Assembly: GCF_902713615.1 (NCBI RefSeq)
Contig: NC_052164.1
Location: 84,419,830 to 84,483,829, forward strand
Reading direction: 5' to 3'
DNA length: 64,000 nucleotides
Source of the DNA: Scyliorhinus canicula
Lineage: Eukaryota
Of this stretch, positions 1-64,000 are shown piece after piece. The notes beneath the pieces were generated by a model, which was not told where the DNA came from, ran no database searches, and was given only the letters and a program-made list of their open reading frames with translations. The position numbers and the translations under genes are program-made. Every line of letters starts with the position of its first letter. Within the stretch, counting starts at the first letter, position 1.

Positions 1-170
1 ATGGCCAGTCCACCTAACCAGCATATTTTTGGACTGTGGGTGGAACCCGGACCACCCGGAGGAAACCCACACAGACACAGGGAGAAAGTGCAAACTCCAC
101 ACAGACAGTCACCCAAGGCGGAGTTGAACCCGGGTCCCTGGTGCTGTGAGGCATCCGCGCTAACCACCAG
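1..170 (-). mobile_element. HE1/V-SINE-type tRNA-derived SINE (5' part; runs off window edge)
   Basis: Reverse complement reads TGGTTAGC..GCCTCACAGCACCAGGGACCCGGGTTCAAC (A/B-box head) then the GTGTGGAGTTTGCAC..GGGTTTCCTCCGGG core. Confidence 0.85.
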
Positions 171-269
171 CTTGTACTAAGCCAACTGATTCTGATAATA
201 CACTGTCCATGCCGTAAATGTCAGGCAGAAATGGGCTATCCAATTTACTAAGTAATCTCCAAAGTGCAG

Positions 270-769
270 GGAGAAAGTTGGATGGGTGGGGGAGGGGGGC
301 CTTATATCTTCAGGAGGCTTCCATTTTCTGATGGACATGCCCCTCCTCCCCCCCTCCTCCCTCTTTCCCCCTCCCCAAGTTGGAACCCCACTCTTGCTTC
401 CTACTGGGCAACAGCCTTAAACCCATCCCCCCTTCCCAGCACTGGGGATCTATAGGCCTTCTTCCTCCTCCTCCTGCAGTCATGGCAGTGCCCACTAATG
501 CGCTTTGATGGAGCTGCTGACCAATCTGACTGTCTCCCAAGGGTGGGACGTCCACCCCAGTGAGGGGTGAAAGCCCCACTTGCAGCTTGTTAAGCCCGCC
601 CACAGCACATTACGTCTGCGAGAGTGAGCTCAGTGGAGTGAGGGGGCTCCATGCCAACATAGTTTTCGGTGACGGGGCGGGCGGCGGAGGGCAGGTGGGG
701 GCTAGTGGAATTGTGGTGGCCGGTGGTTGGGGGGGGGGGAGTCATCTTCCTCTGTGTAATATTCAGCCC
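270..769. mobile_element. old GC-rich MITE-like remnant
   Basis: Ends in AATATTCAGCCC (TIR-like); shares GAGCTGCTG..CAATCTGA motif with 9260-9540; left end not resolved. Confidence 0.35.
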
Positions 770-1303
770 AAGGTTTCCGCTGTCCCATCAGAGATCATGA
801 TACAGACCAAGATATTGTAATCACATCAGCGCACCAAAGCAGGTGACTGATGAAGCTGCTGATTATGGATAGAATAAAGGTAAAAGAATGGATGGATTTA
901 GAAAATGCTGAAAGAACATTCATTGATAAGAAGAACAAATAGAGATAGATAGGGCCATTTCCCTGAAGGTCACAAATTAATGAAAAGTTAAAGCCGGCAG
1001 CTATAGCACAGAGTGATTTCAGTTTAAAGTTAAACAGCCATGATCATACCTTTGGTGGGAAAGATATGAAAGTCATTTATTTGGAGATGTACAAGGTGGC
1101 TCTAGAGATGTCCAAAGCAATATTAAATGCATCACTGAAGTATTCAAAAGCAAGCTTGAAAGGCTATGTCACAAAGAAGGGACAACCATGTCATAAATTA
1201 TATTGACAACTATGCATTAGCCCAAAACACTTAACAGGGTGAAAATTGTGAATTGACTTCAGTTTCCTTAACATTACGTATTTCAGAAAGCAGCAGAGCA
1301 GCA

Positions 1304-1543
1304 GGGAGAATAGGATTGAGGGAATTAATTTGAGGAAATGAGTTTGAGGGAATAAGTTTGAGGGAATGGGATTGAGGGAATGGGATTGAGGGAATGGGAT
1401 TGAGAGTATGGGATTGAGGAAATGAGTTTCAGGAAATGAGTTTGAGGGCATGGGATTAAGTGAATGATTTTGAGGGAATGAGTTTGAGGGAATGGGATTG
1501 AGGAAATGAGCTTGAGGGATGGTATTGAGGGAATGGAATTGAG
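1304..1543. repeat. 14-bp minisatellite (GGGAATGGGATTGA)n, about 17 imperfect units
   Basis: Tandem units directly visible. Confidence 0.9.
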
Positions 1544-1702
1544 TGTCTTTAAGACAGATAGATAGTTTCTTGATTAATAAGGAGAAGAAGGGTTATGGGG
1601 AGAAGGCAGGAGAATGGGAACGAGAAACGTATCAGCCATGATATTATGGCGTAGCAGACTCGATGGGCCGAATGATCTAATTCTGCTCCTATGTCTTATG
1701 GT
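1544..1702 (+). mobile_element. CR1 LINE 3'-end fragment
   Basis: GATAGTTTCTTGATT..GGTTATGGGGAGAAGGCAGGAGAATGG..GCAGACTCGATGGGCCGAATG..TTCTGCTCCTATGTCTTATG tail. Confidence 0.8.
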
Positions 1703-1770
1703 ATAATGTATGGGAGAGTTATCAGTTCCCACAGGAGTTCACTTCATCATATAAGTCTATCCATAATTAC

Positions 1771-3377
1771 ATAGAACATAGAACAGTACAGCACAGTACA
1801 GGCCCTTCAGCCCACGATGTTGTGCCAACCATTTATCCTCATCTAAAATCAACCTAACCTACACCCCTTCAATTTACTGCTGTCCATGTGTCTGTCTAAG
1901 AATCGCTTAAATGTCCCTAATTACTCTGACTCCACCACCTCCGCTGGCAGTGCATTCCACACACCCACCACTCTCTGTGTAAAGAACCTACCTCTGACAT
2001 CTCCCCTATACCTTCCTCCAATCACCTGAAAGTCATGTCCCCTCGTGACAGCCATTTCCACCCTGGGGAAAAGTCTCTGGCTATCCACTCTATCCATGCC
2101 TCTCATCACCTTGTACACCTCTATCAAGTCACCTCTCTGCCTTCTTCGCTCCAGTGAGAAAAGCCCAAGCTCCCTCAACCTTTCTTCATAAGACATGCCC
2201 TCCGGTCCAGGCAGCATCCAGGTAAATCTCCTCTGTACCCTCTCCAAAGCATCCACATCCTTCCTATAATGAGGCGACCAGAACTGGACACAATATTCCA
2301 AGTGTGGTCTAACTAGAGTTTTATAAAGCTGCAGCAAAACCTTGCGGCTCTTAAACTCAATCCCCCTGTTAATGAAAGAGAACACACCATACACCTTCTT
2401 AACAACCCTATCAACATGGGTGGCAACTTTGAGTGATCTATGTACGTGGACCCCAAGATGCCTCTGTTCCTCCACACTTCCAAGAATCCTGCCTTTAACT
2501 CTGTATTCAGCATTCAAATTCGACCTTCCAAAATTAATCACTTCACATTTATCAAGATTGAACTCCATCTGTCACTTCTCAGCCCAGTTCTGCATCCTGT
2601 CAATGTCCTGTTGTAACCTGCAACAGCCCTCAACACTATCTACAACTCCACCAACATTCGTGTCATCTGCAAACTTACTAACCCACCCTTCCACTTCCTC
2701 ATTCAAGTCATTTATAAAAACCACAAAGAGCAGAGGTCCCAGAACAGATCCCTGCGGGACACCACAGGTCACCGACCTCCAGACGGAATACTTTCCATCC
2801 ACTACCACTTGCTGTCTTCTTTCAGCCAGCCAATTCTGTATCCAGACAGCCACATTTCCCTGTATCCCATGCCCCTAACTTTCTGAATGAGCCTACCATG
2901 AGGAACCTTATCAAATGCCGTACTGAAATCCATGCACACCACATCCACTGCCCGACCTTCATCACTGTGTCTCGTCACATCCTCAAAGAATTCAATGAGG
3001 CTTGTGAGGCATAACCTGCCCCTCACAAAGTCAGGCTGACTATCTTTAATCAAACTATGTTTTTCTAAATAATCATCAATCCTATCTCTCAGAATCCTTT
3101 CCAATATTTTGCTCACCACAGACGTAAACCGATGGGTCTGTAATTCCCAATGATTTCCCTATTCCCTTTCTTGAACAGGGGAACAACATTCGCCTCCCTC
3201 CAATTATCAGGTACTACTCCAGTGGAGAGTGAGGACGCAAAGATCATCGCCAACGGCGCAGCAATCTCCACCCTCACTTCCAGTAGTAACCTTGGGTATA
3301 TCTCATCAGGCCCAGCGGACTTATCTATCCTGATGATTTTCAATATTTCCAGCACATCCTCCTTCTTAATATCAAAA
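1771..3377 (-). mobile_element. 5'-truncated CR1 LINE (ORF2 reverse transcriptase, disrupted)
   Basis: ORF pieces PLFKKG, DFSTAFDKVPH, GVPQGSVLGP, KFADDT, LVRPHLEYCVQFWSP; (TTCTATG)n tail; TSD ATAATTAC at 1763-1770 and 3378-3385. Confidence 0.95.
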
Positions 3378-3497
3378 ATAATTACCTATTTCAATACAAT
3401 TTGGTACCTAGAATTAATATTTCTATAACAATTACCAACATCTTTACAGATTTCTAAGAAATTTCCTCTTGGACTGTTCCAGTGAAAATAGATTCTT

Positions 3498-4128
3498 GGG
3501 TGGGATTCTCCGGCCCCCCACCAGATCGGAGAATCGCCGGGGTCCGGCGTGAATTCCACCCCCGCCGTCTCCCGAAGTCTCGGCACCAGAGATTCGCCGG
3601 GGGCGGGAATCGCGCCGCGCTATTAGGCGCCCCCCCCGGTGGTGAATCAAACCACCTACCTTACCGGCAGGACCAGGCGGCGCGGGTGGGCTCCGGGGTC
3701 CTGGGGGGGGCGCGGGGCGATCTGGCCCCGGGGGGTGCCCCCACAGTGGCCTGGTCCGCAATCGGAGCCAACCGATCAGCGGGCGGGCCTGTGATGTGGG
3801 GCACTCTTTTCCTTCCGCGTTCGCCATAGTCTTCATGATGGCAGAGGCGGAAGTGACCCCCTCCACTGCGCAAGCGCGGGTTGATGTCAGCAGCCGCTGA
3901 CGCTTCGGCGCATGCGCGGACTTCCGCCTGCCGGCGAAGTCCCTTCAGCCGTGGCTGGTGTGGTGCCGAAGGCCATTCCCGCCGGCGGGACGCCATCCAC
4001 TCCGGCGCGGGCCTAGCTCCTCAAAGTTAGGGCTTGGCCCCTAAAGGGGAGGCCCAATGCCGGAGTGGTTCACGCCACTCCATCCCGCCAGAACCCCCCG
4101 CCACGCCGAGTAGGGGAGAACCCCGCCC
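3498..4128. mobile_element. Harbinger-like MITE
   Basis: TIRs GGGTGGGATTCTCC / GGAGAACCCCGCCC; TSD CTT on both sides; CpG-rich. Confidence 0.85.
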
Positions 4129-4188
4129 CTTATTTCTTTCTTATCAATATACTTCCCCAACCTAAGCATCACCCTGATCAAGCAAAAT

Positions 4189-4377
4189 GGGGCTGGTTTA
4201 GCACACTGGGCTAAATAGCTGGCTTTTAAAGCAGAACAAGGCAGGCCAGCAGCACAGTTCAGTTCCCGAACCAGCCTCCCTGAACAGCCGCCGGAATGTG
4301 GCAACTAGTGGCTTTTCTCAGTAACTTCATTTGAAGCCGACTTATGATAATAAGCGATTTTCATTTCATTTTCATTT
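4189..4377 (+). mobile_element. short tRNA-derived SINE (family B)
   Basis: GGGGCTGGTTTAGCAC head; GGAATGTGGC..CAGTAACTTCAT..AATAAGCGA body; (TTTCA)n tail; 5 copies in window. Confidence 0.8.
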
Positions 4378-5352
4378 ACAATGGTATCTACTGTCTGGAG
4401 CTGTATGTAGTTCATTTAATAGCGTACCCTAAATTGCCAGTAGTGCTCTAACTATGATCTGACAAATATTTTCTATAAATTTAGCATTAACACGCTTATA
4501 CCTGTGACCAGAAATGTTAGTGCGGGCCAAAACAAATGGAGCATCTAACAGTTATGGAAAAGACAGAAATTGATGTCAAATATTTGCAGAAAAAATGGAG
4601 CGAAAAAGGGTTATTTGTGCCAAGATTTCATTCTGACGCAAAAGCAAACCACTATGTTTAGTTTTTTTTATTTGGGGAAGGTAGCCACAATACTGTCAGT
4701 ATGAGGATTCACAAGACATCTTTGTCAAAGAGTGGTTGCTCTTGGGAATATGCCAATTAATCTGACTTGTCAATAAAATCAGATATTTTAGGCTATGATC
4801 AGGTCAGCGGAAGGACGCTCCAAACTGAACAAGGTACCTAATGCCATAAGATTTAGTGATGGACAGCAGGAACACTGCACCAGATTTCATGGAAGGGGAA
4901 TCAGGAGGTATGAAACCCAACATCCAAAATAACAAGCATCTTCATTTGAAACAGGTAAAATTGGAAGAATAAAGAACAGGACAAAGCAGTACTCAAACAG
5001 TACTCAAAGACCAATCCCCAGATATAATGGGTAATAATGCAAGGCTCCGCTCCTGGCAAGTAGCCTTGTTAGATAGTAACACAGCTTGCCGAATTAGTCT
5101 TAGTGTTATAGCCTTGTCTCCAATTCACATGCCTGTCGAGCGAGGCTCCAACCTGGGAGCAGAGATTCGCACGTAAGTAGCGGATCACGCAGTGGAGGTG
5201 TGATGTTTCCCAAAATGTGTCCCTGGCAGGAAACCCTCCATATTCCACAGTATATTCCCTGTCCATAAATGCGACCAATTGCATTTTAATCATATTTATA
5301 CTGTTCAATTCGAGAGACCTCCTTTGGAATGTAATTTAATTTTTGACAGAAA

Positions 5353-5919
5353 GGGCAGGATTCGCCAGGCGTTCGCTGCGGCAGGATTCTCTGGACCCAC
5401 CGGCAATGCCCATTGGTTTTCCGGTGGCATGGGGTGGCTTCAATGGGCAATCCTATTCTGGGAGTAGAGAATTCCGCCACCAGCCAATGGCGTGTCAGAA
5501 TTAACTGTCCTCGCCAGCAGCGGTAGCAGGTCGGACTCATGGAATCATAGATTATCATAGACTTTACAGTGCAGAAGGAGGCCATTCAGTCCATCGAGTC
5601 TGCACCGACTCTTGGAAAGAGCACCCTACCCAAGGTCAACACCTCCACCCTATCCCCATAACCCAGTAACCCCACCCAACACTAAGGGCAATTTGGACAC
5701 TAAGGGCAATTGAGTATTGCCAATCCACCTAACCTGCACATCTTTGGACTGGAGCACCCGGAGGAAACCCACGCACACACGGGGAGGAAATGCAGACTCC
5801 GCACAGACAGTGACCCAAGCTGGAATCGAACCTGGGATCCTGGAGCTGTGAAGCAATTGTGCTATCCATAATGCTACCGTGCTGCCCAACGGAGAATCCT
5901 GCAACGGAGAATCCCGGCC
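5353..5919. mobile_element. Harbinger-like MITE with nested SINE
   Basis: TIRs GGGCAGGATTCGCC / GGAGAATCCCGGCC; TSD AAA. Confidence 0.75.
5545..5887 (-). mobile_element. HE1-type SINE, near full length
   Basis: GGGCAGCACGGTAGC head; CR1-like tail GCAGACTCGATGG..GGCCTCCTTCTGCACTGTAAA..CTATGAT. Confidence 0.9.
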
Positions 5920-6084
5920 AAAGCATTCTGCTTCTTTATTGACTCTTACTTTTGTTTTTCACCTGTTCTGTCAGTGAGAACTTTCTGGATTACACTTTGT
6001 CTGGTATATTCCCCCCAACCTTGTCACCATGGGGGCCCCCAGCAGGAACAAGGAACTCCAAAGGCTTCCCTCACAAGATTATCG

Positions 6085-7005
6085 GAATGCACAAGCCTCT
6101 TCACAATGTCAAGGGGGCAAAGCCACAGATATTCCGCAATTGTAACGATCTTCAAGAAGAGAGATAATTCATTCTGTGAAAACTCTCGAGGTATTTGTCT
6201 CTTGTCTGTAGCAGGGAAAATCCTGACACTCATTCTCAATCACCTGCCTCCTGTAGCTGAGGAAACTCCCCAGATTCACACCAGGTAGCCTCAGACTTTT
6301 CAGGTGACCCCTACGCATAAATCAACCACTCTTTGATGAAGATGTGCAGTGAGTTCTCCTTTGCCCTGACACCTTGTAGCTCTCTCTCCCAAATGGAAAG
6401 ATAGCCATACTTGTTTGCTTTTGCCTCAGAATGCAATCTTGTTGCAAGTCAAATCCAAGTGAACTGCTGAGAACAAAAACAAGAACACTTCATGGCTTTC
6501 AGGGCCGCACAGTAGCACAGTGGTTAGCACTGTTGATTCACAATGCCCGGGACCCAGGTTTGATTCCGGGCTCGGGTCACTGTCTGTGCACAGTCTGCAT
6601 GTTCAGGTGCGCCGGTTTCCTCCCACAAGTGCTGAAAGACGTGCTTGTTAGGTAAATTGGACATTCTGAATTCTCCCTCAGTGTACCTGAACAGGGGCTG
6701 TAGTGTGGCGACTAGGGGATTTTCACAGTAACTTCATTGCAGTGTTAATGTAAGCCTACTTTTGACACAAATAAAGATTATTATTATCGACGTGATGAAA
6801 GCATTACCTCAGTAAATTGTGAGGCGCTGTGGACTGTCCTTCAATGATTTCGATATTTAACCAACTTCATCATAATCTTGCAGTTGCTACATGATGACAT
6901 GGCTGGAGCAGTCTTGATGGGGTGATTTGAAATAGATACCTTTAAAATCAGGGCTTGAATCAAGCAAGGATATATGATGGCTCTCATACAATTTACAATC
7001 TATCT
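6085..7005 (+). mobile_element. degraded RTE-clade LINE RT fragment, interrupted by a SINE
   Basis: IVTIFKKRDNSFCENSRGICLLSVAGKIL; downstream EALWTVLQ..LQLLHDDM..IKQG remnants. Confidence 0.7.
6501..6787 (+). mobile_element. SINE with HE1-type head and family-B-like tail
   Basis: HE1 head and core, then GTGTGGCGACTAGGGGATTTTCACAGTAACTTCATTGC..AATAAAGATTATTATT. Confidence 0.8.
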
Positions 7006-7171
7006 GACATTAGCTATTGTTATGACCAGGTGAGGAGGGGTAGAATGACTCTCCTCTTTTCTCAGTCATCATTTGACCACAACAAAAGAGGGTTAGTTGG
7101 CTCATCACATGGATCTCCTCTCCCAAAAGAACCAGTGATCCAAATGTGGTCATGGCATTATGATATTAGTT

Positions 7172-7341
7172 GAATGAAATGAAAATCACTTATTGTCACG
7201 AGTAGGCTTCAAATGAAGTTACTGTGAAAAGCCCCTAGTCGCCACATTCCAGCGCCTGTTCGGGGAGGCTGCTACGGGAATCGAACTGTGCTGCTGGTCT
7301 GTTTTCAAAGCCAGCAATTTAGCGTTGTGCTAAACAGCCCC
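7172..7341 (-). mobile_element. SINE family B
   Basis: Reverse complement match to 4189-4377. Confidence 0.8.
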
Positions 7342-8231
7342 TTCCATGGTTTAGACATGGTTTGATTATGACTGGATGAGTTCCTTTCTCAAGCAGAGTC
7401 TATTATCAAAATGATTGTGTCTAATTGTGTGTTTCATGTCCAGTTCCAGGCATAGATTATTGGATATTTTGTGAATAATTCAGAAGGTGGGGTCATTTGC
7501 ATTCTTCTCAAGTGATTGTATTTGTTGGGTTCTTCCAGACAGTCTGACTGGGTTGCAATGACTTTGTAAAATTTTAAGATATGGCTTTGCAAATGTTCAG
7601 CCATATTACTGGATTTGAAGTCAATTCCCAAAAGAGGAAGGCCAATTGCCTTGTCCAAACCCCACACATTGACTTTTCTAAATTGACTTGCATGCCTCTA
7701 AGGCAATCAATAACTGCATAATTAAAGTTGACGCTTGTAGAATTTTGTGTGACTCCTAATTTGCAACCAAAACTGAAAACAAATTATGTAGAAATAAGCG
7801 TCTTATGACAAAACATTTGCTCCGTATGACTAACGATGATGTTTAATGTTCAAAATGCCTTTCCTACATCTGCTTAACATTTGGGAATGCCAATATTTTG
7901 TAGTCATTAACAACATGAACATCCAGAATGAAGACAAATGATTTTCATGGAAAGAGCATGTACATAAAGCAGAGAAAGCAGTTGAGAGTTATGGATGTTT
8001 ATACCTGCCGATGATTATCTGTGCTGACTGCTCAGTGGTGAGATGTCTGCTGTATGGATTTAACATATTACTCAAAAAAAACTCTTGCACCAATAGCATT
8101 CAAACAACTCTTCAATCCAGTGAGATGCTAAAATATACATTTCTCTTCTCCGAGAAAACATCTACAGACATAAATTTCCATCAGATTTGTAAAACTACTC
8201 TGTAATATCGTGACAATGTAGCATTCAAAAA

Positions 8232-8480
8232 GCAATCCAGAGGTTGTGAGTTCGTAGTCCTGATGTGTTAAGCTATGAAATTGAACTTGGAAAATCTGGT
8301 AATTCATGACGATAAAAGTTGTCAGATTGTCATAACAGCAATTGGTTCACGAATGTCCCTTGAGAAAGGGAACCCGATCTGACATACCTGTGAGTCCAGT
8401 CTCAAATGATGTGGTCGGGTCTTAATAGCTCCCGGGCACCTAGAGATGCACATCTTGCTAATGTCATCCATATCCTTGTG
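8232..8480 (+). mobile_element. old degraded SINE-like element
   Basis: AATCCAGAGG..GAGTTC head remnant and GGTTCAC.AATGTCC.TT.GGAA core; recalled similarity only. Confidence 0.4.
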
Positions 8481-9546
8481 CAGGCAATATTGGCCTGCTG
8501 CGAGATCACTGTTTGCTGAACAGCCTACATTTTGCCATTTGCTTGTCCTCTCTCCAGTCTGGCAAAAGGCCAAGACATGGCTATCATCATTTATTCAATT
8601 ACTTCCATCTAACCCAACAGGTCTTGTTCCAGTGGCTGGTGATGCTTTCCAACTCCAGAAAAGTCTCTGTCCCCGCTGGAAACCTTAATCCCAAAGAAAC
8701 ATAAACACATTCCCCACCACGTAGCTCATGATCACTCTCAAGTCAACAAGCATCACAGGAAGCCGAAGGAATGCATCGGAGAAGGGTATGGACCATCATA
8801 AAACAAAAATCAGATTTCAGCGTCAGGGGGCAATCTGTTGTCAAGTCCACTTCTGCTGCTGTTCCCAATCCAACCGTTCTGAATACCACCCGTGGGATTC
8901 TCCGTTCCTGCTCCGTTTTCCGAAGCGCCAAATTCTCCCTCCTCGCTAGCAGCGGCAGTGGGGTGGACCCGCAACGGAAAATAGCGGCCCACCCAGGCTG
9001 AGAGCAACATTCTGATCCCACCATAGTTAACTTTTAGCCTGACAAAGGTCTCACATGATGCACAAGCAAAACTTTCACGAGCAGCAGAAAAACAAAGCAG
9101 CCTACTACTAAAGCATGGGGACTGTAGATATTTATGGGACATTTGGTGGGGTCGAGTTTGTGGTTGAAAAACCTGTGAGTCCAATGACACTTGCCATTAT
9201 TCATGCACGAATAGTACAGCAAATTCAGGAAAGGACCAGATTTGTGGTTAAACACAGAAGGCTAGATTTTAAGGCCCCCCCGCTCCCTCACTGGAAAAGT
9301 CGAATGGAAACCAACTGACAATAAAAAGCTTCGCCCACAGTAATAGCAAACTTCGGACGGCAACAAGAAGGAAAGTGTGGGACTTCCATGCCTCAATGGG
9401 AGGAAGTCCTCTACCTGGGAGCTGCTGGTCAATCTGATTGGCCAGTGGCCCATGAAGTCCCGGTCGTGTCAGAGCTCAGTAGTAGGTGATGCCAGAGCTG
9501 CAAGCAAACAGGATGAAGGCCACAGTAGGTCCAGACTCAGGTAAGT

Positions 9547-9650
9547 CTTGTTTCAGCAGCACAGATACTAAAATTGGAATGACACAGAGAAGGTTAGCAT
9601 GGCCCCTACGCAAGGAATGATGCACAAATTTGTGAAGCATTACATATTTT
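9547..9650 (+). pseudogene. RNU6: U6 snRNA retro-pseudogene (near full length, diverged)
   Basis: CAGCAGCACAGATACTAAAATTGGAATGACACAGAGAAGGTTAGCATGGCCCCTACGCAAGGAATGATGCACAAATTTGTGAAGCATTACATATTTT aligns to vertebrate U6 including the ACAGAGA box and AGC triad; many changes are CpG decay; no upstream PSE/TATA promoter seen. Confidence 0.93.
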
Positions 9651-9967
9651 GGGGGCGGCACGTTGGCACAGTGGTTAACATTGCTCCCTCACAGTGCCAG
9701 GGATCTGTCTTCAATTCCGCCCTTGGGTCACTGCCTGTGTAGAGTTTGTATGTTCTCCCCGTGCCTGTGTCAGTTTCCTCTGGATGCTCTGGTTTCCTCC
9801 CACAGTCCAAAGATGTGCAGGTTAGATGGATTGCCCATGCTAAATTCCCCTTAGTATCCTGGGATGTGGTGGTTAGATTACGGGGTTATGTGTATTGGGA
9901 AGCCCAGATAGGTGCAGACCCACTTGTCCACGTGTCCATCTTAGGCACTGGAGAGATTCTGTGATTC
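9651..9967 (+). mobile_element. HE1-type SINE fused directly to the U6 3' end
   Basis: GGGGGCGGCACGTTGGCACAGTGGTTA head starts immediately after U6 ATATTTT; ends GATTCTGTGATTC. Confidence 0.88.
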
Positions 9968-10613
9968 TAAGTCAGCGGTATTGCGCTTGGAGAGATCGAA
10001 CATCTTGCGGGGGTGGGAGGGTTGCAGTGGTATGACGGAGGAAGGAAGTGGGTACAATTACTTGGGGGTGTCTCCAATGTGCAAAGGACACCATCCCAAA
10101 AATAGTACCTCCTTCCTACCTGCGTTTTTAAAAACTTTTTTGAAAGGATATGCTGCCCTCTCTCACTTCCTGCCCAGGCCAATCGTGTTATGGCATGAGC
10201 AGTATATTATTGGAGTAAGTTGGCAGGTGGGCTGCTAATTTTGGTGCCTGCCCAAACTCCGCAACGTGTTATGGGGACAGCTTGGGTGTAGCCAAGGTGG
10301 TGGCGGTCTTGCCATTCCTCGAAACACCTTCTTGCAGGCTTCAACCCTGAAATCCACCTGTTGCCATTTGAGTTGTGATGTTCCACCCTGAGCTTCGCAA
10401 ATAGGCCATCGAAATGCATTGAATTGTGTGAAGTTACTGTATTTGTAAGGAAGATACAAATTAAATTCACCACAGAAAGTTTAGTCTTTTTAGTTCAAGG
10501 TCAATTATTCTTGTAACAATGTGATGAATGTTAGTTGCTGAAAATTGACCTCTTTGACACTAAAAAACAACTATTACAAGCATAGCATCTCATTGCCTTG
10601 GGTATTAATTGTT

Positions 10614-11780
10614 AGAACATAGAAAAATACAGCACAGAACAGGCCCTTCAGCCCACAATGTTGTGCCGAACTTTTGTCCTAGGTTAAGAACAAATAAATC
10701 TACACCCAATCATTCTACCGTAATCCATGTACCTATCCAATAGCCGCTTGAAGGTTCCTAATGTTTTCGACTCGACTACTTCCACAGGCAGTGCATTCCA
10801 TGCCCCCACTACTCTCTGGGTAAAGAACCTACCTCTGACATCCCCTCTATATCTTCCATCATTCACCTTAAATCTATGTCCCCTTGTAATGGTTTGTTCC
10901 ACCCAAGGATAAAATGTCTCTGACTGTCTACTCTACCTATTCCCCTGATCTTATAAATCTCTATCAAGTCGCCCCTCATCCTTCTCTGTTCAAATGAGAA
11001 AAGGCCGAGCATCCTCAACCTTTCCTCGTAAGACCTACTCTCCATTCCAGGCAACATCCTGGTAAATCTCCTTTGCACCTTGTGGTGAATTATAAACCTA
11101 GTAAGTCACACTGGTTGTATTATATGTATTGTGTCCTTGTGGGCTCTGTATACGAGCCGTTGCGTGGCTCTGCCCATAGGGGGAGATGAGGAGTTTGTAC
11201 TGGGCTCCACCCTTGGCTCCGCCCATGGCTCTGCCCATGGTTCCTCCCACTAACCGGAAGTATAAAGCTCTGCAGTCGTGAGCCTGCTGCCAGTTCATCT
11301 CATCGCAGGCAGGCTCAGTTGTAAGACTATTAAAACCACTGTTCACTTCCAATCACGTGTCTTGTGAATTGATGGCCTCATCACACCTTTTCCAAAGCTT
11401 CCACACCCTTCCTAAAATGAGGCAACCAGAGCTGCACACAGTACTCCAAATGTGGCCTTACCAAGGTTTTATACAGCTGCATCATCACCTCACGGCTCTT
11501 AAATTCAATCCCTTTGCTAATGAACGCTAGCACACCATAGGCCTTCTTCACAGCTCTATCCACTTGAGTGGCAACTTTCAAAGATCTATGAAAATAGACC
11601 CCAAAATCTCTCTGCTCCTCGACATTGCCCCCTTGTTCAAGAAGGGGAGTAGAGATAACCCCAGTAACTTTTGACCAGTGAGCCTTGCTTCTGTGGTGGG
11701 CAAAGTCTTGGAAAGGTTTATAAGAGATAGGATTTATAATCATCTAGAAAGGAATAATTTTATTAGGGATAGTCAACATG
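10614..11780 (-). mobile_element. CR1 LINE with inverted 5' segment (about 11623-11780 on +) and nested solo LTR
   Basis: Minus-strand RT C-terminus and tail; plus-strand segment PLFKKGSRDNP..RDRIYNHLE..RDSQH; TSD ATTGTT at 10608-10613 and 11781-11786. Confidence 0.9.
11081..11383 (+). mobile_element. solo LTR (Gypsy-type)
   Basis: TG...CA ends; 5-bp TSD CACCT; GTATAAAG TATA and ATTAAA signals; tandem GGCTCCGCCCAT-like repeats; splits the CR1 cleanly. Confidence 0.85.
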
Positions 11781-11939
11781 ATTGTTGGAGATTTTTTTAA
11801 AAATCCCATTTTAAATGCTTTTTTTATCCTTCCTTTGATTTCTCTTTTAACTTTCTCACTCTTCTCCTAATCTTTCAGTCCCTCTCTTTAGTCCTTTTTT
11901 TGTACTTGAGTTGACATGGAATTCCCCAACTCTGATATG

Positions 11940-12510
11940 GGGCGGGATTCTCCTTGGACCGGCGGGGCGGGCCACTACAGCGCCGAGGAGTGGCGTGAAC
12001 CACTCCGGCGTCGGGTCGGCTAGGCTGGCACCGGAGTGCTTGGCGCCGCGCCAGCCGGCGCGGAAGGGCTTGACGCCACGCCAACCGACACTGAAGGGCC
12101 GCCGCCGGCCGGCGCGAGTTGGCACATGCGCGGAAGCGCCATCGTGTGCTGGCGTCATCCCAATGCATGCGCAAGGGGGTTCTTCTCCGCACTGGCCGCT
12201 GTCAACCTCCAAAGGGAAAGAGTGTCCCCACGGCACAGACCCGCCCGCGGGTCGGTGGGCCCCGATCACGGGCCAGGCAACCGTGGGGACAGCACCCGGG
12301 GCCAGATGCCCCCCATGCCCCCCCCCCCCCCCCCCCCCCCGAAGACTCTGCAAGCTGCCGGTGGAGCCAGGCCCCACCGGTAAGAACCTGTTGTGATTTA
12401 CGCCGGTGGGAGCCGCCGGAAATGGGCGGCCACTCGGGCCATAGTAGGCTGGAGAATTGCCGGGGGGGCCGCTGCCAGCAGCCGTGTCGGGGGGTCGGAG
12501 AATTCCGCCC
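11940..12510. mobile_element. Harbinger-like MITE
   Basis: TIRs GGGCGGGATTCTCC / GGAGAATTCCGCCC; TSD ATG; related in reverse orientation to 3498-4128. Confidence 0.88.
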
Positions 12511-12548
12511 ATGGTCTTCCATCTTAGATCTGTGCATCTTAATCCATA

Positions 12549-13196
12549 GGGCTAGATTCTCCCGAAATGGGGCTATCTCCCCATGCCGGTGTCATAACGC
12601 CAGCATTGCACTCCCGAGTTTCCTCAAAAAAAGATAAACTGATTCAGTGCCCTGCAGGGGGCGAGCAGGGACCCGGAGTGATTCACCCAGATTTATCTGT
12701 GGATATGGGCCCCAGTACCTCCGGTCTGGAGTCCGTGCATGCACATGCCGGTGGCCTTCAGTGGCCGCGCCAAGCGCCATGGTGGTCTCGGACCGCGGAG
12801 GCAGCTCCAAACTGTAGGCCCCCGATTGGCCGCACGCTCTTGCATTGGGCCCCGATTTGACCCCAGGCCGCCCATAAGGCCCTCTACCGGTGCCTGATCC
12901 CACTATCCTGCACTAGGGTGGCGCGGACTAAGTCCGCAGCCGCCACACGCGGTTCCTGAAAGGCAATAGGTGGTTAGAACCACGTCATTGGGAACCTGGC
13001 CAGCTGGGAGTGGAGAATGGCTGTGCGTGCCTCTGGAAATGGCCCCCCCAGCTGAGCGGAGTAATTTGCGGAAAGGCCAATTCTCGGGTTCCGGAGAATC
13101 ACCGGAGCGGCGCCGGGCCCGATTTCGGCTCAAAAGTTGATTCTCCGCTCCTGTGCCAAACGCGATTTTGGCACGGGGCTGCAGAAAATCCAGCCC
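12549..13196. mobile_element. Harbinger-like MITE
   Basis: TIRs GGGCTAGATTCTCC / AGAAAATCCAGCCC; TSD ATA. Confidence 0.85.
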
Positions 13197-13649
13197 ATAA
13201 TCTTTCAATCCGAGACAGAGAGTGAGATTTTAACTGACTCAAATCCCTTCTACTTGCAGAGAGTGCAAATTGGGCCTCTTGTCGCTTGCTCTCTTCCTTG
13301 AGGTGCCAGATGTCATGTTTCCAATATTGAGCATTATCAACTCTCACTTTCAGCAACATGCTCTCCAAACAAAATCAATCTTAACAGTAGTATATTTTGC
13401 CATTTCTCAATAATTTTCTTCATTCTCGTTTTCTGCTGGCACGAGTTTGAGTCTCACGAATTTTCGCCAATTGTTCTATTTCCACCAATTGGTTTCCCAG
13501 TGGGCCTCCCAGCCACAGAGACTGGGGTAGAGGACCATATCAGAGTGCATTCATTCAATGATGACTCAGGTGCAGAAAGAGAAATAAAGAGAAGGAAAGG
13601 AAGATTGAATGAAGAGTGAGAAAGGGAAAAGCAAAATAAAGGAAAGAAT

Positions 13650-13907
13650 AATAATTATAATTTTTCTCAGTGTCACAAATAGGCTTACATTAACTCTGCA
13701 ATGAAGTTACTGTGAAAATCCCCTAGTCGCTATACTCTGGCGCCTGTTGGGGTACATTGAGAGAGAATTCAGAATATCCAATTCATCTAACAAGCTCGAC
13801 TTTCGGGACTTGTGGGAGGAACCTGGAGAACCCAAAGGAAACCCACGCAGACACAGTAGAACGTGCAGACTCCGCATGCACAGTGTCCCAAGCCAGGATT
13901 GGACCTG
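13650..13907 (-). mobile_element. SINE with HE1-type core and family-B-like tail
   Basis: Reverse complement match to 6501-6787. Confidence 0.75.
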
Positions 13908-14477
13908 AAGATAAGGACCAGACAGGCAAATAAGGACACTCGAGTGATATTCTATCCTTGCCGATATCTGCAACGAGAAGTGATCATTCCTCAGATAATT
14001 AATTCAGTTGGAGGTTGCTATTCCCAAGTGAACGCGCTGGGCCTTAAGGTTTTGAACATATTGCTCACTATAACGTTGGATGCTTCCTCAGAAACTCTCC
14101 TTGTCTGCCACATCCCTTCAAATGTTACCTTTTTCATCCTACCATTGATCTGTTTCCTGCATCTTTGCATCTGAACCTAAGATAATAAAACAATCTCGGA
14201 AAATTTGATGGGAATAGTTCACTCAGATCTATCCTGCAGATCCCACATTGAAACAAAATCAAAGAAGTGTGCCAGGTAAACTGATCTAAAATAAAATGAG
14301 GCTTCCAGATTAATTTTGAATGATTTAACAATCTTCTGCAATTCAATTCTTCAAACATTTGACTCTTGTAAAGGATTCTGATGTGTGTACCAGGATTTTG
14401 CTTCGATCGGAGGTTTCAAAACTTGCCTGAAATTGGACTGTGGTTGGGGCTCCTTCAGTGTTTTGAATGATAATATA

Positions 14478-15070
14478 GATTCCATAGAATTTACAGTGCA
14501 GAATGCCATTCGGCCCATCGAGATGCACCGTCCTTTGGAAAGAAAACCCTATTTATCCCCACACTTTCCACTCTATGCCTGTAACCCATTTATAAAAACC
14601 ACAAAGAGCAGAGGTCCCAGAACAGATCCCTGCAGGACACTACTGGTCACCGACATCCAGGCAGAATACTTTCCATCCACTATCACTCTCTGTCTTCTTT
14701 CGGCCAGACAGCCAAATTTCCCTATATCCTATACCCCCTGACTTTCTGAATGAGCCGACCATGAGGAACCTTATCAAATGCCTTACTGAAATCCATATAC
14801 ACCACATCCACTGCCCGACCTTCATCAATGTGTCTCGTCACATCCTCGAAGAATTCCATGAAACTTGTGAGCCATGACCTGCCCCTCACAAAACCATGCT
14901 GAGTATCTTTAATAAAACAATGTTTTTTTAAATAATCATAAATCCTATCTCTCAGAATCCTTTCCAGTATTTTGCTCACCACAGACGTAAGGCTGACTGG
15001 TCTGTAATTCCCAGGAATTTCCCTATTCTCTTTCTTGAACAGAGGAACAACATTTGCCTCCTTCCAATCT
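14478..15070 (-). mobile_element. CR1 RT internal fragment joined to an HE1 SINE 3' end
   Basis: 14588-15070 encodes KILERILRDRIY..DFSKAFDKVPHGRL; 14478-14587 is a SINE tail. Confidence 0.8.
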
Positions 15071-15440
15071 TCCTATCTACTCTATCACTGTCCCTCAAAC
15101 TTTTGTACACCTTGGAGAGGTCCCCCCCCACCCCGTTTTCTCTGCTCTAAGGTACGCAATCCCAGTCTAAACCGCCTCCCTTCACAACGGAAATGTTCCA
15201 GCCCTGGCAACATCCTGGTGAAACCCCTCTGCACTCTCAGTCGTGCAATCACATCCTTCTTATATTGTAGAGAACCGAACTGCACACAGTACTCGAGCTG
15301 TGGCCGAACGAGCATTTTATACAGCTCCACCATAACCTTCCAGCTCTTTTTCAATGCCTCGGATAATAAAGGCAAGTATCCCACATGCCTTTTTAACCAC
15401 ATCATGTATCTAACTTCTTTACACATCAAAATCTATGGAG
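15071..15440 (-). mobile_element. CR1 LINE fragment (different subfamily)
   Basis: ELYKMLVRPQLEYCVQF..RVQRGFTRMLPGL. Confidence 0.8.
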
Positions 15441-17044
15441 ACTGATTTAACCCAACACTGTCGAGCTCCATTTGAACATACCAATTACAAAAGTTGTCAC
15501 TGAACCATTTGTGCCTGCCTAAATTACGTCAACCTCTCAAATAATTGACTTCCCACATTCCGAACCTGATCCAGGGTGTCAGCATTCCCCATGCCAAGCA
15601 GTGACAATATGGAGGCCTTGATATGCAGGTGCCTTGTCAATGATTCAAGGCACTATTGTTTTCCCTGTCCTCCCGGAGTTGTTCATCTCCACATTCCCAC
15701 ACAGCACGTTGTCTGTTCTCAGCTCTGTTAGATTTTTTTGCCTTTACTCTGTCTGGTTATTTGAGACCCAAATCACAATCCCCTTTAACTCAACTGCTTG
15801 CAACCAGAGTGCACTACAAACAGATTAAAAGTATAATTCAGTATAGCAGTAAAATTATGGAATTGTAGTGTTTGAGCTGGCTCCCATTATTTTGCAAGAA
15901 AAGGCGATGTTGGCCTTTCCCAGGATTCATGTCAGCTTCATTGAAATCTAACCTGCATGTAAAAGGAAGGACCCCACCTGTACTGGTGGGACTAATCTCT
16001 GCCTTGTCATGAGAGCAAGTTATAATCTTGGATAGCAGGATCTTGACAGCTTTCTGATGGTTAAATAACCAGAGTAATTTTAAACGCTCCCTGTACCTCT
16101 GCCTCCTCATCAGTTTCCGATTTTCATGTGGAGTTAAAATTGTCACCATGGAGTCAGAATAGCCACAACATGAGTGGAATATTTGTTAGTTGGAATGGGA
16201 ATTTGAGATTTATTTACATACTTCATTCAGCGTTAGGCAATTGCGGGAAACTATGATCTAGTCTCTTTGAAAACAAAGAATATTAACATATCCTGTAATG
16301 TGATGTAAATAAAGTGCTTCTTGTCGGTAAACATAAAAATAAGAAGGAAAAAAAGGGAAGATTTAGTATTGCAAGCGTGATGATCTTTTTGTGTGTGTTT
16401 ATACTGTCATTTTAGTATCGTCGTGTGCGATTTTGAATTGTAAAGTTTGCAATTGGGCTCTGATCCAAATCCATAAGGGAACAGTTTGAGGCCCCTGAAC
16501 AAGACAGACTCAAGCCTGTTGGGCCAGACAATGAATTACATGTCACCCCTGCTGACCTTCTTCATAACGTGCTCAGAAGCTGTTCTTGACAAACTTGCCC
16601 AGATTGGATTTCAGTGTTTGGAGAGTGGGGCCCCCCCCACGGTAAGCTCTCAACAGATTCCAAAGTTAAGAGCAGAGTTACCCTCCCGGGCAGAATTCTT
16701 GTGTGATCGAGGCAGTATTAAGGACTGACTACAGGCCAACGTAAAGAAATCTCTGTGATGAATGGCCTCTTGATGGAGGCAAAATTGAACAGATTTATTA
16801 AATATACATTTACCAATTACCTTCTTTGCTCAGTGCCTATTGTTTTAAGCAGACCACTCCTGGCATATTAAATTCATATACTTGCGAGACATTTTAACTA
16901 TTCCATAATTAATCTAGTCTATTCTTGGGAGATGGACTGGGCAGAAGTTTTCGTGCAAACGCCATAACCTCTGGTTACTGTGAGCACTTTTGTTGAAACT
17001 AAGGTAGGTTACATTAACAAAAGGCCAAAGGAAATAAAGGCCAT

Positions 17045-17288
17045 GGGCAGGGTTCTCTGTCCCACAAAAGCCGTTTTCTAGCGTGGCGCGCCCCCATCGA
17101 CGGTGGGATTCTCCGTCCCGGCAGTCGGCCAATGGGGTTTCCCATTATGGGCACCCCCCCCCCCCCCTCCCATGCCCCCCCCCCCCCCCCCCCCCAACGT
17201 CTCCCCCCCCCCCACGCCGTCGGGAAATCTGCGGGCATGAGTGCGCTGCCGGCGAAACGGAGGGTCCTGCTGACGGAGAATCCAGCCC
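17045..17288. mobile_element. short Harbinger-like MITE
   Basis: TIRs GGGCAGGGTTCTCT / GGAGAATCCAGCCC; TSD CAT; long poly-C tracts. Confidence 0.82.
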
Positions 17289-17939
17289 CATAACTTTGAG
17301 CAATGAAATGCAGCTACCGAGGCCATGAAAACATGGAGTAACAATCATAATTGCTCAGTGCTGTGGCAGAGGTAGTTCATTACTGTGACTATATTCGTCT
17401 ATTATCTTCCTGTTCCTTTTGTACACAGTGGTCTTTCAAAATAATTCGCGCAAAGAAGAGGAGGCAGATGATAACTCTGGCAGTGTCCTGGTCTCCTTTT
17501 CATCTCCATCAACAGCAAAGTACAGATAGACAGATTAAGGGACATTGAAACGTATCCCCATCCTGCCAGATTTTTAATACAGCAATGAAGAATGCAGCAA
17601 AAGAAATGGGTCACATCCCAATGGATATTTTGAGGAAATCATTGAACAAAGGAACGGAAGAAAGATGAATGTGGTACCACTGCTTAAAAAGGCACGGAGA
17701 ATAACCAAGGGAATTGTGGACTCTGTGATAACATCAGTAGCTGATAAACTAATAGAAAGCAATCTGACAGAGAAAATAGTAAAGAAACAGCAAACATGGT
17801 ACAGGAAGTTAAATCCTACAGACCTGTACTGTCAACAGGAAAAAAAGTCTTCAAGTGTTGGATTGCAGATTTTACTCTGTGGTAGTTCTTGTCTGATAAC
17901 TCACCCAGGCTTCTTCCATACCCACTTAGGTCAAGAAGG

Positions 17940-18165
17940 GCAGGGGATGCATGGGATCGCGACCATCTGCAAGTTCCCTACCAAGCCACTCACCACCCTG
18001 ACTTGGAATTTCGCCTTTCCTTCACTGTCCTGGAACGCCCTTCTGAAGAGAACTGTGGGCATTCCTACAACACTGGGATTGCAGTGGTTCAAGAAGGAGG
18101 CTCACCTTCTCAGGGGAAGTTAGTGATGGGTAATAAATAGCCAGCAATACCAGCACCCCATGTAC
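17940..18165 (+). mobile_element. LINE (L2/CR1-group) 3'-end remnant
   Basis: CTGCAAGTTCCC..CCTGACTTGGAA..GCAGTGGTTCAAGAAGG..AATAAAT; related copy at about 48185-48360. Confidence 0.55.
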
Positions 18166-18270
18166 AAATAACTTAAATCCCGTGAATGATTTTTTTAAAA
18201 AAGAAGAGGTATATGCATTAAATTGGATGTGGAATTCAATATTTTTGTTATATATGTGGGTTAATATCAT

Positions 18271-18456
18271 TGTACTGCTGCATGGTCCCTTTAAGAGTGA
18301 ATCATGTGATAGTCCATGACAGTGTCAGCTATTTTGTGGGCTCAGAGTCAGTTTAGACTAAGCTTTTGTACAGGTAACAACCATCTAATAAACCTTTATT
18401 GCATTCAAACCATGTTCTTCAGCATTTCCTTTTTTATATCCTGCAAGTACAATACA
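18271..18456 (+). mobile_element. possible short solo LTR
   Basis: TGTACTG...CAATACA ends and internal AATAAA; no TSD found. Confidence 0.4.
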
Positions 18457-18636
18457 CAACAATAGTTCATACACCGAGGGTCCGAAACTCCAGTAGAGTA
18501 GCTGTTCTCGAGTAGTGATGGCTAGCAAGTCTCATGTTCACCTGAGCAGATAGGGCCAGACTTTGTCCTACACAACGTGGATATTAGCATACGCAGGAAG
18601 GGTGAATTATACATATTTGCCCAATGAGTCCCAGTC

Positions 18637-18905
18637 GGCTTACATTAACACTGCAATGAAGTTACTGTGAAAATCCTCTAGTCGCCACATTTCGGCGCCT
18701 GTTCGTGTACACAGAGGGAGAATTCAGATAGTCCAATTCACCTAACAGCACGTCTTTCGGGACTTGTGAGGGGAAACCGGAGCACCCGGAGGAAACCCAC
18801 GCAGATGCGGGGAAATGTGCAGACTCCATACAGACAGTGACCCAGCGGGAATTGAACCTGGGACCCTGGCACTGAGAAGCAACAGTGCTACCATCTGTGC
18901 TACTG
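18637..18905 (-). mobile_element. SINE with HE1-type head and family-B-like tail
   Basis: Reverse complement match to 6501-6787. Confidence 0.8.
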
Positions 18906-19177
18906 TGTAGTCAAAATAAGAAGAGCGATCAGAGCAGTCTCAATGCATTGCGAGGGAAATACACATACAAGAGACTGTATGTCATGTTTATCATGGTTAG
19001 TCTGTCAAGGTCATTAATCTCCTTGCTGTGCTGCAAAGCAATCATTGCCACAATCATCCCTCCCACCTCAGCATGCAGACAACATTTTTCACCACGTTCC
19101 TGCAGTCTAATCTGAACAGCCCATTCCTCCTGATGTGTACGTCTCCTGTTTTTTAATCTGTCCTCATAATTGTCATG

Positions 19178-20467
19178 GCAACACACAGTGGTTCGCACTG
19201 CTGCCTCACAGCGCCAGGGAATTGGGTTTGATTCTGTCCTTGGATGACTGTCTGTGTGGAATTTGCACATTCTCCCCTTGTCAGTGTGGGTTTCCTCCGG
19301 ATGCTCCGGTTTCCTCCCACAGTCCAACCAAAGATGCGCGGGTTAGGTGGATTGGTCATGCCAAAATTGCTGCTCAATATCCAAAAGATGGGCAGGTTAG
19401 GTGGGGTTACAGAGATAGTGGGCCTAGGCAGGGTGCTCTTTCAGAGGGTTGGTGCATGTTGCTCGTTCTGGGTGAGTGTGCTTAACACTCAATTTGGCTC
19501 TGTTTCTTTACTTAGCTCTGGAGTCGCCAGGTATCGTTAAGATACCGCCACAAGTTTCAAGGTGAAGTTCAAAGCAATAAACCATACACCAATTAGTAAG
19601 TTCAAACAACTGAGTTTATTATAATACAATTATAATAACTACCCATGCACACACTAAAAGGATTAAACTATTCCTACCGCTAAATAAACTAATACTTATC
19701 TCAAAGGAACTGCTGGATCAGGGAACAAGGCCTCTTACTCTGCTCTGGTCTGCAGACTTCAGGTTGGTATAAGTTAAAAGGGGTCAAGAGTGTCTATCTC
19801 TGGTAGCGATCGTTGTGAGACACTTACTTGCTGGCGGCTGCTGTCCCAAAACCTCTCTCTCTCTCCTTCAGGGTCTTCTTGGCAAAAGCTGGTCGAGGTG
19901 CTGGTCCACGGAGGAGTGCTGGTCAAGGAGAGAGGAGGGCTAGACAAGAAGACTGAACCATGTGTGGGACCTGTCTTTTATAGGTCCCAGGGATCCGCAC
20001 CCCTTTGGGCGGACTCCCTTACCTGCTCAGAATCGAATGGGTCTCTTCCCAATCGATATGTTTGAATCCCCCCCCAATACTGAGACTGTTCCTTAGCTAT
20101 TGGGCGGGCTTTCAGGCTCTTTGTTTTCGAACCCTGCTGGTGCCTGGGTGTCTGGTATCCTTTACAATGTTGCAGTTACTTCCCCATTTGTGTCCATTGT
20201 CTCTGGAATTGTTCCATTAACATGCTAACTATCTCGGAGATTGCCTCATTAGTATGCAGAATGTTCGTTTCGGTGCTGTCTGCTTTCTTAGCAGGTAGAA
20301 TCCACACTTGCTTGGTGCAGCCTGCTGGTGCTGCAAACATTGTCCATTTTATCCTATATGCTTTGCGTTCCTCCGTTTTGTTTTTAGGGAATGGCCAACT
20401 TCGGTGGCTACATGCAGACTCGATGGGCTGAATGACCTCCTTCTGCACTGTAGAGATTCTATGGATT
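19178..20467 (+). mobile_element. HE1-type SINE split by a solo LTR
   Basis: SINE reads ..GGTTGGTGCA | TGCAGACTCGATGGG.. across the insertion. Confidence 0.85.
19457..20412 (-). mobile_element. solo LTR, 956 bp (ERV-like)
   Basis: Ends TGTTGC...GCTACA; 4-bp TSD TGCA; AATAAA on minus strand; related copy at 30791-31650. Confidence 0.88.
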
Positions 20468-20637
20468 TCTCTTTCACGCTGCCTGTTTCCTCAAGTTCTG
20501 CGAATGATCTCGAGCCCTCTGGCTTCATTCCACTCCCCTTTTGCCAGATATTCAGGGCATTCACTTGGCCTAACTTCCAACTGTTCAGGAGATTTTCATC
20601 TCCCACCATACTCTCTAGCCCACCCAAGTAAATGAAG

Positions 20638-20860
20638 GGGTGGGATTCTCCGACTCCCCGCCAGGTCAGAGAATTGCCTGGGGGTCGCGTGAATCCCGCC
20701 CCCGCCGGCTGCCGAACTCTTTGGCACCGGAGATTTGGCGGGGGCGGGGGTCGCGCTGCGCCGTTGGGAAGCCGCTAGCAGCGCCCCCCCCCCCCCCCCC
20801 AGCAATTCTCCAGCTCGCGATGGGCCGAGTGGCCGCCCCTTTTCGGCCGGAAAAACGATT
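20638..20860. mobile_element. truncated Harbinger-like MITE
   Basis: Left TIR GGGTGGGATTCTCC and subterminal region as in 3498; right TIR absent. Confidence 0.7.
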
Positions 20861-21109
20861 TTCCATAAGCAAGTTCCCTGGCCTCACCATTTCGAGTGCG
20901 GGTAGCAATGGGATGAATGGATAGTTCGGAGGTTCACCCCATTTCATTTCTGACAGTGCAATAGTAGTGTTGGAATGTTCAATCTATTGCTTTTTATATT
21001 CTACTGATCGTTTGCTACTTATATATGGCAATGAAATGTTGCATCTGTCAGGAGCAAGGGGTTTCATTCTGTAAGGGTTTTGTTGATTAATAAAATCGAT
21101 TCATTCAAG

Positions 21110-21852
21110 CAACTCAGCAAAATCCACCCATAAATCATTAAACCACCATATTTTGGGAGGAGCGGAGGAAGTGAGAGACTCTGCAGTCCATCGCCACAGC
21201 TCCTGCCACGGGCAGGACAGGTGGATAAGGTGGCAAAGAATGTATATGAAATTATTTCCTTTGTTGGACAAGGTACAGACTATAAAAGCAGGGATGTAAT
21301 GATGGAACTGTATAAAACGCTGGTTAGGCCACAGCTGGAAAAGTGTGTACAATTCTGGTCACTACGTTATGGGAAGGACATAATTGGAGAGATTTACAAC
21401 AATGTTGCCAGGTTTTCAACATTGCAGCTATTAGGAGAGATTTGATATGCCAGGGTTGTTCTCCTTAGAATCAAGGAGGATGGGCGATGACCTGATTGAG
21501 ATGTACAAGCTAATTTAAGAGTCTTGGTAGAGTATACAGGGATGCCCTGTTTCCCGTAGTGGAGAGATCAATTACCAGGGGGTACAGATTTAATTGGTAG
21601 ACGGAGCAGTGGGGTCATGTGGAAAAGCGTCTTCACCCAGTGGGTGGTGGGTGTCTGGAATTCACTGCCTAAATTGGTGGTTGAGGCAGAAACCCTCAAC
21701 TCATTCTAAAGGTACCTGGATCTGCACCTATTGTGCTGTAACACTGAAGAGTGGTGGGATTAGAATAAGCAGCTAGTTGTTTTTTCTTTACAGTTGGCGC
21801 GGGCATGATGGGCTCAATGGCCACTTTCTGTGCTGTAACGTTTCCATGGTTC
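21110..21852 (+). mobile_element. degraded CR1 LINE 3' fragment
   Basis: YKSRDVMMELYKTLVRPQLEKCVQFWS; CR1-type tail at about 21800-21850. Confidence 0.8.
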
Positions 21853-22813
21853 CATTATTGCATAACGATGTGGAGACGACATGGCAATGTTTACGATGAT
21901 CTAGAAGGCTTTTTAGAATTTAGCTAAAACATGAACCTTGACCTTGATTTGCCAAGAGGAAATGGATAATGTAAATATGATCAAAGCGTACATTTGGATC
22001 ACAGACACAAAGACCTAGGATGCAACACAAACAAGACTCAAGCAAGACTGTGAACTTGCAGAATTATTTTGCCCATGGTGTAGTGCATGTTTCCAAGAAG
22101 CATCGTTGAATGCGGTGTCAATTAACTTGCTTCCATTGGTGTATTTTTCATCTTTGTTCTTTGATGCCTCCTGAACAAGAAATCAATACGCAATCATTGG
22201 TGCATTCATCCAGCCTTCATTCTTAAAAGTTAGTCACTATGTTTCCTTTCTCATTACTCTGTTGTATTTAAAACTCGCAATGATCCAGATTGATTCTTTG
22301 ATTTTAGTTTCGCTCAGCGCTGCCTGAACATAAAGCCCATTATTTATTGTTCACTGCAGAATATTTGGATAAACACAGAAATTAAAAAGTAAAGCAATGA
22401 GTGGGATTTAGCGGGTCCATTATCCGTGGGCGCAAATCCCGTCAGGATCGCAAAATTTCGCAAGGCCAGAAACAGGATTAGCGGCGGCGAGATTTTGGAA
22501 CGCGGTCTTCCCGGGCCTGCCCCGATGACACAATCAGGTTCGCGCCCAGGGAGAGCGTAAACTTGACTTGCATTACTTTGAATGCATTATAATAGACTTA
22601 GCATGGTTAACATTGTATCTTAAGCCCTCACTGAAGCATCCCAGCCCCTCCAGCCGCCACATCACTCTGGAGCAAATTACTGCTGCCTTTTACAAATGGG
22701 AACCAGGCGGCCTGACCTCAGAGAGGGAGAAAGGAGGTGAGCTCCACTGTGACCCCGCCAAAAACTCTGGAGTGGCTGTCCGTGAGTAAATGTTGAGACC
22801 TAACAGCAATGCG

Positions 22814-23149
22814 GGGCGGGATTCTCTGATCCTAAGGCTAAGTGTTGACACCATTGTAAACGCCGTCGCGTTTTACAACAGCATCAACAGGCCCCCGAGA
22901 TCAGCGATCCTGCGCACTACAGGGCGCCAGCACGAAACTGGAGTGACTCACGCAGCTCCAACTGCCAATACCGGTGTCAAACGGGCAACGCAGGTGTGCA
23001 CTGGCGCGAATTATCGCATGCGCGTTACGACCAGCGTGAACTCGCGCATGTGCGTTAGTTACCTTCTCCGTGCCGGTGACGTGAATCGCACCCACCCACC
23101 CTCCCCCCGGCGATTCTCCGACCCAGCCCAGGGTCGGGGAATCCCGCCC
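22814..23149. mobile_element. Harbinger-like MITE
   Basis: TIRs GGGCGGGATTCTC / GGGAATCCCGCCC; flanks GCG/GAG (one mismatch). Confidence 0.8.
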
Positions 23150-23915
23150 GAGATCTCTGAATGGTACAGTTGAGTTAGAAGAGTGCCTATTAGCTTTCCC
23201 TACTTATTTAGCATTGCAACCCCTACTGACTCACCCTCAGATACCTCTATCTGGGAGAAACTTTGCAGGTGGTTGGGACCCACAGGAATGTCCACGGTAA
23301 GAATAATCTTTTTCTTCTGTGTAGCAATATTCATTATTTACATGACACTCCTGGTGATCAAATGCATTAAACAACTATTCACTAAATGCAAGGGCCCAAC
23401 AGTCAGAATGCTTCACACTAAGCCCAATGCGCCACTATTCAATGAAATAAAACTGCAATATTATTGTTGAAATGTTATTGATCAATCAATTATTTGACTG
23501 TATTATTAACATATTTCTAATAGATTAATACATAATCAGTCGGATCAAATTCGATTAATTGGTTAATTGTTGTTTTATAATAAGAATTCTTTAAGCATTA
23601 TAATAATTTTTGCTGTAATGCTTGTTATGCAAAGCTTGCCCACTCTATTGTTGAAGGTTGCAATGACAATATGAATGAGTTCCTCTTCGCGCTTTTACCT
23701 ATCCTATCGCATTTACTCCTTTGTTTTATCTTATTGTGATATATCTCACTTAATCTTTCAATTTATCAAAGGGCAGACTGAAGGTAATAACTTTCAAAAG
23801 AAAACAGAAATGGTTTCTTGCTTATGGCAAAACAGCTTGCATGAATTTCAAGAGTTAGAGTGGAAAAGTACAAATATGAAAATAGAGATAGCAAATAGCT
23901 AGATCAAAGTATTGA
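23150..23915 (+). mobile_element. endogenous retrovirus-like 3' fragment: env TM C-terminus, PPT, start of LTR
   Basis: ORF SIWEKLCRWLGPTG-RIIFFFCVAIFIIYMTLLVI-KCIKQLF (W-rich membrane-proximal region, TM helix, basic/Cys tail); AT-rich spacer; TCAAAGGGCAGAC then TGAAGG at 23779. Confidence 0.5.
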
Positions 23916-24300
23916 GGCACCTGAGCTGCGAGTGAGCGGTAGCCACCAGCTCAGGTGTTGGACTGGCTGCTTCCATCACGGAAGCCAAAGGGTTAGGGGA
24001 GGTACTGATGTTATGCGGCTGCGACGCAAACCTGCCTGTCTCTCCCCTTCACTCCCTCTCACATCCCTCACAGGTCACTGAACGATATTGGTACGGAGCC
24101 ATTGGAGCTGGACATAATTATCATTGCGCTGGAGGAGCACAGACTCCAGTAGCAACAAACGTCGGCACCCAAAGAAGTCCCTGTGGCTGGAGATCAGGGG
24201 ACGCAGGGCACCAGACTCAGGGGCTGGAGGCCACAACAGTTGTACAGTGGGCCCGAAGGCACAGAGCATACCGATGGTAAACAGGACCTAAGTATCCTCA

Positions 24301-25105
24301 ATGGAGCTGTCGGAAAACATGTGCCATAGGAGACTCAGCCTCACCAGGGATACTGTGAGGTACCCGTGCCACATATTTACTGACGTGGCACCATGTGATG
24401 GTGGCAGACACCTGCTCCCTCTGATTGTGAAGGTCACGGCAGCCCTCAATATTTACGCAATAGGGTCGTTCGAGGGCTCTACAGGTGACCTGTGTGGTAT
24501 CTTGCAGCTATCCGCCCAACAGTGAATCCATACACTTTATGCAAAACCTTTTGACTTTATTCATTTTGACCTGGACCATGCCCATCAGGACAAGAGGGCT
24601 ACAGGATCCGGCACATAACTGTTCAGTCACAGGTTCAGGGGGTGATCGACTGAACCTGCATTGCTCCATGAATCCCATGGTATCGGGGAGACCCATTCTT
24701 CAACAGGAAGGGGATCCACTCCATCAATTACCAGCTGGTGTGTGGCCACCAGATGTGGATCATGCACGTGTGTGTGCACATTTTCCAGAGAGCATGCATG
24801 ACCGTTCCACCCTGGGGAAATCGCAGATCCCTGGCATTTCTGAGGGTAACCCCAGGCTGCAGGGATGGCTTGTTGGGGACAAAGGTTATCCGCTGAGGCA
24901 TTGGCTGATTACGCCAGTGCAGATACCTGAGACCACAGCAGAGCACCAGTACAGCGAGGCTCACAGTGCCACCCAGTCTGAGCGGTGCATTGGGCTCTTC
25001 TCAGAAGATGCACTTCTGCTGCCTCGACAGTGTGGCTCTTCAGTACAGTCCCCATAGGCTCTCTCACTGCTGTGCACTACATAACCTGGCTCTGCAGTGG
25101 GGCGA
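24301..25105 (+). pseudogene. Harbinger (HARBI1-like, DDE_Tnp_4) transposase, frameshifted
   Basis: KVTAALNIYAIGSF..GDLCGI; FNRKG.HSIN.QLVC; FPESMHD; GWLVGDKGYPL..WLITP; ERCIGL; CCALHNLA. Confidence 0.9.
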
Positions 25106-26651
25106 CCACCTTCATGAGAGCACCTGGAGGGGTGGCACGTGTCCATGGATGGGGAAGACTTTCAGGAGGAAGTTAAGTCCATACCGCTGAGAATCCAGAG
25201 GATGGAGGCCGGGTCAGAGTGAGATGTCCATGGGCAGGAGGGTGAAGGATCCTTCATTGCCTCCCTGGACTAGCACCGGCATGTCGTCCGGTAGCTCAAC
25301 AGCGCTGCCCCCTCCCCAAGGACGTCATTACCCCTCTGCAACCAGCGGTTGACGGTTCCATATATCTAACTCATCAGGGCATTGGGCAGTCCTTGAGTGC
25401 CTGCTGTCCAGTCAATTCAGGAGGGTGATGTCGACACGCAGTGAGGAATAGTCTTTGATGATCCTTGGCTACTGCTAATGCCTGACTCTTGTCTGTCGGC
25501 TCTCAGTGAGGTTCTGCCCCAAATTTCTTTTGTCCCTTTGCTCTAGAGGGGGATTAGGGGTGAGTGTCTAGGGTTCACTGATTCATGCCTGAATCCTATC
25601 GTTGTGAATGAACCATTCACTATGAGTGGGTCAGACTGTCTGTCTGACATTAAGGGGCAGTGAGAAGAACATTGTCCTGATGGGGAAGATGTCAACTGGG
25701 AAGATGGTTCAAGAATGTGGGGTGTTAAGGTCGTGAACAACAATAACATTTAATTAAGTGACAGGTGTAGATGTAACAAGTTACAATTACCCCAAGCTAC
25801 CTGTACCGAACTTCACCTGTGCCTAGGCTGTGCCCCTATAACTCTTTACCTTGCGATCTCCCCTACTAAGTCTAGGTTCTTCCCCAGGATACACATCAGC
25901 CTGCTTCCTTCCATGCCTTGTTGCATGAGATGCCCTTGGCGGGCATCCGCTGGATGGTGGTGACCTGAGTGCCCCAACCTACTTTTGGGTGGCACTGATT
26001 TTGTCGCATCACCCTGTTCTGCCCGCTGCACCTGTGATGCGCCTCCTGGACGTGCTCCAGAGGATCCTCATCCCTACAGGTGCTTGTGGGCCCCTGGCAT
26101 ACTCCAGGGGAAAGAGGGGCAGCTGGAGTGAGCTCCAGAAGTGTCAATGTCATCTGGCGCTGCCAGTCCTGGAGGCCCGCCATTATCTGAACCATACAGT
26201 TGAAACCCTCAGTATGGTTCTCGGACACTGAGCCATGCTTTGGAGTTCTCTTGTTATGGATCTGAAATTTTCCACAAGCTTTGCACTGCAGACTCCACCC
26301 TTGCACTGTTGACCTGGGTGCAACAGAAGGCTTTGGGACTCCTCCATTTGGCCTTGCAGTTGCACAAGTGTTGCTGACAACCTCTTGTGGTATACCCGGC
26401 TCTGCCTTTGCATCGCCAGCAGCTGAGGGATGAATGTGTCCAGTGGCGCGGCACCTGGCTGGGGCACAGCTGAATCTTGGGATCCAGCAGACCTCCGACT
26501 GTTTGATCCCTGAAATATTTCTGCCTCCACCTGACGTGTATCAGAAGGAAATGACCCAGGAGCCTGTCTGTTAAATTTGCCCACCAAGGGATGTCTCTGC
26601 AATGGTAGATGATGTGAGTGATTGCAGTTAACCGTCATCCATGTTCTCCTA

Positions 26652-28010
26652 CAAAGAGCTAAGAGCAAAGAGGATACAGCACATGAACAGGCCTTTCGGC
26701 CCTCCAAACCTGTATCGATCATGATTCCCTAACTAAAAACAAAACCTTTTGCCCTTACTCAGTCTGTATCCCTCTATCCCCTCCCTATTCATGTATCCAT
26801 CCAGATGCCTCTCAAATGTTGCTAATGTGTCTGCTTGCACCACATCCTCTGGCAGCGTGTTCCAGACACCCACCACTCTCTGCATGAAAAACGCACCCCA
26901 CATATTTCCCATAAACCTTCCCCCTCTCACCTTGAACCTGTGCCCCCTTTTCATTGACACTTCCACCCTTGGAAAAAGCCTCTGACTATCCACCCATCCA
27001 TGCCCCCCATAATTTTGGAGACCACTATCAGGTATCCCTTCAGCCTCCAAGTTTCCAGTGAAAACAATCCTAGTTTAGTGAACCTCTCCTCAGAGCCAAC
27101 ACCCTCAAGACCAGGCAACATGTTGGTGAACCTTTGCACTCTCTCCAAAACTTCAACTTACTTCCGATAATTTGGTGACCAGAACTGCACACAACACTCC
27201 AGATGCGGCTTAACTAAGGTTTTATATAGCTTCAAAATGATTTCCCAACTCTTGTACTTAATGCCTAAGCTGATGAAGGCAAGCATGCCATATACCTTCT
27301 TAATCACCTTGGCCACCTATGATGCCATTTTTAGGGAACTATGGACCAGACTCTATGTATGTTAATGTTCCTAAGGGTTCAGCCATTTGCAGTACAATTC
27401 ATACCTAGATTTGATCCACAGAAATGCATCACCTCCCATTTTCCCGGATTAAACCCCATCTGCCATTTCTGTGCCCAAGTCTCCAATCTATTTATATCCT
27501 GTTGTATCCTCTGACAATCCTTGGCACTCCGCCAATCTTTGTGCCATCCGCAAACTTACTAATCAGGCCACCCACATTTTCCTCCATTATTTATATATAC
27601 TACAAACAACACAGGTCCCAACACTAATCCTTGAGGAACACCAGGAGCTACAGATCTCCATTCTGAAAAACACCCTACCTCCGCTACTCTCTGTCTGGAG
27701 CTGGTTTAGCACAGGGCTAAATCGCTGGCTTTTAAAGCAGATCATTACAGACCAGCAGCGCGGATTAAATTCCCGTGCCAGCCTCCCCGAACAGGCGCCG
27801 GAATGTGGTGACGAGGGGCTTTTCACAGTAACTTCATTTGAAGCCTACTTGTGACAATAAGCAATTTTCATTTCATTTCATTCATTTCTTCTCCAAGCCA
27901 GTTCCGTACCCATCTAGCTAGCCCAACCCGAATCCCATGTGATTTTAGTTTTTGTACCAGTCTGCCATGTGCGATCTTGTCAAATGGCTTCCTAAAGTCC
28001 ATACAAATGC
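26652..28010 (-). mobile_element. CR1 LINE fragment inserted in the Harbinger element
   Basis: DFRKPFDKIAHGRL; RVQRFTNMLPGL; FFMQRVVGVWNTLP; CR1 tail. Confidence 0.9.
27697..27887 (+). mobile_element. SINE family B nested in CR1
   Basis: Match to 4189-4377. Confidence 0.85.
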
Positions 28011-28569
28011 CTCTGAAATCTCCTCTGAGGTCGTGGCAAGGATGGGCGATGGGGCACAGCTGGTGAATGATCCAGACTTTTCGGTTAATGTTCCTGCAAG
28101 GCATGGAAAATAGTATTTAGTACATGGCCTGATAAAAGGTATAGAGATCTCACCTGAGATTGGTCAACTGGATGAAGGGTCAGTGGCTCCTCACTTTTCT
28201 GTCACAGGCCCACCTTGCTCTCAGCTTAGGCCCACTTCTGTTCCTCCTTTGAGAGCTCCATGGGTCTCCCCTCGAATAGAGTCAGAATCCTCAGTTTGGG
28301 CATCCTACCGCCAGTCTTCCCTTGCTTGCAGCGATTGTGGGCATGCTTCTTCTGCTGGAACACAGATGGGGATGTCAGTTGGACGCTTGGCGGGTCAGAT
28401 GTCAATGATACCTGGCATGTGTGGGCACCTTGCGTAAGCAGGTAGGGGCTGTGATGTGGAGTGGCAAAGGATTTGAGGATTCTGGGGAGAGGTCCGGTGG
28501 TGGGGCCCTGCAAGGAGGAGGATTGTGAGATTGGTAACATGCTATCATATCAGTAAATTCCTTAATCTG

Positions 28570-28762
28570 AGGTTTAACTCAGTTGGCCGGACAGCTGGTT
28601 TGTAATGCAGAGTGATGAGCTGAGATTATCCATGGAGGCCCTGCCTTCTCAAATTAGCTCCTCACCTGTGGTGATCGGCAGATGAAATCACCACCAGTCA
28701 ACTCTCCCCTTCAAAGGGGAATGAAGCCTATGGTCATCTGGGAATGTGGTGACTTCACTTTA
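28570..28762 (+). mobile_element. degraded tRNA-derived SINE (third family)
   Basis: GGTTTAACTCAGTTGG A-box-like head; GGTCATCTGGGA..GACTT tail. Confidence 0.5.
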
Positions 28763-28799
28763 GTCTTGTTTGATGAATTTCATTAATAAATATGTTTGA

Positions 28800-28983
28800 A
28801 TTTTTTTTCATAAATTTAGAGTACCCAATTTTTTTTTTCCCAATGAAGGGCCAATTTAACGTGGCCAAGTCATCTACCCTACACATCTTTTTGGGTTGCA
28901 GGGGTGAGACCCATGCAGACGTGGGGAAAATGTGAATGCTTCACACAGACAGTGACCCGGGGCCGGGATCGAACCTGGGTTCA
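28800..28983 (-). mobile_element. HE1-related SINE with A-rich tail variant
   Basis: HE1 core plus TTGGGTACTCTAAATTTATGAAAAAA tail; similar to 59283-59878. Confidence 0.7.
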
Positions 28984-29479
28984 ATATGCTTGAATTATAA
29001 TGGACAGTTAAATGTGTGCAAAGTGCTGAGAGATACCAATAGGATAAAGTGGAATTAGCTCACATTTATTTTATTCTGAAAGTGTACTTCAGGCTTCCCC
29101 CCTCTTCTTCTACTTAATCCAGATTTGAGTCCAGAAGACAATCTTGGTGTTCTTCACTGCAACAGTTGCTTTTTTAAAGGCATGGTAACAAGAAGTGGGT
29201 GTAATAATTAAGTGCGGCCTCGCTAAGGGTTCAAAATTATAATCTCAGCCAGACAGTGGGTAGCCTCCCTGTTCCTGAGATCATTGGGCGGAAATCACGC
29301 CGATTAAATAATGATGAGGTTGAGGAATTTTCATGAAATGTATGACATTGGGTGGGTCGCGCACTCACCTCATCCTTCACCAACCCCCCCCCCCGCCAAA
29401 ACACGCTCATGGTTAAAATTCACCCCTCTTTAACTAGATTAAGAAATATGATCCTCATATTTATAGGTGTTCTTTATGA

Positions 29480-30105
29480 CTGAGCTTGTGGCACCCTCAT
29501 TTCTGAGTCAGAAGGTTGTGAATTCCAGTCATACTTTAGAAACCTGAGCAAAAGGCTGACACTCCAGTTCTCTACGAGTAGAGTGCTGTATGGTGCAAGT
29601 CCCATCATTCGGATGAGACAAGAAACAAGGTCAAGTCCATCCTCAGTTTCCTCCCACAGTCCAAAGATGTGCAGGTTAGGTGGATTGGCTATGCTAAATT
29701 GCCCTTAGTGTCCAAAAAGGTTGGGTGGGGTTGGGTTACAGGGATAGGGTAGAGGTGTGGGCTTGGGTAAGGTGCTCTTTCCAAGGGCCGGTGCAGACTC
29801 AATGGGCTGAATGGCCTCCTTCTGCACTGTAATTTCTATGAAACTATGAAACTTTCAGGTGGGCAGCATGGGTCCCATGGCATTGTCCTAAAGAAGGACA
29901 GGGGAAATCTTCCCAGTGTCATGGTCGATATTAATCCCTCAGTCAGCATCACTAAAAGAGATGAAATCACTTACTTTGTTGCTGATTGTGGCGTTGTGCT
30001 ATCTGCAAACTGGCTACACCAGTAACCAGATTTCAAAGGTCCTTCATAAACTGTAAAAATCATTGAAATGTGTTCCTGGAGTTAGGAAAGATGCTACATA
30101 AATGA
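29480..30105 (+). mobile_element. old Deu-domain SINE (SacSINE1/AmnSINE-like), split by an HE1 SINE 3' half (29645-29850)
   Basis: CTGAGTCAGAAGGTTGTG..GGCTGACACTCCAG..TTCGGATGAGAC..TCAGGTGG..CCCATGGCA..ATCCCTCA..CATCACTAAAA motifs. Confidence 0.7.
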
Positions 30106-30304
30106 ATGAATAGTAATAAACATCTTAAAATATGTCCTATGAGATGTTTTTGTTACAGTTTTGGAAACTTGAGGTTGTATCAAATGGAAATTGCCAGACT
30201 GACAAGGTTATTTTCTGGAATATAAAGGACATTATTTTGACTATACTCTGGAAGTAAAGTTATATTTGCTTGGTATCCTTCTGTTGAAATGTAAATGGTG
30301 TTTA

Positions 30305-31780
30305 AGAAATATGAGCAAAAGTAGGCCATGTGCTTTTTAAAACCTCCACCCCCATTCAATAGGATCAGGACTCATCTTTTATCTCAACCCTATCCTCTCA
30401 CTTTATCCCCAAATCCCCTCATCATTGGAGGCATAGATCACTAAGGGGCAATTTTAGCATGGCTAATCCACCTAGACCGCACATCATTGGACTGTGGGAG
30501 GAAACCGGAGCACCCGGATGAAACATACGCAGACACTGGGGAAAAGTGCAAACACCACACAGGCAGTCACCCAAGGCCAGAAATTGAACCAGGGTCCCTG
30601 GCGCTGTGAGGTAGCAATGCTAACCACTGCGCCGCTCTTATTATCCAACTACCCATCAACCCTGCTTTTGAATGTATGCAATAACTGATCATCTACAGCC
30701 ATCTCGTGTAGAGAATTCCAAATAACCTTTCAGTGAATACATCTTCCCTAATTTCAGTCTTAAATTATTGACCGCTTATTCTGAGAACGTTGTTGCTCGT
30801 TCTGGGTGAGTGTGCTTTACACTCAATTTGGCTCTGTTTTATTCCTTAGCTCTAGAGTCGCCAGGTATCGTTAAGATACTGCCACAAGATTCAAGTTCAA
30901 GTTCAGACCAATAACTCAATACACCAGTTAGTAAGTTCAAACAAGACACATTTATTATAATACAGCTATCTACTACTTATGCATATAAAACTACAAGACT
31001 AGGCTAATCCTACCACTAACTGGTCAATACTTATCTGGAATAAGGGAACAATGGCCTCTTGCTTTGTCCTGGATCCGCAGGCTTCCAGTTGGTGTGGACT
31101 AAAGGGGTCAGGAGGGTCTACTCTTGTAGCGTGCTTTGTATGACACTTACTTGATGGCGGCTTCTACTGCAAAGGTGTTCTGCTGGGAGGGCCGGCTAAG
31201 AGAACAAATCTGTCCTGGGACCTGACTTTTATAGGTCCCAGGGGCTTTGCGTCCTTTTGGGCGGACCCTCTATAAACCTGCAATTGATTGGGTCTCTTCC
31301 CAATCGATTGATTTGAATTTCCCCAATAACGGGGCTGTTCCTCGATCACCGGGTGGTTCCTTCCACCTTATTGGTGTCCTTTGTCTCAGACCCCACTGGC
31401 GCCGGGATGCCTGACCTTCCATAGAATGTTTCAATTGCAGTTAACTATTGTGTCCATTGTGCCTGGGAATCACCGTGAATCGCTTCATTAATATGTGCAG
31501 CTCGTTAGTTACAATTCTGTCGGGTTTCTGTGGCAGCTAGAATACAGGGGATTCTGCAGACTGCTTGTTTCTTTGCCAATGTCCATTTTACCCTGTAATC
31601 TTTGCGTTCTTCCATTTTGTGTGAGGAAGTGGCCAACCCAGGTGGCAACAACGTGAACCCCGGTTCCAGAATCCCTGGCCAGGGGAAATATCATCCTAAT
31701 GTTGACCCTCTCAAGCCCCTGAAGAATTTCATGTATTTCCATAAAATCATCTCTCGTCCTTCGAAACTGGGGGAAAAAAA
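30305..31780 (-). mobile_element. old CR1 3' fragment interrupted by an HE1 SINE (30430-30635, -) and a solo LTR
   Basis: GTAGGCCAT..CCATTCAATAGGATCA tail; GAGAATTCCA; ILQGLERVNIRMIFPLA. Confidence 0.65.
30791..31650 (-). mobile_element. solo LTR, 860 bp (same family as 19457-20412)
   Basis: TGTTGC...GCAACA perfect inverted ends; 4-bp TSD ACGT. Confidence 0.88.
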
Positions 31781-33013
31781 TGGTCTGGTCTACTCATCCA
31801 TTGTTTCAAATGTGATACTGTCCCTTTTATCGAAATTGTCTTTGTTGAAGGAACCTAAAATAATTACCTTCACATTTGTGAAGGGTTGACTTGCCAAATA
31901 AACGTTTCTTTTCATGGGACTAAATTGATTTTTTTTTTGGCACATTTGAGAGATGTAAAAAGTAATGAAACCTTCTAATAACTGATTGTCAGGAAAAGAA
32001 TTTCAGGAAAAGATGACAGTTGAGATGGGTGGAGAATGTTGTCGGACTGTGAAGTTACGATGTCATGATGGATTCAAACAGGCACATAGCTGAATATAAA
32101 AGTGGCTGAGTGATTGGTAAGCATATTAAATATTTTTACGTTGCACTTCTTTATTGCTTTTAAGATATAATTGAACGGCGATAATGTACTCCTTGTACAG
32201 TCACTCGTTCAGCCTTATCTTTCACTGATTTACTTTTTGCTCATTCTGCAAAGACAATATGCATATGAGACTATTACCATTTAGTTTAATCACACTTGAA
32301 TGAATAGCTAAAACTGATTTGCTCAGAGGTGCCCTTAATGCTGAACGGAGTTCTCTTGAATTTAATGAGGATACTTTGATCAAATACACACACATTTGTC
32401 AACAGCATCGGCTGGCACAATGGGTTAGTGCTTGGAAAGAAAACCATCGCAATGTACTTTGCATGCCCCCTACCAGCTGGCAATCCAACGCTGCCAAAGC
32501 TTCGAGAAGGGCATCGCCTTGTGCTCTCAGCTGTGAAATGGCGCACAAACATTTGTTAAAATGTAATTGTACAACAATGATGGGTTTAATGCTTACGTTG
32601 GTTAAACTGAGGACAAGGTCAAAGATTATTGGCCAACTCAACCCACAGTTAACTTGTTTGGCACTCATTGCACATGGTCCATTGTTGCTCGAACGGATTA
32701 GTTCACAGAAGAGAAAGAGCTCAGAAGGAGGCCATTCGGCCCATCATGTCAGCACCAGCAGCTAAAGCACAGCATTCCACCCCAAACTATTGGACCACTG
32801 AGTAACAAAGAGAGTGTTTTCTGGATTGTATTTTACTTCATTTTTTGATTCCGATGTTTGAGGTCAGTCTATTTTTTTTTAGAAAGAGTGGGTCAATTAA
32901 TCGTGTTCCTGAGAGGACTCCATTGTTTTGTGGCTATGCTGACCAATGAGCTTATCTGATTGTCTGTGACTGTGCTTTGTCATGTTCCCATTTTATTATC
33001 AAACCACAAGCTG

Positions 33014-33858
33014 TGTGTATGTTTCTTGTATTGACCAAATGACCACACAACCAGTATGTTAATTCAAGGACAGTTTATTATTGAACACAAGACTTATCCC
33101 TCTGTGCAATGATACACGCGGCTACGTATTAAACTACACCTATCAACCAAGGTGACCTTTACTTAACTTCTGGATGATCGGCTCTGTGTGGGTAGATAAG
33201 GCCTTTATCTGAGTCCCCACGTGTGTCGGCGGGAAATCGTCAGGTTTGTCTCGGCTGCGGGTCATCTCTCTCTCTCAGGTAGCGATCGCGGGTCTTGAAC
33301 TTGGCTGGTCGTTATGCTGCAATTGGTGTGGACACACGCCGATCCGAAAAGAGACAGAAATCATGGCTGCATGATCTTTTAACTGGCTTGAGTTTTCCCC
33401 ACCCCCTGTGTGGGCAGTTTCTGGGTCACTGTCAATCAATTCCTCAGGGCTCCACCCTCTGATTGTTCACATCCAATCAGGGGCTGCCACATCACTTTTG
33501 GGGTGGGCACTCAGTGGCCAATCCTGGGAGGGTTCTGCCGCCCAGCCTGGAAGATGATGCGATGGACCCGATGGTTCCATTGTTACTTTAATTGCCTTCA
33601 ATGGCCCATTTGCAGGTGTGAATTCCTGCATACTTCTGGGCTGTCTTTTGCAAAGATACAAGCTGCAGCTTGTCTGTGTCCCAAATCTGGCCATAATTCC
33701 CATCATTCTTTGCGGGCACCCATTTTATATGGCCACAGTCAGAATAGTTGGGAAGCAGCTATCCTGCATGGATTTTCTTTCTTTCTTTCAACACTTTGGT
33801 CCAGAATTAAATTAGGCAAAACGTTTGGACTGGTAATTTTCAAATGTTACCACATACA
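33014..33858 (-). mobile_element. solo LTR (ERV-like, distinct subfamily)
   Basis: TGTGTATG...CACATACA ends; flanks GCTG/ACTG; shares GACCAC..GTTTATTAT and GGTAGCGATCG motifs with 19457-20412. Confidence 0.65.
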
Positions 33859-34110
33859 ACTGACAGGCAATTGAACAGATGTCCTCCATCTCTTTGAATG
33901 ATAAGGTGGTAAGGGAAATATAGGAAGTGAATGGCAATATCTATTAACATCACACCCCACAAGGTGTGAAATCTATTAAACTCTCAGTATGTTGTCAGCT
34001 TAGAAACGGCTTTCACAACAACATAAAATTCCAGCACTAATTACTTAGCATTAGTTCTGACAATGAATGCAAACATTGGCAAAGAGCTAGAATTTGTAAC
34101 ATACAACATT

Positions 34111-34303
34111 GGGCTGGATTCTCCGGTCCCTCAGCCTGTGTTTCTCGGGGGTGCGCCATTCGCCAGTGGCGGGACTTTCTCTTCCCGCTGATTGTAAATG
34201 GGATTTTACACTGAAGCCACCCCGTACCACCCAGAAACCCGCGGGTGGGGGTGCTGCACTGCCAGCGGGAACAGAGAACCCCAACAGACGGAGAATTCCA
34301 GCC
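34111..34303. mobile_element. short Harbinger-like MITE
   Basis: TIRs GGGCTGGATTCTCC / GGAGAATTCCAGCC; related to 17045-17288. Confidence 0.75.
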
Positions 34304-35278
34304 AATGTGTTTGTTTCCTCCAAATGCCCTGTTGCCTACCAAACTTTGCAAGGAACAAGTTCTGGTGAAGTGTTAGTTAATCGCTTACAGTGACTCCACA
34401 TTCTGTGGGAGATGATGGAACCTAAAGAAAAATGCAGACGACTTGGCTATTTTCAGTCTTTGCTGTTTCTTAGAGTTTCCTGGCACTCTTGTAAGAAGCA
34501 GAACTTCTATCTTCCTTTCAAGGCAAATGAGGCTGGTAATGCAGAGATGGATCCAGGTCTACCTAAGCTAGAATTCCTATTCCTGAGACTCACTGGGGAC
34601 CCAGCATTCTAGTGCTAGCTGGTTGGACAAGAAAGATAAGTGGTCTGCACTGCTGGACTGGGAATCTGTTCAAGCAATCCTTTAGGAAGGGACTAAAATG
34701 GAAAGATAGATGTTGTTAGTTCCATTCCACCCCACTTTTGCATTGAGAAGTGAAGAACTGATCTGGCTCTGATATGTTAGTTGAGACCATCTTTTACAAG
34801 TCGTCATATAGTTCTTGGGCTTCAATGTAGGACTTTCAAATGACACCATTGGATGTGAGCTTACAAACATTTAACATAATTTCTCTCTCTCTCAATTTAA
34901 GTTGTTAATGTTATATGGAGCATAAGTTTCAATCGTATATCTGATGGAAAAATGACCAGCATTGATATAGCACCTTTTATGACACCAGACATCTCACAAC
35001 ACTGTAGCAAGAGCTAATGAAACACAAGAAACACATCAGGAGTAGGCCATTTGGCCCATCGAGCCTGCTCCATTATTCAGTACGATCATTGCTGTTCTTG
35101 GACTGCAACTCTATTTTCCTGCCTGCTCCCCACATCCCTTAATTCTCTTAGAGGCCAAGTATCTGTCTGTCCCATTACAGCAATCTATTGTATTCAAAAA
35201 TGGAGTATCGACAACCCTGTGTAGTAAGGAATTCACATTAACATTTGCACCAAAGAAATGGTTCAAACTCTGGATCTG

Positions 35279-35657
35279 TGTAGACTGCGTTTACCTTAGC
35301 AGTAACATATACAGGCTACCAACACTTGAAATATTACAACACTATTTTATTAAGCTAGGAACTGTTGAACGTACTTTCACTGTGGGTCAACACTTGTGTT
35401 AGATTAAACTGAAGACCTATGCCTACCCTGACCAGTCTAGACTGTTCGTACATGGTGAAGATCTGTGCTACAAGCTGTGAGCTCTGTCCTTCTCAGAGGC
35501 TGCATCCTGAATGAGCGGGAAAACTAGTGCCCTCTGACTTTATAGTGACCATGCTCTAACTGGTGATTGGCTGCTGTGTTGTGTGTGTTGACTGGTCTTG
35601 CAGTGTGTCAGTCAGTGTGTGTCTGCACCATTATATACTGCTGTGTATATTATGACA
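35279..35657 (-). mobile_element. solo LTR-like element
   Basis: TG...CA ends; CTATAAAG and AATAAA on minus strand; no TSD. Confidence 0.6.
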
Positions 35658-35925
35658 CCGACCTCTGAAAGAGCACACCACCTAGGCACACAACCCGCCT
35701 TATCCCCGTAACACCACCTAACCGTTGGAAACTGAGGGGCAATTTATCATGGCCAATCCACCTAACCTGCACATCTTTGGACTGTGGGAGGAAACCAGAG
35801 CACCTGGAGGAAACCCATGCAGACACAGGGAGCACGTGTAAACTCCACACAGACAGGAACACAAGGCCGGAATCGAACCCGGGTCTCTGGTGTGTGAGGC
35901 AGCAGTGCTAACTGCTGTGCTGCCC
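35658..35925 (-). mobile_element. HE1-type SINE, 3' end missing at the LTR junction
   Basis: GGGCAGCACAGCAGTTAGC head and core. Confidence 0.85.
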
Positions 35926-36596
35926 AATAATAATAAATTAAAGAATTTCAAAAATAAGCAGTACTGTTTTATAGTGAGAATGTAGAGCTTGCTGCCACAT
36001 GGAGTGATTTATGCAGGCAGCGTTGAAACATTGAAGGCAAAACACGAGGCATACATGGGGGAGAATGTCCGGACACAAGTTATACAAGTGCGGGAGGAAA
36101 CCCAAGTGATGCATAAACACAAGCATTGGTCCAAATGACCCATTTCTGTATTGCATTCGCAAAGCTCTTTTCTCACTGGAGATCCCAAATGTGCATAGAC
36201 AGCAGTTAAAATCGGGCAAGCTACCAAAGATAGTACTGAGGATTACGTTTTTTTGTCTAAATATTTTCCACATTTTTTCCAGTTGCAGTAGATGATTATC
36301 TCATGTGAGAACGCTCTCCAGAAACGCTGAATTGACTCTTCAGCAAAACAAATTGATAATTAACTGAGTTTATTATTTTTGAATTGGAATGGACAATAAA
36401 TTTTCCATCTTCATTTGAAAAAGCCTGGAGCCAAAAATCGGCTACGGAAATATAAACAGTCAACATCAGCTAGATTAAACTAGCTATTGTAGATTTGCTA
36501 GGTTACCCAATTTGATGTAATTTTTATAAGATAATGAGAAATTCAGCAGCATGATGTCAACACTGGTATTAGAAGACGTACCTGCAAAAACCAATG

Positions 36597-36799
36597 GGGC
36601 GGGACTTTCCAGCCCCTCCTACCCATGGGGTCCTCCAGTCCCACTGAGGGCTTCTCTCCCCTCCACCCACCCCCGTGGCAGGGTGGGCGGGACATACAAA
36701 ACGCTGTAGGCATTGGCTGGACCAGAAGATCCTTCCAGCAGCCAGTGGGAAACACACCTTTGGTGGGGGAGGCGGAGAGGTGGCAGGAAAATCCCTCCA
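36597..36799. mobile_element. short Harbinger-like MITE (older)
   Basis: TIRs GGGCGGGACTTTCC / GGAAAATCCCTCCA; TSD ATG. Confidence 0.7.
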
Positions 36800-38029
36800 A
36801 TGCATTTGTTTTTTTCCCCGCAGATAGATTTATCTCCGTACCACATAATTTCAACAAACTTGGAAAAGCACAGTTTTATTTGTCCATTACTAAACGTGTG
36901 GGGAGAGAGGCTGCCAGAGGTTTTTCGATTGGTAAGTGTTGGAGTACAACAGGCTTTGTCTCTGGGAATAGTTGAGGCAGGGACCACTTGCAACTTTTCA
37001 GGGAAAGAAACCCTCGACGCCTGCATTGATAGAGGACAATGGTGAGAACAAAGCAGTGGGATTACCCTTGAGTTGCTCAAACAAAGAGTTAGCACTGAAG
37101 TAAAGTTCGATAGTTTTAAGATAACGGACATTTTGCCCAAAAAAGTTTTCCCAAGGTGACACCATTAAATAGACGTGTATCATACTGGGATTCAAACCCA
37201 ATCTATTGCATTGCCTAGATTAATCCAACAAATGCTCAAAGAAGCTCTCCTCATCATTCCAGCAACAAACATTGCTTAAATACACCTAATTTGTCAACAA
37301 AATCAAATCTTGTTTGGAATTTTAAGTGAAAAAGTGTGCAGATGTATTTTAGCTGCAAATCTCATTTACAACTCCTACCTAATTGACCAAAATACTCAGC
37401 TCATAAAATGCATGAATAAATAACTTTGGGAGCATTCCATTTTGCGTCAATGAAAATTGCCAAAGTGAGAAGTGTGATAATTACCATTTCATGAGTTGAA
37501 CAGTCGCCATATTCCACATACCAACTGGCATCGCACAATTAAGGTGCCTACTGTTTTACACCAAAATGTGGAAGAAAATGTTGATCCGAGTATAGCTTTG
37601 ATGCAATATGCGATGACATAAAAATAAAGGTTCAATTTAAATAAATGAATAGATACCTGGTTAAGAAGGTTAATATGATTTTCATTAAACTTGCTTATAA
37701 ATCCCTCCAGGGTCGGATTCCACCCTAACTCTGTAATCTCCACAAACCACACCCACACCCAGTGCTTGCCTGAATTAGAATGATTACATGTGCCTTCCCT
37801 TGCTTTACTCCAGCATCAGACAACACCTTCAGACAACACTTTAGAATTCTCATTCCTAACTATACCACCTTGCGGTGGAGTGGATGGATCTAGGACTATG
37901 GGCAGGATTTTCCAGCTATTCACACCCATGGGATTGTCTGGTGCCAGCAAAGACAACCAGGATTTGAATGGCTCGCCACATCTGCAGTGGGGAAACTTGA
38001 TGCGGTGGGCCCAGAAAGTCTCGGTGGAT

Positions 38030-38210
38030 AATGAAAAGAAATGAAAATCGCTTATTGTCACAAGTAGGCTTCAAATGAAGTTACTGTGAAAAGCCCCGAG
38101 TCGTCACATTCCGGCGCCTGTTCGGGAAGGCTGGTATGGGAATTGAACCGTGCTGCTGGCCTGCCTTGGTCTGCTTTCAGAGCCAGCGATTTAGCCCTGT
38201 GCTAAACCAG
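38030..38210 (-). mobile_element. SINE family B, abutting a MITE left arm (37900-38030)
   Basis: Reverse complement match to 4189-4377. Confidence 0.8.
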
Positions 38211-38448
38211 CTGGAGCCAATTGTGTATATGTACACAAATCGTTGATGGTGATAGGACACGCTGAGAAAGTAGTTAATACAGCATGAAGGATTTATAATT
38301 AGTTGTATGCAGTCCAAAAGCTAGGAAGTGTTACAACCAGGATGGGAGGAGTGGACAGTTTATCCAGTCCTACTACACCACAGGTCACATCAATAGTGTG
38401 GTTTAATCCACTCATCAAAATGGCCAATTAGTAGCCTTCACTAATATT

Positions 38449-39583
38449 GAGCGTGAACTACCAGCCACACTGCACCCGAAAAGGAGCGCGATGCTGCACA
38501 ACATGACTGACAAATACCAGGAGGCCGAGCCATCTCACGGGATCCACCTGGATTGGTACACCTCATAAGCTATGACGCGAGCTATTAAGACGTCGTGATG
38601 TGAAGCCTGTCCATTGTGGACGGGATCATTTATTGGCAAATCTGCATATTAGAGTGAGAGCACTACCAAGGGGCTCATGTGGCACTACCAACTGGCTGAG
38701 GATGCCCTTATACATGAGTTGGGGCTTGGGGGGCATTTGGGGTCGCGTTGGGGGCTTGAGGCAAGCAGGCTCCTCGGTACATGAAACGGGACTAGATACA
38801 GCCTGGGCCGCATGTCCCCCGTTGAGGCCTGGTATCTAACCTGAGTCGTGTTAGGTAGTGGCCGGTATTCCCCGGTTGCTGGCGCTGAAATCGCGTTCGA
38901 CAATTGGCCGGAGAATCCCGGTTTGCGCCAAAATAGGGGCGGTGCCGCTTTTGCAATGCTCCGCCCCCTCAAAAACAGCAAAATTCGGTAGTACGCGCAC
39001 GCAGTATGGACGGCATCAGGACATCAACTGTGGCCCTCCCCCATAGGGGCAAGTTCCTGACGGCATGGGTCAATCATGCTATTTTTTAGCGTGGACCCTG
39101 CATGGCGGCTGTGGGCTGAGTCCAGTGCCACCACAGTCGGGAGGGGGCGAGTTGAACCATGGGCACGGGGGGGGGGGGGGGGGGGGGGGCTTTTGCAGAG
39201 GCAGGGGGCACTGGTGGGAGGATGGTCCGGGGATAGCGAGGGCGGTTACTGGGGGACAGTATGTGGCAGGCCATTCCGTGTGCGGCAGGCGCCGTGTTAC
39301 ACGGGGCTGTACGCATGCGCGGCCACGAACCCGGCAATTCTCCGGCCATATCTGCAGGTGGCTTTACACTGCACGGCTGCTAGCCCCGGATGGAGGTTCG
39401 GTGCAGCTGCTGCGCATTTTTTGCTGACGTAAAGCTCCACCATTCCCACGCCGGCATCAGCACTTAGTGTTCAAATCGGAGAATCCAGCCCAGTGTTTTT
39501 TTCTTGGCGCTGCGAGTGGTAGGATACACACGGCTAAACGTGTTTGGTATGGGATATAGTTCCCATTTGATATGATTGCACCC
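38449..39583. mobile_element. older MITE hosting a nested MITE
   Basis: Decayed TIRs GAGCGTGAACTA / TATGATTGCACCC; TSD ATT; related to 41378-41910. Confidence 0.6.
38860..39491. mobile_element. Harbinger-like MITE (nested)
   Basis: TIRs GGCCGGTATTCCCC / GGAGAATCCAGCCC; TSD AGT. Confidence 0.8.
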
Positions 39584-39786
39584 ATTATACCCCAAATAAA
39601 ATAAACTTTAAGCAGGCTTCTTTCGATGAACTCAAAATTATTGAATTATTATAAAACAAAACTTCATTTAGAACCAAGTTACAAGAACTGGTTCGTTCAC
39701 AGCTTGTAATGTGGAAATGTAACTATCTATGTCTTAAAATACCCTGGCACATAAACACACGCATGAATAAAAGACAAACAAATCTG

Positions 39787-39973
39787 GGGGTGAATTCTCT
39801 GCCGGCTGTATTCTCCGTTCTGCCGTCAGCGCACCCCCGCTTGCGGGTTCCCAGCGACGTGGGGTGGCTACAATGGTAAATCCCATTGGCTGGCGGCAGG
39901 AGAGGAGAATCCCACTGCCAGTAACAGTGCGCCGATGAAGAACATGCGGCTGGGGAGGTGGAGAATTCACTCT
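39787..39973. mobile_element. short Harbinger-like MITE
   Basis: TIRs GGGGTGAATTCTC / GAGAATTCACTCT; TSD not preserved. Confidence 0.65.
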
Positions 39974-40234
39974 AGCGTCTCTGCATATACTGGTGCGTAA
40001 AAATGTAATGAAAAGGATAAAGTCGCAGGGTGTTGATGCTGTCAATCTGATGCTTCCTCGAATGAATCTAGATCGCTAGACTCAGTAGATGTCTGGAGAT
40101 TCTCAACAACAGCAATTCAGTGTGGAGGAGAATAGAGCCAGGTCAATTCTTAGGACCTCCCTCTGATTTTCAGCCTCTCAGCTTTCCAAATACCGACAAG
40201 TTCAACTGAGATGAGGATTGCTGGCTGGATACTG

Positions 40235-40482
40235 ATATCACTGTTGCTTCACAGTGCCAGGGTCGCAGGTTCAATTCCGGCTTGGGTCACTGTCCGTGTG
40301 GCGTCTGCACATTCTCCCAGTGTCTGTGTGGGTTTCCTCCAGGTGCTCCAGTTTCCTCCCACAAGTCCCAAAAGACGTGGACATTCTGAATTCTCCCTCG
40401 AACAGGTAGCGTAGTATGGCAACTAGGGGATTTTCACAGTGACTTCAGTGCAGTGTTAATGTAAGCCTACTTGTGACACTAA
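40235..40482 (+). mobile_element. SINE with HE1-type head and family-B-like tail
   Basis: Match to 6501-6787. Confidence 0.78.
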
Positions 40483-40760
40483 TGAAAAAGAGATTCTTTC
40501 TGCAAGGCAAGGAGAAAACAAGTTGAGCCGCTTTCCCCTTCTCGGTTCATTTCCAACTGGGTTAACCAAAAACAAGTTCAAAACATAAAGCTCACCTTCA
40601 GCAAGTGATCCAGTAAATCACCAGCGATTTTGCTTTAAAACGTTTTCCCTCCCAACCAGCAATGTAATTACAGTTCAAATAAGCAAATCGCTTCCACCTT
40701 CAAGTGCCATGCTGCACGCGTTCTTGGAAAAGGTATGCTTACTCACAATCTAAGGTGAAC

Positions 40761-41293
40761 GGGTGGGATTCTCCGATCGCGTTTGGCGATCAGCCGGGGA
40801 ATCCACTTTTACGCTGAAATTGGGAGTGGTGCCGTTTTTGCAATGCTCCGCCCCCTCAAAAAACGGCATACGCCGCACGCCGTCTGGACGGCCTCAGGAC
40901 ATCACCTGAGGCCCTTCCCCGATGCTCGGCCCCCGCTGGGCTGATTCCCCGACGGCATCTCTCGCGTGTGCTCACACCGTTCGGGGACCTCGCGTAGCGG
41001 CGACAGACTGTGTCCAGTACCGCCATAGTTGGTGGCGGGGGAGCTGTTCCACTAGCAGGGGAGCTTCAGCGGAGGTTGGAGTGACTGGTGGAGGGTGGTC
41101 CGGGGTGGCGAGAGGGATTACAGGGGGGCAGTTTTTTCTGTTGCCATATCCGCAGGTAGAGCCAGGGCTTTACGCTGAGCGGCTGCTAGCCCCCCGCCGG
41201 GCGGAGGATCAATGCGGTGGGTGGCACTGACATTCTGGTCATAAGATCAGACGGATCCTGCGGCTATAGCCACAGTATCGGAGAATCAGCCTC
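40761..41293. mobile_element. Harbinger-like MITE
   Basis: Left TIR GGGTGGGATTCTCC; right GGAGAATCAGCC; internally similar to 38860-39491. Confidence 0.72.
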
Positions 41294-41377
41294 CGACCTT
41301 CTAAAAGAAAAATCCAAGTCAGCTCCAAAGTTTCAAAATAATGCAATATCCCTCCAAAATTGTAAAAGAAAATATAG

Positions 41378-42789
41378 GGAGTGAGATGCCCGGCTTGGGG
41401 CGTGATGCGGCCAGTAAATCTTGCGAGAGCCTCTCGTTTGATTTACCCAGCTCGCCATACTTCACGGGATCTAATGGGATCTAATGGATCTCGCGAGACA
41501 TCACCATTAGGATCCTGCCCTCAATAGGCGGGATCAGTATTTGGCAATTTAGCATATTGAAGTGAGCAGCTAGTCTCACTTTAATATGCACTTGTCAGAT
41601 CTACCCAAGATGTTAGGATCCATTCCCTTTGCCTCAGATACCCAAGGTGAGGGCCAATTAGCACTGGGCTATGGGCATGGTGGTACCCTGGCACCCCGAT
41701 GCTAATTGGGTGCCACCCAGGAGTTCCACGTGTCAATGATGCAGCAAAATGAGACAAAGTGCAACCTCAGCAGGACATTTCCCGCTGAGGCCCCAAAATA
41801 AAACAGTCCCATTAGATACCGGGGTCTGTCTCGTCGCTGCGAGTGCCAAGAAACACCCATCTAGAGGTGCTCGACATAGGACTCCGTTTCACTTCCATTC
41901 AATCATCCCAAAAGGTTCTGAACATATGGGGGGGCGATTTTCAGCCCTTGATTGCTGTCAGGGGCAATCAAAACGCAGGTGGAAAATCCGGGGAGAATGA
42001 GAAAACATGATTCCCTCTGGCGACATTGCATTTTCTGATTTTCCCCACTCCTCATCGGTGATGTCATGAGGGTCACACCCACAAAGGGCAGGAACCTTAT
42101 TTGAATGGATTACCAAAGGTTTTAAGATTTGTAATGGGCCTCCACACCACATAATCCCCCCTCACCAAATATTCGTACCTCACTGACATGACATCACATT
42201 GGCAAGATTTACAGCAGTTTTTTACATCCTAGATTCAGTCGAGGTGACCCCGCTGGGGGCTCAAAGGATAGTATAGCCCCAGGGGTAGAGGAACATGCCT
42301 GAGTAGTGCTCCGGCACTGCCCTTGGCATTGCTACTGGTACAAATTGGCACTTACAGGTTGGCAGGGCCACCCTGGCATTTGCACCCTGGCAGTGCCTCG
42401 CTGGCAGTGCCATCCTGTGCGTGGAAAGTGTAGGTGGGCCCTCATGTTAGCCGCATTGGTCTGGGGGGGGGGGGATGTCCCATTTATGTGTGGTGGAGGG
42501 AGTGAGTGGGGAGTTTTGCAAATATGTGGAGAGGGGCCACTGAAGGGGGGATTGTTGGCGATACTTCCTTGTTGGTTGGGGGGGCGTGGGAGAGCCCCCG
42601 GTAATTGTCCAATAGCAGGGGAAACCCAATGATTATCTGTGGGGGGGGGGGGAATCTTCTATTCTAATTAGGATGCCCTGATCGCTCTGGAGCCCGTGCG
42701 GGCTTAGACCCCATCCCATCAGAGTGATGGCGTAAACCACGGCCACTCATTTTGTTTCTTTAATACGGCTCAAGATCTGGCGAGAAAAC
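41378..42789. mobile_element. two adjacent older MITE-like elements (about 41378-41910 and 41928-42789)
   Basis: GC-rich; GCATATT..GTGAG motif shared with 38449; GGGGGCGATTTTC start at about 41930. Confidence 0.45.
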
Positions 42790-43145
42790 TGTAAGTAACT
42801 TGAAGTAAGGGGGTGTTAAGTGATCCAATGTTTATTTAATAAGGTTAAGTTGAATTCATGGAATAAACATTGTTTTCTGTTTAAAAACCCACGTGTCCAC
42901 AATTGTACTACCACACCTGGGGAACAAGCCGTGTGCTTCAAAAGCAACAATACATTAAAGGAAGAGGCTGGTTGAACTCCATGATACATTTTGGGGTTCT
43001 GAAACCGCCGCTCCCATAACAATTGGGGGCTTGAGGGGGATAAAAGTCTATCTATTGGATTGGCTTTTGTGAACTTAAAGACAGTGAAGGGTTGTTGCTT
43101 TTCCGGTGTGGTATTTTAGTTTAAGTGGGGAGAGTGTTGTGAACA

Positions 43146-44420
43146 ATGGCTCTTTCAGAGGCTCAGAAGTTTTTGGGGGTGGAGAATGTCACACGCAGTA
43201 CCTTACGGACAGAGACGAAAAGCAGGCTGTTAGATTTGGCAAAAACATTGCAGTTAACATTACCTGACAAAATGCGAAAAGATAAGGTAATTATGGTGGT
43301 GGTTAAGCATTTAAAGTTGCATGAGATAGAGTCTGACTCATAGGAAATGGCAGAAATTCAGTTGCAAATTAAACAAATGGAATATGAGAACGAATTAGAG
43401 CGGCTTGAATATGAAAGAGAGAGAGAGAGGAAAAAGAAAAGGAGAGAGAAGTAAGGAGAAAAGAAAGAATAGCCTTATCAGAACAAAAAGAAAAAGAAAG
43501 GGAGATAGAGATCAGGGAAAAATATAAAGAGAGGGAATTTGAACTTCAGAAAATGGCCATGAAACATGAAAGTCAATTAAAATTGGCAGACATAAAGGGA
43601 AACATACAGTTGGATGATAGTGATGAGGATAGTGAGAAGGAGCATCATAGTCAAAGGCTTGGTGGAAATCTATTTAAATATGTCCAAGCAAGGATTGCCA
43701 AAGTTTGATGAGAAGGAAGTGGAACCTTTTTCATTTCATTTGAGAAGGTAGCTAAACAAATGAAATGGCCACAGAACATGTGGGTATTATTGATTCAAAC
43801 AAAGCTGGTAGGTAGAGCTAGTGAAGTGTTTGCATCACTACCGGAGGAGGTATCTGAGACGTATGAGGAGGTGAAGAAATCCATCTTAAGTGCATATGAG
43901 CTAGTGCCTGAAGCTTACAGACAAAGGTTTAGAAATTTAAGGAAATAATTTGGTCAAACATACATGGAGTTTGAAAGGCTCAAACAGAGTAATTTTGATA
44001 GGTGGATAAGGGCTTTGAAAATAGACTAAACATATGAAGCTCTCAGAGTAATTATACTTTTGGAGGAGTTAAAAAATTCAATTCCTGATGTAGTGAGAAC
44101 TCATGTGGAAGAATAGAGGGTTAAAACTGTGAGATTAGCAGCAGAAATGGCAGATGATTATGAATTAGTTCATCAATCAAAGATTGGTTTGCGACATCAG
44201 TTTCAGCCGGTGAGGAATAGAAACTGGGGACATAAGAAATACTCAAGTGGTAAAGGTAAAGATGATCTGATGGGAGACAATAAAGAGAGTGTACCTCAGA
44301 TTAAAAAATAAACCCAGGAGGGTGGAAAAGAGATGAAAAAGTTCAAATGTTTTCACTGTAATAAACTAGGCCATGTAAAGTCACAGTGTTGGTGGTTGAA
44401 GAAAAGCACTGGGAAGGCTG
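43146..44420 (+). pseudogene. Gmr1 gag (coiled coil, SCAN-related capsid region, CCHC zinc knuckle)
   Basis: YEEVKKSILSAYELVPEAYRQRFR; AAEMADDY; CFHCNKLGHVKSQC; several stops and frameshifts. Confidence 0.88.
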
Positions 44421-45247
44421 ATGTGGTAAAACAGGATAAGACAGTGGGATTTGTTAGAGTGGCAAAGGAAAGCCCAAAGGGTGCGAAGGAGGTGCAAACG
44501 ATTGTATCGCCTGTTCAAAGAAGTTATTGTTAAGAAGGTGCCAGATGTCTTTCAAGAATTTACTAGTGTGGGTAAAGTTTACTCATGTATATCAGGAGGA
44601 GCAGGTAAAGAAGTCACAATTTTAAGAGATACTTAATCTCTTTAATGATAAGAGATGAGGAATTATGTAGTTTAGTAAGAATCTTGCCAGAAAAGGTGGT
44701 GATATGTGGAATTCAGGGTGAAAGGAGTAGCGTTCCATTATATAAGGTAAGGTTGGAAAGTCCAGTGAAGAGTGGTGAAGTGGTAGTAGGAGTAATAGAT
44801 AAACTATCTTGTCCAGGAATACAGTTTATCTTGGGTAATGATATAGCTGGATCGCAGGTGGGAGTGATGCCTACTGTGGTTGATAAGCCAGTGGAAAATT
44901 AGACAACTGAAGTGTTGAAGGACGAATATCGTGGGATTTTTCCGGATTGTGGAGTAACCCGGTCGCAAAGTCACAGGTTAAGACAAGAGGAGAAATCAAA
45001 GAGTGAAAATGAAGTTGAAGTGCAATTATCAGAAATGATTTTTGATCAGACGGTTGAAAAAGAAAAAGAACAGGTGGAGGATGAGTTGGATATTTTTAGT
45101 TCAGGAAAATTGCCGGAGTTACAACAGAAAGATGTAGAAATAAAACGGATATATCAGAAAACGTATACGGAAGAGGAATCTGAGAGTATACCAGAGTGTT
45201 ATTAGCGTAAAAGTGATGTCTTGATGAGAAAATAGAGACCTGTACAT

Positions 45248-46350
45248 ATGCAGGCAGATGAAAAGTGGGCAGAAGTTCATCAAGTAGTATTGCCGGTAGG
45301 GTATAGAAAGGAGGTGTTGCGAGTTGCATATGAGGTACCAGTGGGAGGTCATTTGGGAATCAGGAAAACTCAAGCTAAAATCCAGAAACATTTTTATTGG
45401 CCTGGACTACATAAAGATGTAGTTAAATGTTGTCAATCATGTCATACATGTCAAGTGATAGGGAAACCTCAAGCAGCGATAAAACCAGCACCCTAAATAC
45501 CCATTCCAGCATTTGAGGAACCTTTTACGAAGGTCATAATTGATTGTGTAGGACCGCTTCCTAAAACAAAAAGTGGGAATAATATCTTTTGACTATAATG
45601 GATGTGTCTACTAGGTTTCCAGAGGGCATTCCAGTATGTAATATCACAGCTAAAAGGATTATGGAGGAGTTACTTAAATTCTTTACTCGATATGGACTAC
45701 CCACAGAAATTCAATCAGATCAAGGATCAAATTTTACTTCAAAGTTATTCAAAGAAGTTATGGGTAGCTTAGGAATAAAACAATTTAAATCAACTGTGTA
45801 TCATCCAGAACCGCAGGGAGCGTTAGAAAGGTGGCATCAGACATTAGAGACAATGTTGAGGGCGTATTGTCAAGATTATCCAGAGGATTAAGATAAAGGA
45901 ATTCCATTTGTACTGTTTGCAATTAGGGATGCACCTAATGAGTCTACCAAATTTAGTCCTTTTGAACTAATTTTTGGTCATGAGGTAAGAGAACCACTTA
46001 AATTGATTAAGGAAAAATTGGTGGGTGAGAAATCAGAAATTACACTATTGGATGACGTGTCAAATTTTAGGGAACAATTAAATTGAGCAGACAAATTGGC
46101 TAGACAACATTTGAAAGTTGCACAAAATGTGTTGAAACGGGTAACGGACTAGAAATCCAAAGTTCGTAGTTTTGCCAGTGGGATAAAGTTTTAGTATTGT
46201 TACCAGTGGTAGGTGAGCCTTTAAAAGCTAGGTTTTGTGGACCGTATCAGATTGAAAGGAAATTTAGTGAGGTGAATTATGTGGTACAAACACCAGATCG
46301 AAGGAAGACTCACCGAGTGTGTCATGTGAATATGCTTAAAAGGTACTTTC
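45248..46350 (+). pseudogene. Gmr1 integrase (zinc-binding, rve core, GPY/F)
   Basis: GGHLGIRKTQAKIQKHFYWPG..CQSCHTCQ; EIQSDQGSNFTS; YHPEPQGALERWHQTL; ARFCGPYQI. Confidence 0.92.
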
Positions 46351-46520
46351 AAAGGGAAGGAGAGAAAAAGGAAGTTTTAATGATTCTAACTCAAAGTGAC
46401 AAACCAAATCCAGATGACTGTGAATTTGGCATACCTCAAATTAAATTTGAAAACGAGGATATTCTCATAAATTGTTAAATTACCTTCCAGAGGAAAAAAA
46501 TAACTGACCTTAAAGAGTTA

Positions 46521-47200
46521 TTGATATCACATGGGCAAGTTTGTAGAGATAAATTGGAAAGTACTAAAATGGCTATACGTGACGTAGATGTGGGAAATGC
46601 TGTTCCTATCAAACAACATCCATATAGACTTCATCCTTTAACTTTGGCACAGGTTAACAGAGAGATTGAGAGTATGCTGAAAAATGGCATAATTGAAGTG
46701 GGTTGCAGTCAATGGAGCTCAACCATAGTGATGGTACCTAAACCAGGCGGTACCCAATGGTTGTGTGTGGACTATCGAAATGTGAATGCAGTTACAAGAA
46801 CAGACTCTTACCCCATCCCACGTTTGAAGGATTGCATTAAGAAAGTGGGACAATCTGCTTTTATTTCCAACTTCCAGACGTGGAAAGAACATATAAAACA
46901 TCTGAAGGAGTAATTCGATCGACTTCAGGAGGCGGGTTTGGTGATGAACCTAGCCAAAAGTGAATTTGGAGAAGCCTGAATCACTTTCCTTGAGGAGTTT
47001 CGATACCCTCAAGATGAAGGGAAATAATGCAATTTCTTAGCATGAGTGGATTTGATCGAACTTTTGTGCAAACGTTTTGTGCCGTGATTACTCCACTGAT
47101 GGACTTGCTAAAGAAACGTCAAATATTTCAACGGACAGCGGACTTTCAGCAGGCATGTGACTGCTTGAAAGCTGTGATAACCGATGGTCCTGTATTGGAG
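46521..47200 (+). pseudogene. Gmr1 reverse transcriptase with the catalytic core deleted
   Basis: PIKQHPYRL..WSSTIVMVPKP..LCVDYRNVNAVT..SYPIPR, then jumps to QTWKEHIKHL; no MPFG or YxDD motif. Confidence 0.88.
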
Positions 47201-48482
47201 AATTGCACGGAACTCTGTGATCAGATTGAACTGACGTATCTAACTTTAAAGAGAACTACCGAGGCGTAGAGGAATGGATGGATTGTGCATTGACTTTCTT
47301 GACCAAAGAGACTGTCAATCAAGAAGGATTTTGGTTGGAGGAAGAAGAACGGGAAAGATGGACTTTATTATTATGCCTGTTTGCGTGTGTTTTTTTTTGT
47401 GAAACGAGAAAGTATATTTACTGTGTACATTTCTTAGTGGATGGTACAAAAGTGAAAAATGAAACCATCTTGAAATTGATGGGTTTTATTTCTTTCGGGG
47501 GAGGTGTTATGTGAAAGTACCTTTAATATTTGGATGTTTAAGCAATGCACCTTTGAGAAATGAAGCAGCTCATATTACTGAAGGATGTCATAGTGTGGGT
47601 GGATTGGGTTTTTAGCCCAGCCACTTTGCAGGGTTTCAGTTTGAGAGAGCAGCTGAAAAGTGCCTGGCTGTTTCAAAGGAGAAAGCCAGTTTTGAGGAAA
47701 AGAGCTTGGGTGTGTCTGTGTTTTGCAGTAAGCTGGATCTGCTGTGATCTCTGCCATGAAAGACTACCTATGAATCATTTGGGTGATTTAAACTCACAAT
47801 AGTAATGTCTCTAACCTGATGTGTTTCTGTTGTTAAAGGTGAAGTCTTTTGGAGGTTTGAAGGAACATTTTGAGAGATTATTTAGTGTTGTGTTATTTTC
47901 GGGGTTATCTTTGAAGTAAGGGGGTGTTGAGTGATCCAATGTTTATTTAATAAGGTTAAGTTGAATTCATGGAATAAACATTGTTTTGTGTTTAAAAACC
48001 CATGTGTCCATAATTGTACTACCACACCCGGGGAACAAGCCGTGTGCTTCAAAAGCAACAATACATTAAAGGGAGAGGCTGATTGAACTCCATGATATAT
48101 TTTGGGGTTCTGAAAACGCCGCTCCCATAACAAACAATAGAGCACCTAAACATCTCCTCTTGACACTCAATGACATTACCAACGCTGAATCCATCTGGAA
48201 ACTCCCCTTCAAGCCACACTTTCTTGGAAATATATCATTGTTCCTTCAGTGTTGCTGGGTAAAAATCCTGGCAATTCCTCCCTAACAGATGGACTTTCTC
48301 AAGGACAATTAAGGGTAGGCAACAAATGTTGGCCTAGCCAGCGATGCCAACATCTCATGAAAAAAAAACCAAATGAATATCGGATGGGTTCCTTACAGCT
48401 GACCCATTTAAACACTAACATTTTGTGCAAGCAGCGGGTTTTAGCATAACTATAATTTTATTCAGTGACCAAATTACACTGA

Positions 48483-48689
48483 GGGCGAGATTCTCTGGCT
48501 TCCCCGCGGGTGTGTTTCCCAGTGGCAGGAGGCAGCCCACTGTCGACCGGTCGCGTGATCTTCTGGTCCCGCTGCCGTCAATGGAATTTCCCATTGAATT
48601 CACCCCACGCTGCTGGGAAAGCGCAGGGAGGGGGCACCGTCAGCAGGAGTGGAAGATCCCGCTGGCGTGAACAGCGGACGATCTTGCCC
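48483..48689. mobile_element. short Harbinger-like MITE
   Basis: TIRs GGGCGAGATTCTC / GACGATCTTGCCC; TSD not matching. Confidence 0.65.
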
Positions 48690-48923
48690 TATATATTTAA
48701 ACACAAACTGCAATGGCAGAATAGCTAACACCAAGCTGCGAGACACATTTTCCTTATGTTTAAAATTTGCGAAACAACCAATGTGCTTTCTGAACAGCGA
48801 AGCAGCATTGAGATTGGTTTTGACGGTTAAGTAGTTGCGAGCTTTTCCTTACTCCACGTGTTGTTCACGGAATGAATTATGCATGAATTAAAGATACTTG
48901 ATTCTCAGCAGCAATCAGATGGT

Positions 48924-49541
48924 GGGCAGGATTCGCCAATAATGGGGCTGTGTCCCCACACCCGTGCAAAAACGCGGGTGAATCACTCCGGACTTTCCTG
49001 AAGAAAGTCCGGAGCGATGCACTTACTTGAAGGGGGCTAGCAAGGCCCCGGAGTGCTTCTCGCAGCTCCAGCTGCCGATACAGGGCCCTGCACTCCCTGC
49101 GGCGGCCGCCCCGTGAGACATGGCGGACCCACACCGCGGACCAGCACCAAAAACATAGGACCCTCAGATCAGGTACGGCCACGGATCGGTGCACCCCCAA
49201 TCGGTAGCCTGGCCGTCCTGGAGGCCCCTCCCCCCCCGGTGAGGGATGCCCCTGCCCCCCACCAGGAGCGGCCATGGACTGAGTCCGCAGCCGCCACGCC
49301 GAGTTCCTGACGGGTGGGACCATGAGAGAACCACGCCATCGGGAACTCGGCCAGTTGACGTTGGAGAATCGCCGTAGGGGCCTCTTTCAATGGCTCCCAG
49401 GCCTCTTTCAATGGCTCCCGACCGGCGCCACGTAGACCGCGCACGCGTGATTCGTGGCATCGGATCCGATCTCGGGTTGATACCCATTCTCCGGCACCGC
49501 GCCGTTTGTGGTTTTGCTGCGAAGGCTCGGAGAATCGCGCC
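48924..49541. mobile_element. Harbinger-like MITE
   Basis: TIRs GGGCAGGATTCGCC / GGAGAATCGCGCC; TSD GGT; related to 12549-13196. Confidence 0.83.
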
Positions 49542-49594
49542 GGTAAGTTTGTGAAGGCTGATCAAAGGGGAATGGGAGAAAAAAGGAGGAGTCG

Positions 49595-49760
49595 TTGCAT
49601 TTGCATAGCTTCTTTCATGACTTCACAAAATGACAAAGTGTTTTACTCTGCCAATGAAGTTATTCTGAAACAACCAATCTTCTCACAGCAAGCTTTCACA
49701 CAAATTTCAATCAGATAATTGACAAGATTGTTTGTTTTAGTGATGTCTGTGGCCCAAATA
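49595..49760 (-). mobile_element. Deu-domain SINE 3' remnant
   Basis: Reverse complement similar to 29930-30105 (CATCACTAAAAC..CTTCATTGGC..ATGAAAGAAGCTATGCAAATGCAA). Confidence 0.5.
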
Positions 49761-50902
49761 GTGAAGTTTGGTGGTAATACTGAAGTTATGCGGCGTTATA
49801 CACAACGTGACCACACGGCATTGCAAATCGTTCTTAAGAAGCAATTTAGCAATAAGTAGCATTTTGCAAGTTTCATTCAGTGGTAGCGTAAGAGGGTTTT
49901 AGCTATATGTTTACAGAAAGATTTTATTCTTGTGCAATAATTTTGCAACCTCTGAAACCCTGGTGGAATAATTGAGCAGAAGATAAAGAGAAGAATTCAG
50001 TATTCAGAGCTGCTGTAACATAATTTGTAGCCAAACTGCTATAATTACTTCATCCTATACCTCTATGAAGTACTTATATTGTATTTGAAGTGATTGCTAA
50101 AAATGGAACACCGACAACATAATGATGATCGACCGCTGCATTACAATGAAGAGGAAAATTATCCTGCTGCATTTTTTATTCATGCAATTGATCAGTCATA
50201 CTGAAGTTGCTCGAAACCTGAACACAAGTACAGTAATTTCAGCAATTATAACACATCCGTACATGCACTTCAACTGGCAAACAATGTTATTGCCAAACTG
50301 CAGGGAAAATAAAGCTCACCTCAAAACTTTCAACAAGAATGAGAATGTCACAAGCTCCATCTATAAGTGCTTCATCTTGCCGTTGTTTCTTTTCATAGGG
50401 TGGATTTAAGCTTTGAATGCTGTTTTCTAATTGCCTGCGCAGTGCCAAGTATGACAATTTCCTATTGAAACACAAAATGGGCAAAGGACCAGACAACTAT
50501 ATTGGATCAGAGTGCATTGCCAATACTTGGAACAGTTTTTACTGTATTACACACAACGTGAAGCCAATTAAATTGCTGGGGAATAAGGCTCTGTTTAAAA
50601 GCCAGAGGAGTGTAGCTAAGGATGGCATGGAAGTAGACAGTTAGATCTTCCACTCAACAATCAAAGATAATTCCATGTGTGTTTTATAAGGCCACGAAGG
50701 GCTCCACACCGAGTAGTTCAAAGAAACTTAATTTATTTACAATCTACATTACATGGTAAATCCCAACTGGATCTGCCTTGCTGGTTCCAAACTGTCCTGC
50801 TTTATATACCCGACAACTATACATTGTTTAGAGGACCCCCACCTCTTAATGGGGAGCTCGTAGTCTGCAAGGTTCACAGAGAAGTTAATTGTTCCTCTCC
50901 TG

Positions 50903-51152
50903 TGTAGTGATATCATGGTTGTGTTCACTGACTGACCACTCGGAGTCTCATTAGTATATCAGTGAATGTTAGAGTTTGATGGCCTCAGACTGACTAGAGA
51001 GCTGGGAGAGTGATTGCTTGTGCATGTTCATACTGTTATTCATCTGTTTTTCTGTATATATTTGGCCCATAATTAATGTTAATAAATCGTTTATAGGTTT
51101 AGCTACAAGTGCTCTTGTTCTATAAACCAGGCCATCTGACAAGAACATCACA
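50903..51152 (+). mobile_element. solo LTR nested in the Gypsy 3' LTR
   Basis: TGTAGTG...CATCACA ends; flanks TCCTG/CCCTG; AATAAA; absent from the partner LTR. Confidence 0.75.
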
Positions 51153-52534
51153 CCCTGTAAAATACTTGTGGGTTATAATGTCCTTCCTTCCCAAAATTCC
51201 GAAGACTCCGCCGATATCTGTGCGGAACGAGGTAGCCAGACTCTCTTTGCATCTGGTTGGATGTTGTGCACCCAAGGTTCCGGAACGGATGGCGTGAACC
51301 TGGAAGGCAAATGCTGCTTCAGAGCGGAACGCCTCGGTGGCTCTTCCGCCCGTGTGCTGTTCAATCCCCATCAGAGATTTACGATGCTTGAGTTTCCATT
51401 TCTGAATCTGTGTCCACGACGTCAGTCATCTCTGCATCTTGACCCCTTTGGAGCCCCATTATGGGCTGCCGCAGAATCAGAGTCTGCTGGATGAGAACTT
51501 CCTGCTCACGAGAAAACCTTCAAAGAATTGATTGCCTGGACCGAAGATGATCAAGTTGCTTTCCCGTGATCCGACCTTGAACTTGTACCTGCTAGGAAAC
51601 TGGCCCTGTCTGTCTGGCAAAGGATAGTCCCAGAGATGCACTGGGCACCATCTGCAAGTTTCAAATATACGCTGAATCACCTGGTCCAAAGGGTCTGGGT
51701 GTCGACATCAAACAGGGCAGCATCCTTGCAGCTCCTGGTTCCACCTATGTCAGGGAAAATCATATTAAGGTGAGTTTGAAGCCTACACCCCATCAGCATT
51801 TCAGCCCCCCCCCCCCCCCCCCAATCACTGCGTGTGGGGTAGTCCTGTCGCAAAATAAGCAACAAGCCAGCCTTGTGTCCATCGAACTTGAAGATTGCTT
51901 CTTGAGACCTCTTTTGAATGTCTCTACCGCCCGCTCCGCTAAACTATTAGAAGCCGTGTGGTATGGGGTGGTACAAAAGTACCGTATCCCATTCACTTTC
52001 AAAATCCCTGAGAAATCCTCACTTGTCTGTAACAAGCACTTCAGGGGTATCGTGCGTGCAAAGTGACAATTGCAACTTCTCGATTGTTGCCTGGGAGGTG
52101 GTCGCCAGCATCCTGTGGACGTCCAGCCATTTTGATTGGGTGTCAATTATTAAGAGGAAGATTGAAATGGAACAGCAAAGGCACCATCCTGGCCATTCCT
52201 AAGGGTGAAGGGGCACAGCCAGTCGGTGTTTCTGGTGCTTCTGATAGACTGAGCATTGCTAGATCATCTTCTCAATGTCCACATCCAGGCCCAGCCACCA
52301 GATGTAACTGTGTGCTAACATCTTCATTTTGGACACCTCTGGATGTCCATTGTGGAGGTCTTTTAATATCAACTCTTGGCCCTTTTTCTTGAATGACGAC
52401 GTGTGTACCCCATAGCAGCATATTGTTCTCCACGTGTAATTCTGACAGTGAGACAAAAACGGCCTTAACTCACCTCGTGGCAGTCGATGTTAACCTACAT
52501 ACAACACAATGTGTCAAACCTTTGCGAGAACCTG

Positions 52535-53350
52535 GGGCGCAATTCTCCGACCCCCATGCCGGGTGGGAGAATCGCGGGAGTGCCGGGCGATTCCCGCCAC
52601 GCCGCCCTGGCACCCACACGCGGGGCGCAATACCCCGACCCCCACGCCGGGTGGGAGAATTGCGGGAGTGCCGGGCGATTCCCGCCATGCCGCCCTGTCA
52701 GCCCCCCGCGATTCTCCCACCCCCCCCCCCAAAACGGCGTGCCGCGTTTCACGACAGGCCGCTCGGAGAATCGCCGCTCGCCGTTTGTAGCAGGCAAGCG
52801 GCGATTCTCCGGCCCGGATGGGCCGAGTGGCCTGCCCAATCCGACGGGTTCACGCCGGTGCTAACCACACCTGGTTGATGCCGGCGTGAACAGCGCGCGT
52901 ACGCTGCATGTGTGGCCTTTGGGCGGGGGGGGGGGGGGAGGATCGAGCACCAGGAGGGCACTCAGTAGGGGTCTGGCCTGCGATTGGTGCCCACCGATCG
53001 GCGGGCCGGCGTCTCTAAAGGAAGCACTCTTTTCCTCCGCCGCCCCGCAAGATCAATCCTCCATTTCTTGCAGGGCGCCTGCGGGGAGGACGGCAACCGC
53101 GCATGCGTGGGTTTGGCGCCGGCCAACCTGCGCATGCGCGGGTGACATCATTTATGTGGCGCCGGCCGTGTAATATATGTGGCGCCGCTTTCATGCAGCG
53201 CCAAGGCCCGGCATGCGTAATTGACGCGCAGCCGCTCCTAGCCCCCTGGTGGTGGGAGATTAGGGGGCGAGGAGCAGCCTCCGATGCCAGAGTGAAACAC
53301 TCCGGTTTTCACTCCGGCGTCGGCACTTAGTCTCCCGATGGGAGACACCA
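52535..53350. mobile_element. Harbinger-like MITE with tandemly duplicated left end, inserted in Gypsy pol
   Basis: GGGCGCAATTCTCC start; about 88-bp unit repeated at 52534 and 52622; right TIR damaged. Confidence 0.78.
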
Positions 53351-56300
53351 TGACAGACAAAGAGTCCATGAAGTTTAGAGCAGCGACCACTTCATCCGGC
53401 CAGGGGCACGATGTGGGGCTGTGGGGCTAGTCAGTTACGGCAAACGGCTCAGTGAACTGGCATTCGCTATCTGGGCCCCGGCCGATGTTCGAAAGAATAA
53501 TCATAGGCGGGCAATAGCAGGGCCCAGCGTTGGATCCTCATGGAGGCAACGGGCGGGACTGCTTTGTCTTCATTAAAAAGTCTGTGTAAAGCCTATGGTC
53601 CATAATAATAGCGAAATGGTGTCCATAAATGTACTGATGAAATGTTTTCATGCGTTATTTACTGCCAGACCTTCCTTTTCGATCTGTGCATATTTCCATT
53701 CGTCCGCAGCCAGTGCCTGAGAGGCAAAAGCAATCGGCCGTTCCCCGCCATTCTCCATCCGGTGTGGCAGGACGGCCTCAATACCGTAAGGCAATGCGTT
53801 GCACATGATGAGTAGGTTTGGCAGGATCGTAGTGGGTCAGTAATCCGGAACACGGTTGCGGGGTTCAAGATGAACATGCCGCAATAGTAAACTACTCCTA
53901 AAAATGAATCAAGTTCTGAGGCGTCTGTCGGAGTGGGGGCCTGCTGAATGGTGCACACCTTGTCCACGATGAGTTGTAAGCCTTCGCGGGCCACTCCATA
54001 ACAAAGGTAGACAACTTCCCTTGCACTGAGGACACATTTCGCCCGCCACAAGCAGACACCAGACTCAGAGACACGTTCCAGTACTGCCTCAAGGTTCACC
54101 AGGTGCTCTCGTTTGGTCGCTCCGTGCCCATCACGTCATCTAAATAAACCGGCACGTGCAGCAACCGCCTCAGGGTGTTCTCCATGACTCATTGAAATAC
54201 AGCACAGGCAGAGGACACCTCGAAAGGCAGCCGAGTGTACTGGTACAGTCCTCTTTGAGTATTTATCATAACATATTTCCGGGAGGCCACATCCATCTCA
54301 AGCTGTAAATATGCACGGCTCGTGTCGAGCTTCGTGAACAAACGTCCACCCACCAGCTTCTCGTAAAGATCTTCAATGCGGATATGGGCTAGCGATCCAA
54401 CCTTAAAGCTGTATTGTCTGGTTTTAACAGCAGCACCACCAACGCTGCACAATCTGCAAAACTGATGGGTCTGATTGCACCCAGATTCTCCAACCTGCTG
54501 AGTTCAGTTTCTATTTTTTCCAACAAAGCATAGGGGCCTGGCCATGCCCAGAAATACCGAGGTTGGGCTCCTGAGTCAACATAAATGCGAGCTACATCCG
54601 CTTTAATCTTCCCCAGTCCGGGTTGAAATACTTGGGGGGTACATGCCAAACACTTTGCTTAAGCTCCCAGACCCCATCCGGAGGCTGCACTACCAATTTC
54701 GCTGTAAATGGCTCAACCAGTCACAACCCGACCCGACAAACTTGGGATTTGTTCCCCGACCACAATAAATGAGAGGCGCACTGATTGATAACCATAAAGC
54801 CCCGGAGTCTTGGTAATACCTGCAATGTCCAATGATTCACCATTGTCGGTGGCCGAACGCGGCGTTAAATCGGTTAGGTCCAAATTCTGTATTCCTTGTT
54901 TAATGCAGTCAAACATACTCTGCCCCACAACGGAAACTGCCAAGCCAGTGTCCAGTTCCATGTCCAGCAAATCCCCGTTCACCTGCACCGTAATCCTTAT
55001 GGGGGCCAGCCGAGGCACCGTCACGCAATTTAACTGCATTCAGTCATCTTCTCCAGGCTCATCCATGTGGAAGGCACAGGTTCTGGGCTGATGTCCACCT
55101 CTACCGAGGCACCTGGATCTCTAGTTGGGCTGCGTTCTGCACTCTTGCCTGGGCCGGTGACCACACACCTTGCCCTCAGCGGATTCCGGGGCGGTTTCCC
55201 GTTAGAATGCCAATGGATCGTGCCTTTAGGGCACTAGGTCCAAGGCAGGATAGTGGTCAGGGATGGGTTCTGTGCCTAGAGGGGGCGCAACCTCTCGCAT
55301 CTACTTCCACGCCTTGTATTTCCTGAACCCCTCGCTCTGCGCTTCCTCGGGACAGCAAACTTTGTATGGCTTGTTGCACATTCACGGAAGTTCAACCAAT
55401 AGTTTCTTTTGGATGGCTGCATTGTTAATGCCGCACACTAGACGGTCTCACAGCACTTCCTGCAGGGCAATGCCATATTCACAAAGCTCGGCAATCTTGC
55501 ACAGCCTGGACAATGTCTCGGTGACGGACTCACCCGGGGTCTTCTCTGCAATATTAAAATGATACCGCTGTATGATAATGGATGGAGTTTGGTTAAAGTG
55601 CTGCCCCACTAAAGTGACTAATTGGCCCAAAATTTGGGTGTTCGACGCCGCCAGGTAGATAAGGCTTTGTATCACTCCGAACGTATGTGTGCCACAGGCA
55701 GTCAGCAAGATGGACTGTCTGGCGATCATTCTCTGTGATATTGTTTGCTCTGAAAAAGTAACGCATTCACTCCATATACTGATTCCAGTCTGCCAAGCTG
55801 GTGTCAAGGACATCTAACCGTTGATCAGAGATATAATGAAGAGAAAATTCTAACATTTATTCAACAGGGACCAGGAGATGGCTTATCCAATAGTGCAGCA
55901 ATGTTGATTCAGTTTGACCCTCATCGCCAGTTTTATAAGGCCACAAAGGAGACCACACTGAGTAATTCAAGGAAACTTAATTTATTTGCAATAACTATTA
56001 TATACTTCACATGGTAGATCCCAACAGTCTTTCCTGCCAGTGTCTAACAGGCCAGTTTTATATATCTTACAATTATACATTGTTCAGAGGAACTCGTATT
56101 CTGCAAGGTTCACAGGGACATTACTTGTTCGCACCCCGTAAGATACTTGTGGATTACAACAGTCTGACTTAGTTCATGTTCAGAAATACTTTCTCTAACA
56201 AGCCACCATCACCACCAATAAGAACACTAATTTGCAATGAATTCCGGTGATTTTCTCTTTCCCCACAAAATAGTCACAATCAAAGGTTGCTCTCTTTCAA

Positions 56301-56467
56301 GCTCCGTAGGTTAAGGGGAGATTTAGGAGAGGTGTTCAAAACCCTGAAGCATTTTGATAGTTGAGAGGAGGAGAAACAGTTTCCAATGGCAGAAAGATCG
56401 ATAACCAGGGTACATGGGTTTACAGCAATTGCAAAAGTGCCAGAGGTTATATGAGAAAAAATTATTA

Positions 56468-57775
56468 TGATCAGGCCGGTTAGCCTGACTTCAATTGTTG
56501 ATAAGATTTTAGAGTCTATTATTAAGGATGAGATTGTGGATTACTCAGAAGTGCATGGTAAAATAGGACTGCATCAGTACGGATTCTTCAAGGGGAGGTC
56601 ACACCTGACAAACCTGTTAGAATTCTTTGAGGAGGTAATGAGGAAGTTAGACAAAGGAGAACCAGTGGACGATATCTATTTGGATTTCCAGAAGGTCTTT
56701 GACAAGATACCGTAAAGGAAGCTGCTAAATAAGTTAAGAGCATATGGTGTTCGGGGAAAAGTATTGGCATGGAAAGAAGAGTGGCTGACTGGCAGAAGGC
56801 AGAGAGTGGGGAAACGGGGTCCTTTTCAGGATGGCAGCTGGTGACTAGTGGTGTTCCGCAGGAGTCAGTGCTGGGACCATAGCTATTTACAATATGCATT
56901 AACGATCTGGAAGAAGGGGAAAAAAAAGGTTAGGTGGGGTTGCTGGTTTATGGGGATGGGGTGGAGGCGTGGGTTTGGGTGGCGTGCTCTTTCTGAGGCC
57001 TGGTGGGAGACTCGATGGGCCGAATGGCCTCCTTCTGCACTATAAATTCTACTACTCTATAACTGAGGGCATTGTTGCTAAGTTTACAGCTGATACAAAG
57101 ATATGTAAAGGGAGAGGTTGTACTGTGGAAGCAGAGAGGCTGCAGAAGGACTTGGACAGGTGAGGAGAATGGGCAAAGAAGTGGCCGATGGAATGCAATG
57201 TGGGAAAGTGTGAGGTTATGCACTTCGGTAGGAAGAATATTTTCTAATAGGCGAGTTTCTAAATGGGAAAAGGCTTTGGAAGCCAGAAGTACAAAGGGAC
57301 TTAGAAGTCCTAGTTCAGGATTCTCTTAAAGTTAACATGTAGGTTCAGTTGGCAGTTAGGAAGGCAAATACAATGTTAGCATTCATGTTGAGCGGGTTAG
57401 GATACAAGAGCAGGCATTTACTGTTGAGGCTGTCAAAGACTATCGTCAGACCCTATTTGAAATATTGTGAGCAATTCTGGGTCACGTATCAAAGGAAGGA
57501 TGTGCTGGCCTTGGAGAGGACCCAGAGGAGGTTCACAAGAATGATCCCCAGAATGAAAGACTTGTAATATGAAGAGCGGTTGAGGACTTCCTGTGCTCAA
57601 TAGCGTTTAGAAGAATGAAGGGGGGTCTCATTGAAACTTACAGAATACGGAGAGGCCTAGATAGAGTGAACATGGAGAGCATGTCTCCACTCGTAGGAGA
57701 AACTAGAACCCGAGGGCACAGCCTTAGACTAAAGGGACGATTCTTTAAAACAGAGAAGAGGAGGAATTTCTTCAA
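56468..57775 (+). mobile_element. CR1 LINE RT fragment interrupted by an HE1 SINE 3' part (56920-57055)
   Basis: RPVSLTSIVDKILESII; YLDFQKVFDKIP; KFTADTK; RPYLKYCEQFW. Confidence 0.9.
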
Positions 57776-59282
57776 CGGTGACAGTCGGTTATCAAAGCTA
57801 GTGTATAATATCATTCTCCACAACAACTGGTGCATATAATTTCTAGGATAATCTCTCTATCCCACTCCCGCCACACAGAATGTGGAACTGAATTTGATCC
57901 TTTATTTAAAATAGATAAATTAAAATGAGTCTTGTGAGTTTCTGACCATTTTCTGAGACTGTTCTATTCCATTGCACTGATGACAGTACCAAGTTAGTGG
58001 GATCAACAGCAGGACCAACGCATGGACACAGAACAAAACCGGTATCTAAGACACAGGTTTTGAACTGTATCAATCTTTGATTAAATTTTCCCTTTAAAAA
58101 TAAAAATGACTGGTATTGTCCATATGCTATTTTAAGTGTCTCTCCACCAGTCTTCTGTGACTATGGTGGTAAGCATCGGTTTCTGGGTTTTTTTGATCCA
58201 AGGTAAGTGGCTCAACAGAAACTCAACTGTGCAAATGTAGAATCCTTGATTTGTGTGGTGTACAGGGCAGGAAAGGTGCGGGGGAGCTTGGGAATGGGTG
58301 ATGAACATGGCACAGCCATGGGTGTGAAGGCCCCTCTTATCGTGCAGGATCCCACTGCTCAAAGGTTTGTCAAGACAATCTGTCACTGCTCCCAGGCTTC
58401 AGGCTAAATTAGACATGGTCTCATCAGGAGCCAATCAAACCTGTCCTGCCTATTTAACGTTGAAAAGGGGAGCCCCAGTGTAGGTAACCCCAGATAATTG
58501 AATAGTATTTGAAAATTGAAGTTGTAGGTGTTCCACAACTAAGCCTGGGATTTTTGATAATGAGTTTCAACCTATTGTCTTGTCCTTCAGTCAGGCAGTT
58601 TAACTTTAATCCATCTGACTATACTTCTATAGTATCTATCATTCCTTCATTAAAGAAAAATGGATTTTTATTCAAAGGCTTTCGACACTGATGTTTGATG
58701 CAGTACAATGTCACATTACCTGAGAAAAGCAAGTAGTTCAACAATGCATTATTTATCAAGTGGCTGCATTCTTTATAGTGCAAAATGTCAATGCAAGTGA
58801 TTCCCCACTGTTGAATAGAGACTATTTTTCTTCTGTGGAATCTCACTGTATAATGTTGAATACAAAGATTATCCATGAAGGTCACTTTGCAAGCACATCT
58901 TTGAAATGTGTATACCTGAACAATGAGATAAAGTATGTGCATTTACACAAAGGCTTTCAAAGCGCTAGAAACAAAAAGAAGTTTGCAAATAGAACATGAA
59001 GAAGATTCTTGAATGGTTGAATCATGGAGCTAGAAAAATTCTAGCAGTCTGGAACGAAAGTACGGACTGCAAAAAGAATTTGACTGGGCAAATCATTAAT
59101 TTAATAAATACTGTCTCATTCTTTTTTTTAATGTTGCTAATTTCTCTCCAAAGGTTTTCCATGCTTGCTTCTTATGCTGAAATGATTGATTCAACGTTGT
59201 GGAATAGTTCCATGGGACAGGTCATCCTCTGTTAACTCGCTCATTTAGCTGGTTGTTCATTTGTTAACTTTGAGAATCGGAA

Positions 59283-59878
59283 GGGGCGACACGGTGGCGC
59301 AGCGGTTAGCACTGCTGCATCACGGCCCCGGGTCACTCTCTGTGTGGATTGGATTGGATTGGATTTGTTTATTGTCACGTGTACAGAGGTACAATGAAAA
59401 GTATTTTTCTTCGAGCAGCTCAACAGATCATGAAGTACATGGGAAGAAAAGGGAATAAAAGAAAATACATAATGAAATGAAATGAAAAATGAAATGAAAA
59501 TCGCTTATTGTCACGAGTAGGCTTCAATGAAGTTACTGCGAAAATCCCCTAGTCACCACATTCCAGCACCTGTCCAGGGAGGCTGGTACGGGAATTGAAC
59601 CGTGCTGCTGGCCTGCTTGGTCTGCTTTAAAAGCCAGCGATTTAGCCGAGTGAGCTAAACCAGCCCCCATAATATAATAGGGCAACACAAGGTATACAAT
59701 GTAACTACATAAGCACTGGCATTGGATGAAGCATACATCGAATTGGCACGTTCTCCCCGTGTCTATGTTCGTCTCACTCTCAAAACCCAAAGATGTGCAG
59801 GGTAGGTGGATTGGCTGTGTTAAATTGTCCCTTAATTGGAAAAAGAAAGAATTGGGCACTTTAAATTAAAAAAAACTT
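59283..59878 (+). mobile_element. HE1-related SINE containing a LINE 3' end (-, about 59346-59737) that contains a family-B SINE (-, 59474-59667)
   Basis: Outer head GGGGCGACACGGTGGCGCAG resumes at about 59740; middle element ends GTGACAATAAACAA(ATCCA)n; inner SINE TSD CATAAT. Confidence 0.78.
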
Positions 59879-61625
59879 TGATAATCGGTGAGCAGCGCGA
59901 GCCGGTGTTTAGCATGAGATGCCACCTCGATAAAACAGCTGAAGCACATACTAGGAACAGTTGCCAAGGGGCTGCTTGACAAATACCAGTGACCACAAAG
60001 GAGGGCACACGGTGAACTTGGTCACAAAAAAGTAACAGCATTTTGATGGCCCTCTCTTGATAGCAACCAGAGTTACCGAAAGGGATACTCACTTTTCATG
60101 TTCACGTGCAGCTGGAGCTGCGAAGAGCATCTCAGAAAGACATTCGGAGACTGTCTGGGATACTTTGTTAAGAACTCTAGCAATATTTATACTGAAAATC
60201 CTTTGAGGATATCACTTAAAAGGAGGAAGTGAAACGAGTTAAGTGTCACGCTATTCCACTTTACGGTTTGCAAGTCACCAGGAGAAAGAAATTGCTTGGC
60301 CTTCTTGATCTGGATAAGGTGCGAGAAGAGGAAAGAAGGGCGGTCAGAGCTGCACTAGCTGCTCTAGGAGCTGGAGGCAGGAGAGCATTGATGTCACTCC
60401 TTAAAGACACAGGACATCCTCTTTTTCTGAAGTATAATATCCTTGTTCTCAATGTATTGACACAGAATATTCACAGTCTGTTGAAGAAAGGAAAACATCA
60501 TCTTTATTGGAACCCGTCTTATTCACTACTGATTCTCACCATCAGGTTGTACAAGAGAGAGCAAGGTCAGGAAACATTGCATCATTTCCTGTGTTTCATC
60601 AGCAGATCACACAGTTAGAACCTACTGTACAACATCTCCCCAAGACTCTGATTCTCCCCATAATACATTTCACCCCCAGTGCCCCACTTCCAAACCTCTG
60701 AATTCAATTTCTTATTTTTATTGGGACAATTGCAGTGCCCATCTATCCAAACAGGTTCACAGTTGCTTTGAAGAAGATTGGGGTCCTGCAGGTAATCTAT
60801 CAGTCTCTGCTGAGCAGAAAGAGAATTTGTCGATGACTCTGGTTCATCAAACTGGTTGTCATTGGGATCTCTCGGTGAACGCAGCATCTCTGGTCTGTTC
60901 AGTTAGACTGATTTATCCATGTAGGAGGTTGCTTCGGTGTAGCAACTGGTGCATGTCTGTTCCTTTTCACCATATTGTTTCTGGTTTGAATGAGGTAGGA
61001 CTGTGGATGCGATGTCCGCTCAACCAGTTGTCCATAACCAACTTAGCCTCAGATTCAAACTGGCTCTCCTGGTTGGAGGTCTGGAATGTTGTGCACTTTG
61101 TGACATTTGTCATAATTTCACATCTGGTTGCAATGATACTCATCCTCTTTCTCCACCACCATTTCTAACTCATCAGTTTTTACTCCTGGCATGAGTGTGT
61201 GTGGGAGAGGAAGGATTTGAGTTCCTGTCTCTTTCCCATTGGGGGTTTACAGGGTGCTAAACTATTCTGGAATGAAGGTGAATGATAGCTCAGAATTGCA
61301 ATGGATGTTATCGCTCTTTTTCAGTAATGCTTTCACTGAACACATTCCTCTTTCAGCTTCATCATTGACTTGAGGGTATCTTGGTGAGCAAGTACTATGA
61401 TGTCAATAACTCTTCAAAGTATTCATAGACAAACTGTGGTTCATTGTCTGAGATTGCAAACTCTGGGATTTCATGTGTTGCAAAAATCTCCTTCAGCAAT
61501 GTCATCGCTGCTTCCGAAGTGTGACCGTTTAATGATTTGACTTTTATCCATTTGGATAGTTCTCTGCTACAATCAAAAATATCTTACCTCAGTGTTCAAA
61601 GAGATTTATCCCAAGACGTTCCCAT

Positions 61626-61955
61626 GGGCAGCACAGTGGCACAGTGGTTAGCACTGCTGCCTCACAGCACCAGGGACGCGGGTTCAATTCCGGCCTCGGT
61701 GGCTGTATGTGTTGAGTTTGCACTTCCTCTCCGTGTCTGTGTGGGTTTCTTCTGGGTGCTCCAGTTTCCTCCCATAGTCGAAAGATGGGCAGGTTAGGTG
61801 GATTGGCCATGCTGAATTGCCCCTTTGTGTCCAAGAGATTAGATTGCTTAAGGCGATCGGATGTGGGTGTGGGCCTGGGCAGGGTGCTCGTTCCAAGGGC
61901 TGGTGCAGACTCGATGGGCCGAATTGCCTCCTTCTGCACTGTCGAGATTCTCCAT
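61626..61955 (+). mobile_element. HE1-type SINE, full length
   Basis: Head, core and CR1-like tail all present. Confidence 0.9.
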
Positions 61956-62551
61956 TGATTCTTTGGTCTTGATGGAAGATTACATCAATGTTTCCTTTAA
62001 CCCCTGAAAGTGAATAAATAGCACAAGTAATAAAGTTTGAAATCATCTCTCCTAATGACTTACACAGACCTGGCCACCATGCTCAGGCTTGACAACTTGC
62101 AAATCCCAAATGTCCCGACTGCAATAATTCTTGGAATGACCATTCTCTCTTCATAGATGAGTAAATCATACACTGAGGTATTGTCTCTCTTCACAGAGAA
62201 TGGGATTGTGTGGCATGTATGTTGGCTATCCTTTGGCGCAGTACTGTTTTTCTGGAACATACTTTGTCTTTGCATCAAACGTCACTGTCCTCAGTCTGAA
62301 TCACTGTGCTACTGTGCCGCCCAGGTAGTGATTCATTGTCAACAGCGAGATTGAGACTTTCCAACCTGCTCTATCATATCCACAAACCTCTGCAGCTCAG
62401 TCATGATCCAAGGAGCTTGAAACTCTGACACCGGATACATCCACAACATTCCCAGGGAACTTGACAGGCAGCTCGGGGAATTTGCATTTCTGGCTTAGTG
62501 CTTCCTGTCGGCTTTGGAGCACAGCTCGCACTTTAATCTCACATCTTTATG

Positions 62552-62730
62552 AGTGCAGTAAGAAGTCTTACAACACCAGATTAAAGTCCAACAGGTTTGT
62601 TTCGAATCACAAGCTTTCGGAGCACAGCTCCTTCATCAAGTGAGTGAAGAGATGGTTTCCACAACCGCATATACAGACAAAGTCAATGAGGAAAGATGAT
62701 ACTTTGATTGAAAGTATTTGCAGGTAATTA
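62552..62730 (-). mobile_element. Penelope-like element terminal fragment
   Basis: Interrupts Gypsy pol; carries a hammerhead motif followed by AAACAAACCTGTTGGACTTTAA.CTGGTGTTGT. Confidence 0.6.
62608..62642 (-). ncRNA. minimal type-I hammerhead ribozyme motif, probably inactivated
   Basis: CAC-TTGATGA-A-GGAGC-TGT-GCTCC-GAAA-GCTT-GTG; the first base of the CUGAUGA core is changed to U. Confidence 0.6.
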
Positions 62731-63574
62731 TGAGTGGGCGCATGGATCAGGACATCATCCATGCGACATACAACTCCAGCCAGTCCCTCCAGATACTTGA
62801 CATTGTCCTCTGGAAGATTTCTGCTGCTGACATGATTCCAAAAGGTAATCTGTTGGTATAAAAACCTCCCAAATGGCATGATAAAGGTTATAAACTTAGT
62901 GGTTGTTGCCAAGACCACAATTTGCATCTTGCTTTGTAAAGATTGAACTCTTTCCCAATTTGGCTCTGTGCTCATCCACAGACAGTTTTGCTCACCTCTG
63001 TAAGATCTACTCAAATTCTGATCGATCCGTTGGGTTTAAGCACCGGGTCCATCCCCGAGCACCAGCTTGTTAGATTCTAACATAGGTGAAATAACCAATT
63101 ACTTCAACTTGGGGTCGATTTTCTTCTTTACCTTTGACAAGAGTGGGTGAGGAACTTTTCTGGGTGCAAACAGATATACTGGCCTTGTTTCTAGATATGG
63201 AGTGATGTGGAATGCTGTCTTCAGTTTTTCCAGTCCTGTGAAAAGCTGGGATTTCAGCCCTGAATTTTTATGACTGATCTCAGTTCTCCAGTTCCTCTAC
63301 TCTGCAAATCAGATGGAAGTGAATTCAGGCTTTCCTGCTTAAAAGTGAACAGTCCTTGTTCAGCTTCATGTATAAAGTTTCAGTGTGCTTTCTCTCTCTA
63401 TATTGCACATGAACATACAAATGTATGACTTTGGAGAAGTAGGCCACTCAGCCCCTCCATCCTACTCTGCCATTTAATAAGATCATGGATGATGTGATTG
63501 TAAACTGAACTCTACATTTGCGTTTATCTTTCACCTCATTGCTTATCTAGAATTCATCTACCTCTGGCTCAAAG

Positions 63575-63895
63575 GGGCAGCGTGGCGGCACAGTACTAAT
63601 CATTTCTACCTCACAGCGCCAGGAACCAGGGTTCGATTCCGAATGACTGTGTGGAGTTTGCACGTTCTCCCCGTGTCTATTTGGGTTTCCGCCAGGACCT
63701 CTGGATTCCTCCCACAGTCCAAAGATGTGCATTGCCCATGCTAAATGGTCCCTTAGTGTCCAAAGATTGGGTGGGGTTAAGGGGATAGGACAGAGGAGTG
63801 GGCCTAGGTCCGGTGCTCTTTCAGAGTGTCGTTGCAGACTCATGGGCCGAATGGCTTCCTTCTGCACTATAGGGATTCTATGATCTCTATGATCT
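63575..63895 (+). mobile_element. HE1-type SINE inserted in an old minus-strand CR1 3' fragment (63430-64000)
   Basis: SINE head, core and GATTCTATGAT tail; host has GTAGGCCACTCAGCCC and GAGTTCCAAAGACTCACCACCCTC. Confidence 0.85.
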
Positions 63896-64000
63896 GTTTC
63901 TTGAAGAAAAGAGTTCCAAAGACTCACCACCCTCTCAGAAAAAAATGCCTTCTTTTCTCTGTATTCAAAGGGCAATGCTGATTTTTAAACAGTGACTCAT

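Follow-up and report, generated by a model that had tools for sequence, protein, structure and literature searches.

Chimeric pseudogenes that combine U6 snRNA with L1 sequences were reportedly described in mammals by Buzdin in 2002 and by Garcia-Perez in 2007. Two routes to such U6/L1 chimeras have been put forward, namely template switching in the course of reverse transcription and the RtcB-mediated joining of U6 RNA, which carries a 2′,3′-cyclic phosphate, to an RNA with a 5′-OH (PMC6789731). Ligation is dramatically reduced when a 5′-triphosphate is present in place of the 5′-OH, and the L1 parts of ligated molecules are typically 5′-truncated fragments (Moldovan et al. 2019, PMC6789731). 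Chimeras containing U6 are informative, as they show which LINE machineries switch templates or take ligated RNAs.

Partners other than L1 have been reported as well. In the platypus, U6 forms chimeras with L2 and with Mon-1 that are flanked by TSDs of 1-9 nt, and in a lizard chimeras of U6 with L1, L2 and RTE LINEs were found together with six that contain AnolisSINE2, while in the turkey one U6 located beside a CR1 element was inconclusive owing to a gap (Doucet et al. 2015, PMC4476161). From these data the authors concluded that U6 template switching is general among non-LTR retrotransposons (Doucet et al. 2015, PMC4476161). A preliminary description of the locus studied here had proposed that it would extend the formation of U6 chimeras beyond L1; as L2, RTE, Mon-1 and AnolisSINE2 are on record as partners (Doucet et al. 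2015, PMC4476161), this step had been taken before. Two further systems are close to the arrangement described below. For the origin of PittSINE in passerines, a switch of the CR1 reverse transcriptase from TguSINE1 RNA to a tRNA has been proposed (Suh et al. 2017, PMC5729268), and the crocodilian SINEU elements constitute SINE families headed by U1 or U2 (Kojima 2015, PMC4494074).

The sequence studied is a 64-kb stretch of the genome of Scyliorhinus canicula (NC_052164.1, GCF_902713615.1, positions 84,419,830-84,483,829 of the forward strand), hereafter referred to as the window, and all positions given below are counted from its first nucleotide. It harbors a U6 copy followed by a SINE, with the following features:

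9542-9547, + strand: 5′ copy of the putative TSD TAAGTC, the last 3 nt of which overlap the start of U6 (direct reading, placement test)
9545-9650, + strand: U6 snRNA retropseudogene (RF00026; cmscan/Rfam)
9651-9652, + strand: two extra G residues between the U6 T-tract and position 1 of the SINE (sibling alignment, motif search)
9653-9967, + strand: full-length tRNA-headed V-SINE/HE1-like SINE (BLAST copies, sibling alignment, motif search)
9911-9949, + strand: decayed remnant of the tail hairpin (sibling comparison, folding)
9957-9967, + strand: CR1-type terminal repeat, comprising the perfect octamer TTCTGTGA at 9957-9964 and a subsequent TTC (direct reading)
9968-9973, + strand: 3′ copy of the putative TSD TAAGTC (direct reading, placement test)

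The U6 part was detected by cmscan as a match to the Rfam model RF00026 at 9545-9651 on the + strand (79.7 bits, E 1.3e-18, model positions 1-105 of 105). Besides this match, no second one was obtained in the whole 64-kb window at the gathering threshold or with E<=1. The copy terminates with ATATTTT at 9644-9650 and is practically full length, since its 5′ end is short by 0-3 nt only, which can be read either as a full-length end minus one deleted G or as an end with three bases missing. When compared with vertebrate U6, the copy differs by about 14 substitutions, 6 of which are CpG transitions, and by two single-base indels, which amounts to a divergence of about 13%. The ACAGAGA box has been preserved, whereas the 5′ stem-loop has decayed and several invariant positions are mutated. 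In addition, direct reading of the 65 nt upstream of U6 (9480-9544) revealed neither a TATA-like nor a PSE-like motif, although a decay of about 13% could mask one. As the 5′ stem-loop and several invariant positions are lost and no upstream promoter is visible, we reject a functional U6 gene, and the U6 at 9545-9650 is a dead retrocopy. Moreover, by direct reading neither a poly(A) nor a LINE-type tail belongs to U6 alone; thus, under a stringent LINE, U6 could have entered the genome only by way of a tail-bearing RNA, and without a TATA or PSE its transcription on its own is hardly conceivable.

The element downstream of U6 belongs to a repeat that is abundant in its surroundings. BLAST of 9542-9973 against the window yielded about 15 other copies of the SINE, distributed over both strands. 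Full-length siblings open with GGGCAGCAC or GGGCAGCACGGTGGCACAGTGG, and in the sibling alignment, which included the flanking sequences, as well as in the motif search this motif aligns at 9653; position 1 of the SINE was set from three sibling heads. In this copy, the A box (TGGCACAGTGG) is located at 9664-9674, and the B box (9708-9718), which reads GGTTCGATTCC in the siblings, has decayed. As compared with the siblings, the copy has lost about 20-30 nt internally. The SINE core at about 9791-9851 represents the most conserved block across the copies in the window, and at 9967 the element ends with GAGATTCTGTGATTC. V-SINEs share a conserved central domain of about 80 bp, and on the grounds of its architecture and its core we tentatively take the element to be an HE1-like V-SINE. 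In published tables, HE1 represents the V-SINEs in sharks and rays; it is headed by a tRNA and has HER1 as partner LINE (PMC3747384, PMC4824008).

The 3′ part of the SINE deserves closer consideration. In three siblings, a hairpin of the form GUGCAGA...UCUGCAC is located directly before the octamer repeats, and the sibling tails finish in (TCTATGAn) repeats. In the copy adjacent to U6 the corresponding sequence reads GUGCAGA...UUAGGCAC, and its hairpin fold is no better than that of shuffled sequences (z = -0.04). The 3′ terminus of CR1 elements is formed by 1-4 octamers ATTCTRTG / TTCTGTGA (St John and Quinn 2008, PMC2612034; Suh et al. 2017, PMC5729268), and TTCT, the four bases directly 3′ of the perfect octamer, agrees with the insertion-site preference of CR1 (PMC2612034). 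Judged from its sequence, the SINE tail bears the signals that a stringent LINE requires, namely the hairpin, as present in the siblings, and the octamer. A tail-only copy of this hairpin/octamer tail is located at 20431-20452. The same tail motif is found about 330 nt downstream of, and on the same strand as, an RVT_1 fragment at 56467-57044 (+; E 4e-6, 27.1 bits, under the Pfam cut-off of 29.6). This fragment may be what is left of the LINE that served as partner of the SINE.

Several other repeats were observed in the window. An ORF at 24485-25054 (+) matches DDE_Tnp_4 with E 1.7e-5, at the Pfam cut-off, and is, by this similarity, likely a remnant of a Harbinger/PIF-type transposase. The sole ARAGORN call, a 90-nt ‘tRNA-Phe (aaa)’ at 59480-59670 (-), is the tRNA-like head of a SINE from another family, the body of which reads ...GGTGACTAGGGGATTTTCGCAGTAACTTCATTGAAGCCTACTCGTGACAATAAG and the tail of which is (CATTT)n. 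The copies c6502, c18900 and c40236 of this family share the V-SINE-like head, but carry the (CATTT)n tail. At 29810-29880 (+), a SINE tail that ends in (TCTATGAAAC)2 is followed 8 nt further on by an apparent SINE head of identical orientation (GGGCAGCATGGG...), which suggests that SINEs were stacked head to tail, possibly via an insertion preference for tail repeats. The regions 12000-13000 and 52000-54000, with a GC content of 0.55-0.57 and many overlapping ORFs on both strands that have no Pfam match, may represent CpG islands or repeats of high GC content.

No host gene was detected by the Pfam analysis of 20 ORFs, which returned only the DDE_Tnp_4 and RVT_1 fragments. For two flanking ORFs an exact look-up matched no record. 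The 5′ junction at 9538-9546 reads CAG/GTAAGT, a perfect 5′ splice-site consensus that is built from the flank and the first bases of the TSD and U6. There is no sign of an exon ending at this site, and the upstream frame stops at TAA 9542-9544.

At the junction between the two parts, both of which lie on the + strand, the U6 run of four T (to 9650) is followed by GG (9651-9652) and by nucleotide 1 of the SINE (9653). The preliminary description had U6 joined without spacer to the first base of the SINE. The common orientation, the full-length SINE and the ATATTTT end of U6 stand, and the lack of a spacer is correct but for the 2 nt GG. A short ORF runs across the junction in a frame that is closed by a stop in canonical U6. 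The two G residues may have been added in an untemplated manner, or the SINE transcript may have begun 2 nt upstream. 31-mers spanning the junction (query 9621-9680, two sampled words) were retrieved from 6 runs of 2 samples in 2 studies, all of them of the source species, and from no other source. Since the spanning words are present in independent read sets of two samples, an assembly artefact is ruled out as the origin of the junction. A young family elsewhere is not indicated; as two words only were sampled, however, the absence of junction words elsewhere proves little. A wider query gave partial matches in two other organisms too. Eight metagenome contigs matching a degenerate pattern of U6 end and SINE head were dismissed as chance matches, as 0 of the 8 contained U6 by Rfam.

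The confinement of the junction words to the source species, albeit for two sampled words, bears on one explanation of the locus, according to which it represents a copy from a composite family, founded by a master U6::SINE element and multiplied as a whole in the manner of the crocodilian SINEU. SINEs headed by snRNAs are indeed known (Kojima 2015, PMC4494074), and a full head in front of a full SINE is the anatomy expected of a composite family. However, a U6 head is present on none of the about 15 other SINE copies in the 64-kb window, which also lacks any other U6-like stretch. Moreover, the promoter of vertebrate U6 is an external type-3 Pol III promoter, and transcription from the A and B boxes of the SINE would start at SINE nucleotide 1; thus, a U6 head would not be inherited by daughter copies. 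The U6-headed family, which the preliminary description had offered as an alternative, is therefore without support in the window, and we consider it unlikely.

The precise adjacency of the two parts could also have been established at a source locus, if a SINE had been located past the terminator of a true U6 gene and a Pol III co-transcript had been retroposed via the SINE tail. Such read-through would yield the identical anatomy, a run of four T is a weak terminator, and the extra GG could then be flanking sequence of the source locus. Nevertheless, it requires an equally improbable exact adjacency at the source gene, and a U6 gene with a SINE after its terminator has not been seen. We regard this origin as highly improbable.

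As to the borders of the insertion, the preliminary description had regarded the repeat TAAGTC as consistent with a single TSD. The repeat is present at both outer edges, and no repeat of at least 4 nt surrounds either U6 alone or the SINE alone; its weight as a TSD is nevertheless reduced by the following results. When an insert of the same length was placed at 20,000 random positions in the window with both boundaries floating, an abutting repeat of at least 6 nt occurred by chance in 1.35% of the placements at +/-3 nt and in 3.35% at +/-5 nt. Furthermore, GTC of the 5′ copy corresponds to nucleotides 1-4 of U6 (GT[G]C), and TAAG of the 3′ copy is readable as a degenerate second tail unit (ATTCTAAG as compared with ATTCTATG in the siblings). 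As a part of each copy is attributable to the element itself, their weight is limited, and the repeat, being only moderately above chance as a TSD, is suggestive but not strong. Such an overlap would be expected if microhomology had been used at the start and at the end of target-primed reverse transcription. In addition, TSDs of CR1-type insertions are often short or missing, so that the TSD discriminates poorly between the possible histories of the locus.

This holds true in particular for the question whether the two parts arrived separately, that is, whether a SINE inserted directly after an older U6 copy or U6 directly before a SINE. SINEs are dense in this region, with about 1 per 4 kb, and the lack of separate TSDs is compatible with this history, as CR1-type insertions may leave none. 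Four full-length SINE heads are present elsewhere in the 64-kb window, and at this density, independent insertion is expected to bring a SINE head on the same strand to within +/-2 nt of the U6 3′ terminus with a probability of about 1.6e-4, which argues against separate arrivals. We also compared the decay of the two parts. The SINE of the chimera shares 67-75% identity with its siblings, as compared with 69-81% between the siblings. With a SINE decay of about 13-16% per copy, estimated from these sequence identities, as compared with about 13% for U6, the parts look about equally old. When a crude majority consensus of 7 heterogeneous siblings is used instead, the SINE appears 22% diverged as compared with 13% for U6. 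This excess would favor separate insertions, yet it provides only mild counter-evidence to an equal age, since subfamily differences inflate the figure. For a lone U6 devoid of poly(A) or LINE tail there is no obvious insertion route; without a U6 promoter, it is not a gene copy either; and the 6-nt repeat brackets the pair and not its parts. Two independent insertions are thus very unlikely.

Taken together, we infer a single event: an old, dead, one-off chimeric retrocopy produced by the reverse transcriptase of a CR1-type LINE is the best reading of the locus and probably the correct one. The insertion as one unit, as suggested in the preliminary description, is hence borne out as the best reading by the junction within 2 nt, the missing promoter and poly(A) of U6, the missing part-only repeat and the similar decay. 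The evidence base for the single event is one locus with one decayed copy, and such a locus is an anecdote until U6 junctions have been counted genome-wide.

The enzyme and the order of events can be inferred from the anatomy of the locus. The reverse transcriptase of a stringent, CR1-type LINE would prime on the hairpin-plus-octamer tail of the SINE RNA at a nicked target, which may be written roughly as CAGG/TAAGTC/AGCGG; the predicted pre-insertion site is CAGGTAAGTCAGCGG, in which TAAGTC occurs once. The enzyme would then copy the SINE to its extreme 5′ end, move onto the oligo-U end of U6 and copy U6 through to its 5′ end. Finally, the cDNA would be joined to the upstream end of the target, possibly by means of the GTC microhomology.

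For the step that connects the two RNAs, we slightly favor an end-to-end template jump over the ligation of U6 to the SINE RNA prior to reverse transcription. Apart from the two G, the acceptor corresponds to the first base of a complete Pol III transcript, for which a 5′-triphosphate is expected, whereas RtcB needs a 5′-OH. Ligation following 5′ processing of the SINE RNA is possible. RtcB accounts poorly for a join at the very first nucleotide of such a transcript, and the locus bears in this respect on the debate on ligation versus template jump. It is conceivable, though we deem it doubtful, that the reverse transcriptase of the CR1-type partner LINE in this shark regularly jumps from the 5′ end of the SINE onto Pol III RNAs that end in oligo-U, such as U6 and pre-tRNAs. 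If so, small-RNA::SINE chimeras would constitute a recurrent class that scatters copies of small-RNA genes genome-wide, and the present U6 copy would be a visible outcome of it.

How does the single chimeric retrocopy favored here compare with the known systems? It has several features in common with the mammalian U6/L1 chimeras (PMC6789731), in which a full-length U6 is likewise fused via its T-tract to the 3′ part of a retroelement; one TSD, which is only putative at the present locus, surrounds the pair. In contrast, their L1 part is 5′-truncated at variable points, ends with poly(A) and is flanked by long TSDs, whereas the SINE at the present locus is intact, poly(A) is absent and the repeat comprises 6 nt. 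RtcB ligation to a 5′-OH fragment has been demonstrated for the mammalian chimeras (PMC6789731), whereas the acceptor is here the end of an intact Pol III transcript.

Crocodilian SINEU elements resemble the locus in that a retroposon independent of L1 begins with snRNA sequence. They differ in that their heads are derived from U1 or U2 and that they were amplified as families, whereas the head is U6 in the present case and the chimera is a single copy within the window. In the case of PittSINE, as in the reading favored here, the reverse transcriptase would have copied the RNA of a CR1-mobilised SINE first and a small RNA made by Pol III second. The switch, however, replaced the SINE head in PittSINE and founded a family, whereas in the dogfish locus the SINE stayed complete and gained U6 at its front, apparently a dead end.

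A resemblance is also seen with the U6::Mon-1 and U6::AnolisSINE2 chimeras, in which U6 likewise precedes, in common orientation, a SINE that is moved by a stringent non-L1 LINE. Poly(A) is absent in both cases and the TSDs, putative in the dogfish, are short, and the authors invoke template switching (PMC4476161). With the platypus U6-L2 chimeras, in which almost all are 5′-truncated, the locus contrasts by its essentially full-length U6, and it differs from the platypus and lizard U6 chimeras in that the junction is with nucleotide 1 of a full-length SINE. With regard to the tail, that of U6::Mon-1 and U6::AnolisSINE2 is of the L2 type, whereas the tail here is of the CR1 type, consisting of the hairpin and TTCTGTGA, and the chimera resides in a cartilaginous fish. 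This host and the tail of the CR1 type are the only new features of the locus, and the mechanism was already known. The chimera would thereby add a CR1-type tail to the record of L1, L2 and RTE and put the phenomenon back to the base of the jawed vertebrates.
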